From IMG/VR virus record IMGVR_UViG_3300021256_000058, positions 1 to 53,822 of that record: a stretch of DNA of 53,822 bases, one strand, 5' to 3'. Below the pieces are notes generated by a model. The model had not been told where the DNA came from and searched no databases. It worked only from the letters and a program-made list of their open reading frames with translations. The position numbers and the translations under genes were made by a program. This DNA comes from a virus (Duplodnaviria; Heunggongvirae; Uroviricota; Caudoviricetes). This document shows, in pieces, positions 1 to 53,822 of the stretch. How positions within the stretch are numbered: position 1 is the first letter of the stretch; the number at the start of each line of letters is the position of its first letter.

Positions 1-453
1 ATGCTCTAACGCAGCATATTTTGTATGAGCAATACCACGCATAGAGTTCATAGCTTGCGGGAGATGATAACGAGCAATTTTTTCTCTATTATCAATTAAT
101 TTTTGCCAATCTTCCGCATAGGTTGGGTTAAGAATTTTATATTGAGTAAAAAGAATCTCAAGAAAATTTAGATTCTGCTTGCGGAAAGTCTGCATATATA
201 ACCGTACATCTTTGAAATCAATATGTTCGTTATTGGCGCGCACATGAGTAGTTGAAATTGGCTTTTTATTGAACGCAATTTCTTCAAAGGTGGGTAAAGT
301 TATAAGTTTCGTATCTACGTCTGAACTAGAGATCTCAAGACCATAGTTCTGACTACCTTGGAGGAAGATCCCTACTATATGATTAGAGTCAAAAAACTCT
401 AAACTTTCATTATAGTGGTCTTGTACTCTTGATTGTACTTCTGGTTTAAACAC
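1..453 (-). CDS. Pol-beta superfamily nucleotidyltransferase, RlaP-like (runs off window edge)
   Basis: Manual translation from GTG at 453: ...GIFLQGSQNYGLEISSSDVDTK..., the GS-x(9)-SDxD nucleotidyltransferase signature. Absent from the ORF track because there is no stop in the window. Confidence 0.75.
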   Translation of the reverse strand, partial: MFKPEVQSRVQDHYNESLEFFDSNHIVGIFLQGSQNYGLEISSSDVDTKLITLPTFEEIAFNKKPISTTHVRANNEHIDFKDVRLYMQTFRKQNLNFLEILFTQYKILNPTYAEDWQKLIDNREKIARYHLPQAMNSMRGIAHTKYAALEH

Positions 454-817
454 AATATGGTTCTCCTTCATAATCATAAACGTAGATAGGCTTGCCAAGT
501 CGCTTCATTGTCTGAATCATATGAGCTGTCCCAGTACTTCTACCATTCCAAAAAGCTACTAAAACGTCTCCTGCTTCAGCCATTTCTGCATTACGGATAA
601 ACCCAGCAGATGTTCCGTATTTTTCCCATCTAGCAGGGAACATTTCAATTTTTAGTCCATGATCAGCGGCCCAGTTCATGCCGATCGTATCAGCGCCCTT
701 CGCGCACCCGCTGATAACAGTAGTAACATTAGGAAATTGATCCATTATTTTTTCCATCAAAGGAATTTTATAAAAATCTCTGCCACCTGCTATAATGTAT
801 TTCATATTTCTGTCCAT
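446..817 (-). CDS. SLOG family protein (DUF2493/YspA-like)
   Basis: Motifs IIAGGRDF, VISGCAKGAD, AGFIRN, FWNGRSTGT. Confidence 0.8.
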   Translation of the reverse strand: MDRNMKYIIAGGRDFYKIPLMEKIMDQFPNVTTVISGCAKGADTIGMNWAADHGLKIEMFPARWEKYGTSAGFIRNAEMAEAGDVLVAFWNGRSTGTAHMIQTMKRLGKPIYVYDYEGEPYCV

Positions 818-1140
818 CCATTCTTTTCAACAATACGTCTCATATTCATTCTGCCTACTGGGTTCATAGTATGGAAATGAATTGGATAATTTCTTCCATT
901 AGCTTCCATCCAGTCAAGAATCTTTATATAATCTCCACCATCAGATGCATAATCTCCAGCATCATGGTCAAGATCTATAACTTCAATCGTAAAAACTTTA
1001 TTGCTCATAACTCCAAAAGGAGGATAAGGAATACGAGACAAATATTCAATAGTCTCATTGACGCTTTTAAGCCAGACATATCCTTCTGGCGCCGGGCGAA
1101 TATCGTCTACCCATATTTTCATTCTTATCTCTCTTTTCAT
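802..1140 (-). CDS. Cyclic-phosphate-processing receiver-like domain protein
   Basis: KIWVDDIRPAPEG...IDLDHD...HTMNPVG pattern. Confidence 0.7.
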   Translation of the reverse strand: MKREIRMKIWVDDIRPAPEGYVWLKSVNETIEYLSRIPYPPFGVMSNKVFTIEVIDLDHDAGDYASDGGDYIKILDWMEANGRNYPIHFHTMNPVGRMNMRRIVEKNGWTEI

Positions 1141-1225
1141 ATAAATATTATAACATATTTTTTTTTAAATATCAATTATATCATTTTTATTTGCGTTTTA
1201 TAGCTATGATATTTTTGGAACACAA

Positions 1226-1264
1226 AAACAGGGCAGACTGAATATATTATAGTCTGCCCTGTTT
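1226..1264 (-). terminator. Intrinsic terminator ending the YcaO operon
   Basis: 14-bp inverted repeat aaacagggcagact / agtctgccctgttt, followed by a T run on the minus strand. Confidence 0.75.
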
Positions 1265-1274
1265 AAATATTTTT

Positions 1275-3029
1275 TTATTCCTAAAATATTGTAAGCATTT
1301 GCTAATAATTTGAACTATGATATAATTGTCTAAATGGATCACAGAATTGTGTTTTGAAGCAATAAAAAGGATCAGATAAATTATTTAATAATGTGTCAGA
1401 AATTTCTTCATTTGTAAGTTTCTTAAAGATTATTTTAATTTCTTCATTTGAATATTTATTTTTACTTTTATATTGGCGCAAGGCTTGAATAATACGCAAT
1501 TTTCGTTGTAAATCATTTAGACCTGGAATTAATATGTTAAGATTATTTTCTATTGGATTTAAAATAGCAAAATTCATATCAAATAAAATATTTGAATCTG
1601 TAATTAAGAATAAATTATTCCAATCAGAACGCATTAGATTGCCTTCAAATACTCCATTATGTTTAGTATTTGAATTCATAATATTAACAATATTTTTAAA
1701 AGAAGCAAAAGCCTCTTCATCTTTATTATTTATTATGTCATAATTTAATTGATTTAATAATGCTAAATTATTAAACCAAGAACGTTTTAAATTTTTTGAA
1801 GTGAATTTAAAATTTTTACTTTTTTCAGTATTTAATGGTAAATTAGAAATAACTGTATGGATAGCATACATATTTGGACTTAAACTCATATCACAATAAT
1901 TAACTTTTAAACCTAATTTATTGCAAAAATTAATGTAATATTCATTTAATTCTTCATTAGAAATATCTCTGTTTTGTAAAAATACTTCAGAATTCCAAGG
2001 TACTATTTTTGAATTTAATAATATTGTTTCTGGGATATATGCTGCACCTGTGCAATTATTTAAATAATGAATAAGAAATTCTTCCGGGTTTTTATTACGA
2101 GATGGCATTTGATTATCAATAAAACTATTATATGATTTTATACCTTGATATAATTCTGTTAAAATACGCTCTAAAGCAATATCAATTACAGGGAAGCTTC
2201 CAAAATTAACACGAGCATTAGGAATATTTGGATTAATTAATATCGACGCTACAGCAGGTACTTTAAAATTATATGATAAATCTAATAAATAAATAGTATA
2301 TCCTAATTCTTCAAGATTTAACATAATTTGTAAGATATATTCATTATGAATAGACTATTTATCAATAATAAAAAATTCTTCTTGCGGTGACATATAAAAT
2401 TGCATATTAGCATAATGTTCCATAATTTCAGACAAACCTTGATTCAAAGCTTCTTGTATAGTATTACCAGCGCTCATGCCAATACTACAATTTACAGCTT
2501 GTGCAATTCTAGGGTCTAAATAAATAGTCTCGTCATGATTAAATCCTTTATATGGCAAACCAATTAAATTATTATTTGTAATTAAATTAAAGAAATCTTT
2601 AATTAGTTCTTCATTATTTAGATAATCATCAAAATAATGAGAAATAAAAGGATATTGATAAATTTCTTCAAATGTTATTTTTTTCTCCAGTGGACTAATA
2701 TAATAATTATTTTTATTATAACAAAGTTGCATCCCAAGTTCATTAACAATTGGGATACTGAAGTATTGAATGCGATTACAGAAACGCTCATAGCTTTCCG
2801 CAAATGCTGATGCTAGACTAAAAAGTTCAGTAGCACCTTTCCCATTGGATTTACCTACTAAGATACCATTATAATATACTTCTAATCCAGCCCACCAAGT
2901 GTTTGCTTCACTCTATTCACTAGCTGTAATTTTGTAGGTACATCCACGTTCAGTAAAAAAATCTTTTACAATTTGGATTGTATCTTCTGGAGAGCGTTCT
3001 TTAAATTTAATATCTAAATTAGTCATCAT
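1275..3029 (-). CDS. ycaO: YcaO-family protein, about 584 aa, read through 4 in-frame TAG codons
   Basis: Track ORFs 2355-2732 and 1302-2324 are in frame and separated only by TAG (TAGs at 2913, 2355, 1302, 1281). Joined protein has KERSPEDT, SNGKGATELFSLASAFAESYERF, SIGMSAGNTIQEALNQGLSEIMEH and ALERILTELYQG. True stop is TAA at 1275. Confidence 0.9.
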
Positions 3030-4020
3030 TTTTATCCTTCAATAATTGTATAAATTCTTTGACTGGGATATTATCAATACTATCATATAATATTTCAGCA
3101 TTTGATAATGAATTCCAAATATTATGATTAATAATTTGAGCAAATAATAATGTATCTAAATCAAACGTATATCCATATTTATCGTAAAAATATTTTGCCC
3201 CTGATAAAGAATCATTTTTATATTCTTTATTTGAAATAACAGTATTTAAATAATTTGTATACATTGATCCAAATACATCATAAATTAATGGCAAAAAAGA
3301 TTGTATTGGAGGATCAAAATTTTTTTGTATATTGGTAATTGCAAATTCTACATTTTTAGCTAATCCTATATTTTGATCTTTATAAATAAATTCACATTTA
3401 TTAAGTCTAGTAATACTAGTAGGATTATTAGTTTGTAAAATTAAAGGTTCTGCGGTTTCCATAATGCCATGTAGATTAAAATATTTATCTATAAAACGGC
3501 ATTGATGATTAAAACCAATATCTTCATTAGCTCTTGGATATTCAATATTAAAATGAATATTATATTTCGTTAAAAAAGACTTTCGATAAATTTTACCATG
3601 CATACGATTATGTGTCTCTGGAGTTTTATCAAATTCATCGCCATTATCATCTGGCTCTTCTAAATGAGCACATGAGATTACATTTAACGAAGGAGTCTTT
3701 TCCATAATATGAACAAATTTTTTTATTAATTGTGGCAATAAAACAATATCACCACAATCAATAAATGTTATGAATTCACTTTGAGATAAAATTAAACCAT
3801 ACTCTCTAACACCACCAGGGCCAACATTATTTGGACTTTTAATAATATGAATTGGATAGTATTTAGAGAACAAATTAGAAATACTCTCAAAGTCAATATT
3901 TTCAGTTGAGGCATCATCTATAATAAATACTTGCCAATTATAATTTATTGTGCCTAATGAGAAAAGAGTAGAGTATAATCCCTGTTCATCATTATAGCTG
4001 GGAATAATAATATCTAACAT
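3019..4020 (-). CDS. GT2 family glycosyltransferase
   Basis: LDIIIPSYN, IIDDASTE, NVGPGGVRE, FITFIDCGD, GKIYRKSFL, NEDIGFN. Confidence 0.9.
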   Translation of the reverse strand: MLDIIIPSYNDEQGLYSTLFSLGTINYNWQVFIIDDASTENIDFESISNLFSKYYPIHIIKSPNNVGPGGVREYGLILSQSEFITFIDCGDIVLLPQLIKKFVHIMEKTPSLNVISCAHLEEPDDNGDEFDKTPETHNRMHGKIYRKSFLTKYNIHFNIEYPRANEDIGFNHQCRFIDKYFNLHGIMETAEPLILQTNNPTSITRLNKCEFIYKDQNIGLAKNVEFAITNIQKNFDPPIQSFLPLIYDVFGSMYTNYLNTVISNKEYKNDSLSGAKYFYDKYGYTFDLDTLLFAQIINHNIWNSLSNAEILYDSIDNIPVKEFIQLLKDKNDD

Positions 4021-4329
4021 TTATACAGCTAATCCTTTCTCTTCGCACCAATCATTTTTTGCTTTTTGTCCTAAAATATTGAAAATATGAGTATTGTCAA
4101 TTGATTGAAATGGATAAATGTTATAGATATAAAATCTATCCATTGAGCCATCAGCATACCAAATCATGCGTTCAACACTTGCAGTATTATTACGTACGGG
4201 AGCCCGCATAGTTAAACAAATATATGGTAAATTTAAATCTTTAATTTCTTGGACAGTCACAAAATGATTAAAATCATCTGCATGAGTTCCCCCGTTAGGA
4301 AACATTTCATTAATTTTCTCCCAAGCCAT
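4021..4329 (-). CDS. Hypothetical protein inside the rSAM/YcaO operon
   Basis: 102 aa ORF with GGAGGA SD, abutting both neighbours. Confidence 0.7.
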   Translation of the reverse strand: MAWEKINEMFPNGGTHADDFNHFVTVQEIKDLNLPYICLTMRAPVRNNTASVERMIWYADGSMDRFYIYNIYPFQSIDNTHIFNILGQKAKNDWCEEKGLAV

Positions 4330-5737
4330 ATTCTTCCTCCACTCGATTCATTATCGCTAAAAATTCTTGGGCTCTAGTGTATCCAGGCTCATATGGAGAG
4401 ATAGTTTTCCATATTTCATCGATCCCATATTCTTTTAATTTATGGAAAATATGAGAAATTTTATGATAATAAAAATTACATACGCTTTCAATAGGAACAA
4501 AAGGATCATCATTCGTTTCTAATTGAGATCCAAAACAACCTTTAATACAAACTGGATTAAATGGGCAAGTATCACATTTTAATGAACAAAGATTATTATT
4601 CATAAATAAAATACGTTCTGCCATATATACATTATTAGAAACAATATCAGTAATTTTATCATTTTCAACTTTAAAATGACCATACAAATATTTTTTATAA
4701 GCAGTACGATGGCATGGGCAAATAGCTAAATCACCCAACCTTACGGTTAATTCTAATGATACAGAACATCCAGGAAAAGAATCTGCCATACCTGGAAAAT
4801 AAGGAATATATCCTGTTAATGTATCTCTTGCTCGATAATTAGGGTCCATAATTAAACTATAGGCTAATCCTTCTGTACTATATTTGCTTAAATACCGTTC
4901 TAATAAATAATCCATAAATTCATTATAATGTTTTATACTTTCTTCAGTCCAATTGTTATTTCGGACTTCTAACATCATAATACATTGATCGGGATCAATA
5001 TCGTATTTTTCACATTCTTCTACCCACCATTTATGATTTTCTATCCATCGGTCTACGTCAATTGCTGCTACCATTGGATGAAAATAAAACTCATGATGTT
5101 TCGCAAATAAAAACATTCTTTCATAAAAAGCATCATTATTAACACTAGCATCATTATGTGGGCGCGCTTGTTCTTCAATAATTTTTCCATCAATTGAAAT
5201 AGAAAAAGCAATTCTAATATTTTTATTAGCAAATTTATGCAATCTTTGTTCTATTCTACCAGTTTGGACTGGATCTTTTAAAAAAGAACAATTAGACGGA
5301 ATCATTATAAACTCAGTTTTAAAACCTTCTAAAATCTTTTTATAAATTAAATCAAGAACATCTAGGCCAAATTGAGCATGCCAAATTTCGCCTGTAAATA
5401 GATCAATTCTTGGTATGTACATATCATTTTCAATAAACCAATCAAAAAGAATGTTAAGATTATGAAGAATTGTTTCAGGATTATTACATTCTTGAGGATA
5501 TAATTCATTACCATGCTTTACTAAATAACAATATTCACAATGTTGATTACAAGTAGATGTAATAAATAGTTCTAATCCAATATCGTCTATTAAGCTAAAA
5601 TCACGAACATCAGAATCTTCTCTTAATTCTTTATTTTTCCAAATCTTAAAAAAACGTTCTTCTAACATCATTTTTAGCATCTTATCATGTTCTTCTTGAT
5701 AGATTTCTTTTCTATTTAAAATTAACTCATTATTCAT
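4310..5737 (-). CDS. Radical SAM enzyme with SPASM domain
   Basis: CNQHCEYC motif, SISIDG, C-terminal C...GDLAICPCH...CDTCPFNPVCIKGC. Start moved to ATG 5737, which has a GAAGGAG SD. Confidence 0.9.
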   Translation of the reverse strand: MNNELILNRKEIYQEEHDKMLKMMLEERFFKIWKNKELREDSDVRDFSLIDDIGLELFITSTCNQHCEYCYLVKHGNELYPQECNNPETILHNLNILFDWFIENDMYIPRIDLFTGEIWHAQFGLDVLDLIYKKILEGFKTEFIMIPSNCSFLKDPVQTGRIEQRLHKFANKNIRIAFSISIDGKIIEEQARPHNDASVNNDAFYERMFLFAKHHEFYFHPMVAAIDVDRWIENHKWWVEECEKYDIDPDQCIMMLEVRNNNWTEESIKHYNEFMDYLLERYLSKYSTEGLAYSLIMDPNYRARDTLTGYIPYFPGMADSFPGCSVSLELTVRLGDLAICPCHRTAYKKYLYGHFKVENDKITDIVSNNVYMAERILFMNNNLCSLKCDTCPFNPVCIKGCFGSQLETNDDPFVPIESVCNFYYHKISHIFHKLKEYGIDEIWKTISPYEPGYTRAQEFLAIMNRVEEEYGLGEN

Positions 5738-7112
5738 TAAATAATTGCTCTCCTTCTGGGCGATAAATATAATCAATTGCTCCATTTAAGAGTAATTTAA
5801 TTATACCATGATCTTGTAATAAAATAGATCCTGTCATATTAAAATTATCTTTAATACAAGTAGATACCCCATGAGCTTGAATAATTTGTGCAGCTCTTAC
5901 TGCCTGCTCTTCTGAGACATATTTTTCATCTATTAATCCGGCCATTGCTAACAATACTATTTCATTTGCAATAATAGCCAATCTTGCGCTAGCATTATCA
6001 ATATTAAAGCAATGCATTGAATCGCTAAATGTTTTATAGTTTTGCTCATTTAATAATAAATGAATAGGACGGTCCGCAATAAACTCATCAAAATTAATAG
6101 TTCCATCAGTAATACGTTTTGACTGCTCGGCCAATGTCTTATATTCTAGAGCCATATTAGTATATCCTTCATGACAAGAAGATACTAAATTATTAGGCAA
6201 AAGACCGATAGAAGTAGTTCCTACACCGCAAGTATATCCTGGTTGATGAACTGTTATATATGAAGGAATATAACAATCGCGTAAAGAATCATATGGAGTT
6301 ATTTCATGATAATATTCAAAATAGTAATTAGTATCATTTTCATCTTCTATTTCTCGGCATCTCTTACAAAAGTCAGCGAAATATATACCATCTGCTTTTG
6401 TTACTGGACTTGGCACAGCAGTATTTGGTACTGGAGGAGCAATTTCTATATTATCAAAGTTATTTTTTTCCCTAAAAGGTCTTATAAAAGTATCTTCAAA
6501 AAATTGATAATATTCAATAATTGATTCTTTTGTATTTAATGCATATAAACTATTTAAATCTAATGTAGGTTTAATAGTTACTACAAAATGAATATTCGGC
6601 CCTATATAATCACTTAACATTTCATTCATTTTATAAAAATTTTCTAAACATCTTTTTGTAGTGCCTTTGCCTCTATTGGTATCATTTATATACTCTGGGC
6701 CATCACAAGACAACTATAACTGAAATACAAAATCCCTATAGTCATATTTATTAAATTGCTTAATTAAACCAAATAATTGATCTGTCCAAGTTGGGTAAGA
6801 AAAATTTGTCGATGAATAAAAATGATAAAAATAAGGATATTCTTCTATAATTTGATTTAAAACATGATAAATTCGGTCCATATGAATAAATGGTTCTCCG
6901 CCCCAAGTTTCTACATGAGATAGCTGCCCTTTATTTGGGAACCATTTTCTAATTTGTTCGATATAATAATCACCCTAAAAACTTTCTTCTAACTTTTGAT
7001 CTATTTCTAATAATGCTGGATTTTTGTCAATACCACAATATCTGCACTGTAAATTACAAATACCAGTAGGAAAAAGTGTTAGAGTATTAAATTCATTTTT
7101 AAATTTTTCCAT
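5730..7112 (-). CDS. Radical SAM enzyme, about 460 aa, 2 in-frame TAG codons
   Basis: Reading through TAG at 6714 and 6975 extends the track ORF to MEKFKNEFNTLTLFPTGICNLQCRYC...WGGEPF...STNF...LSCDG. Partial SPASM/twitch motif CGVG...SSCH. Confidence 0.9.
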
Positions 7113-7131
7113 ATTGTTTCAAACCTTTGAA

Positions 7132-7941
7132 TTAAGCATAATTTGCTTTTGTAGAATTACTACAAAAAATATCAATTACAGTACCTTTACTATTTGTTCC
7201 AGAACTATGTGTACCTGAGCTATGTGTACCTGAGCTATGCGTACCATCGGATTTACTTACGTTAGATTTATTTCCATTAGATTTATTTCCATTAGATTTA
7301 CTGCCATTGCCATGATTACCATTTGATTGTGAACCAAAATTATTAGAGCCTTCTGGGCTATAAGAAATATAAGCTCCTACACTTCCAAAATGATTGCTTC
7401 CAAAATTGTTAGTTTGATTAAAATGGTCCCAGTTAAAACTAGTAAAACTATTAGCAACTCCATTGGTTCCATGGCTTCTACCGCCACTGCTTTCATTACC
7501 ACTACTGTGCTTGCCACTACTTTGGCTACCGCTACTATGTGAACCATTACTTTTTGTAACATTACTCTTTGTGACATTACTCTTTGTGACATTACTACAA
7601 GTACCAGAACTATTGGTAGCTGTATTTCTACATTTTACTGCACCTAAATAAGTTGCAGTAGTAGCATTAAACATTGCGGTACCAGTACCACTCATAATTA
7701 ATTCATTTTGATTAACAAGTGAATAAACTGGATAAGATGCATATTTTAAATACGCATCAGCTTTCATAGCAGTTAATTTATTAAAAAAATCATTTGCGTC
7801 AGCAGTTTCAGCTTTTTTATTAGCACTAGGGATGGCTAATGTAGCCATCCCTCCGCCATAATTGGAAATAATAGTATTTAAACCTTGATACCAAGCTTGT
7901 AAATCTGAAGATAATAAAGGTGAATTTTGAGTAGTCGCCAT
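7132..7941 (-). CDS. Ser/Asn/Gly-rich pentapeptide-repeat protein, candidate substrate of the adjacent modifying enzymes
   Basis: About 100 aa non-repetitive N-terminus, then two blocks of xS(N/S)(G/V)x repeats. 15-nt tandem DNA repeats near 7204-7300 and 7548-7595. Confidence 0.75.
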   Translation of the reverse strand: MATTQNSPLLSSDLQAWYQGLNTIISNYGGGMATLAIPSANKKAETADANDFFNKLTAMKADAYLKYASYPVYSLVNQNELIMSGTGTAMFNATTATYLGAVKCRNTATNSSGTCSNVTKSNVTKSNVTKSNGSHSSGSQSSGKHSSGNESSGGRSHGTNGVANSFTSFNWDHFNQTNNFGSNHFGSVGAYISYSPEGSNNFGSQSNGNHGNGSKSNGNKSNGNKSNVSKSDGTHSSGTHSSGTHSSGTNSKGTVIDIFCSNSTKANYA

Positions 7942-7944
7942 ATA

Positions 7945-8343
7945 TTATTCCTCATTTATATTAGTATTCTCTTGCATAGCGGCATTTATTTCTGATTTGC
8001 CTTTATTAAAGGCTAGATACTCTTCAACTCCATTATTTTCTGGTAGTGATACTATATTATATGATAACTCAATGGGTGTAATTTGTAAAGTGTTAACCAA
8101 AGTATTATTTTTATACCAATTAACAGAATGAATTGGAGCATTATTAATAGTAGCTGCAAAATTTTTTAAAGTTAAAGTTAAGCTGGAAGACTCAGTATTA
8201 GCGATTTCATGTGTTTTACGGATACTAATTTGTTCAAAAAATTGATTATAAATAGTACCTAACTAATATTCTACATTTACCTTGTCATCGGTAAAAACAA
8301 TAGGGTTACTATCATTTAATAAATAAACTTCTATTTTATCCAT
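7945..8343 (-). CDS. Hypothetical protein, 132 aa, 1 in-frame TAG
   Basis: AAGGAG SD, MDKIEVYLLND..., TAG at 8263, TAA at 7945. Fills the gap in the operon. Confidence 0.75.
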
Positions 8344-8405
8344 AAAAGCCCTATCTCCTTTCTATTATTCTTAATAATTTTAAAAATTAGAATAATAAAA
8401 TTAAT

Positions 8406-9326
8406 TTATTTTGGCAATTTATATGTATTTATATTAAAATTATATAAATCAAAGGAACGCTGCCACATATCTAAATAATAAATGACAGCAAATATATATT
8501 CAGGTTTTACCATATATTTTACAAAGTTAAGTATAACTTCAATAGGTGGTAAAGTACGTCCTTCTAATTTAAAATGATTGAATCCATTGTTAGTATACTC
8601 TACTAATTCTTCTCTTGTAAAATTATTTTTATAGTTAGTTACACCAACAGTACAAGCCTTAATACCGCATCCTGTTAATTGATAATGTTTTCCATAAGCT
8701 AAAGAAAACATACTATTTAAATCATAATGTCTTTTGCGTGTAGGGCAACCTGGAGGACAAATAGCATTAATTAAAAATTCGCATTTAGGACGGAGCTCTG
8801 TTGGCACAGATTCTAGCGCAGTTTTATTTTTATTTAAATTATAATCCCAACAAATAAATTTATAATTTTTATGTAATTCAGACATAAGAGCATCAACTTG
8901 TGTTAAGCATTTAGTTGTAGAAGAAATAAAATTATATTGAGAATAATTAGTACGAAGATATTCTTCTAAAACTGGTGAATTAACAACAATTTCATTCATT
9001 TCATCTGCGCATAATGATAATACTAAATTATTAAAACGATCATGACAATCATGAGGTTGAATTAAAGTATTTGTAAAAATTAAACGCATTGGAATATGAA
9101 AATAATTATTATATATATCTTTTAATAGCTCAATATCTTCTTTAGTAGCATGAGATTGAGTAGGAAAAATTCTACCTCCATCCCATGTACAAAATTGAAA
9201 ATTTCCATAGACAGCATTTATATCTATATCATCATAAAAATATTGAGGCTCATTTTGCAATAAACTTAAAAAAGGAATAATAACAGAATAATTTTCCCAT
9301 AATCCAGGCAAAGCAAAATACATCAT
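8406..9326 (-). CDS. Peptidase-U32-like Fe-S protein
   Basis: WDGGR, NAICPPGCPTRKRHY, C, HFKLEGR (resembles the U32 KIEGR motif and Cys cluster). Confidence 0.55.
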   Translation of the reverse strand: MMYFALPGLWENYSVIIPFLSLLQNEPQYFYDDIDINAVYGNFQFCTWDGGRIFPTQSHATKEDIELLKDIYNNYFHIPMRLIFTNTLIQPHDCHDRFNNLVLSLCADEMNEIVVNSPVLEEYLRTNYSQYNFISSTTKCLTQVDALMSELHKNYKFICWDYNLNKNKTALESVPTELRPKCEFLINAICPPGCPTRKRHYDLNSMFSLAYGKHYQLTGCGIKACTVGVTNYKNNFTREELVEYTNNGFNHFKLEGRTLPPIEVILNFVKYMVKPEYIFAVIYYLDMWQRSFDLYNFNINTYKLPK

Positions 9327-9329
9327 GAA

Positions 9330-10121
9330 TTAAAAACTCCTATAAAATTTATAAAAATCTACAATAAATTCAGATTTTATAAAAAACTCAACAATAAAGT
9401 CTCGATCAGTTTCTTCAATATAAAAATTTTGATAACCTAATTTTTGTTGCAATTGTAATTCTGTAAATATATCTGTAGAATAATCTAATCTATCACAATT
9501 ATTTAAAATGCTTTGATTAGAAAAATTAATTTGATAATTTTGTTCCTGTTTAATACATTCTAAATACTGTTCATATGTACAATGAGCACAAGGATGTCCA
9601 AGGGTTATTATAATATTCTTTTCATTATTGAATTCTTGCAATGCATTTAATTGAAAAGGTTGTTCTATTAATTGAATATCATTAATTGATTTATAATCAA
9701 TATATGGACTTATTAATTCACTTAGAATAAAATAATATCCAGAATAAACATCTTTAATTAATGGAATAAAATCTGGATTAGAAATCCGTAAGTAATGTCC
9801 TTGATTCTCAAATACCTTTAAAAGCATTTTGATATGATTATCATATAATATATCTTCATTCGTTAAGGACAAATTACTAAAATCAAAACAAAAAGGAATC
9901 ATATTGTTTTGAGAAAATTTTATAATATCATCATATGTCATAATAGTGGGATCTAAATTTGTATTTTTATCTCCATTCCAAAAACTAAAAGGGAAATTTC
10001 CTCTAATACATTTAATTGTAAATGAAAATTTCATTTTGTCTGGGTTATCGCGTTTAAAAGCTTCTAAACTATTATATAAATGTAAATTAGTATAAAAATC
10101 AGATAAAATAAAATTTGGCAT
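9330..10121 (-). CDS. Divergent paralog of the adjacent U32-like protein
   Basis: GNFPFSFWNGD aligns with GNFQFCTWDGG. CAHC...C...C cluster. Confidence 0.5.
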   Translation of the reverse strand: MPNFILSDFYTNLHLYNSLEAFKRDNPDKMKFSFTIKCIRGNFPFSFWNGDKNTNLDPTIMTYDDIIKFSQNNMIPFCFDFSNLSLTNEDILYDNHIKMLLKVFENQGHYLRISNPDFIPLIKDVYSGYYFILSELISPYIDYKSINDIQLIEQPFQLNALQEFNNEKNIIITLGHPCAHCTYEQYLECIKQEQNYQINFSNQSILNNCDRLDYSTDIFTELQLQQKLGYQNFYIEETDRDFIVEFFIKSEFIVDFYKFYRSF

Positions 10122-10155
10122 ATCAAAACCTCATAATTTTTATTCTTTATATTTT

Positions 10156-10184
10156 ATTATACCATATTTTTTGTAGAAAGTCAA
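10156..10184 (-). promoter_or_regulatory. Sigma70/sigmaA-type promoter for the rSAM/YcaO operon
   Basis: TTGACT-17 nt-TATAAT with extended -10 TG. Confidence 0.75.
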
Positions 10185-10189
10185 AAACA

Positions 10190-10228
10190 AAAAAAGCAAG
10201 CCTAAAGATTATTTAGACTTGCTTTTTT
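10190..10228 (-). terminator. Intrinsic terminator after the DUF2828 gene
   Basis: aaaagcaagcctaaa / tttagacttgctttt hairpin with flanking A/T runs. Confidence 0.7.
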
Positions 10229-10241
10229 ATTTTTATATTAA

Positions 10242-11795
10242 TTACTTAATACAAGCATAACGCTCGGTATTAAGCTTCTCCATCATGAGGTCATAGCCAG
10301 TCTTACCTGACATAATGGTCTCAAAGATAGCAGGAGAAAAACCGCTAACAAAGGAGATAGCTCCCTGTCCCAGCATAGGGATATTATTCTGACGAGCCTG
10401 GACATTCCAGAAAATCAGATGAGGCATCTGATATCCGTGAGCAGCCCACTTCTTTGCGATACCCTCCATAAGAGTATCAGTCTCTGCGGTATTTACTGAA
10501 GTACGACCCCAGGAATACCCGTGGCCACGAGCCTGGTCGAATTCCATATCAGAGATGATAATGATATTCTTAGGCAGGTCGTCCTGAGAACAGTTGTTGC
10601 GAAGCGCAGTATTCAGCAACAGATCGAAAGTAGCTTCGATATTAGTGTTCTCGCAGAGATTGGTGCGATAAATACGCTCAACCTTATCGCAGAAGTCTAC
10701 TCCAGAAGTCTCAATCAGCTGAGGACGAGAACTAAAGGAAACATAATGTCCTGCGAAAGGCCCCTTAGCCTTTTCTGCGCAATACAGGCCAAGAGAGATA
10801 GCAACATTGATAGGAGCTGCCGCATCGCTTCCAGTCATAGAGCCAGAAGTATCAACAACAGCAAGGCCGTTGAAGGAAGCTCCATTGAAATAATCCGCAA
10901 GATTATCCCAATACTTATTTGCCATCAAACGCTGAGTGTCATCCAGAGGAACATCCTTGCGGGAATAGCTCCAGGAGTAACGAGAGCCGTACATTACCTT
11001 AACAGCTTCAGATACGCACTCATAAGGATAAAGAGTCTTTGCATTAACCTTCTTAGTGGTATCCTTAGCGAAGTCTGCATAAGTCTGCACATTGCGCTCA
11101 GACTTTTCACGCTCAAGATCATGACGAGCAAAAGCGTTCTTATAGATCATGCCTGCGCGAGAAGGAATCTTATCGAATTCGATCTCGTCCCAACGGTTCT
11201 CAGACATGAGGCGCTCAACAATGTTGATCTTCTCACGCAGAATCGCAAGAGTCTTACGATACTGCTTATGAGTCATGCCGAGGTACTCGCGAGTCTTGGC
11301 AGCCAGCTTACGGCTATCGCGACTTGAAGTATTTTCAGACTTCATCCACTTTGCGAGCAGGGAAGGAGTCTTGCACTGTACATCCAGCTCAAGCTGAGAC
11401 TTAATCAGAGCCAAAGCATCAGCCTCCAGAGGAGTACCAATAAAGGTATATAGATCATCCCAGCGGCCAAACTCAGGGACATACTTCATATTGCGACGCA
11501 TTGCTGTAGTATCATGATTCGCCAGATAGTGAATTACGACACGGAAGAATCTGCGCTCGCCCTGGCCTCCGCGCACGTCGCGCAGGTAAAACAGGCACTT
11601 AAGTGCATATACAGGGTTTTCAGCATATGCATCCAGAAACAGCTTCAGAACATCAGCATCGCTTCTGGTACGATATGCTCCGCCCATCGCAAACAGATCA
11701 AGCAGATAGCTACGAGTAGTCTTGTGAGCTACAGCTCCATTTTCAGTACGAATATAGTTGGTGGAATTCTTCAATCCATTTATAAAAGTATTCAT
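10242..11795 (-). CDS. DUF2828-family Ro60/TROVE-like protein with C-terminal vWA domain
   Basis: TENGA, RDVRGGQGERRFF, GRWDDL, LLAKW, vWA MIDAS VVDTSGSM and IISDMEFD. Own promoter at 11862-11890. Confidence 0.85.
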   Translation of the reverse strand: MNTFINGLKNSTNYIRTENGAVAHKTTRSYLLDLFAMGGAYRTRSDADVLKLFLDAYAENPVYALKCLFYLRDVRGGQGERRFFRVVIHYLANHDTTAMRRNMKYVPEFGRWDDLYTFIGTPLEADALALIKSQLELDVQCKTPSLLAKWMKSENTSSRDSRKLAAKTREYLGMTHKQYRKTLAILREKINIVERLMSENRWDEIEFDKIPSRAGMIYKNAFARHDLEREKSERNVQTYADFAKDTTKKVNAKTLYPYECVSEAVKVMYGSRYSWSYSRKDVPLDDTQRLMANKYWDNLADYFNGASFNGLAVVDTSGSMTGSDAAAPINVAISLGLYCAEKAKGPFAGHYVSFSSRPQLIETSGVDFCDKVERIYRTNLCENTNIEATFDLLLNTALRNNCSQDDLPKNIIIISDMEFDQARGHGYSWGRTSVNTAETDTLMEGIAKKWAAHGYQMPHLIFWNVQARQNNIPMLGQGAISFVSGFSPAIFETIMSGKTGYDLMMEKLNTERYACIK

Positions 11796-11878
11796 ACGCA
11801 TTCTCCTTTTTCTCATTGTATCCTCTTGGACAAGAGGATAATTTATTTATTTACTATATATATTATATAATATTTTTA

Positions 11879-12715
11879 TTAAAAAATCAAATTATTCACT
11901 AAAATGGAATCAATATTCTGATATTCAGTATATGGAATTCTTAAAAGAGGAATATTATGCTTATTACAATAAGCAGTTTTAATATTATCTCTTGTCTGCT
12001 GGAGTTTAAATCCCTCTTCATCACCATGCCATGCAGGGATAAATTTAAAATGCTGTTCTCCATCATATTCAATCAACATTTTTAATTCATCATTTTTGAA
12101 TACTGCAAAATCAAATGGCAGTTCATGCTTAAAAACACAGTCAGAAAATTTATATTCTTTTTCAAAAGAAATATTATTAGTTTCAAGCCAATTTCTGATT
12201 GCGCGAGGGCCTGCATATCGTTCTGCGGTACAGTTAGGACAAACGCATTTTCCCAAAGGTGCGTTAGCTACTAAATTAGAAGCAAAATCATATTTAGTAG
12301 TTCCGCATTTAATGCAATGGAGCTCCCAGTAGTTATGGCGTTTTGCATTAAATGCAAATTCAATAACTTCCCAGTCACCATAGATTTCTCCTGGGGCAAT
12401 AATATCACTACGATCAGGAATTTTCTCCAAAGTATGATTAATAGGGGCATCCATATCACACTGTCTATTACCATCACAATTGCGGCATTTGTTCCATCCC
12501 CAACCACGCTGAATACATTTCACAATCTGGGTATGAAGCGTTTTATAGGTCTTCCCGCATTTTAGAGTAATTTCATACGCTTTATCATGCGGATAATTCT
12601 TACCTTGATTAATACACCAATGCTGAGTTGTTTCTTCTTTAGAAAGCATTTTTGTTACAGTGAAAGGCTCATTAGTATTTTCGCCAACAACAAGACCTAT
12701 TGGATGATAAGGCAT
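11879..12715 (-). CDS. Zn-finger PD-(D/E)xK endonuclease, homing-endonuclease-like
   Basis: Several CxxC motifs and a C-terminal LPFDFAV...LIEYDGEQH...RDNIKTAYC...IPLLRIPY. Confidence 0.75.
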   Translation of the reverse strand: MPYHPIGLVVGENTNEPFTVTKMLSKEETTQHWCINQGKNYPHDKAYEITLKCGKTYKTLHTQIVKCIQRGWGWNKCRNCDGNRQCDMDAPINHTLEKIPDRSDIIAPGEIYGDWEVIEFAFNAKRHNYWELHCIKCGTTKYDFASNLVANAPLGKCVCPNCTAERYAGPRAIRNWLETNNISFEKEYKFSDCVFKHELPFDFAVFKNDELKMLIEYDGEQHFKFIPAWHGDEEGFKLQQTRDNIKTAYCNKHNIPLLRIPYTEYQNIDSILVNNLIF

Positions 12716-12741
12716 ATTTAATTCCTCACTTTAAATTAATA

Positions 12742-12818
12742 TGGTGCGCCAGGGGGGACTTGAACCCCCGACCCCTTGATTAAAAGTCAAGTGCTACTAC
12801 CATCTGAGCTACTGGCGC
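12742..12818 (-). tRNA. tRNA-Lys(UUU)
   Basis: Cloverleaf, arm CTTGA-CTTTTAA-TCAAG, CCA encoded. Confidence 0.95.
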
Positions 12819-12957
12819 AGAGAGAACTATAAGGCTTTACCGTCGTCCGGTAAAGCCTTATAAACACATCAGAAAGGAGCTACAAAACATGAACCACAAA
12901 GAAGAAAGGAAATTTGGAAAGTAAAAGAGGACAATTTTCTTTTAAGTATTGTCAATT

Positions 12958-13105
12958 ACGAGAGCCGACTCCAATTAAGGTACTCATTGACATTTTACTT
13001 TCTTTTAATAAATCTGTTATGAGATATATTAATATCCTAATACGTCAGAATTGTTCTGACAACCATTTTCTAAATAATTAGAAAAAAGATTGCTGTTAGG
13101 CTCTC
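12958..13105 (-). ncRNA. ACAGCAA-handle RNA copy 1 (AT-rich hairpin payload)
   Basis: GAGAGCC-TA-ACAGCAA...GGCTCTC-GT, starting right after the tRNA-Gly CCA. 3' boundary uncertain. Confidence 0.45.
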
Positions 13106-13180
13106 TGGAGCGATACGTGAGAATTGAACTCACATCGCCGGTTTGGAAGACCGGAATAATAACCATTATACCAGTATCGC
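13106..13180 (-). tRNA. tRNA-Gly(UCC)
   Basis: CCGGT-CTTCCAA-ACCGG, CCA. Confidence 0.93.
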
Positions 13181-13315
13181 ATACGGTATTTTCTTTATGA
13201 TGTTGAAAATACCAAACAACCATATAGGGGATAGGAATTAAAAGGGGAACGAAAGTTTTCTTTCTCAACTTTCTATATATATTATAACATTTTTTTTTAA
13301 AAATGTCAAATATTT

Positions 13316-13837
13316 TTAGTCCCATAAATGTCCGAAAACATGCTTCATCATGTCAAAAGCTTTATTTCGACATTCTGTACGATAATTATCTAAAGTGATT
13401 TCTCCATCGAGATATTTCTGAGAAATCTCTTTTTGCTCAGGAGTTTGTTCATTTATATGATTTATCCAATTATCTTGGCTAATCATATCTTCAAACTCTT
13501 TTTCATATGGATTCTGAAGGGTTTGACAACCTTCAATAGACTGTTCAAATAAATCTGCCATGGTCCGCAAATATTTATCCCAATCTTCTGGTTGCGGAAA
13601 TTCATCATTTCCAGGCCAACCATGGGTATGATCAGCGAAATAACGTAAACTATTTACAAAAAGAAAACTATAATATACATCTAAATCCCAAGAGTCCCAA
13701 TCACAAAAACCTTTAGTAGCTCTTTGATAAGCATACTTAAAACATCTAAAAAAATGTTTTATATTATGAGGCCAATTTGAGAGATATTTCCAAGTTGAAT
13801 AATTTCCTTTATTAAATACATTCAATTCATTACCCAT
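13316..13837 (-). CDS. Hypothetical phage protein
   Basis: MGNELNVF... with GAGGA SD. The track start at 13885 lies inside tRNA-Leu. Confidence 0.75.
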   Translation of the reverse strand: MGNELNVFNKGNYSTWKYLSNWPHNIKHFFRCFKYAYQRATKGFCDWDSWDLDVYYSFLFVNSLRYFADHTHGWPGNDEFPQPEDWDKYLRTMADLFEQSIEGCQTLQNPYEKEFEDMISQDNWINHINEQTPEQKEISQKYLDGEITLDNYRTECRNKAFDMMKHVFGHLWD

Positions 13838-13855
13838 ATGAATCCTCTTTTCTTT

Positions 13856-13942
13856 TGGTGCGGGTAGCCGGATTTGAACCGGCACGGGCTAAGGCCCAAC
13901 AGATTTTAAGTCTGTGGTGTCTACCTATTCCACCATACCCGC
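13856..13942 (-). tRNA. tRNA-Leu(UAA)
   Basis: ACAGA-CTTAAAA-TCTGT, long variable arm, CCA. Confidence 0.95.
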
Positions 13943-13952
13943 ATATTAAATG

Positions 13953-14030
13953 ACAAGACGCACACATAGTTAACAACAGGTCTATGATTTTAAAAAATGG
14001 CGTTGTAAAAAAAATTGCTGCTTGCGTCTT
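13953..14030 (-). ncRNA. ACAGCAA-handle RNA copy 2
   Basis: AAGACGCA-AGCAGCAA...ACAAC/GTTGT inner stem...TGCGTCTT-GT. Confidence 0.6.
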
Positions 14031-14034
14031 TAAA

Positions 14035-14343
14035 TTAAATATTTTCAGAAAGGTCTGCGTCCATACTATCTTGCCTACGCTTGTCCATCATTGAATAATT
14101 AATAGATGGATACCAGCCATTAGCCTTTTGTCTACGTTTACCTTTATTTCTGGTTTTGGCAGAACACATAGGACAACTGCAATGGATCTTGTTTTTAGAA
14201 TACTGATGTAAATTATTGTACCAAGTCCAATGATGAAGTCCTTCTTCATCGTTCCAAGGACGGCCTAAACAATATACATCAATGTTTCTCTTACGTTTAG
14301 CTTTAGTGTAATCTTTATATCTACGCCAAGCTTTTGTCCGCAT
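14035..14343 (-). CDS. Basic hypothetical protein with HCSCPMC motif
   Basis: ORF track; start placed at MRTKAWRR. Confidence 0.65.
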   Translation of the reverse strand: MRTKAWRRYKDYTKAKRKRNIDVYCLGRPWNDEEGLHHWTWYNNLHQYSKNKIHCSCPMCSAKTRNKGKRRQKANGWYPSINYSMMDKRRQDSMDADLSENI

Positions 14344-14369
14344 AAGCAACACACCTTTTCTATAAAATC

Positions 14370-14521
14370 TGGCGGCGGAGCTGGGGTTCGAACCCAGTCA
14401 TACCGGTTTTTGGTGGAGCGCCTCAGTACCGCCCTGAAATCTTCAATACTAGCTTCTTCCTTGCTATGTTCTTTACACCATCGCCCCAGAGACCGGCGTG
14501 CTACCGTTACACCACTCCGCA
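14370..14521 (-). tRNA. Interrupted amber-suppressor tRNA(CUA) with a 77-nt tRNA-Ala-like insert (14411-14487) in the anticodon loop
   Basis: 5' half ...CCGGT-CTCT, insert GGGGCG...CGCTCCACCA, then AAA-ACCGG...T arm...GCCA. Removing the insert gives the 7-nt loop CT-CTA-AA. Confidence 0.7.
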
Positions 14522-14597
14522 TGGCACCCCCACTTCGGAATCGAACCAAGATCTAGAGGGTTAGAGCCTCTCGTGCTGACCATTACACCATAGGGGA
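14522..14597 (-). tRNA. Amber suppressor tRNA(CUA), Gln-type body
   Basis: AGAGG-CTCTAAC-CCTCT, weak 1:72 pair, G73. Loop differs by one base from the local tRNA-Gln(CUG) loop CTCTGAC. Confidence 0.92.
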
Positions 14598-14693
14598 ATA
14601 TATTTGATGTAGGGGGCCCCTTGTATACCGGTTGCCCCTACTTCCGGCCGCCCTTACACATTTCGGTTTTGCTTATGGTTAACCGCAAACCAC

Positions 14694-14784
14694 GCCAGTG
14701 TGCTTTCACGCTAAAAGATTGCCGCATGCCCCACAATCCACTCATTATAGGATGGCTGCTTCTAAGCCCACCTCCTGGCTGTCT
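14694..14784 (-). ncRNA. Mimic of the 23S rRNA L11-binding region (helices 43-44)
   Basis: Minus strand reads AGACAGCCAGGAGGTGGGCTTAGAAGCAGCCATCCTATAATGA-[hairpin insert]-AGCGTGAAAGCACACTGGC, against the bacterial 23S sequence AGACAGCCAGGATGTTGGCTTAGAAGCAGCCATCATTTAAAGAAAGCGTAATAGCTCACTGGT. Confidence 0.85.
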
Positions 14785-14824
14785 TAGAAGTCTTAAACAG
14801 GGTTTCCATTCCTGATGCTTCATA

Positions 14825-14912
14825 TGGCGACGGGAGAGGGACTCGAACCCCCAAGGGCTTTCAGACCCCGACGGTTTTCAGGACCGCGTCCTCATCCAGC
14901 CGGATTCCCGCC
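14825..14912 (-). tRNA. tRNA-Ser(UGA), atypical D arm and C33
   Basis: GCGGT-CCTGAAA-ACCGT, long variable arm, GCCA. Confidence 0.85.
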
Positions 14913-14927
14913 ATATCAAAAGGGTGA

Positions 14928-15269
14928 TTACTCACCCTTAATAGTATTCATAAAATTCTTGAGAGCAGTATCTGCCTTATCCCAAGCGATTGCCGCATCA
15001 GTACGGTAATCTCCCATATCTCTACGATGAAGCTCTGCTGCTTCCAGAGCAGCCTTAGCCTTGCGCTCCTGCTCGACCGCACGGTTAAAACGCTTCTCAG
15101 CGATCTTCTGCGCGCAACGAAGCTCTGCGAGTGTCTTGCCAGTCTCAAGATCGAAATGATCATTGGGGTGGCACTTTGCATATCCCTTTACAGTCTTACC
15201 TGCATAAGTGGAAATTGCAATTACTGTATTGCCAGTCATGGCAAACTTATACTTCGGCTGATGAACCAT
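14928..15269 (-). CDS. Hypothetical phage protein with coiled-coil C-terminus
   Basis: ORF track; GYAKCHPNDHFD motif. Confidence 0.75.
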   Translation of the reverse strand: MVHQPKYKFAMTGNTVIAISTYAGKTVKGYAKCHPNDHFDLETGKTLAELRCAQKIAEKRFNRAVEQERKAKAALEAAELHRRDMGDYRTDAAIAWDKADTALKNFMNTIKGE

Positions 15270-15314
15270 TTTTTTTCAAATCCTTTTTCTCTTTATTTGC
15301 TTTTTGATTAAGCA

Positions 15315-15390
15315 TGGAGCAAGTAGAGGGACTTGAACCCTCCCCTCAACCTTGGCAAGGTCGCGTGCTAACCACTGACACCATACCTGC
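15315..15390 (-). tRNA. tRNA-Gly(GCC)
   Basis: CGACC-TTGCCAA-GGTTG, CCA. Confidence 0.95.
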
Positions 15391-15397
15391 ATATTAA

Positions 15398-15595
15398 TTA
15401 TTTATACGTTTGAACAAGATCTTCTATATCCCAGCCCGACATAACTGCACTACAATCAGGGCATTTTATACGCACGGACCGATCATAAACAGGGCCTACT
15501 TCTTCAACATCATTTTTATCAAAAGAAAAACGACATTTACAAATTTTACAAGTTACTTCATAACGATTTAAACCATGTTGAATAATTTGAATCAT
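15398..15595 (-). CDS. Small Zn-ribbon protein
   Basis: CKIC...CPDC, SD and upstream promoter. Confidence 0.7.
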   Translation of the reverse strand: MIQIIQHGLNRYEVTCKICKCRFSFDKNDVEEVGPVYDRSVRIKCPDCSAVMSGWDIEDLVQTYK

Positions 15596-16037
15596 ATATA
15601 TATCCTTTTTTTATTTTATATATATATTATATCATAAAAAAATACAATTGTCAATATTTTAGCCTTTTCTGACAAAAAATTGCTACGGGTGCGTTTTGCC
15701 GAGCCTCGGCCGTTGATGGGAGTTGTCGACAAAAAGACCATGCACAAATGATGCTTATATTCCTATCACAGACGCCGGTTGCCCTCTCTGCGCTCCCACC
15801 TACCATCAGTTTATAAGCAACCATTTTGCATGGTCTTCCTGCTTTAGCTGGCTCAACATATTGGCGAAGAAGTTATTTGCGGCAGTCCTCATAGGAAGGG
15901 CTCTTCTCCACACAGCTAAATCAAACATTTACATAATGAACCGCAAATTCCACATTACAATAATATCTTACCTACAATTACCTACCTCTCTCGTGGTAGG
16001 GACGCTTCGTTTCTCTTTGGGAATACGAAGAAAGTGT

Positions 16038-16156
16038 TCGGGCGTGCTGGACTCACACCAGCTTTCACCGTGCCCCAAGCAAGAAAAAAATTGCTGTCAC
16101 GGAATTTTTCAACACCACGTCTAAAACGGCGGCTCGTTTACTTTGCCTTACGCCCA
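16038..16156 (-). ncRNA. tRNA-like RNA with the ACAGCAA motif inside an expanded anticodon arm
   Basis: GGGCGT/ACGCCC acceptor, D-like arm, CCGTG-ACAGCAA...CACGG, T-like arm GCTGG-TGTGAGT-CCAGC, no CCA. Confidence 0.5.
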
Positions 16157-16157
16157 A

Positions 16158-16232
16158 TGGCACCCCCCAATCGCGTCGAACGATTACTTACTGGGTCAGA
16201 GCCAGTCGTGCAGGCCGCTACACTAGAGGGGT
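16158..16232 (-). tRNA. tRNA-Gln(CUG)
   Basis: ACTGG-CTCTGAC-CCAGT, GCCA. Confidence 0.92.
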
Positions 16233-16238
16233 ATATTA

Positions 16239-16312
16239 TGGCAGCCCTGGCTGGGATCGAACCAACAACGACGGAGTCAAAGTCCGGCGTGTTACCATTA
16301 CACTACAGGGCT
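16239..16312 (-). tRNA. tRNA-Gln(UUG)
   Basis: CCGGA-CTTTGAC-TCCGT, GCCA. Confidence 0.93.
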
Positions 16313-16328
16313 ATATTTGGAAATTATA

Positions 16329-16604
16329 TTAATTATGAATATAATCTCCATCATTATCACTGAGTGGACGATATTTATCAATCCAAGCAGGGAGAGGATT
16401 ATCATTTGTGTCATTCACAAGGTACATTACTTCACCGAATTCTGCAGAAGCATAAAGAACTCCAAGATAAGATCTTGCATTCACTCTACAACTGCCATCT
16501 TCATTTTCAATACTATATCTAATGAGAGAACCATCAGAATTCATAGCACTAACAAATGCGGTGACATCTTTATTGGTATCCAAACGGATTCTTGCTCTTA
16601 CCAT
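16329..16604 (-). CDS. HPr-fold-like small protein
   Basis: RVNARSYLGVL resembles HPr VNAKSIMGVL around Ser46; no His15 motif seen. Confidence 0.5.
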   Translation of the reverse strand: MVRARIRLDTNKDVTAFVSAMNSDGSLIRYSIENEDGSCRVNARSYLGVLYASAEFGEVMYLVNDTNDNPLPAWIDKYRPLSDNDGDYIHN

Positions 16605-16627
16605 TTATAAAACTCCTAAATATTATT

Positions 16628-16743
16628 ACAAGACACATTGTGTTACATTCACTCTACCCAACTGAGTTACTTACGCCAAGCGCGTGAGACAGGAATTGAA
16701 CCTGCGACATAATGTTACCATTATAATTAGCTGTATGTGTCTT
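16628..16743 (-). ncRNA. ACAGCAA-handle RNA copy 3, YrlA-like permuted tRNA module
   Basis: AAGACACAT-ACAGCTAA...T arm GCAGG-TTCAATT-CCTGT, loop-closed acceptor CTCACGC/GCGTAAG, D arm ACTC-AGTTGGGTA-GAGT...ATGTGTCTT. Confidence 0.8.
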
Positions 16744-16745
16744 TA

Positions 16746-16821
16746 TGGTCGGAGTGGAGGGTCTCGAACCCCCGACCTCCTGATCCCAAATCAGGCGCTC
16801 TACCATCTGAGCCACACCCCG
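16746..16821 (-). tRNA. tRNA-Pro(UGG)
   Basis: CCTGA-TTTGGGA-TCAGG, CCA. Confidence 0.95.
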
Positions 16822-16836
16822 AGATTATGCCTTGAT

Positions 16837-17082
16837 TTAATCAAGGACTTCCGGATAATTTTTAAAGAACTTAAAGAACAAAGGTTCGTCCGCACTTTCA
16901 TCACAGAACAATTCAAGTTCATCACCATGCTCTCCCAAAAGAGCGCCAATGGCAACATACTTAGAAAGTTCAGATTTAAGATTATAACAATCTCCTGCCA
17001 TAGATCTTAAATAAACCGATCCTTTAGCCTGGCTGACCGCACTCAAAAATTCATGTAGTTCTGCCACTTTAGTTATCTTCAT
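16837..17082 (-). CDS. Small conserved Firmicute-type protein, possibly HPr-like fold
   Basis: FLSAV...GSVYL...GDCYNLKSELS...LELFC. Confidence 0.65.
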   Translation of the reverse strand: MKITKVAELHEFLSAVSQAKGSVYLRSMAGDCYNLKSELSKYVAIGALLGEHGDELELFCDESADEPLFFKFFKNYPEVLD

Positions 17083-17109
17083 ACTTTTAGTTTCCTTTAC
17101 TTTAGATAA

Positions 17110-17175
17110 ACAAGGCTTCTTGTTTGAATTATAGATTAAAAGTCTATTCCAAATAAAAGTTGCTGTATAAGCCTT
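17110..17175 (-). ncRNA. ACAGCAA-handle RNA copy 4 displaying a Lys(UUU) anticodon stem-loop
   Basis: AAGGCTT-ATACAGCAA...ATAGA-CTTTTAA-TCTAT...AAGCCTT-GT. Confidence 0.75.
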
Positions 17176-17177
17176 TA

Positions 17178-17254
17178 TGGTAGTCTGGGAGAGATTTGAA
17201 CTCTCGACCTCACGATTATCAGTCGTGCGCTCTGACCAACTGAGCTACCAAACT
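17178..17254 (-). tRNA. tRNA-Ile(GAU)
   Basis: CACGA-CTGATAA-TCGTG, CCA. Confidence 0.95.
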
Positions 17255-17260
17255 AAATCT

Positions 17261-17329
17261 ACAAGACCTTATTGTTTTACAAAATCATAAATTTCAAGTC
17301 TGATTGTAAAATATTGCTGTGAAGGTCTT
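17261..17329 (-). ncRNA. ACAGCAA-handle RNA copy 5 displaying a Ser(UGA)-like loop
   Basis: AAGACCTT-CACAGCAA...TTTTACAA..AGA-CTTGAAA-TTT..TTGTAAAA...AAGGTCTT-GT. Confidence 0.7.
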
Positions 17330-17387
17330 TATTTCTTTTCTCATTTTGTATATATATTATACCATATTTTTTTTAAAATTGCAAATT

Positions 17388-17735
17388 TTATTGTGCAATT
17401 CGCATTTCTGCCATTATTTTTCGGTCTTTATCTAATGGTACTGCAATAAAATTTATATTAGTTTCAAAAGAAATATTTGTAGTGATACAAGCTAATTGCG
17501 TATCATTTAAACCAGTTGCATAAACACTTTCAGATGTGGACTCAAAAGTTGCAGTTTGCGGTAACACTTTCTAAGTTAATAAATATCCATCTTTCTTAAT
17601 AGTAAGAAAAATAGGCTCATTATTATCAAAATCTATAATAGATAAATCAAAATAAATTGTCCCGCAATATGGACATTTATTTAGACCTACTTCATAAGGA
17701 GCACCGCAATTAGGACAATTAGTCTACTATTTCAT
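17388..17735 (-). CDS. Zn-ribbon protein, 115 aa, 3 in-frame TAG codons
   Basis: ATG AAA TAG TAG ACT AAT TGT reads MK(Q)(Q)TNCPNCGAPY...CPYCG; further TAG at 17571, TAA at 17388. Confidence 0.7.
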
Positions 17736-17979
17736 ATGTCTCATGGAAAATATCTTCTTTACAAGGATAAAATTCTCCATGCACTCCCTTGATAATATAG
17801 TCCCCAATAGTTGCTTGATGATCACCTTCAAGAGTGTGAATTGTTAAAGTGTAATAAGAACCCATATCATAAATATCATGAGCTGCCTCGGCGCAAAACT
17901 CCATCATTTCTTCTGGATTATGACCAGTCCATTGAACACACTCAACTATTACTGGTTTCTTTTGGGCTTTCAGTTTCAT
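17719..17979 (-). CDS. Conserved small phage protein
   Basis: KKPVIVECVQWTG...TLEG...GDYIIKGVHGEFYPCK motif. Confidence 0.8.
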   Translation of the reverse strand: MKLKAQKKPVIVECVQWTGHNPEEMMEFCAEAAHDIYDMGSYYTLTIHTLEGDHQATIGDYIIKGVHGEFYPCKEDIFHETYEIVD

Positions 17980-18108
17980 ATGCTTCTTCCTCCATCCACT
18001 TTTGGAAGACAGGATCTTCCATCATCTCTTTATAACTTTGTATATATCCACCAGGTTGATTTAATGCCACCGTCATTAATAATGATAAAGCCTGAAACCC
18101 TTGTGTAG

Positions 18109-18333
18109 TCATACGTCTCTTACTCCAATATATTTTTTAAGATAAGGACTATATTTATGCCATGAATTATCTTTGCAAATAGGACATCTAAGACGATAAC
18201 CCCATTCACAATTACGATTTTCATATTCATAATCCCATTTATCAGCTTGATAAACACAACCACATTTAAAACAAGTAAATTCTTTACGATCTTGTGGATC
18301 TGGCTGTTTAATAATCGTAATCATAAAATTCAC
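18109..18333 (-). CDS. Small Zn-ribbon protein
   Basis: CFKCGC...CPIC. Confidence 0.65.
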   Translation of the reverse strand: MNFMITIIKQPDPQDRKEFTCFKCGCVYQADKWDYEYENRNCEWGYRLRCPICKDNSWHKYSPYLKKYIGVRDV

Positions 18334-18347
18334 CTATAAATTTAATA

Positions 18348-18421
18348 TGGCAGGAGAGCAGGGATTCGAACCCCGATTAGCGGTTTTGGAGACCGCGGTC
18401 CTACCGTTGAACGACCCTCCT
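18348..18421 (-). tRNA. tRNA-Trp(CCA)
   Basis: GCGGT-CTCCAAA-ACCGC, GCCA. Confidence 0.95.
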
Positions 18422-18467
18422 ATAAATTGGGGCATATTTCAGCCCCCCCTCTGCTTAGGCTTTAAGA

Positions 18468-18809
18468 TTAAAACCAAAAGTTATCAAAGAAATTATCAAA
18501 GAGATTAAACCAAGAATCTTCTCCACCTTTTACAGTATAGTGATATGCGCCATACTTGTCACAGAACTTTAAAAGTTCTTCCTTATAAGCCTTTTGAGCT
18601 TCAATAAGAGCCTGACGCTTTTCTTCTACCTTGGCAGCCGCAGTCTTGCGTTCTGCAATCATTGCTTCATTCTTAGCCTTACGTTCTACAAGAGCCTTCT
18701 CTTCGGCAGCTTTCTTTGCCGCAACTGCTTCGTCGTATTCCTTTTCTGCGGCGAGGCACTCTTCAACAGTTGCATATTCTTTTCCAGTTTTTTCACATAT
18801 AATTTTCAT
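18468..18809 (-). CDS. Coiled-coil hypothetical protein
   Basis: Start placed at MKIICEK, Ala/Glu/Lys-rich. Confidence 0.7.
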   Translation of the reverse strand: MKIICEKTGKEYATVEECLAAEKEYDEAVAAKKAAEEKALVERKAKNEAMIAERKTAAAKVEEKRQALIEAQKAYKEELLKFCDKYGAYHYTVKGGEDSWFNLFDNFFDNFWF

Positions 18810-18915
18810 TGTAAAATTCCTACCTTTTACATAATATTTAGAAAATAGTGCTGATAATCTCCTGCGCATTCTCTCGTTCCTACCCGAGTCTCGACTCATA
18901 CTACCTATTTTCTAA

Positions 18916-18992
18916 TGGTACGCCCTGAGGGATTCAAACCCCCGACCTTGCGGTCCGTAGCCGCACGTTCTATTCAGCTGAACTAAGGGCGC
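18916..18992 (-). tRNA. tRNA-Arg(ACG)
   Basis: TGCGG-CTACGGA-CCGCA. Confidence 0.95.
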
Positions 18993-18997
18993 ATATA

Positions 18998-19075
18998 TGG
19001 TACCCCAGGAGGGACTCGAACCCCCGACCCTACGCTTAGAAGGCGCATGCTCTACTCCAACTGAGCTACTGGGGC
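18998..19075 (-). tRNA. tRNA-Arg(UCU)
   Basis: TGCGC-CTTCTAA-GCGTA. Confidence 0.95.
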
Positions 19076-19078
19076 ATA

Positions 19079-19153
19079 TGGAGGTCCCTGCCGGACTTGA
19101 ACCAGCATCTCAAGGATTTGCAGTCCTGCGACTTACCATTTGACCAAGGGACC
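19079..19153 (-). tRNA. tRNA-Cys(GCA)
   Basis: CAGGA-CTGCAAA-TCCTT, U73. Confidence 0.93.
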
Positions 19154-19230
19154 TGGTCCTCGCCCTGTGAATTGAACACAGAACCTTTCGATTATAAGTC
19201 AAATGCTCTGACCGATTGAGCTAGGCGAGG
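19154..19230 (-). tRNA. tRNA-Ile(UAU)
   Basis: TTTGA-CTTATAA-TCGAA, ACCA. Confidence 0.9.
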
Positions 19231-19233
19231 ATA

Positions 19234-19309
19234 TGGGGTGACTGGCGGAACTCGAATCCGCAACCACTTGAGCCACAATCAAGTGCTCTACCAGTTGAGC
19301 TACAGTCAC
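19234..19309 (-). tRNA. tRNA-His(GUG), no encoded G-1
   Basis: CTTGA-TTGTGGC-TCAAG, C73; base at -1 is T. Confidence 0.92.
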
Positions 19310-19310
19310 A

Positions 19311-19386
19311 TGGTGCACCTTCAGGGACTTGAACCCTGGGCACCCTGATTAAGAGTCAGGTGCTCTACCAACTGAGCTAAAGGTGC
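19311..19386 (-). tRNA. tRNA-Lys(CUU)
   Basis: CCTGA-CTCTTAA-TCAGG. Confidence 0.95.
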
Positions 19387-19480
19387 ATATTTAAGAGATT
19401 TACTCTATTATAGCCCGATACGTTCTCCTAAAACGAGGGCGTATGCTCGGAGGTAATAACGCTTTCGCTCCCTCTCCCAA

Positions 19481-19555
19481 TGGTACCTCAAATTGGACTT
19501 GAACCAATATCTTACGCCGTATGAAGACGCTGCTCTACCATTAAGCTACTGAGGC
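19481..19555 (-). tRNA. tRNA with CAU anticodon (elongator Met or Ile2)
   Basis: GCGTC-TTCATAC-GGCGT, ACCA. Confidence 0.85.
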
Positions 19556-19581
19556 ATATCGCGGGAGGGAATTTACTTCCC

Positions 19582-20682
19582 TCAAACCGCATATTTGTAA
19601 ACAAAATCATCTTTACACTTAAAAAGTGTAACGCTCTTCACCTTACGATTTTTAATAAAATCGCGTTTCTCTTCTGGCATAGCTTCCAAATCATCTTCAT
19701 CATAATCAATACTTACTTTTGAAGCATCAAGACTATAAATTGTACGATCTGGATCATATTTTATGTCACTACTATGGAAATCTAATCTAAATGTTGCAGG
19801 ATCGCCATAAACCCACTCGCGACAAACATCTCTATAAAAATCAACATCTACTTTGCGGGCTACTGAGAATCCGCCATCAGTCCATTCAATATGGATATCG
19901 AAGTAAATGATCTTTTCACGAGAGATATTCAAATCCTGCACAGTCTCTTCAAGACTATACCCATTGTTAATTTCAAAAGCGATTGCTCTTAAACAATCGT
20001 ATGTTAAATTTCCACCAAGAGAGAAATTAACAATCTGAGGAATATAGAAATGATACTGCGGAGATAGCTTATCTCGCATATACTCTTCAATTTCTGAAGG
20101 ATTTGGATTACCAAGAGTAAAATGATAATGGAATCTGCCAGGACGATTCAATAGATAATTATTTAACTGCCGCAATTCATTACAAGTAATTACGAACAAT
20201 TTCTTACCACTATCTACGCCATCAAACAAAGATAGCATTTCTTCTTGCGGTTTAACCTCTTCCGTATCAGCAAATGTTTTTTCAAATTCATCGAACAACA
20301 CGATTACTTCTTGTTCAATGGAACTGATAAAATTAGGAAGCCCAGGAATAAATTGAGAACAAATTAGAAGAGGAAGATTGTTCTCAGCAGCTTTCTTTGC
20401 TAAAATACGAGCAAATAAAGATTTGCCAACTCCTTTGGGGCCACTAAGAATGACGCCAAAATTCCGATCGGTAGCACCAAACGACCGCAAAATTTTATCT
20501 ACTTTTTCCTCTGAATTTCCATAAACTTTATCTTCTTTTACAAGAAGGTCTGAATGTGAGGTGAGGAAAAACCCCATCATTTTATGAAAGCTAATTTCAT
20601 ATGTACCTACTGGAAGTTTATCATAAGATTTAATATCTTCCCCATAGATCTGAAAATTGCTTCCCGCCTGAACTACATTCAT
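19582..20682 (-). CDS. AAA+ ATPase
   Basis: Walker A GPKGVGKS, Walker B VLFDEFEK, NRPGRFHY. Confidence 0.9.
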   Translation of the reverse strand: MNVVQAGSNFQIYGEDIKSYDKLPVGTYEISFHKMMGFFLTSHSDLLVKEDKVYGNSEEKVDKILRSFGATDRNFGVILSGPKGVGKSLFARILAKKAAENNLPLLICSQFIPGLPNFISSIEQEVIVLFDEFEKTFADTEEVKPQEEMLSLFDGVDSGKKLFVITCNELRQLNNYLLNRPGRFHYHFTLGNPNPSEIEEYMRDKLSPQYHFYIPQIVNFSLGGNLTYDCLRAIAFEINNGYSLEETVQDLNISREKIIYFDIHIEWTDGGFSVARKVDVDFYRDVCREWVYGDPATFRLDFHSSDIKYDPDRTIYSLDASKVSIDYDEDDLEAMPEEKRDFIKNRKVKSVTLFKCKDDFVYKYAV

Positions 20683-20711
20683 TTATAAGTCTCCTTTTTA
20701 TTTAGGACTAG

Positions 20712-20786
20712 TGGAGCTGCCGGAGGGAATCGAACCCACAACCTATTCATTACAAGTGAATTGCACTACCGTTGTGCTACGACAGC
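20712..20786 (-). tRNA. tRNA-Thr(UGU)
   Basis: ATTCA-CTTGTAA-TGAAT. Confidence 0.95.
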
Positions 20787-20789
20787 ATA

Positions 20790-20865
<76 letters not shown>

Positions 20866-21096
20866 ATTCCTTATCTTTATTGTATATATATTATACTATA
20901 TTTTTTAAAAAAAATCAAGTTAGGTTTTTTGCCGCACTAACTTGATTTCTTTTGCTGGCTTATGCACCGTGTACTTTGGCATCGGAACCAGTACCATTAC
21001 ATTAGTGCAGGCACTAATTTTTCTGGAAAGGCTTATCCTTTTACGCATAATTTAACAAGCGATATTTACTTCTAAATACTTTCTCCTCACTTACTC

Positions 21097-21173
21097 TGGT
21101 GCGCACTGTAGGACTCGAACCTACGACCCCCTGCTTGTAAGGCAGGTGCTCTAACCAGCTGAGCTAAGCGCGC
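21097..21173 (-). tRNA. tRNA-Val(UAC)
   Basis: CCTGC-CTTACAA-GCAGG. Confidence 0.95.
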
Positions 21174-21216
21174 ATAAAATAGGGAGAATAATTATTCTCC
21201 CTGAGATCTTTTTACA

Positions 21217-21759
21217 TTAAGGCCACTCGCCAAGAGGCTTACCAAGCTGACCGCGTTCTACATCAGTACAATAATGTACCTGTGGAAGATTTGCATCTGC
21301 AAAAACTTCTGCGGCAATATCCTGATAAAGAGTGCTGAGCAAGCCATGAGCATCATTTAGGTTATCATTAAAGAACTGCACAACACAATTCTTAAATACT
21401 ACATAGACAAAATCTACAAAGAAATAACCTTCTTCTACTGGTGCGACACAGTAAGCAAATGCAGGATTATTTTCAAAAGCAACTTCAAAAAGTTCTTTTG
21501 GACTTACAAAAGCACGATTACTAAATGTACCATCGACATTGATCTTTAGAGTAACATTACCAAATTTCTTCTCTTCTGGAAGAAGTTTGCGGATAGCAGT
21601 TGCTTTATCGCCACGGCCACCAACTGCAAGTGTTACACATGGGCCGTTTTCATCTTCACCAATATTAAAGGCAATTAGTGGATCACCATCAAATAGTGCT
21701 TCAAGCATATTTGTATAAGTAATCCAAGGTGGGGAAAGTTTCAGTCTAATATCTGCCAT
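21217..21759 (-). CDS. Conserved hypothetical phage protein, 180 aa
   Basis: Start MADIRLKLSPPW with AAGGAG SD. The track extension crosses tRNA-Ser. Confidence 0.75.
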   Translation of the reverse strand: MADIRLKLSPPWITYTNMLEALFDGDPLIAFNIGEDENGPCVTLAVGGRGDKATAIRKLLPEEKKFGNVTLKINVDGTFSNRAFVSPKELFEVAFENNPAFAYCVAPVEEGYFFVDFVYVVFKNCVVQFFNDNLNDAHGLLSTLYQDIAAEVFADANLPQVHYCTDVERGQLGKPLGEWP

Positions 21760-21788
21760 ATAATCTCTCCTTGTTGCAAAAAGATAAA

Positions 21789-21880
21789 TGGCGACACAGG
21801 AAGGATTCGAACCTTCGGACCCCGTTACCAGGGTCAATGCCTTAGCAGGGCACCGCAATCGGCCTCTCTGCCACTGTGTC
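21789..21880 (-). tRNA. tRNA-Ser(GCU)
   Basis: GTGCC-CTGCTAA-GGCAT, long variable arm, GCCA. Confidence 0.93.
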
Positions 21881-22128
21881 AAATACATATAAAAAAACGG
21901 GGAGAAAGAAAAACGAGTTATACAAAGAAAGGGGTATAACCTGGATGTAAAAGACTCTCCCGCGTTAGGTCTTTTGTTTCCATATACTTTAAAATATATG
22001 GAAAAGGGTAGTGAATTCCTGCAGCCAATGACACTTGAGCGCTGTCGCATATAAACAGTCGTTTTATCATGGTTCCCCATTTGCAGGTCTTGTGCTTGCT
22101 TTGACGCGTTACGGGCCAAGCGAAGCCC

Positions 22129-22238
22129 TGGTGGGTCAGGACAGGATTTGATACCTGCGAAGCACTTTTTTAGCTAGCATACAGTGAAGTGCACCGGGAT
22201 TACTGACCGGCCCCTTTGCAATACTTGGATACTGGCCC
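22129..22238 (-). tRNA. Atypical tRNA-Tyr(GUA)-like gene with oversized variable arm
   Basis: GGGCCAG/CTGACCC-ACCA, loop CA-GTA-AT, GCACTT/AAGTGC arm with 19-nt loop, 8-nt T loop. Confidence 0.55.
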
Positions 22239-22314
22239 TGGTGGGCAGAGAGGGCATCGAACCCCCGACGCCAGGCTCTTCGGGCCTGCGCTCTACCAGC
22301 TGAGCTATCTGCCC
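22239..22314 (-). tRNA. tRNA-Phe(GAA), C33
   Basis: CAGGC-CCGAAGA-GCCTG. Confidence 0.92.
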
Positions 22315-22317
22315 AGA

Positions 22318-22512
22318 TTAATACTTGAAAATCAAAAGCTGATCTTCAACAATTTTATTAGGATCGGTGATATTATTCCACTTGCAAATATCTTCAATAG
22401 ATACGTTAAATCGAGCAGCAAGGGCACCAAGTGTATCACCTTTTTGAACCCTATACGGAATTTTTGTTCCGCCATTAATCTGGGCAAGATCTATATCATT
22501 TAGCTAAATCAT
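22318..22512 (-). CDS. LysM-domain peptide with double-glycine-type leader, 64 aa, TAG at codon 3
   Basis: AGGAG SD; MI(Q)LNDIDLAQINGG-TKIPYRVQKGDTLGALAARFNVSIEDICKWNNITDPNKIVEDQLLIFKY. Confidence 0.8.
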
Positions 22513-22522
22513 ATTGATCTCC

Positions 22523-22924
22523 TTACCAACTATCTATATCAGTTATATCTTCAGATTGTCCACAAATAGGACAAGTGATTTTTATACAAGTCCCAATCCC
22601 CGTACCAGTTAATTCATAGATATATGTATTACCAGCAATTTTACTTTTTAACGGCTCCGCGCACATTTTCCAATGCTTATCTCGAAATGCCTTTTCCGCA
22701 AGCATTTCTTTGTCACTCATTTGAAGCAAAGAATGGCGATATGTATCTGCGGCAGCATCCTTATACTTTTGGATTTCTTCATCTTTATTCCATGCTTTTA
22801 GAGTTGCTTCCATATCTTGAACTCTATTTCGCATATATTCATAAGAATCTCTTAATCCTTGTAGGGCTTCATCAAAAGGTTTTATTTCTCGAAATCCCTT
22901 ACTATCGTTTACATAAAACCCCAT
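22523..22924 (-). CDS. Hypothetical protein with C-terminal CPIC
   Basis: ORF track, AAGGAG SD. Confidence 0.75.
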   Translation of the reverse strand: MGFYVNDSKGFREIKPFDEALQGLRDSYEYMRNRVQDMEATLKAWNKDEEIQKYKDAAADTYRHSLLQMSDKEMLAEKAFRDKHWKMCAEPLKSKIAGNTYIYELTGTGIGTCIKITCPICGQSEDITDIDSW

Positions 22925-22946
22925 TTAAATTCTCCTTAATTATTTT

Positions 22947-23064
22947 TCAAGACACATTAAAAGTGAATTATTGGAATTGAACCAATTACATTTTGTTTAT
23001 CATACAAACGCTCTACCAAATGAGCTAAATTTACTTTCTTGTAAATAATTGCTGTGTGTGTCTT
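22947..23064 (-). ncRNA. ACAGCAA-handle RNA copy 6 enclosing a complete tRNA-Ile(GAU)-like cloverleaf
   Basis: AAGACACAC-ACAGCAA...TAGCTCATTTGGTAGAGCG, TTTGT-ATGATAA-ACAAA, ATTGG-TTCAATT-CCAAT...TGTGTCTT; no CCA. Confidence 0.8.
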
Positions 23065-23065
23065 A

Positions 23066-23144
23066 TGGGTGCAGGGGTTGGATTCGAACCAACGATCTTC
23101 GCCTTATGAGGGCGACGAGGACGACCAGACTCCTCTACTCTGCA
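23066..23144 (-). tRNA. tRNA-Met(CAU) with initiator-like D arm
   Basis: TCGCC-CTCATAA-GGCGA; D arm GAGGAGTCTGGTCGTCCTC. Confidence 0.85.
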
Positions 23145-23253
23145 ATATATAGCGGTAGTTTATAGAGCTTGACCGCGCGCCTCTCTCCTACGCCTCCAGA
23201 CGGGCTTTAAAGAAGTATCTATTTTATCACTCTGGATATTTGGTTAGGAATTA

Positions 23254-23331
23254 TGGTGATCCCTGCCGGATTCGAACCGAGCGTTACCGCCGTGAAAGGG
23301 CGGCGACCTAGGCCAACTAGTCGAAGGGACC
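23254..23331 (-). tRNA. tRNA-Glu(UUC)
   Basis: CCGCC-CTTTCAC-GGCGG. Confidence 0.93.
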
Positions 23332-23714
23332 AGATAAGGCAAGTAGTAATTGCCTTTTCCGCAGATTTTCTGACTTGGTGGAACTTACCCTACTACTGGG
23401 CTTTCGACCTCACAGTTTCGTCTATCTTCATGAGTAGTACCCTCCACTACCAGCCCCGTCCCTACGTATTTCACGTTCAGGACAGGGGAGGACTCGCACC
23501 TCAGCATTTCAGATCTGCTTTAAAATGTAGTCAATTTATATACCGCCCTACTACTCTCAGGTCGGTTGCTAATTCAATTAAAATCCTAATAACCACCAAT
23601 TAGCTGTGAGCTATTATTAAAAGGTTTATAGATACGACCTCAAAACCTTATTTCCTGCCGTTCCTTCCCTCTGGCCACGAGGGGGTTGCTACTCGTATCA
23701 TTCCAAAAGCGCGC

Positions 23715-23792
23715 TGGTGACCTCTCGGGGGCTCGAACCCACGATTGCCGGCGTGAGAGGCCGGACTCCTAAGCCATTTAGAGGAAGAGGCC
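23715..23792 (-). tRNA. tRNA-Glu(CUC)
   Basis: CCGGC-CTCTCAC-GCCGG. Confidence 0.93.
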
Positions 23793-23796
23793 ATAT

Positions 23797-23860
23797 ACAA
23801 GACAGCGTTGCTATAGTTTCAGATTACCAATCAGAAAAGCAGAATTGCTGTTGCTGTCTT
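23797..23860 (-). ncRNA. ACAGCAA-handle RNA copy 7 displaying a Thr(GGU)-like loop
   Basis: AAGACAGC-AACAGCAA...TTTCTGA-TTGGTAA-TCTGAAA...GCTGTCTT-GT. Confidence 0.7.
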
Positions 23861-23903
23861 TCTTTATCTTATATATATATTATATCAAAATTTTTTAAAA
23901 AAA

Positions 23904-24701
23904 TCAATCGAGCTTACTTCTATTCCAAGCATTTAATATTGAATTTGCAAATTTATAAACAGGTTTTGGTAATACTTGAGGAGGAACTACTAAATTTTCA
24001 TCATCTTGATTATTGTCATAATCAATAAATGCACGAGCTTCTGCAACTAAATTTTGGTCGTAGTTAATATGAAAATTTCCTAATCTACCAAAAGAAGTTC
24101 CCCAAGAATTTTGACACCAAAAACCTGTCTCATCCCAACCATAAATTACAATCGCATGATACCCCATACCGGATGCTTTATTAAATGTAATATAACCATT
24201 ATCATCTTCATAATCATCATACCAACGTAAAGCGCCTAATACTGGGCCATAATTATAAATTGCATATTTTATGTCTTTATATGTTGGGCACGCAAAATAT
24301 GACTCAACATGATATGGATAACCATTTTTAATATTAGAATCATTTACCTATGAAGCAAAAATACGATGTGCCATTGGTTTTTCATAATTACCTGGGCATT
24401 CTGATTCTAACATGTCTCCATACTTCTAGACAACTTCACAAGCATCTCTTAAATACATTCCAAACTCGTTATCATCATAAAATCCATAGATAAAATTAGT
24501 AGATAATCTATGTCTACCTTTATCATGATATTCTAAGATAGATGATACCGCATGAGCTACACACGAATTTACTGAGCCTTGGTGTTTAATCTTCTAAGGA
24601 TGACTAAGGATATATTTTGGTGGAAGCTAAACTGCTCCTGCGCGCACTTTATAGTCGCGTATATCAACCTTAGAAACTCGACAACCTTTTGCCTAAACCA
24701 T
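23904..24701 (-). CDS. Papain-like (C1) cysteine peptidase, 265 aa, 5 in-frame TAG codons
   Basis: Readthrough of TAG at 24693, 24627, 24594, 24426 and 24348 gives QGSVNSCVAHA (catalytic Cys), GYHAIVIYGW (His) and QNSWG (Asn). GAAGGAG SD. Confidence 0.9.
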
Positions 24702-24731
24702 GTAGAGTCACTCCTTCTATATTAAATTGGA

Positions 24732-24818
24732 TGGTGGGCCGGGGTGGACTCGAACCACCGGTGTTTCTAATGTTACGGATTTACAGCCCGCTACCCTCGC
24801 CGCTAGGTATACCGACCC
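24732..24818 (-). tRNA. tRNA-Tyr(GUA)
   Basis: GCGGG-CTGTAAA-TCCGT, variable arm. Confidence 0.93.
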
Positions 24819-25067
24819 ATATAAAATTATCTGACTTACTTTCCGCCGTGACTGCTACTCCTAACAGTTTCTTTGGCTATTTTGCGGCGTACCGCATCTT
24901 CCATTGAGGACATAGAACGCTTCCTCCCCTACGGGTAGGCTTCCACTCAGTCAGATATGGTCGTTGGTCAATTAGCCAAACTGGGGACAAACTTGCCAAT
25001 CTTCTTTCTCCGCAATACCGTTTCCCCTAGGTGCGACACTCCGAGTACCGCAGATTCCCAACCAACG

Positions 25068-25152
25068 TGGTACCGAAAGTGGGACTTGAACCCACACGTC
25101 TCCCGACACCGCATTTTGAGTGCGGCGCGTCTACCTGTTCCGCCATTTCGGC
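25068..25152 (-). tRNA. tRNA-Leu(CAA)
   Basis: CCGCA-CTCAAAA-TGCGG. Confidence 0.95.
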
Positions 25153-25158
25153 ATAAAG

Positions 25159-25287
25159 ACAAGACACATTAATGAATTGATCGTTTTACAGACGATTGCC
25201 TATACCATTTGGCCAAAAAAGCTACATTCGCTTTTTATCGGATTCGAACCGATATTCTTCATAAGAAGAGTTTGCTGTATGTGTCTT
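25159..25287 (-). ncRNA. ACAGCAA-handle RNA copy 8, circularly permuted tRNA-Tyr(GUA)
   Basis: Order: T arm ATCGG-TTCGAAT-CCGAT, acceptor AAAAAGC-loop-GCTTTTT, D arm, anticodon arm ATCGT-CTGTAAA-ACGAT; opened at the variable arm and closed by AAGACACAT/ATGTGTCTT. Confidence 0.85.
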
Positions 25288-25303
25288 TAATATTAATAAT
25301 TAA

Positions 25304-25885
25304 TTACCAATTAAATGCATATCCAAGAGAAGTTTCATACTTGGAAGCCAGCATATCGGCAATATGAACATCCTTAGTCATAGGATTAATAGTAACAAGG
25401 AGTGCTTGCTCAAATGGCTCTACAGTATTTGCAGAAAATGCAACTGCAAAAATATAATCTGTGCCTTTAGTCATCTGAGTTCCCAGAAGAGCATAAGGAG
25501 TCATAGTTCCGCCAGTCCAAACTTCAAAGGCTGAATTCCAAACTTCCATAATTTCATCACTAAGCTCAGTCTGGACATCAATATTAACTCCTCCGAGCTC
25601 AGCGCCACTTTCAACGAGACGATCAATGCTTACAAGAGTAGCAACCATATCGTTTGGCTTCTCATTGAAAATCATCATCACAATATTAGCAGTATCTTTA
25701 CCACTAAGAACTGTCTGCTTTGCGAGAACGGCATGATTAATACCATTCACTACCTGTGAGCCAACATATGCGATAGGCTCATACTCTGCACCAACCAGGG
25801 TATCACTAAGAGCAGCAAGAGCAGAAGCAACCTTCTGAGGATATACTCCGATCTAAACTGCAATATCCCAACTACCAGTATTCAT
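25304..25885 (-). CDS. Two-repeat protein with cystatin-like QVVxG motif, 193 aa, 1 in-frame TAG
   Basis: Extended through TAG 25853 to ATG 25885 (AAGGAG SD). Repeats YEPIAYVGSQVVNGINH and MTPYALLGTQMTKGTDY. Confidence 0.7.
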
Positions 25886-25920
25886 CCAAAAACTCCTTTA
25901 CATATATATTTTTATATATA

Positions 25921-26005
25921 TGGTGCGGAACGCGGGACTTGAACCCGCACGTCCTAGGACACGACGACCTCAACGCCGCCTGTCTACCAATTACAGCAGT
26001 TCCGC
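25921..26005 (-). tRNA. tRNA-Leu(GAG)
   Basis: CGGCG-TTGAGGT-CGTCG. Confidence 0.93.
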
Positions 26006-26010
26006 ATATA

Positions 26011-26097
26011 ACAAGACACTAAATCCAATACAAGCAATTTTATGGCGCTTATCAAGGGAATTGAACCCTTGTGATTAATTTGCTGTTAAAGTGTCTT
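26011..26097 (-). ncRNA. ACAGCAA-handle RNA copy 9 (T arm plus acceptor-like minihelix)
   Basis: AAGACACT-TTAACAGCAA...AAGGG-TTCAATT-CCCTT-GATAAGC-GCCA...GCTTGT...AGTGTCTT-GT. Confidence 0.75.
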
Positions 26098-26098
26098 G

Positions 26099-26182
26099 TG
26101 GTACCGATGACAGGACTTGAACCTGCACACCTTACGATACTTGGTTCTAAGCCAAGCGTGTCTACCATTCCACCACATCGGC
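26099..26182 (-). tRNA. tRNA-Leu(UAG)
   Basis: CTTGG-CTTAGAA-CCAAG. Confidence 0.95.
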
Positions 26183-26340
26183 ATACAATTGCCCGCGTCA
26201 TACGTCGATAGGAGCCACATTTAAGGATTACTCTTACCCTTGTCCAAGTCCCTCGCGGTTAATTAAATAGGGAGCGATATTATGTAGCTTTAAGGTCAGC
26301 TAACCGCACATCCGTTTAGGCTCTTATTTGCTATCGAGCA

Positions 26341-26416
26341 TGGCGGCCCCAGGAGGACTCGAACCTCCGACAAGCCGGTTAACAGCCGGCTGCTCTACCA
26401 ACTGAGCTATGAGGCC
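26341..26416 (-). tRNA. tRNA-Asn(GUU)
   Basis: GCCGG-CTGTTAA-CCGGC, GCCA. Confidence 0.95.
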
Positions 26417-26788
26417 ATACATTCTTACTTTTGGATTTCATCGTCACCGCAAGGAAGAGATCAAATCTCTACCTCGCCATTCAAGATTGCACGCACATAA
26501 TCCATATCCATGTATCTAACCATAGTTGGATTGGAAGCAATTGCGAAAGCAACCATTGCTCTCTTCAAATTCTTGAAGAATTCCATGACAATTCATCCTC
26601 TCATATTCAATTACTGTGTCGGGCGTGCAGTTACAATCACGCGCATCCTTGATAGATTTCACATCCTTCTTAACTGGGACTGCTGCAGCCACACCCTGTT
26701 GAGTTGGACCTCAAAGTGTTCTACCGTACAGGCTTCATTTTCTTCTCGGCTTTTAATGCTTGCCTACCGACATATTTTTCTTTTTTTA

Positions 26789-26907
26789 ACAAGACGGAAT
26801 TAATACGTGTGCTACCATTACACCAAGCCATCGACCTCGATGACCCTGAAAATCGAATCCAGACCACGGACAGGACAGGTCAAAAATGATATTGCTGACA
26901 CCATCTT
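26789..26907 (-). ncRNA. ACAGCAA-handle RNA copy 10, YrlA-like permuted tRNA module
   Basis: AAGATGG-TGTCAGCAA...CTGGA-TTCGATT-TTCAG, closed acceptor GGTCATCG/CGATGGCT, D arm GTG-TAATGGTAG-CAC...CCGTCTT-GT. Confidence 0.75.
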
Positions 26908-26909
26908 TA

Positions 26910-26986
26910 TGGTGGAACGGAAGGGATTTGAACCCTCAACCCCCTGAGTGCAAATCAGGCGCTCTCCCAATTAGAGCTACCGCCCC
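26910..26986 (-). tRNA. tRNA-Ala(UGC)
   Basis: CCTGA-TTTGCAC-TCAGG, G3:U70. Confidence 0.95.
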
Positions 26987-27098
26987 ATATAAGTTGCTAT
27001 TTATATAGGTACATAGGGCAACTAATCCTATGCGGAGAATCACAACTGACCCTGCCGTGTGTAGTAGCTCGTCAATTCGAGCGCTTACTCTCCTCAGT

Positions 27099-27175
27099 TG
27101 GCGACTACGAGGGGACTCGAACCCCCGACCTCCGGCGTGACAGGCCGGCATTCTACTCTGCTGAACTACGTAGCC
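27099..27175 (-). tRNA. tRNA-Asp(GUC)
   Basis: CCGGC-CTGTCAC-GCCGG, GCCA. Confidence 0.95.
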
Positions 27176-27539
27176 ATATATTATTCTTCTTCTTCTTGGT
27201 CACCGTAAAGACATTTATTGATAATTTCTTTCGCAGTTTCTTCAATAGATTTTCCCCACATAATTTTCCATTGACTTTCTGCTACTCTATTGTGAATTTC
27301 TTTAATTTGTTTTGCTAAACTTTGCATATCATTCCTCTTCTTGAGATGCGCCGCCATAAACCCAAGCGCACCAATCATCATATTCTTCGGGGATAATTTC
27401 ATCAATCTGCTGTTCGGTCATAAAATCATCAAACATTTTTGAAATCTCCTTTTTGATTTTGTATATATATTATACCAAAATTTTTTGAAAAAATCAAATT
27501 GTTCTTATTTATTTAGAAAAATGACAATCTACGCTTGAA

Positions 27540-28330
27540 AAACTTTGTCCTACGAGTAGAAAAATTTTTTAATGGTAGGTGTATAACCGTCAACTTAACC
27601 TACTCTCACCTCCCGCGGGACGGCAAGTTTTGTTTTGCGGATTTACATAGGTTCATCATCATCTTAATTAGACTATAAAGACAATGCAGAGCTTGGTCGT
27701 GTCAAGATACTTCACCCGTTTCTATAATCGACTAAGGAGCGCTACTTCCTCTGGCCTCGGGGCGTTTCTTTATAGCGTAATTAAAAGATAGAAAGTATTC
27801 TTCTCATTTCAACTTGGACCTGTGAGAACTTTAGAGATCGGCCAGGGACAACTCCCCTACTGTTAAACAAACCACCTATCCTTTATGGACACTTAATAAA
27901 GTGTTGTTGCTTTTATTAAGTTGCTTTCGCTTGTTTATACCGTACATTAAAAATAAAGTGAAACTATATAATAGAATCTTTGCTTATATTCCTCTTTAAT
28001 CCCTCGGAAAGGTCAATTTCATCCGCACGAGAGGTTCGTTTGATGCCCCTTTATGCACCGATCGTTTCTATTATATATCCTCAATTCCCCCGCAGGGAGG
28101 ACCTGGACGCAAGCCCCATTAGCTAATTTGGAGGTTTTACCATCGCTATCGCAGATTAAACCTACCTTGAACGATGCGAATATACGAACTATTTGGTTTA
28201 CCTTTTGAAACCACTCAAGAGTATATTAGACCATCTGAAAAGTCATACGCCGCAGTTTAACAAGATAAGCGCAATTCGCTTGTGTCGTTTAAGAGCCTTT
28301 TGAGGAGCGACCTCATATCTCTCTCAACCT
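27540..28330 (-). ncRNA. Candidate large structured ncRNA or ncRNA cluster
   Basis: About 800 nt with no track ORF, directly downstream of a consensus promoter, with several inverted repeats. Confidence 0.4.
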
Positions 28331-28339
28331 TACATATAT

Positions 28340-28368
28340 ATTATATCATAATTTTTTTAAAAAATCAA
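28340..28368 (-). promoter_or_regulatory. Sigma70/sigmaA-type promoter, representative of a genome-wide repeated family
   Basis: TTGATT-17 nt-TATAAT then ATATAT and a purine-rich leader. Similar copies near 1170, 11890, 13310, 15655, 17385, 20920, 23907, 27497, 28865, 33302, 34157, 35862, 36487, 37498, 38477, 39385, 41809, 44320 and 46853. Confidence 0.8.
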
Positions 28369-28796
28369 TTATGATAAATAAACTGGTTAAAAATATCAAT
28401 TAATCCGTCAAGAGCATCAGGATGCTCATTTGCGAAATTAATTGCCCACGCATTAGCAGCCCATTCATCCGGAGTCAACCAATATTCTTCCGGCTCCAGC
28501 CCGATTTTAGTCAGCTGAAGGAGCAAAGACTCGATCTCAGAGAAATTCCATACGGTCATAAAATGACCAAGTTCATGCAGAAAAGCAGAAACCCACCATC
28601 CGCAGTAGTAGTCACAACCATACTCATACAGAAACTGCTCATAAGATTTCACAGTATATTCATTAGGAGACTCGAAAGACCAATAGAGGGTATCAGAAGC
28701 ACTATCAAAACAGAACACATCATTCTCTTCATTCTGACAACCAATAAAACCATTTTCTACCAACCACTGTTCAATAGCCTTGTTCACAGAATTCAT
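28365..28796 (-). CDS. HExxH metallopeptidase-like protein (ImmA/IrrE-like)
   Basis: AFLHELGHF...EWAANAWA. Confidence 0.6.
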   Translation of the reverse strand: MNSVNKAIEQWLVENGFIGCQNEENDVFCFDSASDTLYWSFESPNEYTVKSYEQFLYEYGCDYYCGWWVSAFLHELGHFMTVWNFSEIESLLLQLTKIGLEPEEYWLTPDEWAANAWAINFANEHPDALDGLIDIFNQFIYHN

Positions 28797-28861
28797 TTTG
28801 ATACCCTCCATTGATTTCTTTTTTTATTGTATATATATTATAATATATTTTTTTAAAAAAA

Positions 28862-29131
28862 TCAATTAGATGAAATTGATCTAATAAAATCAAAAATAGT
28901 AGGCCAAATTGCATATGCGGTCCCTGGATACCATTCTGTTTCTGAGGCCGCACTAATCATCTCTTGCTCTTCTTTAAAATTACGTTTATGCCCAGACTAC
29001 CCGCGGACTGCAACGAGCATTTCCGCAAATCTCAGTCGAGCATTTAAACATGACATTAAAGATTGATCTATTTCTTTAATAGCAGATAAAATTTGTTGTT
29101 CATCGCTATTATCAATTATTTTATTATTCAT
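28862..29131 (-). CDS. Chorismate-mutase(AroQ)-like small protein, 89 aa, 1 in-frame TAG
   Basis: IKEIDQSLMSCLNARLRFAEMLVAVRG(Q)SGHKRNFKEEQEMI; TAG at 28997; ATG overlaps the upstream stop. Catalytic residues only partly kept. Confidence 0.45.
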
Positions 29132-29448
29132 AATCCTAAACTTGCCAGAAGTTTATTAATATTTTCTGTTTCTTCTGGGGTAATTTCGGCTGGAGTAAAA
29201 CCACTTGGCTGGCTGGGAGATTCATTATCGAAATCCAATGTGTTACTATATCCACCGTCCGGAGTAGCAGCCCCAATCGCACCAATAGTTTTCTTAGGGC
29301 AAGTCATAGCAATAGCAATTTGTACCATTTCTCCATTCTCGGGGCAGTTAATATAAACCTTTTTATCAAATTCACCAACGAAATCGCTCCCAAAAGCTTC
29401 CGCGATCTTCTTTACAGCATATTCTTTAGCAATAGCACCTTTTGCCAT
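29128..29448 (-). CDS. Hypothetical phage protein
   Basis: ORF track, coupled to both neighbours. Confidence 0.75.
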   Translation of the reverse strand: MAKGAIAKEYAVKKIAEAFGSDFVGEFDKKVYINCPENGEMVQIAIAMTCPKKTIGAIGAATPDGGYSNTLDFDNESPSQPSGFTPAEITPEETENINKLLASLGL

Positions 29449-30833
29449 TAGCTAGCCTCCTCGTCTTCTCCAATAATTCTATCACACCAAAAACAAAGAT
29501 TCTGATGTGTTCTTCTATTATACCTTAAATGATCTTTAAATAATACTTGATGGCAATGCTCGCATTGTCCAACGTATTCAGAATGACATGCTTCGCAAAT
29601 TGCTTGGCCTTCAACCATAAAAGCATCATCAATAAACATACGATTCCCGCAACAAGTGCAATATGTTACTTCATCATCATATGAAAGATTACCATATTCC
29701 AATTCACATTCTTTACAGAACATAGATGCCGTACTACAACAATCATCCTTGCCGCATACGATACATTTTGCGGGACCACCTATAGTAATCTTAACTCCTC
29801 TTGATCCTTTCCATTTATGAACCATATAATATGGTTTATAACAAGTAGAATCCAGAAGGTCATTAAAATAAAATGAACTGGCGCCCGGTTTAATCAATTC
29901 ATGCTTAGAATATAGAGTTCCATTAATATTAACATATTCATCTTTTAATTCCATATCACAGGGGCCATTATCCATAGGCCCAATAGATGGTTTAAATGGG
30001 AATGTATTAATAACTTCATCATGCCAAACACTCCAATCATTTACATCATTATGGAGATATTTAGCAATCAATGGACGCAAATAATCTAAGGCATCAGCCG
30101 ACATAAATGGGTACTGTCTACCCGCAAATACTACATTCCAATTATCAGAAAGAAAGAATAAGCATCGCCATTTCTTTGAATTCCATGGAACATCTGCGGG
30201 GAAATTGGGCAGTCGCGCAGATTCATGTCCTTTAAGATATACCATAAAGGTACTACTATCTGTTATATAAGATAGATTCCCAGTGCGGTAGTCTCCATCC
30301 AAGGCATGACAAGACCGCCAGTTATAATCATTTTCACTGGCTGAAAGAAAATCAAGGGGATGTACTGAGAAACAGAGTTTCCCACTTACTTTATCCTCCT
30401 GGATTAACATACTCGCTTTTGTTTGTAATTGATCTAATGCTTCTGAGTCATGCTCAAAATATTTAAATGCTTTAACTAATTTCATTCCACGAGGAATAAA
30501 AATACCATTAATTGCATAGTCTTTACGAACTATATTACTCCAGAATCCATCCCCTTCTGTGAGAATAAAAGAGCTTAATTCTGGATTACGCCAAGTATTT
30601 TCAACCGTTTCGCAAAACTCGACTAACTTTTCATGTTTTGCTTTTGGACTAAGTTCAAAATGAACTTCTTCGGGGAGTTCGACAATATATCGACCTCCCC
30701 AAGATTCAATAATGGATTGTTTAGCTTCCAGCCAAGTGTCAATGTACTGACGGACGGCACTCTGAGTTGCTGTCCCCTGCGAGAACTGGAGTACCTTTGT
30801 CATTTTTTCCACTATATCCTGAATACTTTCCAC
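29448..30833 (-). CDS. Hypothetical protein with HPLD/WxSC motifs and C-terminal Zn fingers
   Basis: SVHPLDF...NWRSC...WNSKKWR, multiple CxxC; paralog of 34174-35799. Confidence 0.8.
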   Translation of the reverse strand: MESIQDIVEKMTKVLQFSQGTATQSAVRQYIDTWLEAKQSIIESWGGRYIVELPEEVHFELSPKAKHEKLVEFCETVENTWRNPELSSFILTEGDGFWSNIVRKDYAINGIFIPRGMKLVKAFKYFEHDSEALDQLQTKASMLIQEDKVSGKLCFSVHPLDFLSASENDYNWRSCHALDGDYRTGNLSYITDSSTFMVYLKGHESARLPNFPADVPWNSKKWRCLFFLSDNWNVVFAGRQYPFMSADALDYLRPLIAKYLHNDVNDWSVWHDEVINTFPFKPSIGPMDNGPCDMELKDEYVNINGTLYSKHELIKPGASSFYFNDLLDSTCYKPYYMVHKWKGSRGVKITIGGPAKCIVCGKDDCCSTASMFCKECELEYGNLSYDDEVTYCTCCGNRMFIDDAFMVEGQAICEACHSEYVGQCEHCHQVLFKDHLRYNRRTHQNLCFWCDRIIGEDEEAS

Positions 30834-31809
30834 CAAAAATTTCCTTTCGACAATCTGGGCAAAGACTTGTTGGGAACCCAGTATTGTGATCTTCTAATTC
30901 AAAAGGCTCATTACAACTATGGCACCACCCAACATGGTCAACCAAGCAATCTGGGCAGAAGTTCGCAGTTCCACCCTCAAGGAGTTTCACTGGGAACATT
31001 TCTTCCTGCATATACCAATGCCCGCAATTATAACAATGGTGGGCATCGCCCTTAGTATGTTTGGGAACTCTTTCACGATAATAACCCCATCCATAATCAT
31101 AAGATGCAGGAATATATTCAAATTTAGTATTATTATTCGCAGTCAACATTTTTTTCACTTTATCAATCGTAGAAAGAAGCTGACCAACAAACAATACTTC
31201 TTCGCGGGTATGTTCATCACGATACCCAACTGATAAATTCACCCCAGCAATTCCCCAAGCTGGGCATAAAATACTTATATCACTGAAAGTTCCCCATGAT
31301 TCAACAAACCCAAAACTTTCAATGTATTCAACAAAAATAGGATTATCGCAATCATAGAAAACACAGTCGTTAGATCCTTGCCTGTCAAGCTGAATAAAAT
31401 ACCGAATATTCTTAAACGGGCAATCCTCATAAGAGAGCATATTTGCCCCTTGTCCACCAATTTCTTCATCGGTGGTAAAAATAATATGAGGTTTAAATCC
31501 AGCTTTTATAATCTGTAAAATGGCAAATACACCGGCTCGGTCATCTGCCCCAAGCCCCTGCGGACTCCACATTACATTCTGTCGAGTGTCATAAAAAATT
31601 TCTTTTGGCGGCTTTGGAAAAACAGTATCCATATGAGCAACCAAGCAGATAGGGATAGTCCCTTGAGCTACGATATAATCTTCTGTCATTGTGACATCTT
31701 TATAACCGACTTTCCGCAATGTTGCCGCCATAGCCACACGCAAACCATCTTGTGTAAGTCCTGCTATCTGTTTGAAAGTTTTAACTTCCGAATCTTTGAA
31801 TGTCCGCAT
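30739..31809 (-). CDS. M28/M20-like zinc hydrolase with C-terminal Zn fingers
   Basis: VAHMDTV, LGADDRAG, TDEEIGG, QLDR, SD, NLSVGY..EH. Confidence 0.85.
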   Translation of the reverse strand: MRTFKDSEVKTFKQIAGLTQDGLRVAMAATLRKVGYKDVTMTEDYIVAQGTIPICLVAHMDTVFPKPPKEIFYDTRQNVMWSPQGLGADDRAGVFAILQIIKAGFKPHIIFTTDEEIGGQGANMLSYEDCPFKNIRYFIQLDRQGSNDCVFYDCDNPIFVEYIESFGFVESWGTFSDISILCPAWGIAGVNLSVGYRDEHTREEVLFVGQLLSTIDKVKKMLTANNNTKFEYIPASYDYGWGYYRERVPKHTKGDAHHCYNCGHWYMQEEMFPVKLLEGGTANFCPDCLVDHVGWCHSCNEPFELEDHNTGFPTSLCPDCRKEIFGGKYSGYSGKNDKGTPVLAGDSNSECRPSVH

Positions 31810-31869
31810 CTGATAACATTCCTTTCATATTATAAAATAATTATATCATATTTTTTTTAAAAAAACAAC

Positions 31870-32646
31870 TCAGTTCTCTTTCTACTCAGAGATGCCTTTC
31901 AAAAGCTCGGGATTAGCGAGATCAAGCATGCGGTAACAAAGATGGCATGCTCCGCCACTTTGACAGGCTTGTTTGCAATTAATACGTTTTGTGGCAAGAC
32001 TTGGGGGAATCATACGATTAACACCAGGATAATTTAAGTTAGTAATAAGCATACTTAAATCACCAGACCAATTCTTTTGTTCTGCGTATATGCGGTACAT
32101 CGCTTGCTCTCGATCAATTTTACTTTGCTCAAATTCTATAATGTCTATATATGGTTCATATTGGCCTACGTCTTCCGGCCGGATCCACTGCCCGCACACT
32201 CCATCAGACATTGGGACAAAGGTATCATATGCTACTGTTGGTATAGCTCGAATAGGTGCTTCGCATATCTTCTTCACATTAACTAGGTCATGCGTGAGAG
32301 GGGCCGCCAACCGCACATATGATACTCCAAGTTTTAAGATCCCCTGTAACTCATAATATGTAGAAATAGGGTATCCATAAAAGAATGGAATGTTTAATTG
32401 TTTACAAATAATAAATTGGTCAGCATCTGCAAGGCATACATAAAATTTAGTTAAAACTAACTTATGGATACGTTTTACTTCTTGCCAATCAACATCTTTT
32501 TCCCAACCGATATTTAATACTATATCTGCTTCTGGATATTTTCGTACCAGATCAATAATTGAGTTTCTATCTCTATAATCCACCATAATTTCGTCAGCCT
32601 TTTGGAGATATTCAGACGAAACACGAGAATGTAAACTATAACGCAT
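31870..32646 (-). CDS. Hypothetical protein with C-terminal Cys cluster, possibly U32-related
   Basis: Start MRYSLH with AAGGAGG SD; WIRPED...CKQACQSGGACHLC; TAG at 31882 read through to TGA at 31870. Confidence 0.65.
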
Positions 32647-32824
32647 ATAGTCCCCTCCTTTTATTATATTATACCATAATTTTGGAAGAATTGCAACTAA
32701 AAATACTAAACGGTTTTTGCATTTGGGGGCTCGGTGTTGTCGCGCGTGGCCGGCCGGAGCAGTCATATAGTACCAAAAAACCCCTATAGGATTTCTCCTA
32801 TAGGGGTTTTTATTATTTTATAGA

Positions 32825-33199
32825 TCAAAGAGCACGGAAGCCCTGCACACGCCGAGCCTTAGAAGTCTCGGTAGCCGGAATCTGGAGCTCAGCCTTCTCG
32901 GCACGGCCTTCCTTCACCAGCGCATTCAGCCGGTAGGTCACCTTCGCCGGGGTCACATCCTCACCCTCAACCGCAGCCGCGATGTCAGCGATCGGAGCGA
33001 AGTCCTCGGTCAGGGCTGCGAACACAGCCTCGGTAAGCTCGTCACCCTCAGCTCTCTTCTTAGCCGCACGCTCCTTAGCCTTAAAAGCCTTCGCATCAAG
33101 GGCTGCGATCTCCTTCTCGCAGAACTCCTTGCAAACAGCGGCATCAACAGTGCCATTCATAATAGCGGTCAGGATCTCTCTCTTCGTCATCTTAGTCAT
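32825..33199 (-). CDS. Small basic protein with winged-HTH-like C-terminus (family A, distant copy)
   Basis: MTKMTKRE...EIAALD...KVTYRLNALVKEG resembles the genes at 47966, 48786 and 49726. Confidence 0.75.
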   Translation of the reverse strand: MTKMTKREILTAIMNGTVDAAVCKEFCEKEIAALDAKAFKAKERAAKKRAEGDELTEAVFAALTEDFAPIADIAAAVEGEDVTPAKVTYRLNALVKEGRAEKAELQIPATETSKARRVQGFRAL

Positions 33200-33328
33200 A
33201 GTATTCACCAATTTCCTTTCATTAATTAATTTTTTTTAGTGGTGTTTTTTGTCTTTCTTTATCTTACAAGTATATTATAATATATTTTTTTTAAAAAATC
33301 AATTTGTTTTTTGTTTACCGAGGAAGAA

Positions 33329-34093
33329 TTATTCATCTTCCTCGTCCATCGCGTTTCTGGCTTCCTCACTTATGAACACTTGCTCGTCAAACGAGTCAAG
33401 ATTAAGAAGGGTAGTGATGCCCGTGTAGTGGACACCGCAATCTATGTCAACCTTGTGATTACCGCAGTACCAATAGGCTCCTGGCTCAATCTCTTCCTTC
33501 TGTGAAATGTTATCAAGATTACGTCCAGTCATTCTTGCTATCATGGTACGCTCTTCAAGGATATAAGGGATAGGCGTATGCCCATGAACAATGAGGTCGT
33601 TACCATTACGCTCCTCATTCCAATCATCATGCAGGAAATGATTGCGGTCCCAAATCAGATCGTCTCCCCAACCATGCCAATCTTCCTCATCCGGTGTAAA
33701 ACCTGCATGACTCATACGCACTCGAACCCCATCGGGATTAATATATTCAAGGTAATCAGGGAATTGTGCAACCTTCTGGAGGACTTCATACCACTCAGGG
33801 TCAGCCCGCAAAGCCTTGTGAGTGACCTTCCCACCATTCCAGTACCACTGTTCAAGAGTCTCTGGATCATGCGGAAATCGCAGCAGTGCATCTACCATCA
33901 TACTTTCATGATTACCCATAATATAGATGAAACGAGGATCATTCATAATATCTCGCATAATCTGCCATCCATCCGGTCCTCGATCAATGGCGTCGCCAAG
34001 GAAATAAACCTTGTCTTTTGGGTCAATGGTTTCAAGGATCTGATCAAATGCCCAACGCTGACCATGAAGATCACTGCACGCCCATACGCTCAT
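33329..34093 (-). CDS. Calcineurin-like metallophosphoesterase (phage Ser/Thr phosphatase type)
   Basis: SDLHG, LGDAIDRG, GNHE, HAG, HGHTP, DIDCG. Confidence 0.92.
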   Translation of the reverse strand: MSVWACSDLHGQRWAFDQILETIDPKDKVYFLGDAIDRGPDGWQIMRDIMNDPRFIYIMGNHESMMVDALLRFPHDPETLEQWYWNGGKVTHKALRADPEWYEVLQKVAQFPDYLEYINPDGVRVRMSHAGFTPDEEDWHGWGDDLIWDRNHFLHDDWNEERNGNDLIVHGHTPIPYILEERTMIARMTGRNLDNISQKEEIEPGAYWYCGNHKVDIDCGVHYTGITTLLNLDSFDEQVFISEEARNAMDEEDE

Positions 34094-34173
34094 TGTTTTT
34101 CATCTCTCTTTCTTTATCTTATGTATATATTATATCATTTTTTTTATTTTTTGTCAAAGAGACTATCTTTGGT

Positions 34174-35799
34174 TTAGAACCAAAGATGAGTCTCTTCAAT
34201 AGGACGAAAATAATTATCCTGATCATTTTCATCCCACAGTCCGAATGCTCGGAATCCACTATCGGTCAAATCTTCACGATCAACCCAATAGACAGTCGTA
34301 TCAGGGGCAACTTCCTTAGACTTGATAGAATCATATCCATCAATAAGGAAATTTTTTGCACGGTAAGGATAATCACCATCCAGGTCGCAAATGATGCTTC
34401 TATAGCCATAGTCGGCTTCATTCATAGCTTCCGGAGTGTCATCATTTGTACGCCGCAGATATACGGTACGTGAATCTTCTACAGCAATCGGTTCATCATA
34501 GTTAAACTGATTCTGATTGAAACGTTCTGCGTAGCACTCTTCGCAATAACCCTCATCATCTACCCAGAACAGGTCATCTTCACGATGGAAATGAGCGCCG
34601 CAGCAGGAGCAAGTATAATATTCGCCGCAATCTTCGCAGTAGAGAGCTTCCTCACAATCAAAGCTATTGCTAATACTACCACACCACATGCATTCGCTTT
34701 CGCCAGAATAGCACAGGCTATATTCGTCATGGGCATTCAGCTGATTCATGACACGAGCAGTATTAACCAGCATATGGTGGCTGCGGTCCATGGTACCGAA
34801 ATCATTGTACATGGTCTCAGTCCAAAAGGCAAAAGTAGCTCTGTTACCATCACGCAGTTTAACTGAACCGCAGTCATTAAGGTAAATGGAATCGTAATCA
34901 TACTCGTGATCCCAATTCTTTTTAGCCAGATCACGCAGGAAAGCAAGAACTGCATCAACCAGAGAAACAGACTGATAAGGATAACCCTTAACTTCGGAAA
35001 TGACATCCTTGTTCACGATGAACAGCTCACGCCATTTCTTGGAGTTCCAAGTCTCATCCCGATAACCGGTTTCCAGAGACATTTCTTCTTCCGCAGTCAG
35101 ATATGCAACAATCGCAACAGGGGAATTCATCATTTCGACAGTGCCACGACGATAGCAGCCACTGTTCTTCCAAGACATGCAGGATTCCCAGTTGCACGCA
35201 TTATCGCTCATGGTCATATAGTCCAGAGGATGAATGGACAGGCAAAGATTACCATGCAGATGCTTCTGGTTCAAAAGCATAGAATGCTTCAGACGGAATT
35301 CTTCAAAACCGTCAATATTGTACATCGTGGCAATCTTACCGAGGGTCTTGATGGGCTTGCAACCGCAATTTACCTTAAACAGCTTGCCGTCCTTACCGGT
35401 GAAGCTAAAGCTGTTATAATCCATCTTATTTTCAGCCAGAGCATCAGTAGTGATAAGCTCCATCAGAGAATAACGTACAGGGATCAGAGTCGGCTCGCTA
35501 GAAATCGCGTTCAGGAAGCTACGCCGAAACGTGTACATTTCTCCGGGGTAATCCATCGCCTCGCCGATCTTTCTTTTCACGTCATCCACATCGAGAGGAA
35601 TCTCAATATCTTTGGAGACGATCAGTTCGCCGCCAAACAGCTTAAACAGATCGCGCTTATTGGCATCCCAGATACGCAGGATATAATCAATGTCAGCACG
35701 ACGGTGAGAAGGACCGTCCGCATCATTCAGGCGTCCATACGCAGAAATATAATGGGACATCATTTCCTTTTCATGATTAGTCAGTTTTTCAAGCAACAT
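34174..35799 (-). CDS. Hypothetical protein with HPLD/WxSC motifs and Zn fingers
   Basis: SIHPLDY...NWESC...WNSKKWR; paralog of 29448-30833. Confidence 0.8.
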   Translation of the reverse strand: MLLEKLTNHEKEMMSHYISAYGRLNDADGPSHRRADIDYILRIWDANKRDLFKLFGGELIVSKDIEIPLDVDDVKRKIGEAMDYPGEMYTFRRSFLNAISSEPTLIPVRYSLMELITTDALAENKMDYNSFSFTGKDGKLFKVNCGCKPIKTLGKIATMYNIDGFEEFRLKHSMLLNQKHLHGNLCLSIHPLDYMTMSDNACNWESCMSWKNSGCYRRGTVEMMNSPVAIVAYLTAEEEMSLETGYRDETWNSKKWRELFIVNKDVISEVKGYPYQSVSLVDAVLAFLRDLAKKNWDHEYDYDSIYLNDCGSVKLRDGNRATFAFWTETMYNDFGTMDRSHHMLVNTARVMNQLNAHDEYSLCYSGESECMWCGSISNSFDCEEALYCEDCGEYYTCSCCGAHFHREDDLFWVDDEGYCEECYAERFNQNQFNYDEPIAVEDSRTVYLRRTNDDTPEAMNEADYGYRSIICDLDGDYPYRAKNFLIDGYDSIKSKEVAPDTTVYWVDREDLTDSGFRAFGLWDENDQDNYFRPIEETHLWF

Positions 35800-35862
35800 A
35801 TTCTGTCGTCTCCTTTATCTTTATTGTATATATATTATAACAAAAATTTTTAAAAAAATCAA

Positions 35863-36426
35863 TTAAGCCTTTTTTCGCTTGGCTTTTTTCTTCGTAGCAG
35901 TATCAATGGTAGATCTATGCAAGAGGGTAACTTCAGTTAACCGACCAGATTTAACAAACTGGTTAAAGTTGACAGGGATATACTTGATAACATCAGAACA
36001 TACGCAAAGATGCCCTTTGCGGTCAAAGGTACTCATATGAGTATGTCCATGGATGTTAAATGCCCAATCAATAGCGAGAGGCTCATGCGAAAGAATAATT
36101 TTCTCGCTAATCATCAGAGGGCCGCCATATACTTCATCAAAGATACCTTCATAATTGCTGACTCCGCCATCGTGGTTCCCTTTGACAAGGACTTTGTATC
36201 CACGAAGCTGCTTCGCGCACTCAAGATCACCAACATCACCGAGCAACAAAAGAGTATCTTTACGTCCAACCTTGGAGTTGATTAACTTGATTTGCTCTTC
36301 AGCAGAAGGACGATCAGGGAAAACGATCCGAAGATCGTTATCTTCATTAAAATGCGGATCACTGTAAAGCCATACAGTGCCTTGCTGATGCCAATGATCG
36401 AAACACTTATATAATCCTTGAATCAC
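35863..36426 (-). CDS. Calcineurin-like phosphoesterase
   Basis: SDPHF, LGDVG, KGNHD, SHEP, IHGHTH. Confidence 0.9.
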   Translation of the reverse strand: MIQGLYKCFDHWHQQGTVWLYSDPHFNEDNDLRIVFPDRPSAEEQIKLINSKVGRKDTLLLLGDVGDLECAKQLRGYKVLVKGNHDGGVSNYEGIFDEVYGGPLMISEKIILSHEPLAIDWAFNIHGHTHMSTFDRKGHLCVCSDVIKYIPVNFNQFVKSGRLTEVTLLHRSTIDTATKKKAKRKKA

Positions 36427-36503
36427 AGCCTTACAGCTCCTTTCTTTATCTTACAATATATTATAACATTTTTTAATAAAAAAATCAAAAAAGATCAATG
36501 GTC

Positions 36504-36722
36504 TTAGCGACCATTGATCACTTGCTCCATGTACTCGGCTTCAGCATCCGTAATAGACTCCAAAGTTCGGCCCCACTTCCTGCAAATTTTATCCTGCTCT
36601 ACTGGATCAGTCGCACCTTTTTCACGAATTTCACGAGCTGCATTATACAGTGATCCAGTATAAGCAGTAAAAAGAAAATCATCACGAGGATCTGGTGCCC
36701 AAATATTATATGGATTTCTCAT
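36504..36722 (-). CDS. Hypothetical protein
   Basis: ORF track, AGGAGG SD. Confidence 0.7.
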   Translation of the reverse strand: MRNPYNIWAPDPRDDFLFTAYTGSLYNAAREIREKGATDPVEQDKICRKWGRTLESITDAEAEYMEQVINGR

Positions 36723-36734
36723 GGTAATTCCTCC

Positions 36735-37436
36735 TTACCCAATTCTGCAACGAGTCAGAATGGTCTGATTCGTATTCTTGTAGGTACGATGGTCCTTCAC
36801 AGTACCCTTTACATGGTACTCAGTGCCTTCAGTGAGAGTTTTTGCGGCAGTCGTCCATACGAATTCATTGCCGCAATCGTCATGCATGATATGCATGGTG
36901 CTAGAGCCATACTGATTCTCAAGAGGAATTGCACGGTCAACAGTGAGATAAACGTCAAGGCGCTCTCCCACTTCACCGACAAATTCGCTCTCACTCGGCT
37001 CATAGATCAGAGTCTCAATGTAAGCCTTAATGGTATCTTCGTCCTTCAGCTTATCATTATCGGAAACTTCTTCCCAAGTGAGACGGATAGGCTCAATGCC
37101 GGCCGGCAGAGGATCAGGAAGCTCTTCCGTAGAAGGGAAGTACCAGCCCCACATACGAGCATAACGAGCTGGAGACGCAGAGAACCAATCCTTCAGGCTA
37201 TAAGTATCACCTTTGAAAATGGTGATATACCCCTTGGCAAAGCCAAGGGCTTCTTTGCGGCTATGCGGGACAGCAGTCTCTGCTACGCCATAAAGCTTGG
37301 CGTATTCCGCATCGGAATACCAGCGCACACGCTGAGTAGAGCCATCGGCTTTCCGCACCATCACATACATTTTATTACCCTGTGCAAACGGATTTCCAAT
37401 CTGTTCGAGGGACTGATAGCTTTTTGCAACTGCCAT
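36735..37436 (-). CDS. Hypothetical protein with probable C-terminal OB fold
   Basis: SEFVGEVGER...GNEFVW...KGTVKDH..YK...T.LTR. Confidence 0.7.
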   Translation of the reverse strand: MAVAKSYQSLEQIGNPFAQGNKMYVMVRKADGSTQRVRWYSDAEYAKLYGVAETAVPHSRKEALGFAKGYITIFKGDTYSLKDWFSASPARYARMWGWYFPSTEELPDPLPAGIEPIRLTWEEVSDNDKLKDEDTIKAYIETLIYEPSESEFVGEVGERLDVYLTVDRAIPLENQYGSSTMHIMHDDCGNEFVWTTAAKTLTEGTEYHVKGTVKDHRTYKNTNQTILTRCRIG

Positions 37437-37535
37437 ACATCGCATCTCCTTTTCTTTATCTTATGTATATATTATACTATTTTTTTTAAAAAAAATCAAA
37501 AAAGCGTAAAGAGTTTAATCTTTACGCTTTTTCTT

Positions 37536-38195
37536 TTAATATCGTACAATCTCAGGACCTGGCAGTTCCATTTCTGTGCCATCACTCAAACGCACTTTAC
37601 GCTTAGGCTCTTGCTTAGGAGGATCGAGTGTAAGAGTAATCTCTTTACGAATCTGATCCAACTCATTCTGAAACTTTTCTCTATCTTTCTGGAGATCGTC
37701 AGCAAGGCAGCCCGCAAGTTCTGTCATCTTCTGGTCTCTGATCTTACGAGTGCCAGCTTCATTACCATAAAGAAAATCCTTTTTCTTCCAGTTCATAAAC
37801 TTTTCCATTTCTACCCAGCTTTCCCAAAAAACAGGAATAACTATAGTATTAGTCCACTCATGGTTTTTATGAGGATCTTTATGTGTAACAGTTTTCACGT
37901 AATAAGGAATAAAGCTGGAATCAGAATACCAAGAATCAGTCTCAGGAATATGCCAGCCTTCGGGGTTTGCTCCATAAAGAGTTAAAAAACGCTCGAATGT
38001 TAGCTGCGGCATTTCTTTAATCGGATAATTTTCCTTTGTTTGTGAATACCGCCAATTATTATCGTCTAACATATCGTTATAACGATTTAGCAGACGAGTT
38101 GTCTCTTCTTTACGAGTAGCCGCAGCCGAAACTGCGACTACTGCTGTAACAACAACTCCGATGCCAACAACGATCCCCGCAATGATGCCGAACAT
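37536..38195 (-). CDS. Membrane-anchored hypothetical protein
   Basis: Hydrophobic N-terminal helix. Confidence 0.75.
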   Translation of the reverse strand: MFGIIAGIVVGIGVVVTAVVAVSAAATRKEETTRLLNRYNDMLDDNNWRYSQTKENYPIKEMPQLTFERFLTLYGANPEGWHIPETDSWYSDSSFIPYYVKTVTHKDPHKNHEWTNTIVIPVFWESWVEMEKFMNWKKKDFLYGNEAGTRKIRDQKMTELAGCLADDLQKDREKFQNELDQIRKEITLTLDPPKQEPKRKVRLSDGTEMELPGPEIVRY

Positions 38196-38419
38196 TATTC
38201 CTCATCCTCCTCATCTTCGGAAAGACCGACGATGACTTCCTCACATACGGGGCAATAAAACTTATCGCCAGAGCGCCGGCCCAGCAGATAGTCTTCATCC
38301 TGCCAATCGCACTTATAAATCGGCTCACCGCATTCCGGGCAGATAAAAAACTCTTCGTCCCAATCGACGAAAGCACCAGTCTCAACTTCAGTAAGATGCG
38401 CTACCTTTTCCCAAACCAT
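38195..38419 (-). CDS. Zn-ribbon protein
   Basis: CPECG...CPVC. Confidence 0.75.
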   Translation of the reverse strand: MVWEKVAHLTEVETGAFVDWDEEFFICPECGEPIYKCDWQDEDYLLGRRSGDKFYCPVCEEVIVGLSEDEEDEE

Positions 38420-38466
38420 TTTTATTACCCCTTTCTTTATTGTATATATATTATAACAAATTTTTA

Positions 38467-39324
38467 TTAAAAAATCAAACTGCCAGTATCATCCCAGCGA
38501 GAATATAACTTTCCATTGGGACGAAGGATCGCATACTTCATTTCATCAATATTATTCTTGCTCATGCAGTTATCATCAATAACGGTAGAAATTCCATGAA
38601 CAGAATACTGAATGAAACCATAAGGCAGCCGCGCAATCGCTACACCGTTTTCACGAATATAATCACCGATGGCTTTAAACTTCTCTTCTGAGTATTCATG
38701 AGCATGAACCCAATCTGTTTTTTCGTTTTCTCCATCAGAATAGATCTTACGAAAAGTAACCTGATCCGCACGATTAAACTGGGCAATCTGGAACATATTC
38801 TCGGGAGTATAATCATTAAATGCGCTAGTCATATTCAGACATAGCCGAACGTTCATATTAACATTTTTAGCTGCCATAATAAGTTCTGCCAATGACAGTT
38901 TACGAGCCATCTTTGGGGTCTGAACAATATCCCAATGTTCCTTATTGTCGAAAGAAGAAACGGACAGTGCCAGTGTTGTCACGCCATGCTCGGCAAGATC
39001 CGTAATATCCTTCTCAGTCATATTTGCACCAGTGGTCTGGATAGAAATATTATAAAAAGGTTTAGGTAAAGTACGATTAAGACGCAACAGTTCATAAATG
39101 AACGGCAGATTCTGCTGAGGTTCTGTCGTTCCAGTCAAAATCAGAGAATTGCAGCCCTCTTCGCGCACGAATGCCATTCTATCAAGGTACGACTGAGGAA
39201 TGTTTTTTGCACTGATAATAGTTTTGCCATAGTCCTCATGGTGCATATGAGATACACAAAACCGGCAATTATTCATGCAGTAGTCACCGCAGGGAACTAC
39301 GATAGAGAGTGACTGAATATTCAT
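38467..39324 (-). CDS. Radical SAM protein
   Basis: CMNNCRFC, ILTGTTEP. Confidence 0.88.
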   Translation of the reverse strand: MNIQSLSIVVPCGDYCMNNCRFCVSHMHHEDYGKTIISAKNIPQSYLDRMAFVREEGCNSLILTGTTEPQQNLPFIYELLRLNRTLPKPFYNISIQTTGANMTEKDITDLAEHGVTTLALSVSSFDNKEHWDIVQTPKMARKLSLAELIMAAKNVNMNVRLCLNMTSAFNDYTPENMFQIAQFNRADQVTFRKIYSDGENEKTDWVHAHEYSEEKFKAIGDYIRENGVAIARLPYGFIQYSVHGISTVIDDNCMSKNNIDEMKYAILRPNGKLYSRWDDTGSLIF

Positions 39325-39410
39325 CCATCAATCATCCTTTCTTTATTTTATGTATATATTATACTATTTTTTTAAAAGAAAATCAAAAAAGAGGATGCTA
39401 ATTAGCATCC

Positions 39411-40127
39411 TCAAGCATTAAGCGCGTTACGCTCTTTTTGGAGTTTAGTCCATCTAATTACACCAATGATAGCCATAATTAGATAAATACTCTTTTTGGT
39501 AAGATAAACTGCGTCGAAATGTACAATATACATAGCAACTGCAATAATATCCTGAACAATCCATAGCCAATACTGCTCACGGTATCTCAACATTTCAAGA
39601 CCAGTAGCAATAATACCAATGGATACGGTAAAAGCATCAAGCCAAGGAACTGTCCCACCGACACGGACGAGAATTGCATGATATACACAAGCTGCCAAAA
39701 TTACTATAATGCCTGCTACGCAATCCTGCCACAAAGATAGTTTCTTTGCCATAGTCTTTTCTGTCTGTTCTTGATCTCGATGTTTAGCCCAAACAATCCA
39801 CCCGACAATATTAAATGGCAGATAAATAAACATCTCAAGACAGAATGTGCCATAAATTTTCCAATACCAAAGGTAGACCATATATACGATTGTATTCACC
39901 AAGCCAAATGCAAAGTTACTGATACTTGCACTGGCACAGAAGAAAATACAAATCACACCGCATACCGCACTAATAAAATTAACTGCGGTTAGCCATCCTG
40001 GGTTTCCTCCCGGTGAAGGATGCGCAAAGCCATTATACATCGCCCATCCGGCAATGGCAATCATGACAATCGCCATTAGCCATTCATACCACTTCATTGC
40101 GGCAAAACTTTTCCTTAGATTGCTCAT
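39411..40127 (-). CDS. pnuC: Nicotinamide riboside transporter PnuC
   Basis: Multi-TM; NFAFGLVN, PWLDAF, REQYWLWIVQD. Confidence 0.88.
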   Translation of the reverse strand: MSNLRKSFAAMKWYEWLMAIVMIAIAGWAMYNGFAHPSPGGNPGWLTAVNFISAVCGVICIFFCASASISNFAFGLVNTIVYMVYLWYWKIYGTFCLEMFIYLPFNIVGWIVWAKHRDQEQTEKTMAKKLSLWQDCVAGIIVILAACVYHAILVRVGGTVPWLDAFTVSIGIIATGLEMLRYREQYWLWIVQDIIAVAMYIVHFDAVYLTKKSIYLIMAIIGVIRWTKLQKERNALNA

Positions 40128-40618
40128 ACCATCCACTCTTTTCTTTCTTGTGCGTTCATTTCGCGCACATCCGTTCCACTAATGTGTATATGTTTGCGCT
40201 CTGGGTCAAGGCATCTATATACTGCATATGGATATGCATTGGAAAAATACTCAGCATATGAAGGCTCAGATCCATATACAGCATCGAGATGATGACCGCA
40301 AGCGCGTAATACGAGGGGAGTTTCAGCTTCCCAATTTTCAGTGCCGTCTTCATTTCTACATTTAGAAATGTCGATCACAACAGGAGTCACATTGTCAAAA
40401 TATGATGCTGCTCGGTACAGTTGTCGAACTCTTGCATCCAGGCTCATAGCATAATCAGAGGGGCGGTCCGCATGAACCTTTTCCTCCTGATCTCCGCCGT
40501 AGAACAATATACAATATACCTGTTCACATTCTTCTGATGCAATTTTTAGACATCGAAGATGCCCGATGTGCATTGGCATAAATTTGCCACCATACATCCC
40601 TACTGTGAATTTCTTCAT
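40124..40618 (-). CDS. nadR: NadR-type NMN adenylyltransferase domain
   Basis: GMYGGKFMPMHIGH, YGSEPSY, ISGTDVR; coupled to pnuC. Confidence 0.8.
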   Translation of the reverse strand: MKKFTVGMYGGKFMPMHIGHLRCLKIASEECEQVYCILFYGGDQEEKVHADRPSDYAMSLDARVRQLYRAASYFDNVTPVVIDISKCRNEDGTENWEAETPLVLRACGHHLDAVYGSEPSYAEYFSNAYPYAVYRCLDPERKHIHISGTDVREMNAQERKEWMV

Positions 40619-40908
40619 TTGGCTTTCCTCTCTTTCTGTCTCAACCGAGCAATAGTTGCTTCCATACGAGCTTTATTATATGACTCGGCTTCCGCGACAC
40701 GATCTGGACGAGCTTTTCCTTCTTCCAAGAACATCCGGCCTTTATGAGCCAGCTCAGAGAGTTCATCGACCAGGGACCGCAATCCCTTTTTGCTGTCGCC
40801 ACATCCATCATAATCTGCTGCAAGATACATTATAGACATAAAACAGTCTTCAGCACAATCTTCAACAGACCATATGGTGTCACTTTTTTCATCGTAATAG
40901 GCTTTCAT
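40615..40908 (-). CDS. Hypothetical protein
   Basis: ORF track, overlaps both neighbours. Confidence 0.7.
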   Translation of the reverse strand: MKAYYDEKSDTIWSVEDCAEDCFMSIMYLAADYDGCGDSKKGLRSLVDELSELAHKGRMFLEEGKARPDRVAEAESYNKARMEATIARLRQKERKAK

Positions 40909-41482
40909 TCAGCATCCCCTTTTTGATAATTTCATACAGGAAATCCTGTTCGACAGGGTATTCTTTTAAATTATAATTGCGCCGAATAATTTCAGCCAGT
41001 TCAAATTTATCAGAATTACTGGTAAACCAATAAATATTATCCCAATCGCTTCGACCACCCGGCTCATCATATGTAGGCATCTCGAATTCCTTATATAATC
41101 TTTCAATGACTTCAGAGGGGACTTTACGATTCCGACGAGCATTTCTTTCTTTCATCGTTGCAATGTCAGAACGAATGCAGATTAAAGTATGCTCATCATA
41201 TTCAGGGAACCAGTTGAGAAATTCCTGTCGATCACTAACATAAGGGGCATTAGTGTCTACGATTACATCCTGCCCCAGCTTATAAGCTTCATGAATGAGC
41301 TTAAAGAAAAGCTGCCATGCCTCGAACTTATTCTCTCTACAAGTATCCGTACCATTATAAAACGCATAGCAATCGTCAATACTAATGCGTCTCAGCTTAT
41401 GCAGGCGTGCAAAAATCGCTGCGAAAGTGCTTTTGCCAGCCGCAATATCTCCACACAATAAAAACATCCGAGGCATGGTCAA
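40889..41482 (-). CDS. P-loop kinase, polynucleotide-kinase-like (AAA_33)
   Basis: CGDIAAGKST, ISIDD, VIVDTN, ERNARR.RKVP. Confidence 0.85.
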   Translation of the reverse strand: MTMPRMFLLCGDIAAGKSTFAAIFARLHKLRRISIDDCYAFYNGTDTCRENKFEAWQLFFKLIHEAYKLGQDVIVDTNAPYVSDRQEFLNWFPEYDEHTLICIRSDIATMKERNARRNRKVPSEVIERLYKEFEMPTYDEPGGRSDWDNIYWFTSNSDKFELAEIIRRNYNLKEYPVEQDFLYEIIKKGMLNESLLR

Positions 41483-41488
41483 TCCTCC

Positions 41489-41752
41489 TTACTCACCCGC
41501 GGCGTCTTGTGATGGTGTCACCGCATCTTCAACTTCTTCTTCTTCCACTTCTGGTGTAATTAATTCACCGTCAATACACCAGCAATTACATTCAGGGCAA
41601 TGTATCTGGGTTAGTGGAGAACCCATGACAAAGATCGTGTCATATTCAGAATTATCTGCAATAAAGACACAATCGCAGTGATTACAAAGAAACTTGCGTT
41701 CCATCCCTGCGCTGATTCCGTACAAGTTTCCGTGTTTAAGAACGGTAATCAT
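41489..41752 (-). CDS. Zn-ribbon protein
   Basis: CNHC...CPEC. Confidence 0.7.
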   Translation of the reverse strand: MITVLKHGNLYGISAGMERKFLCNHCDCVFIADNSEYDTIFVMGSPLTQIHCPECNCWCIDGELITPEVEEEEVEDAVTPSQDAAGE

Positions 41753-41809
41753 TTTTTCTCTCTTTCTTTATTGTATATATATTATATCAAATTTTTATAA
41801 GAAAATCAA

Positions 41810-42148
41810 TTAGCAGATATATCCTTCGTGTTCATGGATCTCAACACCTTTGGCTTTTAATACTTGCATTTGTTCAAAAGTAGGAGTCCCTACTCGATAT
41901 GCAAAATAATCAAGTTTATCATTAAGACGTGACCAAACGGCAGTATTACCATATATTCTTGGTTCAAATGCCATAGGATCTCGGTAAATTTTAATCCAAC
42001 CACGATTCTCTAATTCATCTTCAGTTTTGATACCCATATCTACTTGCATCATATTTAAATGATCGTAAGATTCACAGCCCCAAAATTCACCATCGGGTGC
42101 AATCCAGCCCGTAGAACAGGAATCATCTCGGTACTAATATTGCTTCAT
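41810..42148 (-). CDS. Hypothetical protein, 112 aa, 1 in-frame TAG
   Basis: Extended through TAG 42134 to MKQY(Q)YRDDSCSTGWIAPDGEFWGCESYDH; GGAG SD. Confidence 0.7.
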
Positions 42149-42189
42149 GTTGATTTTTCTCCCAGAATATGTTATAATATAATAAAGGA

Positions 42190-42807
42190 GTGATTAGATT
42201 GATTTTTCTTATTCAAAGTATTTTAGCTGGTTTAATGATCGGCATAGGCGGAACCGCAAATCTTATTGCAGGCGACCTTGTTGGAGCTATCCTCTTCTCT
42301 GTTGGTTTATACGCAATTATATTATTTAAATATGCGCTTTTCACGGGGAAAGTAGCTACTCTCGATAATAACGGATTACAGTGGTATCAATATATTGTTT
42401 GTTGGATCGGAAACTTCCTTGGAGCTGGCCTTTGTGCTGCCATAGGGGCACTGTCCGCCAAGTCTAATGCAATATATTTTGCTGCTCAACAAATTACAAG
42501 AGTACGAACAGGAAACACTTTTATTATGAATGTAGCATTAGGCATTTTATGTGGTCTTTTGGTCGCTATTGCCGTTAGAGGTTATAAGAATAACTCGCAT
42601 CCTATAACAGTAATCCTTCCCGTGACAATTTTTGTATTCTGTGGATTTAACCACTGTGTTGCCGATATGTTTTATTTCACGGCTGCTAACGAGTTTACGG
42701 TAAAAACCGGAGTGGCGCTATTAGCAACCACTCTCGGAAATATTATCGGCTGTGGATTATTGCCATTAATGGATATAATCCCACGATGTACAGCACCCAA
42801 GGCTTGA
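42190..42807 (+). CDS. Formate/nitrite transporter (FNT) family channel
   Basis: LFTG, WIGNFLGA, GILCGLLV, GFNHCVADM; own promoter at about 42150-42178. Confidence 0.88.
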   Translation: MIRLIFLIQSILAGLMIGIGGTANLIAGDLVGAILFSVGLYAIILFKYALFTGKVATLDNNGLQWYQYIVCWIGNFLGAGLCAAIGALSAKSNAIYFAAQQITRVRTGNTFIMNVALGILCGLLVAIAVRGYKNNSHPITVILPVTIFVFCGFNHCVADMFYFTAANEFTVKTGVALLATTLGNIIGCGLLPLMDIIPRCTAPKA

Positions 42808-43239
42808 TTTTAAACAGAGCAGATTCTCTTTATCCCAACAAATGCAACTATGACAGGTCACTTTTTCACGTTCCGGATTACGGACTTGTGTTTGCATGAC
42901 CATATTGCCTTGCTGTTGGGTTTGCATAATTATGGGTGCAATAGCTGGATAAAGACCAGCATCTTCAAAATCACATCTTGCACTCAGTTTACAAGTGCCG
43001 CAAAGAGCAAAATGCTGAGCGCACTGAATGCATAAAAGATCCCAGGTTTCACCTACGGGGACTACAAAAGTCCCCGTTAAATCTGGAATTACAGTTCCAC
43101 ATAAACTACATTGGGACGGATTTTCATTATGATGGGAACAATAATCATCATTGAGGTTGATGCGTAGACGCGAAAGTCTGCATATATCTCCGCCTTGAGG
43201 TAAGACTGCCCGCAGTCCGCAAGTTCTACAAGTCTTCAA
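42766..43239 (-). CDS. Cys-rich hypothetical protein
   Basis: ORF track, many CxxC. Confidence 0.7.
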   Translation of the reverse strand: MKTCRTCGLRAVLPQGGDICRLSRLRINLNDDYCSHHNENPSQCSLCGTVIPDLTGTFVVPVGETWDLLCIQCAQHFALCGTCKLSARCDFEDAGLYPAIAPIIMQTQQQGNMVMQTQVRNPEREKVTCHSCICWDKENLLCLKSSLGCCTSWDYIH

Positions 43240-43484
43240 GTTATGATCTTCTCCCTCCGGAGCAGTTCATAAGCTGATTCAGTCTTAATTACTATGGGGC
43301 CATCTTCAATAACTTCCATTTCAAGCTTATTGATCCACTGTTCTCCATACCATGATCCAAGAATGTCTATGGCTTCATAATAAGTATGCGCGAAAAGAAG
43401 CCCCATTTCATCCTTTTCCTTTTCATCGTAATCATCCCAATAGTTTACTTTATAAACATAGGGGTAGAGAGTGGTTTTATCCAT
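43236..43484 (-). CDS. Hypothetical protein
   Basis: ORF track, AGGAGG SD. Confidence 0.7.
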   Translation of the reverse strand: MDKTTLYPYVYKVNYWDDYDEKEKDEMGLLFAHTYYEAIDILGSWYGEQWINKLEMEVIEDGPIVIKTESAYELLRREKIIT

Positions 43485-43495
43485 ATAGTACCTCC

Positions 43496-43921
43496 TTAGT
43501 ATGAATCATAAAAATATATGATAACATCTTCTTTATCTACTACTTGGTCAATTAACCACGCGCAGGTCTGTCGGGCATCAAGCATGGTATTTTTAATTTC
43601 GTCCCAAGTCCAAATTGACCGCATATCTTCCCAATTTGCATTTAATTCGAGGCAAGCGACAATTACGTCATAAAGAATAGTTAGCTTTTCTCGATCAAAA
43701 ACGAAGTAGTATTGGTCTTTATCGTAATTAGGAAAGCAATTTCGCAAAATAAGATCTCGCAATCCCCAGCATTTTCGCCAATACATTACTTCGGTACGGA
43801 AGGGATGATCAGGGAACTCTTCGGCACCGTTATCATATGACCATCTTATCCATTTCTTGGGAATTTTATCACGGAATTCCTTGGTTTTTGACGCAATGAT
43901 TACGCCATTATCTAGGCCCAC
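43496..43921 (-). CDS. Hypothetical phage protein
   Basis: MGLD...YWRK...FYDSY pattern. Confidence 0.75.
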   Translation of the reverse strand: MGLDNGVIIASKTKEFRDKIPKKWIRWSYDNGAEEFPDHPFRTEVMYWRKCWGLRDLILRNCFPNYDKDQYYFVFDREKLTILYDVIVACLELNANWEDMRSIWTWDEIKNTMLDARQTCAWLIDQVVDKEDVIIYFYDSY

Positions 43922-43934
43922 GAAAGTTCCCTCC

Positions 43935-44258
43935 TTAATCTATAATATTCAAAAGATATGTTTTACAAATATCCCAAAGCTTCTGCGGGAAATAGGTATC
44001 AAATTCACGAGTCAATCCAAACATAGTGTTGGGACTAATCGCATAGTCTCCAATATATTTGACTTCTATGGCGCAACCTTCTTCAGCATTTACATAAACA
44101 ATGCCAAAAAAATAATTGGTGTTGTCATCGTACCCGTCGAGTCTGTGCATATAATCGCTATCAAGCAAGTCATCACGCAGCATTGGGTCCACTGACCGCA
44201 CATCTTCCGCAGAAAGCAGATAACCATATCCCACACAGCATTTTCTGGAAATACTCAT
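43935..44258 (-). CDS. Hypothetical protein
   Basis: ORF track, SD and promoter upstream. Confidence 0.7.
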   Translation of the reverse strand: MSISRKCCVGYGYLLSAEDVRSVDPMLRDDLLDSDYMHRLDGYDDNTNYFFGIVYVNAEEGCAIEVKYIGDYAISPNTMFGLTREFDTYFPQKLWDICKTYLLNIID

Positions 44259-44417
44259 TTGAAAACATATCCTTTCTGATTTTCTATATATATTATACTA
44301 TATTTTTTTTAAAAAGTCAATTCTTGCTTAATGGCGCCTTGAGGTTGACTTTCCGCAAGATTTTTGGTATAATAAAATTGGTAACAAAATAAAGCAAATG
44401 AAAGTAGAGGAAGCCAA

Positions 44418-44609
44418 ATGCCAGATCAAAAAAATAAAATCATTTATTCCATGAGAATTATGATCCAGCTTGTAGAAGCTGGTTTTATGCCGAAAGGTAC
44501 TATACCAAATCCAAAGGATGTGAGATACAACTGTTGGGTGTTTGAATTGACACCTGAGCTTTAGGCTACCCTGGACCGCATTTATGCAGAAAGGGAGTAG
44601 GGTTTGTGA
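44418..44609 (+). CDS. Small protein, DUF5659-like, 63 aa, 2 in-frame TAG codons
   Basis: MPDQKNKIIYSMRIMIQLVEAGF...PNPKD...WVFELTPEL(Q)ATLD; TGA overlaps the next GTG. Confidence 0.65.
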
Positions 44610-45028
44610 ATGTTGTATTTTATGAATCTTGGTGGGATACTATTCAGAAACTCGATGAAAAAAGTCAAGAGAAAATGACAAGGGCTATTCTGGATTATGG
44701 ATGTAAAGGGATTGAACCAAAATTTGAAGATCCAATGTTGAGTGCGGTTTTCGATGGAATGATTCGTGGGGCGATTGATAAATCGCAGCAACATTACCAG
44801 GAGAAAGTTACATATGGTTAGACTACTGGACGCAAAAAGATTGTCGATGATGCGGCCATCGGTCAACTGGCTGCGCAAGGGATGAGAGCGAAGATGATTG
44901 CGGACCAGCTTGGGATCAGCGTTGCGGCGGTGTATCATTCAGAGGGATGGACGAATTCTCGTCCGAAAAAAACTCCGGTAATTCCGGTCGAAAATGATGG
45001 GGGTTCTTCCCGCACTTGGGACTTTTGA
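44606..45028 (+). CDS. DUF6291-like replication-associated protein with C-terminal HTH, 140 aa, 1 in-frame TAG
   Basis: VVFYESWWDTI...AILDYG..GIEP; after TAG 44819, GRKK...GMRAKMIADQLGISVAAVY. Confidence 0.75.
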
Positions 45029-45029
45029 C

Positions 45030-45545
45030 ATTTTTTTTGTAAAAACGTTTTTACAAAAGAGGCAAAAAATTTGTAAAAAGTTTTTACAAAAAATCATCTA
45101 TTTTTACAAATTTTTTTGTAAAAAGTCGGAGTTTTTACAAATTTTAATTGAGTTTTTACAAAAAATTTTGGATATTTACAAAAAAAGTTGTAAAAATAAG
45201 TAAAAATTTGTAGAAACGTTTTTACAAAAAAAATTTGTAAAAACTATCGGCATTTTTACAAAAATTTTTGTAAAAAGTCAGGGGAGTTTTTACAAAAATC
45301 GAATTAAAATTTGTAAAAATTTCGGCATTTTTTTTGTAAAGTTTTTACAAATTTTTTTGTAAAAACTCGGCATTTTTTTTGTAAAAACTCATTTATTTTT
45401 ACAAATTTCATTTGAGTTTTTACAAATTTTACTTGAGTTTTTACAAATTTTTTTGTAAATTTGTAAATAGTATAATATTAGAAAAAATTTTTACAAATTT
45501 TTGTCTCGGTCGCTGCGCGACCTCAACATAAAATATTGTAAAAAT
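45030..45545. repeat. AT-rich iteron-like array, probable replication origin
   Basis: About 27 copies (counted by eye) of TTGTAAA/TTTACAA in both orientations. Confidence 0.7.
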
Positions 45546-45663
45546 TTAGGGGACGTTTTGCGGGGCGAGTGGCAAACTTGGGGGAGGGCCGCAGGCACTC
45601 CAAAGTTGAAATGAAAACTCAAGGAACCAAATAAAAAATGAGTTGAAAAACAAGGAGAAGGTT

Positions 45664-45930
45664 ATGAGAATTTCGAATCAAAAACCTGCAACTATTAAAA
45701 ATAGTGTAGAGGGTGCATATAAAGGAATAAATGTTTAGTGCGTAACATAGGCACAGCTGGCCGCACATATGGATGATAGATTCCATATCTACTGGGTTAA
45801 AGAAACTGGAAGATTAGTGTATTATGGTTAGGATATTGGCTATGCTTCTGGTCCAAAAGATTTTAAAATTGATGATAAGAGATACGAAGATATAAGATTA
45901 ATGTTAAGACAAAGAGGGTTAATTGCTTGA
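45664..45930 (+). CDS. Hypothetical protein, 88 aa, 3 in-frame TAG codons
   Basis: AGGAGAAGG SD, MRISNQKPAT..., open to TGA 45930 only if TAG is a sense codon. Confidence 0.6.
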
Positions 45931-46434
45931 TTGCTACTGGATTTGTATATGAATGGGCGACCGCATTTTGGCCACGTTGGTAGAAGAGTATTTGGACTGT
46001 AGTGCGGGAAGTTTTAGAGAAGAGATTTGATGGGTTATTGTGCTGGCCTTGGTATGATGATGAAGTTGTGAATAAGTGGAACGCTATCCCTGAGAGTTAT
46101 GATAATTGGGATTGGAGTTATGATCTTTAAGCTTTGCTTTTGGTGATATGAGGTTGGGGAGAGAAGTGATGAGAATGTGGATTTGTAGAAGTGCAAAATG
46201 TGAAATCTGCAAAATGCAAAATGCGGAAAAGGCGTGCCCGATCGGGTCACCCAGATATGATGATTTTTTATCGTGATCGTTATCGTCAAAATTTTTCTCT
46301 CCGGTTCCTCTGAACTTCCTCTGTATCCTGTACTTTTGGTCTGTCCACAGAAGAAAAAAAAAGACCCGTGAAAACTTTTTCACGGGTTTTTCTGACAGGC
46401 TTTTCCTGCCAAATTTATGGTATTTTTGCCTCGC

Positions 46435-46794
46435 TTAGAGATCGTGTGATCTAAGGAAATCCGACAGAGGATCACCAAGCTTAGCCTTCGGCTTTGCGAA
46501 AGTTACCTGATCGAGTTTGCCAAGCTCAATGAAGAGTTCTGCCAGGGAATCGAGCAGCTCGACAAACTTGTCCAGCTCGATCGGCTCGTCCAGCTCCAGA
46601 GCTTCCGGCCAGAAAGTGCTGAAATAATCGTCGAGTGCATCTTCGATGCGCTTAGCTGCGATTTTCTTTTTACCGGCATCAACAGTCTTTTTGTACTGCT
46701 CATTTGCCTTATTGAGTGCGTCGGTGAATTCCTTGGCGATGGCGTCAGCAGATTCGCCTTTCTGAAGACGCGCAAGAATGTCTTTATCCAACAT
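46435..46794 (-). CDS. Hypothetical protein
   Basis: ORF track, SD and promoter. Confidence 0.75.
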   Translation of the reverse strand: MLDKDILARLQKGESADAIAKEFTDALNKANEQYKKTVDAGKKKIAAKRIEDALDDYFSTFWPEALELDEPIELDKFVELLDSLAELFIELGKLDQVTFAKPKAKLGDPLSDFLRSHDL

Positions 46795-47360
46795 AATTAT
46801 GTTCCTTTCATATTTTGTAATTATATTATAACATAAATTTTTTAAATTTTCAAGTTGCCGATCGGGTTGATTTTTTATTAAAAATATGTTATAATATAAT
46901 GGGGAAGTATATATATTTTTTTAAAAAAAAATATATTTTTTTCTTTATTATATCATATTTTTTTTATAAAATCAAGCGTATGTGGAAAGCCCGTTTTCCC
47001 GGTCGGTAAAAATAGTTTTTTTTAATATTATAACAAAAATTTTTTGAAAAGTCAAATTTTTTGGGAAAAAAATTTTTTCGCCGCGGGTGAGCGCAGCGAA
47101 CCATATGCGTTCAGTGGGCTGGATTGGGCTGGGTTCGCGATATGGGTCGGCCGGGCACGGCCCGAGGTCGCATATGGGGTCCGCGCAGCAGTTAGCCCCG
47201 CCTAACCGCAACAAAAGTTACAAAACGATTACATTTTGGTTACAATTCGGTAACAAAAGGTTACAAAATGGTTACAGTCTGTTAGTTAATTAATTAACGA
47301 TTTGTGCAAATTACACAATTTTGGGAAAAAATTTTTTTGAATTTTTGTGCAACTTTTCTA

Positions 47361-47423
47361 TTGACTTTTTTTGCAAAATGTGATATAATGGAATTTCGGC
47401 CCTAGGCGTCCGCCGGCGGGCCG
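47361..47423 (+). promoter_or_regulatory. Plus-strand consensus promoter followed by a GC hairpin (repeat module, also at 48676, 49609, 50477)
   Basis: TTGAC(T/A)-17 nt-TATAAT-G(G/A)AA..TT-GC-rich stem-loop, no convincing ORF downstream. Confidence 0.65.
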
Positions 47424-47520
47424 CCAATTATACCACACTTTTAAGTATTTGTCAATAGGCAAAATGCACAAAAAAATCAGCGATTTTTTGTGTAAATCGC
47501 TAATTTTTGGTTACAAACTG

Positions 47521-47901
47521 TTAACTTTTCGGCTTACGCTTCTGCACAAGCGTGAATTCATAGGCATTTTCACCAATTTTGAAGGCAATTTGCCGTTCTT
47601 TGTTGGTAATTTCGATGGATTCTGCACCAATTTCCGCATTTTCTGCCAAAAATTCGGCAATTTTGGCGATAATTCCGGTTTTTGTGGTGTTTTCCTCGCG
47701 CTTTTTCGGCGTTTTGACGGTCGGGGTCTTGTGTTCCTTGGAAATTGTCATAGATTTGGCAACTTTCTGTTGCTCTTTTGTAAGATCGAATTCGGTCTTT
47801 TCGTTGTGGTCAACTGCCTTGTCATAGGCAAGCACTTCCTCGGCTTCTTCCTCGGTCAAATCAAGCACGCGCATGAGTTTTTCTTTCTGGGATTCTGCCA
47901 T
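47521..47901 (-). CDS. Small protein, family B (paralog of 50575-50925)
   Basis: KLM..L.....EA..V.A.DKA.D...F.L..EQ..VAK...TN.ER. Confidence 0.8.
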   Translation of the reverse strand: MAESQKEKLMRVLDLTEEEAEEVLAYDKAVDHNEKTEFDLTKEQQKVAKSMTISKEHKTPTVKTPKKREENTTKTGIIAKIAEFLAENAEIGAESIEITNKERQIAFKIGENAYEFTLVQKRKPKS

Positions 47902-47965
47902 TGCTTCACCTCATTAAAGTGTTAAAGTTGGGGGCGGATTTCTCCGCCCCTTGGCGGTTTACCGA

Positions 47966-48328
47966 TTAGGCAAGAGAGAAGTAAGCCCTTCTCTTGTCCT
48001 CGGTACGGGTCACAATTCCGGCTTCCACCATCTGCCGGAGCAGAGCAGAAACACGCTGATTGGACAGCTCGGCACACTCGGCAACCGACTTCTGAATGTC
48101 GGTCACAGTGTAGAGGACACCGGACTCCATGCCCTCGGCAATAGCCGACTTGATACCCTCATTGGCGATCTGGACGGCAGTGGGCTTCTTTTCGCCCTTG
48201 TTCTTCTTGTCAAGCTGGGCAACACGAGAATCCACGAACTCGACAAGCTCGGTCTTGCCCTGTGCATCAAGGATAGCACGGATTTCGGCAAAGTAATCAC
48301 GCTGGGTCATCTTTTTGGTGTTAGTCAT
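47966..48328 (-). CDS. Small basic winged-HTH-like protein, family A
   Basis: MTNTKKMTQRDYF...KKPTAVQIANEGIK...LSNQRVSALLRQMVE...RAYFSLA. Confidence 0.8.
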   Translation of the reverse strand: MTNTKKMTQRDYFAEIRAILDAQGKTELVEFVDSRVAQLDKKNKGEKKPTAVQIANEGIKSAIAEGMESGVLYTVTDIQKSVAECAELSNQRVSALLRQMVEAGIVTRTEDKRRAYFSLA

Positions 48329-48785
48329 AGTAGCACACTCTCTTTCTTGCGTTCGGTCGCAACCCTTAATTTTTTTGTTCCTCTCTCTTGAGGACATCCT
48401 TATTATAGCAGATTCGGAGCGATTTGTCAAGAGGTTTTTTTCTTTTTTCAAGATTTTTTTTACCGCCTTGCGGCTCGCTCTCTCTCTTGCTTACATGAAG
48501 ATTATACCACAGAAGAAGAGGCTTGTCAAGAGGTTTTTCAACTTTTTTTTGAAGAAGTTTTTGTAACCTCTCTTTAACTTACAAATAAATTATAACATTT
48601 TTTTTAAAAAAAATCAATAGGCAAAATCAACAAAAATGGGAAAATTATTTTTTAAAAATTTGTGCAAATTGCCAATTGACTTTTTTCGGCGGGTATGTTA
48701 TAATGGAAATTCTGGCCGGGCACGCTGGTGCGCGGCCAGCCCAAAAAAAAGACGCCCCCGAAGGGGCGCCCAATAGGGGCGAGGA

Positions 48786-49133
48786 TCACGCAAGGGAGAA
48801 GTACGCCTTGCGCTTGTCCTCAGTGCGGACGACCGCACCGGACTCCACGAGCTGACGCAGGAGAGCCGAGACCCTCTGGTTGGACAGCTCACCGCACTCC
48901 GGGACACCCTTCTGGATGTCGGTCACGGTGTACAGGGTGTTAGGGGTCATGCCGTCAAGGATGGCGGTCTTGATACCCTCATTCGCCACCTGCACGGCGG
49001 TCGGCTTGCGCTCGGCGGTGTTCTTCCGGTCGAGCAGCTCCAGCTCATGCAGGACGAAGTCACGGTCAACATCGGCAACGTAGGAGAGGATGGAGTTGAA
49101 GTGGTCACGCTTGGTCATCTTGGTGTTAGTCAT
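48786..49133 (-). CDS. Small basic winged-HTH-like protein, family A
   Basis: C-terminal half nearly identical to 47966 and 49726. Confidence 0.8.
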   Translation of the reverse strand: MTNTKMTKRDHFNSILSYVADVDRDFVLHELELLDRKNTAERKPTAVQVANEGIKTAILDGMTPNTLYTVTDIQKGVPECGELSNQRVSALLRQLVESGAVVRTEDKRKAYFSLA

Positions 49134-49725
49134 AGTATCAATCCCTTTCTGGTTTGTAGGGTGTCCTTCCCTTTGATGTATTTATTATACCATAGGTTTG
49201 GGAGTTTGTCAAGAGTTTTTTTCGGCTTTTCCGAGAAATTTTTCAAGGCGCTCACTTGGCTCTTGCCTTGTCCCTCTTCCTTAGTACACTTGGATTATAC
49301 CACACTTTGTGGGGTTTGTCAAGAGGTTTTTTCAAATTTCTTTGAAAAATTTTTCGGCTATGTGGAGCGCTTACACATCAATTGAGGTGAGTCAGTTTTC
49401 ACCACCGCCTCTTGACTATTTAATTATACCACACTTTGTGGGGTTTGTCAAGAGATTTTTTTCTTTTTTCAAGAATTTTTTTTGAGCTGTTGTTTTGCTC
49501 TCTCTCTTAACTTACAAATAAATTATACACTATTTTTTCTAAAATTACAATAGGCAAAATAGACAAAAATGGGAAAAATAATCGGTGAAAATTTGTGTGA
49601 TTTTTCTCTTGACAAATTGCGATGGGTATGTTATAATGAAAATTCGCCCCGGCGCGACCGGCGGCGGGGCGTCCAAAAAAAACTCCCCCAAAAGTGGGGG
49701 AGTAGTGGGGGATTTTGCCCGAGGC

Positions 49726-50088
49726 TCAGGCAAGGCTGAAATAAGCCTTGCGCTTGTCCTCGGTACGCACCACCTGGCCAGCCTCGACAAGCTGACGAAG
49801 CAGGGCGCTCACACGCTGGTTGCTCAGCTCAGCGCAGGCAGGGACGGACTTCTGAATGTCCGTGACCGTGTACAGCGTACCCGGGGTCATGGCCTCGACG
49901 ATCTCGGCCTTGATGCCCTCGTTGGCAACCTGCACAGCCGTGGGCTTCTTCTCAGCCGCATTCTTCTTGGACAGCAGCTCGACCTCGTGGTCGATGAAAG
50001 CCACCAGAGCCGGATTCTCGGCAACCTCGGGGATAGCACGCAGGACGGCAAAATACTCACGCTTGGTCATCTTTTTCTCGTTCATCAT
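49726..50088 (-). CDS. Small basic winged-HTH-like protein, family A
   Basis: C-terminal half nearly identical to 47966 and 48786. Confidence 0.8.
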   Translation of the reverse strand: MMNEKKMTKREYFAVLRAIPEVAENPALVAFIDHEVELLSKKNAAEKKPTAVQVANEGIKAEIVEAMTPGTLYTVTDIQKSVPACAELSNQRVSALLRQLVEAGQVVRTEDKRKAYFSLA

Positions 50089-50574
50089 AGTAGCACACTC
50101 ACTTTCTGACGTAGGTCGTCACCCAAATTTTAATTTATTTAATCAGGAGACTTTGTATCTCTCTTGATTACGTATTTATTATACCACAGGATTTTTGATT
50201 TGTCAAGCATTTTTTTTCTTTTTTTTATTTTTTTTCTTGACTCGCTTTGTGGTATCTCTCTCATTTACAAATAAATTATAACATAAATTTCTTTATTTGT
50301 CAATGACTTTTTTTTGTAACTTTTGTAACCACTTTGAAAGGAACGGCTCAACGGCTCTGTTGTTTTCTCTCTCTCTTGATTACAATAATAGTATACCATA
50401 AATTTTTTAAAAAAACAATAGGCAAAATACACAAAAATCGGGATTTTAATTCCTTAAAATTTGTACAACTTTTCTCTTGACAAAAATGCTGCGGTGTGGT
50501 ATAATGGAAAATTCGCCCCGGCACGCGCGTGCCCGGGGCGCCGAATAATTATGCACAAAAATGAATAAACCCCA

Positions 50575-50925
50575 TCAGCTCCGAGGAGCTGACAGGGTGA
50601 TTTTGAACTTGCGACCGCCGACCGTGAACACGGCTTCCCTCTCGGGGTTCGTGAGTTCGATCTGCTCGGCCTGTCCGTCCAGTGCGGACACCAGAAGGGC
50701 CATGATTTCAGCCTTTGCGTTGTCGCTCTTGCGCTCCCTCTTGACAGGGGCGGTCACGACTTTGCGGTCAGCCCTTGCGGACTTCTTCGCCACGGCCTTC
50801 TGTTCGGCGCTCAGTTCAAAGAGTTTCGCGCCCTTGTCGATTGCCTTGTCATCGGCAATCACTTGAAGCGCTTCGGCTTCGCTGATGCCCAGATTTTTCA
50901 TCAGCTTCGCTACCTGCTCAGTCAT
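50575..50925 (-). CDS. Small protein, family B
   Basis: Paralog of 47521-47901. Confidence 0.8.
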   Translation of the reverse strand: MTEQVAKLMKNLGISEAEALQVIADDKAIDKGAKLFELSAEQKAVAKKSARADRKVVTAPVKRERKSDNAKAEIMALLVSALDGQAEQIELTNPEREAVFTVGGRKFKITLSAPRS

Positions 50926-51008
50926 TTTAGCACCACCTTTTTAAGATTTGGGGGAGTGGGTCTCCCCCCCTCAGTTCTCTTGTATTGTACCACACTTGGC
51001 CGCCCTTG

Positions 51009-51692
51009 TCAAGTGTTTTCGTACAATTTTTTACGCATTTTTTTGTGCTGTCTGAAGCAGTAAGCAAGGATTTTTGCTTCAATGGTTACATCTTCCAGAC
51101 CGGTGTGAGATTCAACAAAACTGTCATCTTTTGAAATAAATCTGTAAAGAATTTCGGCGGTCTTGCGAACCTGATTATTTTTGGTCATGTAGCCGTTAAC
51201 CTTGCAAAACTTTTTGTAGGTGGGCATTTTGCAAATCACATCGCCCGCCATTTTCATGGTATCCCAAATTTCTACACCGTAGGGGAACCAGTAGCGAAAA
51301 GCCGATTTAGAGAAGTAACGGCGGGTAGAGTTGAGAGCGTTCACATCAAAACGGGCATTGTGAGCCGCCACAATGTTAATCCCGTGACGAACCATGCACT
51401 CCAACATTTTGGTGCGGATGGTTTCGGTAGAAGCAACCACGCGCTGCTTTGCCCAAATGTCACGCCAGTAGTTAGGAATCTTTTCCGCATAGTAGGCGCT
51501 GGACATTACATCTTTCATGCCCATGAACACATCCGCATTGACGTAGCTTGCTTCCTCATAGACGTTGCCGTCAGTGTCCACGACCTGCCATCCACAATCA
51601 TACACCAGAGCGTTAGAGGTGTCAAGCTGTCCGCTGATAGCGAAAGTGTTAGCAGTTTCAGTGTCAAGAACCAGAATTTTGCGCTTAGCCAT
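51009..51692 (-). CDS. DEDDh 3'-5' exonuclease
   Basis: VLDTET, AHNARFD, DTM, HTGLED. Confidence 0.9.
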   Translation of the reverse strand: MAKRKILVLDTETANTFAISGQLDTSNALVYDCGWQVVDTDGNVYEEASYVNADVFMGMKDVMSSAYYAEKIPNYWRDIWAKQRVVASTETIRTKMLECMVRHGINIVAAHNARFDVNALNSTRRYFSKSAFRYWFPYGVEIWDTMKMAGDVICKMPTYKKFCKVNGYMTKNNQVRKTAEILYRFISKDDSFVESHTGLEDVTIEAKILAYCFRQHKKMRKKLYENT

Positions 51693-52057
51693 AATTTTAA
51701 TCTCCTTTTCTGTTGGGGCTTACCATCGTTTCCCTCAACCTTGTGACTTGATTATAGCACATCTTTTGGCAGTTGTCAAGCCTTTTTTTTCGATTTTTTT
51801 AGAATTTTTTTTGGGTGGCCACCCTGCGTTTCGGCGCATTTAACGGCAGCGCCTGCGGTCTCTCTCCGTCACACTTTGGGCATCGAGGGGTAAGTTTTAC
51901 GTCCCTCTCCCCTTGGGACAATTGTATTGTACCACAGATTGCGGGAAATTGCAAGATGGCAAATTGCACAAAATTTGCCGCCGAAAAAAGCTGAAATTGG
52001 TTATTTTGCACAAAAACCGGCGCCCACACCCGTGGGCGCGCGGCCGAAAAAATGAAG

Positions 52058-52246
52058 TCACCAAAATTTGGTGACTTCACCATTATAGATTAAATTTTCG
52101 TAAGCACTTACTAAAAGTTTGATGTTGAGTTTTTGACCATTTGAGAAGAAAACAACATTGTTTTCGATTTTCTCAATACAAACTGAATACTTGTATTCAG
52201 TCGCATTAAGGAAGTAAAGAGCTTTCGTCAAGTCTTCAATCCACAT
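52058..52246 (-). CDS. Small hypothetical protein
   Basis: ORF track, GAGGTG SD. Confidence 0.55.
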   Translation of the reverse strand: MWIEDLTKALYFLNATEYKYSVCIEKIENNVVFFSNGQKLNIKLLVSAYENLIYNGEVTKFW

Positions 52247-52247
52247 T

Positions 52248-52433
52248 TCAAATCACCTCAATCAATGTGATTACAGCACCATCGTATTTTTCGGCAAGTG
52301 CTTTTTCATTCTTGATTCTTACTTGCTCGGCTTCTTGCGCATCCTGTACCCACCGGCGAAAAGAACCAGTCACCAGGGCACCCGTCCAGGGTTCATAAAT
52401 TTCAATGTAATAAACTGCTGTCATTAATAGCAC
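52248..52433 (-). CDS. Small hypothetical protein
   Basis: ORF track, promoter upstream. Confidence 0.55.
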   Translation of the reverse strand: MLLMTAVYYIEIYEPWTGALVTGSFRRWVQDAQEAEQVRIKNEKALAEKYDGAVITLIEVI

Positions 52434-52491
52434 GACCTTTCTTGATTGTGCCTAAATTATACCACACTTTTTTGATCCTGTCAAGGGGTTT

Positions 52492-52923
52492 TTAGAACCC
52501 CTTGAGAATTTCAATGATGTTTTGCACATCATAGGCAGTACCCGCCCAGTCATCACGGTTTTTCTGTTCATCATCAAAAAGCACGTCAGAACCAGAAGAA
52601 AAGATTGCTTTCGGTGTTCCGTAGGGAACAACGTGGATTTCATCGAAATGCACTGACGGCAGATGCTCCGCAAGCCACTTGTATTTGGTGGCGGTCACGG
52701 TCGCATTGTAAGACAGCGAACCAGAGCGAGAGAGCCACGAAATCACGCCGATTTTGTATCCCTTGTGCTGAAGCTCATTGAGCTTTCTTGCAAGAGTAGA
52801 GAGCCGAACCAGCGGCTTTGCAACAGCGTAGGGGGTGGGGTCTTCCGCAATCAGCATTTCAAGCCAACCATCCACGCCATACAGATCAGCAATCGTTCCA
52901 TCCATGTCAAACCAAATCGTCAT
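52492..52923 (-). CDS. HAD-superfamily phosphatase (5'(3')-nucleotidase-like)
   Basis: WFDMDGTIAD, K..WL, LFDD. Confidence 0.85.
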   Translation of the reverse strand: MTIWFDMDGTIADLYGVDGWLEMLIAEDPTPYAVAKPLVRLSTLARKLNELQHKGYKIGVISWLSRSGSLSYNATVTATKYKWLAEHLPSVHFDEIHVVPYGTPKAIFSSGSDVLFDDEQKNRDDWAGTAYDVQNIIEILKGF

Positions 52924-52985
52924 TTTTTGTATCTCCTTTCCTTTTGTGACTTAATTATACCATAGGGCTTGGCTTTTGTCAAGCC

Positions 52986-53270
52986 CTAATTTAAATTTTT
53001 CTGAGAATTTTTTTTCACGGTCTGAAGCAGGTTTCTTGGGGGCTTCCCGTCAAAAACAAAATAGGCGTCATTTACATTGGCAACAAATGCGGTAACAAGT
53101 ACATTTTGCTTTGTGTGAACCCAAATTACACCCGTATCTGTGATTGACTTAATTCTCCCATGGTCTTCCCTTGACTGCACAATCTCACCGAAGCCGATTG
53201 TTGTAGCGATGCGGACAAGCCTTTCTTCCCTGTCAACAACCGCGTGCTTTGAGCCGACAAACTTTTCCAT
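52986..53270 (-). CDS. Hypothetical protein ending at TAG (would extend to TGA at 52920 if TAG is read)
   Basis: MEKFVGSKHA... with AAGGAG SD. Confidence 0.65.
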   Translation of the reverse strand: MEKFVGSKHAVVDREERLVRIATTIGFGEIVQSREDHGRIKSITDTGVIWVHTKQNVLVTAFVANVNDAYFVFDGKPPRNLLQTVKKNSQKNLN

Positions 53271-53822
53271 TTCTGTAATCTCCTTTTCTCTTGGTTTCTG
53301 GATACAGTATACACCTATTTCGGGCATCTGTCAAGTTGGCAAAATGCACAAAATTTGCGGCTCAAAAATACTGATTATTGTTTATTGTGTAAAAACCGGC
53401 GCCCGCGACCGTGGGCGCGCGGCCAAAAAAGCGCCCCCGCAGGCGCTTAGAAGTAGCGGTTGCGGGGGTCGTCCCATGGGTCAATTCTGTTGTCGAGGTC
53501 GGGCTTATCAAGCTCCTTCAAGCATCGGCAGGCGAACCACACACCGAGCACCACCGCAAGCACCAGAAGCACACCCCAAGAAACCGGATTATCATACATT
53601 GTTTTTATTCCCCTTTCTTTTTCTTTGTGTAATAATTATAACATAATAAATAATTATTGTCAACTACATTATGTAAACAATCAGATTACAAAAAAATTGC
53701 GGGGCTTACCAATCGGCATAGCCCTGCATGTCGTTCCAGATGTCAACCGCAGTCTCGAACATGTCACACGCCACTTTTTCGGTGATCGGCCCAAACTCGG
53801 CCACGTACTCGTTGAACGTGTT

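Follow-up and report, generated by a model that had tools for sequence, protein, structure and literature searches.

A phage noncoding RNA that resembles the 23S rRNA GTPase-associated centre in sequence and pairing and is predicted to bind uL11 off the ribosome

What is a copy of the uL11-binding domain of 23S rRNA doing among the tRNA genes of a phage? The question is raised by a short minus-strand segment of the window (here, the whole 53,822-nucleotide stretch of DNA that was analysed), which comes from a complete, TAG-recoded gut phage genome of 181,822 bp. An earlier note on this DNA proposed that the phage evolved the element as an L11 sponge that weakens RF1-dependent termination beside two amber suppressor tRNAs, that is, as a code switch made of RNA alone.

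Minus-strand positions 14779-14694 rebuild positions 1051-1108 of 23S rRNA around a 28-nt insert, with 47 of the 58 letters identical to those of Escherichia coli (E. coli 23S rRNA served as the reference; BLAST matches to 23S rRNA were obtained in 5426 of 5426 E. coli genomes). The 5′ half of the mimic (14740..14779, minus strand) corresponds to 23S 1051-1090 and includes the closing helix, H43, the A1067 loop, the 1082-1086 loop in the form A-U, and A1088; 33 of its 40 letters are E. coli-identical, its score with our model R1 is 62.4 bits, and the best match to this 40-mer elsewhere in the 182-kb genome reaches only 23 of 40. The insert (14712..14739, minus strand), located between 1090 and 1091, consists of a 24-nt hairpin and a 4-nt UUUA linker. 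The 3′ half (14694..14711, minus strand) corresponds to 23S 1091-1108 and includes H44 with the change A1095G, a family-type A1101, and the closing helix; 14 of its 18 letters match E. coli. The H43-H44 match and the single extra hairpin described in the earlier note are thus confirmed; the extent given there (14784-14694) holds for the match, although homology to 1051-1108 begins at 14779 and 14784-14780 match the five preceding rRNA letters. Of the 11 differences from E. coli, most are exchanges of both partners of a pair (1058/1080, 1082/1086) or features of the family (G1089, U1090, and A1101, which pairs with U1090); this copy does not preserve the H42 kink on its 3′ side. The homology to rRNA does not continue past the domain as it would in a member of RF02541: Rfam detects only tRNAs in the window, with no LSU rRNA match at gathering thresholds or, on 13500-16000, at E up to 10, so that no other rRNA lies nearby, as had been claimed; nor did the mimic locus match any Rfam leader, intron, or ribozyme (gathering, E up to 10). 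Minimum free energy folding did not recover the domain and performed no better than shuffles (z -0.59), as expected of a tertiary fold.

Small structured elements flank the mimic on the same strand. A 5′ stem-loop (14787..14821) is kept in the three closest homologues of the mimic, with both sides of its pairs changed, and a small GGUU/AACC hairpin (14676..14692) is kept 3′ of the mimic in three relatives; the latter may be a separate spacer element, since comparable units are present at other places in related tRNA arrays. A predicted H-type pseudoknot (14609..14649) shows compensatory changes, from alignment, in the relative G054. More generally, the spacers of these tRNA arrays contain recurrent small hairpin and pseudoknot units, with the mimic present or absent (window 14692-14609; contigs L718, L720, L577, and L588).

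A 16-letter pattern search of viral contigs produced about 260 matching stretches, 120 of them among the matches listed, and the collected loci yielded 92 two-ended elements with 88 distinct cores, after a filter that required at least 5 of the 8 closing pairs. Each of the family elements closes on itself by a helix of its own sequence. In the 88 cores, the 1058-1080 pair is UA in 39, GC in 33, AU in 10, CG in 4, and other in 2; the 1057-1081 pair is AU in 73, CG in 11, and other in 4; and the tertiary 1082-1086 pair is UA in 49, CG in 21, AU in 8, and other in 10. In a 71-row alignment of the family, 97.9% of the cells are paired, a level reached by none of 500 shuffles (with the kinship of the rows left in); in the shuffle and 88-core analyses alike, the search pattern accounts in part for the conservation of the H43 loop, and the filter for that of the closing helix. 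Furthermore, C1072, C1092, and G1099 jointly change to U, U, and A in two relatives of the phage, G054 (in two copies) and G078; such a change at 1072-1092-1099 is a base-triple swap of the rRNA uL11-binding domain. The covariation that the earlier note had suggested looking for is therefore present in the 88 cores, in helical pairs and in tertiary ones (1082-1086 and the triple). Judged by these patterns of change, the mimic copies the structure of the uL11-binding domain and is under selection.

The insert occupies one fixed site in 87 of the 88 cores and ranges from 28 nt, the shortest non-zero length, which is that of the window copy, to 338 nt. Its opening helix, stacked directly on U1090, has at least four pairs in 63 of the 87 cores, compared to at most 32 in 200 end swaps, and its 3′ linker is UUUR in 84-85 of 87. 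Stand-alone copies that lack the insert were observed as well: one in L275 at about 1490-1550 (G077), where C1090 is paired with G1101, and another in L115 at about 2960-3030, which keeps the rRNA-type U1101 and directly precedes an ORF. In the divergent members L578 (G071; about 1500-1580) and L715 (G088; 1501-1541), the H43 loop is unlike that of rRNA, with the junction and the 3′ linker kept; because exact-pattern searches miss such members, the family is larger than counted. A subfamily (L002, L025, L034, and L040) retains the H42 kink region on both strands and hence might bind uL10 as well.

Among 121 loci of the genome collection chosen by the 3′ half, 34 gave two-ended matches, and a second viral contig (L007) carries a sequence identical to the window mimic. 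The cultured carriers include phages of Pseudomonas, Serratia, Aeromonas, Vibrio, and others; unannotated mimics lie between tRNA-Asn and tRNA-Pro in phage pf16 and between two ORFs in GAP32. tRNA genes were found within 3-6 kb in 49 of 65 family loci; among the neighbouring proteins, no family was seen at more than 5 of the 65. Of 26 large control records with tRNA genes, one contains the mimic, which is thus uncommon overall. Rfam searches of 31 family loci produced no intron or ribozyme match; among 11 loci, RF02541 matched only a true rRNA contig, L009, and 20 further family loci gave tRNA matches alone, showing no membership in the group I intron, GOLLD, ROOL, or other such families. Three carriers contain many long frames with internal TGA (G001, in L446; G009, in L440-L441; G007, in L447-L448), which may reflect TGA recoding or a high-GC artefact; the terminase frames of G001 and G009 are open in code 11.

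The two functional faces of the domain differ in how well they are kept. The nucleotides at the surface of the L11 C-terminal domain, given in the accessible part of the source as 1058-1060, 1062-1065, 1075-1083, and 1088 (PMC1802607), all fall in the uninterrupted 5′ half of the mimic, untouched by the insert, and at 1058/1080 and 1082/1086 both partners of the pair have changed. In the model matches among 100 loci chosen by the 3′ half, U1060, A1084, A1085, G1087, and A1088 are invariant (31 of 31), and A1067 is replaced by G in 6 of 29 of the same 31-match set. A1095 is changed in 6 of the 88 cores, including the window copy (A1095G), and the A1067 loop sequence is lost in some relatives (G071), with A1067 and A1095 still the majority bases of the family; the same partial source lists these two bases as thiopeptide contacts (PMC1802607). 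Comparison of the sequences thus indicates that the protein-binding face is better kept than the bases that face factors and thiopeptides. Because the latter vary more than those that hold the fold, uL11 is favoured as the ligand, and the mimic RNA quite probably binds it.

The genetic code of the phage is as claimed in the earlier note. In the late region, TAG is needed as a sense codon, with long-frame coverage of 0.52 in code 11 vs 0.79 in code 15, and TAG aligns in relatives with Gln most commonly (414 columns) and with Lys next (120). On the minus strand of the window, genes at 1275..7112 (YcaO-like, radical SAM) have frames that need TAG as sense. In this stretch, which is outside the late region, YcaO-like, glycosyltransferase, and radical SAM genes are consecutive, two of them with in-frame TAG. 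Searches of the genome for release-factor and L11 genes found neither, and a scan of 140 ORFs detected no ribosomal protein family; RNA ligase (PF09414), kinase-like, and phosphoesterase genes are among these ORFs. They cluster outside the window, at the end of the phage genome, G000 (L165-L169; L169 9297-13835), a possible RNA repair set. With TAG as sense and an encoded tRNA(CUA), the genome belongs with those that carry a code-change module.

A sigma-70-type promoter (15626..15654, minus strand) matches the consensus at 12 of 12 positions and has a TG extension; the next such promoter is at 13309, and no terminator-like site was found on the minus strand of 13000-17000. The tRNA-Ser, the mimic, and both CUA tRNA genes all lie downstream of this promoter (15654-15626), which is predicted to drive them. 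The tRNA-Ser(UGA) gene (14825..14913, minus strand), the upstream boundary of the mimic RNA, is where the earlier note had placed it, though seen only as a weak tRNA-clan match (14828-14913) and missed by ARAGORN. Both tRNA(CUA) genes noted on the mimic strand, one intact and one interrupted, are real: the intact, glutamine-like amber suppressor (14522..14596, minus strand) is detected by ARAGORN (14596-14526) and Rfam, with BLAST matches to annotated tRNA-Gln genes, and the interrupted one spans 14521-14370. Of six RNA libraries that contain the phage, four were used; in these, contigs extend over the genes on either side and over a portion of the split tRNA, and no phage contig covers the mimic; RNA depth at 14739-14789 comes from host rRNA alone and is zero over 14556-14717, and the missing contigs do not count against expression of the mimic. 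Elsewhere in the window, a DUF2828/DUF7788 gene (10242-11816), which we take to be Ro/TROVE-like, is near several stem-flanked CAGCAAU motifs of the tRNA array (near 14030, 13100, 16100, and 15690), and G054 (L289) contains a permuted tRNA-like element with a CAGCAAU motif that resembles Y-RNA-like genes.

The second tRNA(CUA) gene (14370..14521, minus strand) is split in the anticodon, and an uninterrupted tRNA(CUA) occupies the same tandem slot in G054. Nested in it is a 77-nt tRNA-like unit (14411..14487, minus strand) with a 6-bp acceptor stem containing G3-U70, an (A)CCA end, and a T-like arm with a non-standard loop; the earlier note did not mention the tRNA-like nature of the interruption. 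Removal of exactly the segment from G1 to CCA (14487-14411) restores, as for a tRNA intron, a 7-nt anticodon loop, CU-CUA-AA, with the anticodon CUA, and the product is called by ARAGORN. Other 77-nt registers give CAA or CUG, and ARAGORN's own register gives CAA; the CUA register is preferred on account of the G1-to-CCA boundaries and the unsplit counterpart in G054. Two metagenome contigs (L718 and L720; 571-722) carry this unit too, at the corresponding site of an outer tRNA that has diverged (of the four metagenome matches, two are real and one unrelated; L717 was left out), and in the three sequences, three pairs of the T-like arm are changed on both sides. In viral contigs, a loose pattern for nested CUA tRNAs produced 103 distinct matches, of which only the phage's own copy is real, and a tighter pattern produced the own copy alone. 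The RNA contigs of the four libraries contain unspliced pieces of the split tRNA, with no joined form seen. Plausibly, tRNA-processing nucleases would free the nested unit by cuts at G1 and behind CCA, and the phage ligase would join the halves. One could imagine that this phage co-opted a widespread uL11-binding RNA into a staged, RNA-only code switch, in which a single early transcript would give a sponge for uL11 to weaken RF1, one amber suppressor that is ready for use, and another that becomes active only after the nested alanine-type tRNA mimic is excised and the halves are ligated; we regard such a scheme as distinctly improbable.

Was the mimic, then, made for code switching, titrating uL11 so as to weaken RF1 while two CUA tRNAs read UAG as Gln? 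In 2002, Van Dyke, Xu, and Murgola reportedly found that a fragment of the L11-binding region expressed in E. coli titrates L11 and impairs UAG termination. The TAG=Gln code of a genome with neither a release-factor nor an L11 gene and the one promoter for the mimic and both CUA genes fit this proposal, as do the role of L11 in RF1-dependent termination, as given in part of PMC1802607, and the room left for new types of code-change RNA in the accessible portion of Borges et al. (bioRxiv 10.1101/2021.08.26.457843). The carriers argue against it. Only 1 of 41 other carriers tested (G020) is TAG-recoded, which falls within the published background of 2-6% of gut phages (Borges et al., bioRxiv 10.1101/2021.08.26.457843); the 41 come from the 50 largest of 75 candidate carriers other than the phage itself, near-duplicates included, with the code called for 23 by a terminase match without internal stop (22 with frames of 520-681 aa) and for 25 from samples of 20-80 kb, G007, G017, G025, and G042 being judged from a 20-40 kb sample alone. 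G020 has a CUA tRNA within 3 kb of its mimic, in favour of the code switch; a candidate close-relative pair of G020 with the standard-code G036 was unsupported by the sampled DNA. The 13 complete genomes of the phage's terminase group comprise 9 TAG-recoded and 4 standard-code ones, and the mimic is present in 3 of the 9 (G000, G054, G063) vs 3 of the 4 (G071, divergent, G077, and G078; Fisher p 0.27), a reversed trend in which its absence from G058 and G068 is less sure, the RNA model having scored at most 150 candidates per genome, and in which G054 (402 kb) looks like two joined genomes. G078 was flagged as TAG-recoded by a coarse density test, yet all seven of its core genes are open in code 11; with G078 counted as recoded, the proportions become 4 of 10 vs 2 of 3 (p 0.56). 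The carrier G077 ends its terminase, portal, and next gene with TAG, so that weaker UAG termination would hurt it.

Nor is the adjacency of the mimic and tRNA(CUA) kept. The two are about 5 kb apart with promoters between them in G054 and 10-14 kb apart in G063, and the two contigs with the nested suppressor, L718 and L720, have no mimic in the 600 nt upstream. A CUA tRNA pattern was found in 11 of 50 carriers vs 3 of 25 large tRNA-bearing controls (p 0.36), a sample small enough to accommodate a modest enrichment. In GAP32 (L713 8754-8828), an annotated suppressor tRNA is 3.8 kb from the mimic, and the terminase is open in the standard code. The outcome that the earlier note had named as refuting, a lack of association with recoding, is thus what the carriers show, and the claim that the mimic evolved for code switching is unsupported; what stands of the earlier interpretation is a stand-alone, selected, covarying mimic that is neither a chimera nor a decaying fragment, the TAG=Gln code of the phage, and the placement of the mimic and both CUA tRNA genes downstream of one promoter. 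As the family's reason for being, the code switch is largely refuted, and a dedicated switch of this kind in the phage appears very unlikely.

Phage tRNAs are thought to buffer anticodon nucleases, and on this model the mimic could be a decoy for host or competitor agents that attack or read the GTPase centre, such as rRNA-modifying or rRNA-cleaving defence toxins or thiopeptides, with uL11 a mere folding cofactor. Its residence in tRNA arrays (49 of 65 loci), the rebuilding of both loops beyond the strict needs of L11 binding, the majority status of A1067 and A1095, and the existence of toxins that act on H44 would all suit a decoy. Against this, A1067 becomes G in 6 of 29 matches, A1095 is changed in 6 of 88 cores including the window copy, the A1067 loop sequence is gone in G071, and no target toxin has been identified; we consider a decoy unlikely, and thiopeptide decoying as the sole purpose is rejected because A1067 and A1095 vary. 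Alternatively, the fold could be a scaffold that recruits uL11, and perhaps translation factors, to present an active variable insert, or the insert could be excised to leave an rRNA-like domain. The fixed insert site (87 of 88), the opening helix on U1090 (63 of 87), and the UUUR end point in this direction, whereas inserts of 0 to 338 nt, the bare 24-nt hairpin of the window copy, the insert-less copies in L275 and L115, and the absence of Rfam intron or ribozyme matches in 31 loci do not, and we do not think a scaffold likely. The probability that the locus is a non-functional captured rRNA fragment or an assembly chimera is close to negligible. Reads of host rRNA do align with the 5′ half of the mimic, and many phage records are contaminated by rRNA; this reading is refuted by the covariation, that is, the compensatory and triple changes, and is further opposed by the lack of rRNA flanks, the closing helix that differs in sequence from phage to phage, the identical sequence in L007, the syntenic homologues in relatives, and the intergenic copies in complete cultured phages.

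On balance, the probable explanation is a phage noncoding RNA in which the sequence of the 23S GTPase-associated centre and its pairings are preserved. This RNA is predicted to adopt the rRNA fold and to bind uL11 off the ribosome, and probably helps the phage to take over host translation in general, with weaker uL11-dependent stringent signalling as the most likely means, rather than to switch the code. A general purpose is suggested by the carriers, which span many hosts and mostly use the standard code. The mimic would be transcribed with the tRNAs from the 15654 promoter, released as a piece of about 225 nt through tRNA processing, and, once folded, would be predicted to bind host uL11 through the contact face described above; capture of uL11 off the ribosome would then damp the stringent-response (ppGpp) shut-down during infection. 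L11 is needed for stringent control, which makes ppGpp damping our first choice of function; as the purpose of the mimic, damping of RelA/ppGpp is the most speculative part of the explanation, and we offer it tentatively, as a possibility somewhat short of even. Weaker UAG termination could be a side benefit in the phage's own genome. The uL11 already in ribosomes is tightly bound, so that the effect of a sponge may be limited to newly made ribosomes, which would be slow on the time scale of a lytic cycle; moreover, a plain sponge leaves unexplained the fixed insert site, the UUUR linker (84-85 of 87), and inserts of up to 338 nt.

If this explanation is correct, a free-standing ribosomal functional centre encoded by a virus would represent a new, RNA-only way of attacking or steering host translation. 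Cultured carriers, such as Pseudomonas putida phage pf16, make deletion of the mimic testable now, and the family amounts to a natural collection of mutants of the classic 58-nt uL11 RNA. With the code switch set aside as the family's purpose, work can be directed at the stringent-response, decoy, and scaffold models. The nested suppressor tRNA suggests a separate, testable route to the timing of stop-codon readthrough, a question in recoded phages.

For the nested suppressor, the nearest description is that of the Lak megaphages, in which, according to the accessible part of the report, a tRNA-Thr(UGU) intron may itself encode a tRNA (PMC6784885). Both are tRNA-like units inside a phage tRNA gene; the unit described here differs, to the extent covered by that part, in that it interrupts an amber suppressor, runs exactly from G1 to CCA, has an alanine-type G3-U70, and contains no standard T loop or anticodon. 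The code-change modules of recoded phages, as far as the available sections of the reports go, consist of a suppressor tRNA, RF2 or RF1, and a synthetase (Borges et al., bioRxiv 10.1101/2021.08.26.457843; Devoto et al., PMC6784885). Like these, the phage has CUA tRNAs and late genes that use TAG for Gln; unlike these, no release factor was found in it, and no rRNA mimic is among the modules described in those sections.

Literature searches, which covered mainly titles and abstracts, with supplements and most subscription papers outside, found no free-standing phage mimic of the uL11 domain, and those on L11 in termination or in the stringent response brought up background alone; the family is new in kind and absent from Rfam (in the window and 31 loci), with a predicted function. 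The engineered fragment of the Murgola laboratory is the same domain off the ribosome and would titrate L11; it is a laboratory construct, whereas the natural family does not track TAG recoding. The leaders of ribosomal protein operons (the uL1 site on rplK-rplA and the uL10 leader) likewise mimic rRNA sites for protein binding, and the part of the leader literature examined contains no uL11 leader (PMC10931766). Leaders, as described there, are cis elements of mRNA before ribosomal protein genes (PMC10931766), whereas the mimic lies between tRNA genes in a genome without an L11 gene; it is followed by tRNA genes and matches no Rfam leader, and thus does not belong with them. The closest known RNA remains the uL11-binding domain of bacterial 23S rRNA itself (the H42 tip, H43, and H44; 1051-1108; PMC1802607, in the part available). 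The mimic differs from it in standing free in a phage tRNA array, in the 1090/1091 insert, in the A1101-U1090 pair, and in having no flanking rRNA. The two have in common 47 of 58 letters, every helix, the 1082-1086 pair, and the nucleotides that contact L11.

Follow-up and report, generated by a model that had tools for sequence, protein, structure and literature searches.

A tRNA-shaped insert in the anticodon loop of a phage amber suppressor tRNA gene, and nested inserts of the same kind in other phages

The gene for an amber suppressor tRNA (anticodon CUA) is split in this phage by a 77-nt insert that itself has the shape of a tRNA (Table 1). The split gene lies on the minus strand at 14370–14521 of the window, by which we mean the whole 53,822-nt stretch analysed, inside an array with 33 intact tRNA genes. 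The Rfam tRNA model spans the insert (match 14373–14521), ARAGORN called a 77-nt intron when introns were allowed, and it scored the exons joined in silico as a 75-nt tRNA; this outer tRNA has the canonical cloverleaf of an amber suppressor, reads CUA, and shows a mismatch of U1 with C72 and a G at position 73. A first-pass annotation made from the letters alone had described such an insert at 14411–14487 in a normal cloverleaf, and both programs bear this out, on the minus strand. The short D-like arm it saw in the insert is present. The T-like arm has the described 5-bp stem (5 of 5 pairs) and 7-nt loop, but the loop sequence, GGCGGUA, is non-canonical; of the described Ala acceptor stem, G3.U70 stands, but 6 pairs form instead of 7 (A7.G66 is a mismatch). 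The middle arm ends in a purine-rich 14-nt loop. The split gene is not an assembly artefact: L001 carries an identical copy, possibly from the same source, and contigs covering the entire gene were also found in runs X3 and X8, from two other studies. No DNA contig cleanly without the insert was found in X3, X6 or X8, and no close relative of the locus among INPHARED phages. The presence of a tRNA-shaped insert in a CUA tRNA gene is confirmed.

Table 1. Coordinates of the split suppressor gene, its parts and associated features (window positions unless stated otherwise).
Feature	Position	Strand	Remarks
5′ exon of CUA (amber suppressor, Gln-type) tRNA	14488–14521	−	tRNA positions 1–35: U1.C72 mismatch, D arm, anticodon stem, loop up to U35
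tRNA-shaped insert, 77 nt	14411–14487	−	after U35 of CUA tRNA
Insert acceptor, 5′ strand	14487–14481	−	
Insert D-like arm	14478–14466	−	4 bp
Insert middle arm	14464–14443	−	no anticodon
Insert T arm	14438–14422	−	
Insert acceptor, 3′ strand	14421–14415	−	
Insert ACCA end	14414–14411	−	
3′ exon	14370–14410	−	A36–A38, anticodon stem, 5-nt variable loop, canonical T arm, G73, CCA
Intact CUA suppressor tRNA	14522–14597	−	adjoins split gene upstream, no spacer
23S rRNA L11-binding-domain look-alike	14690–14787	−	helices 43–44 and an added hairpin; E 2.5e-8; upstream of both suppressors
Pnk-like kinase (AAA_33)	40889–41482	−	candidate end-healing enzyme
RNA ligase gene	177431–178657 of the genome, outside window		Rnl5-type

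We compared the five registers for the insert whose removal would leave a 7-nt loop. Insertion after position 35 alone gives the insert an acceptor with 6 of 7 pairs, a T stem with 5 of 5 and an ACCA end; the remaining four registers leave 1–4 of 7 acceptor positions paired. The earlier claim that a 7-nt loop with CUA returns when the insert is excised exactly as a tRNA holds up, and this is the sole workable register. When loop and insert were shuffled (mononucleotide), 3 of 1,000,000 shuffles equalled the observed fold, counting any register. ViennaRNA did not favour the nested fold (z 0.55): the nested model has −39.0 kcal/mol against −45.6 for the MFE structure, with inner pair probabilities of 0.0–0.4. 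Thermodynamic folding also misfolds the joined tRNA.

The phage genome comprises 181,822 bases (~182 kb) with terminal repeats, and the runs in which it occurs are metagenomes from animal guts. In-frame TAG abounds in the late genes on the plus strand (57 in the 3099-aa tape-measure gene), and in most replication genes it is absent or infrequent. Under table 15, coding cover of the late genes increased from 0.25–0.84 to 0.90–1.0. In alignments among four relatives, TAG was most often matched by Q (at 13 of 48 non-TAG positions), and from its sequence the phage is predicted to read TAG as glutamine. The terminase is nearest to those of Firmicutes phages and phAss-1, with 43% identity to the latter; a crAss-like identity was rejected on the basis of this terminase affinity and of the tape-measure protein, DnaE, gyrase and CHAP endolysin. 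Tandem CUA tRNA pairs without introns occur in L007, L041 and L051. Elsewhere in the genome, a low-GC block at 1275–10121 of the window (minus strand) resembles a phage peptide-modification cluster: it contains genes for YcaO, radical SAM and glycosyltransferase proteins, and some of these have in-frame TAG; 45000–60000 of the genome, with a GC-skew switch and repeated small winged-helix and 5′-nucleotidase-like genes, is likely near the origin and early region. A 541-aa ORF at 34174–35799 matched no family.

Inserts of this kind are found in many other phage tRNA genes. A search based on 80 loci with the downstream protein, followed by pattern scans and the tRNA arrays of 39 genomes, yielded 66 distinct inserts of 44–135 nt in 51 clusters (<80% identity). 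Over these clusters, insertion is after position 34, 35 or 36 in 19, 26 and 6 cases, 47 of 51 end in CCA, 47 of 51 are preceded by U, and the acceptor and T stems stay paired while the D/anticodon part varies freely; such percentages are inflated, because the 66 inserts were pre-selected for an acceptor with ≥6 of 7 pairs and were partly pattern-found (loci L093–L214 by a pattern demanding an inner T loop and CCA, the main pattern also demanding A37). A scan that used the outer tRNA only found 44 short inserts (<140 nt) in the arrays of 39 phage genomes, 41 of them with the top-half fold. The other three are a weaker 71-nt case (G015), an 86-nt insert (G043, also L040) whose 2-nt overhang fits neither of the cuts proposed below, and a likely false call (G080); five distinct long inserts (198–445 nt), group I-like or false, were set aside. 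At one extreme the insert is a complete tRNA (L111 and L172 have an Asn tRNA within Lys, L136 a Gly tRNA within Asn), and at the other it is a 44-nt minihelix. Some end in CCU, CCG, CAA or CUA at the same length, and two end at the discriminator. The hosts are U34 tRNAs in 31 of 41 nested genes. We counted 10 distinct split suppressor genes (four further output rows were chance), and all 10 share the insertion point after U35; boundaries among relatives are not variable, as would have told against splicing, but fixed at the insert's own tRNA ends. G3.U70 occurs in 6 of 9 aligned close relatives and in 8 of 51 clusters overall, which leaves little weight to the Ala identity first given to the insert.

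Tertiary covariation between D loop and T loop (G55 with loss of GG) was unsupported, GG being present in 5 of 15 G55 inserts versus 22 of 42 U55 inserts. In cellular genomes (18 of 64 parts scanned), 5 of 120 pattern matches are nested genes, and three of these are MAG contigs and likely binned phage; matches in Saccharibacteria were chance, inside a protein gene. Further unusual tRNAs turned up in these scans. The outer tRNAs of L011 and L009 have a non-canonical T loop like that of the window insert and a D loop without GG. Four tRNA-framed RNAs (L041:178–316, L051:386–524, L069:2533–2649 and L074:764–883) carry 34–52-nt inserts that are not tRNA-shaped. CUA suppressors at L024:5883–5973, L034:2875–2965 and L051:4264–4360 have a long extra arm whose loop resembles a CUG anticodon and might be grasped by the enzyme that charges Gln.

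We then asked if the inserts are under selection and if intact copies accompany the split genes. In an alignment of nine close relatives, both partners have changed in 12 of the 20 pairs, such compensatory changes occur in each of the four inner helices, and 91% of cells are paired; 2 of 500 shuffles reached the observed pair count in this alignment, in which one row's acceptor is shifted by two columns. An intact copy with the matching anticodon was missing for 39 of 41 nested genes within the 20–54 kb read (for G032, the entire genome), and this held even where the array had 23–32 tRNAs; the two exceptions are both suppressors, in the window phage and in G002. Intact Lys-UUU is present in 9 of 13 other arrays versus 0 of 8 arrays with a split Lys-UUU, and intact Gln-UUG in 8 of 13 versus 0 of 8, although counts across carriers are not independent, given the relatedness of the genomes, most of which were covered only partly. 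G001 and G032 are complete and circular, and TAG recoding is heavy in them (77 TAG in an ORF of 2530 aa, 50 in one of 1893 aa); no second CUA gene was detectable in either whole genome. Their inserts are unrelated (45%) and sit at the same site. Likewise, L009 and L011 have exons 96% identical and inserts 48% identical at one site, L269 and L284 combine inserts 88–91% like that of the window with exons 92% like the intron-less gene of L010, and intron-less counterparts are 91–92% identical to the exons of related split genes. A related insert is also present in a Lys-UUU gene. These mismatches between insert and exon identity indicate that inserts were gained, lost or swapped at a fixed site.

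The closest precedent that we found, in a literature search with subscription journals mostly outside reach, is the 'enigmatic' tRNA introns of Lak megaphages, among them a Thr(UGU) intron possibly encoding a tRNA (Devoto et al, 2019, PMC6784885), cited again by Crisci 2021 (PMC8346664). Like the window insert, these are short non-group-I inserts in phage tRNA anticodon loops with a tRNA-like domain, and four intron types in the accessible part of that paper end in an acceptor/T-arm-like domain (by eye, PMC6784885 Table S6). They differ in having a ~30-nt AT-rich leader and no CCA, whereas the window insert starts at acceptor base 1, ends in CCA and lies in an amber suppressor; the accessible text of PMC6784885 gives no mechanism. 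The accessible parts of PMC12386605, PMC10607447, PMC7824862 and 10.1101/2021.08.26.457843, on suppressors and phage RNA repair, describe no suppressor split by a tRNA-shaped insert. We file the insert as a variant of the Lak-type enigmatic intron, which would be an intron class of its own if the route is proven.

Other known elements fit less well. Group I introns of bacterial and phage tRNAs occupy the same place in the anticodon loop, usually after U, and in these phages Leu tRNAs too carry introns of group I type. The insert was nevertheless rejected as one: it has 77 nt and no catalytic core (P3–P9), it ends in ACCA and not in the terminal omega-G (47 of 51 clusters end in CCA), and it had no Rfam group I match up to E 5, in keeping with the remark that it is too short. 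Archaeal and eukaryal tRNA introns (bulge-helix-bulge, TSEN, RtcB or Trl1) are short as well, and are cut out by proteins and ligated, as is proposed for the insert. Their canonical site is 37/38, whereas the inserts lie at 34/35, 35/36 or 36/37, with 0 of 51 clusters after 37, a register that breaks the stems of the window insert; and the conserved signal here, unlike theirs, is the insert's own tRNA top half. No splicing endonuclease was found among the Pfam matches of 155 ORFs, and the genome gave no match to EndA or RtcB. In T4, Pnk/Rnl1 repair also has a phage ligase seal a broken anticodon loop, and Pnk-like and phosphoesterase genes are present here too, but here the break is programmed by a genomic insert and the ligase is Rnl5-type. 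A CUA tRNA and late-gene TAG read as Gln are shared with TAG-recoded gut phages (phAss-1, Lak, crAss-like), according to the accessible parts of PMC10607447 and 10.1101/2021.08.26.457843. The insert is not a tmRNA, despite its Ala-type end (G3.U70, A73, CCA), as it has 77 nt, no tag frame or pseudoknots and no ARAGORN tmRNA or Rfam match; nor is it a decoding tRNA-Ala, since it lacks a 7-nt NGC loop, middle arms carry purine-rich loops of 10–14 nt, and a normal tRNA-Ala lies at 26910–26986.

Taken together, we consider it probable that the split gene is spliced to a CUA tRNA, and we lean, with less assurance, towards an intron removed by RNase P and a cut after CCA, followed by ligation. We propose that the insert is removed from the RNA because it resembles a tRNA precursor. 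Cleavage by host RNase P at the first base of the insert would leave a 3′-OH on exon 1, and an RNase Z-type cut directly after CCA would leave a 5′-phosphate on exon 2; both ends would then be joined, without healing, by an ATP-dependent RNA ligase of the phage, to give a Gln-type tRNA reading UAG. In its substrates RNase P reads the stack of acceptor stem and T arm together with a 3′ tail, and its cut leaves a 3′-OH on the upstream piece, RNase Z leaves a 5′-phosphate on the downstream piece, and ATP-dependent ligases join such ends. The insert ends coincide with mature-tRNA ends and the acceptor stem, T arm and 3′ NCCA are retained; this conserved set is what RNase P recognises and supports its involvement. 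For the second cut, B. subtilis RNase Z in Co2+ cut directly after CCA in 80% of mapped sites and cut CCA-less substrates after the discriminator (accessible text of PMC7479834), and these two positions match both insert end types. The same text reports that in Mg2+ CCA slows this enzyme ~1500-fold versus CCA-less RNA (PMC7479834). Ends in CCU, CCG, CAA or CUA are poorly explained by a CCA-reading enzyme.

As for the ligase, the suggested check for RtcB or Rnl enzymes turned up an RNA ligase (Rnl5-type) and Pnk-like genes, but neither RtcB nor Rnl1 had a match in the phage genome, which also encodes several (metallo)phosphoesterases, a PIN domain and many unknown genes (the Pnk-like kinases number two). 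Rnl5 ligases are described as nick sealers that are feeble on single-stranded RNA (accessible text of PMC4408790), which counts against joining by the ligase of this phage. A ligase-like gene is present in 21 of 21 near-complete carriers tested (17 PF09414, many below the family cut-off, and 4 T4 Rnl1), but this is not discriminating because ligase genes are equally common in a comparison pool (PF09414 in 25 of 34, some carriers included). The excision and ligation first proposed finds support in the fixed boundaries and site, covariation, intron-less counterparts, sole-CUA phages and ligase and Pnk genes; spliced RNA was not seen.

One or both cuts could instead be made by a phage nuclease that measures the acceptor/T-arm shape, with splicing still to the CUA tRNA, and we regard this as a minority reading worth keeping. 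The genome offers metallophosphoesterases, a PIN domain, Pnk-like kinases and many unknown genes, but no candidate was identified among them, and what is conserved in the inserts is what marks an RNase P substrate, with boundaries at mature-tRNA ends. In its favour, the position-76 boundary is kept even with CCU, CCG, CAA and CUA ends, and the ~30-nt leader that precedes the tRNA-like domain in Lak introns (by eye, in the accessible part of PMC6784885, Table S6) means that RNase P cannot make the 5′ splice cut there.

In five RNA runs, examined as contigs, no spliced joint was found at the site; this is weak evidence, because the nearby intact tRNAs are also uncovered. RNA-library contigs from X15, X18 and X19 hold the insert unspliced. 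The X15/X18 contig (identical in both) starts 17 nt inside the outer 5′ end and an X19 contig 16 nt inside the insert, each near a predicted RNase P site, although contigs cannot show ends; one X19 contig has UCA in place of the inner CCA. That contigs are only unspliced would also suit an unspliced or half-processed RNA acting as a decoy, a two-headed tRNA mimic that absorbs anticodon nucleases and other tRNA-binding defences. The U34 hosts (31 of 41) and the U before the insert (47 of 51) point the same way, as they overlap with preferred targets of Cas13a, given as Lys-UUU, Glu-UUC, Gln-UUG and Thr-UGU in the accessible text of PMC11042736. We think this unlikely: a decoy has no need for an exact 7-nt loop with U33 and a purine at 37, and would not be expected to take the place of the intact copy, as happened in 39 of 41 cases. 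The preference for U, found with a main pattern that required A37, equally suits an origin at nuclease cuts, and the overlap with Cas13a targets fits such an origin or a protective role.

Mis-repair by a ligase, later fixed in DNA, was an alternative raised at the outset. As an origin it is plausible, and mature ends suit an RNA-level event: a whole tRNA may have entered a nuclease-cut anticodon loop, become fixed in DNA, then passed from one tRNA gene to others while eroding to little beyond a minimal top half. As a dead accident that inactivated a redundant second suppressor, it agrees with the intact CUA gene of the window phage and G002, but we give it very little credence, given the compensatory changes in all four inner helices, the intact exons, the lack of intact copies for nearly all nested genes, the two phages G001 and G032 with no CUA gene but the split one, and persistence across strains from separate studies. 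Weakest of all is splicing in another register to Leu-CAA or Gln-CUG, which follows ARAGORN's automatic intron calls (CAA in the window, CUG in L008) and two loops that the sequence permits, and is most improbable as these registers break the insert's stems, intron-less counterparts read CUA, the unrelated insert of L009 rules out CUG, the array already holds intact CAA and CUG tRNAs, and the short variable loop and G73 of the outer tRNA are not Leu-like.

Several further RNA elements neighbour the split gene. The 23S look-alike is found in 12 IMG/VR loci, 11 of them with it within ~200 nt of a CUA tRNA, 10 of these being one near-identical lineage; it is also present in L267, L284 and L300, and absent around the split genes of G001 and G032. 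An L11-binding rRNA fragment expressed in E. coli reportedly titrates L11 and weakens UAG termination, and the look-alike could be another component of a code-switch module. At 14825–14913 (minus strand) lies an odd tRNA-Ser(UGA)-like gene that ARAGORN missed and that best fits the tRNA-Sec model, below threshold; similar unannotated stretches occur in Streptomyces and Synechococcus phages. A 524-aa RNA-binding protein (phrog_850, DUF2828; 10242–11816, minus strand) is encoded at the array edge, and a stretch that overlaps the tRNA region (16627–16743, minus strand) weakly matches Y RNA (YrlA); the two possibly form a Ro/Y-type repair platform.

The conditional or timed suppressor first suggested does not apply to the window phage, where the adjoining intact CUA tRNA precludes a strict switch, and most inserts are in ordinary tRNAs; a strict timed switch could operate in G001 and G032. 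The accessible text of 10.1101/2021.08.26.457843 reports that ~60% of TAG-recoded phages show no suppressor, so a sole split suppressor need not be functional. Standard tRNA scans miss split suppressors or miscall them as Leu or Gln, and two complete genomes hide theirs as a split gene, which bears on the suppressor-less ~60%. More tentatively, and as a possibility that we would not yet favour, the inserts may form a distinct class of intron, in which tRNA shape is the splicing signal, tRNA-maturation nucleases excise and a phage ligase seals; the ligase would gate the late-gene code switch where the sole suppressor is split (G001, G032), and split genes would account for some suppressor-less recoded phages. 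If true, unexplained phage tRNA introns would be explained by a splicing route made only of tRNA-maturation and repair enzymes, testable through two predicted cuts and one ligation in a 152-nt RNA. Such a route may allow phages to time the code change, or to shelter tRNAs from anticodon nucleases until they are needed.
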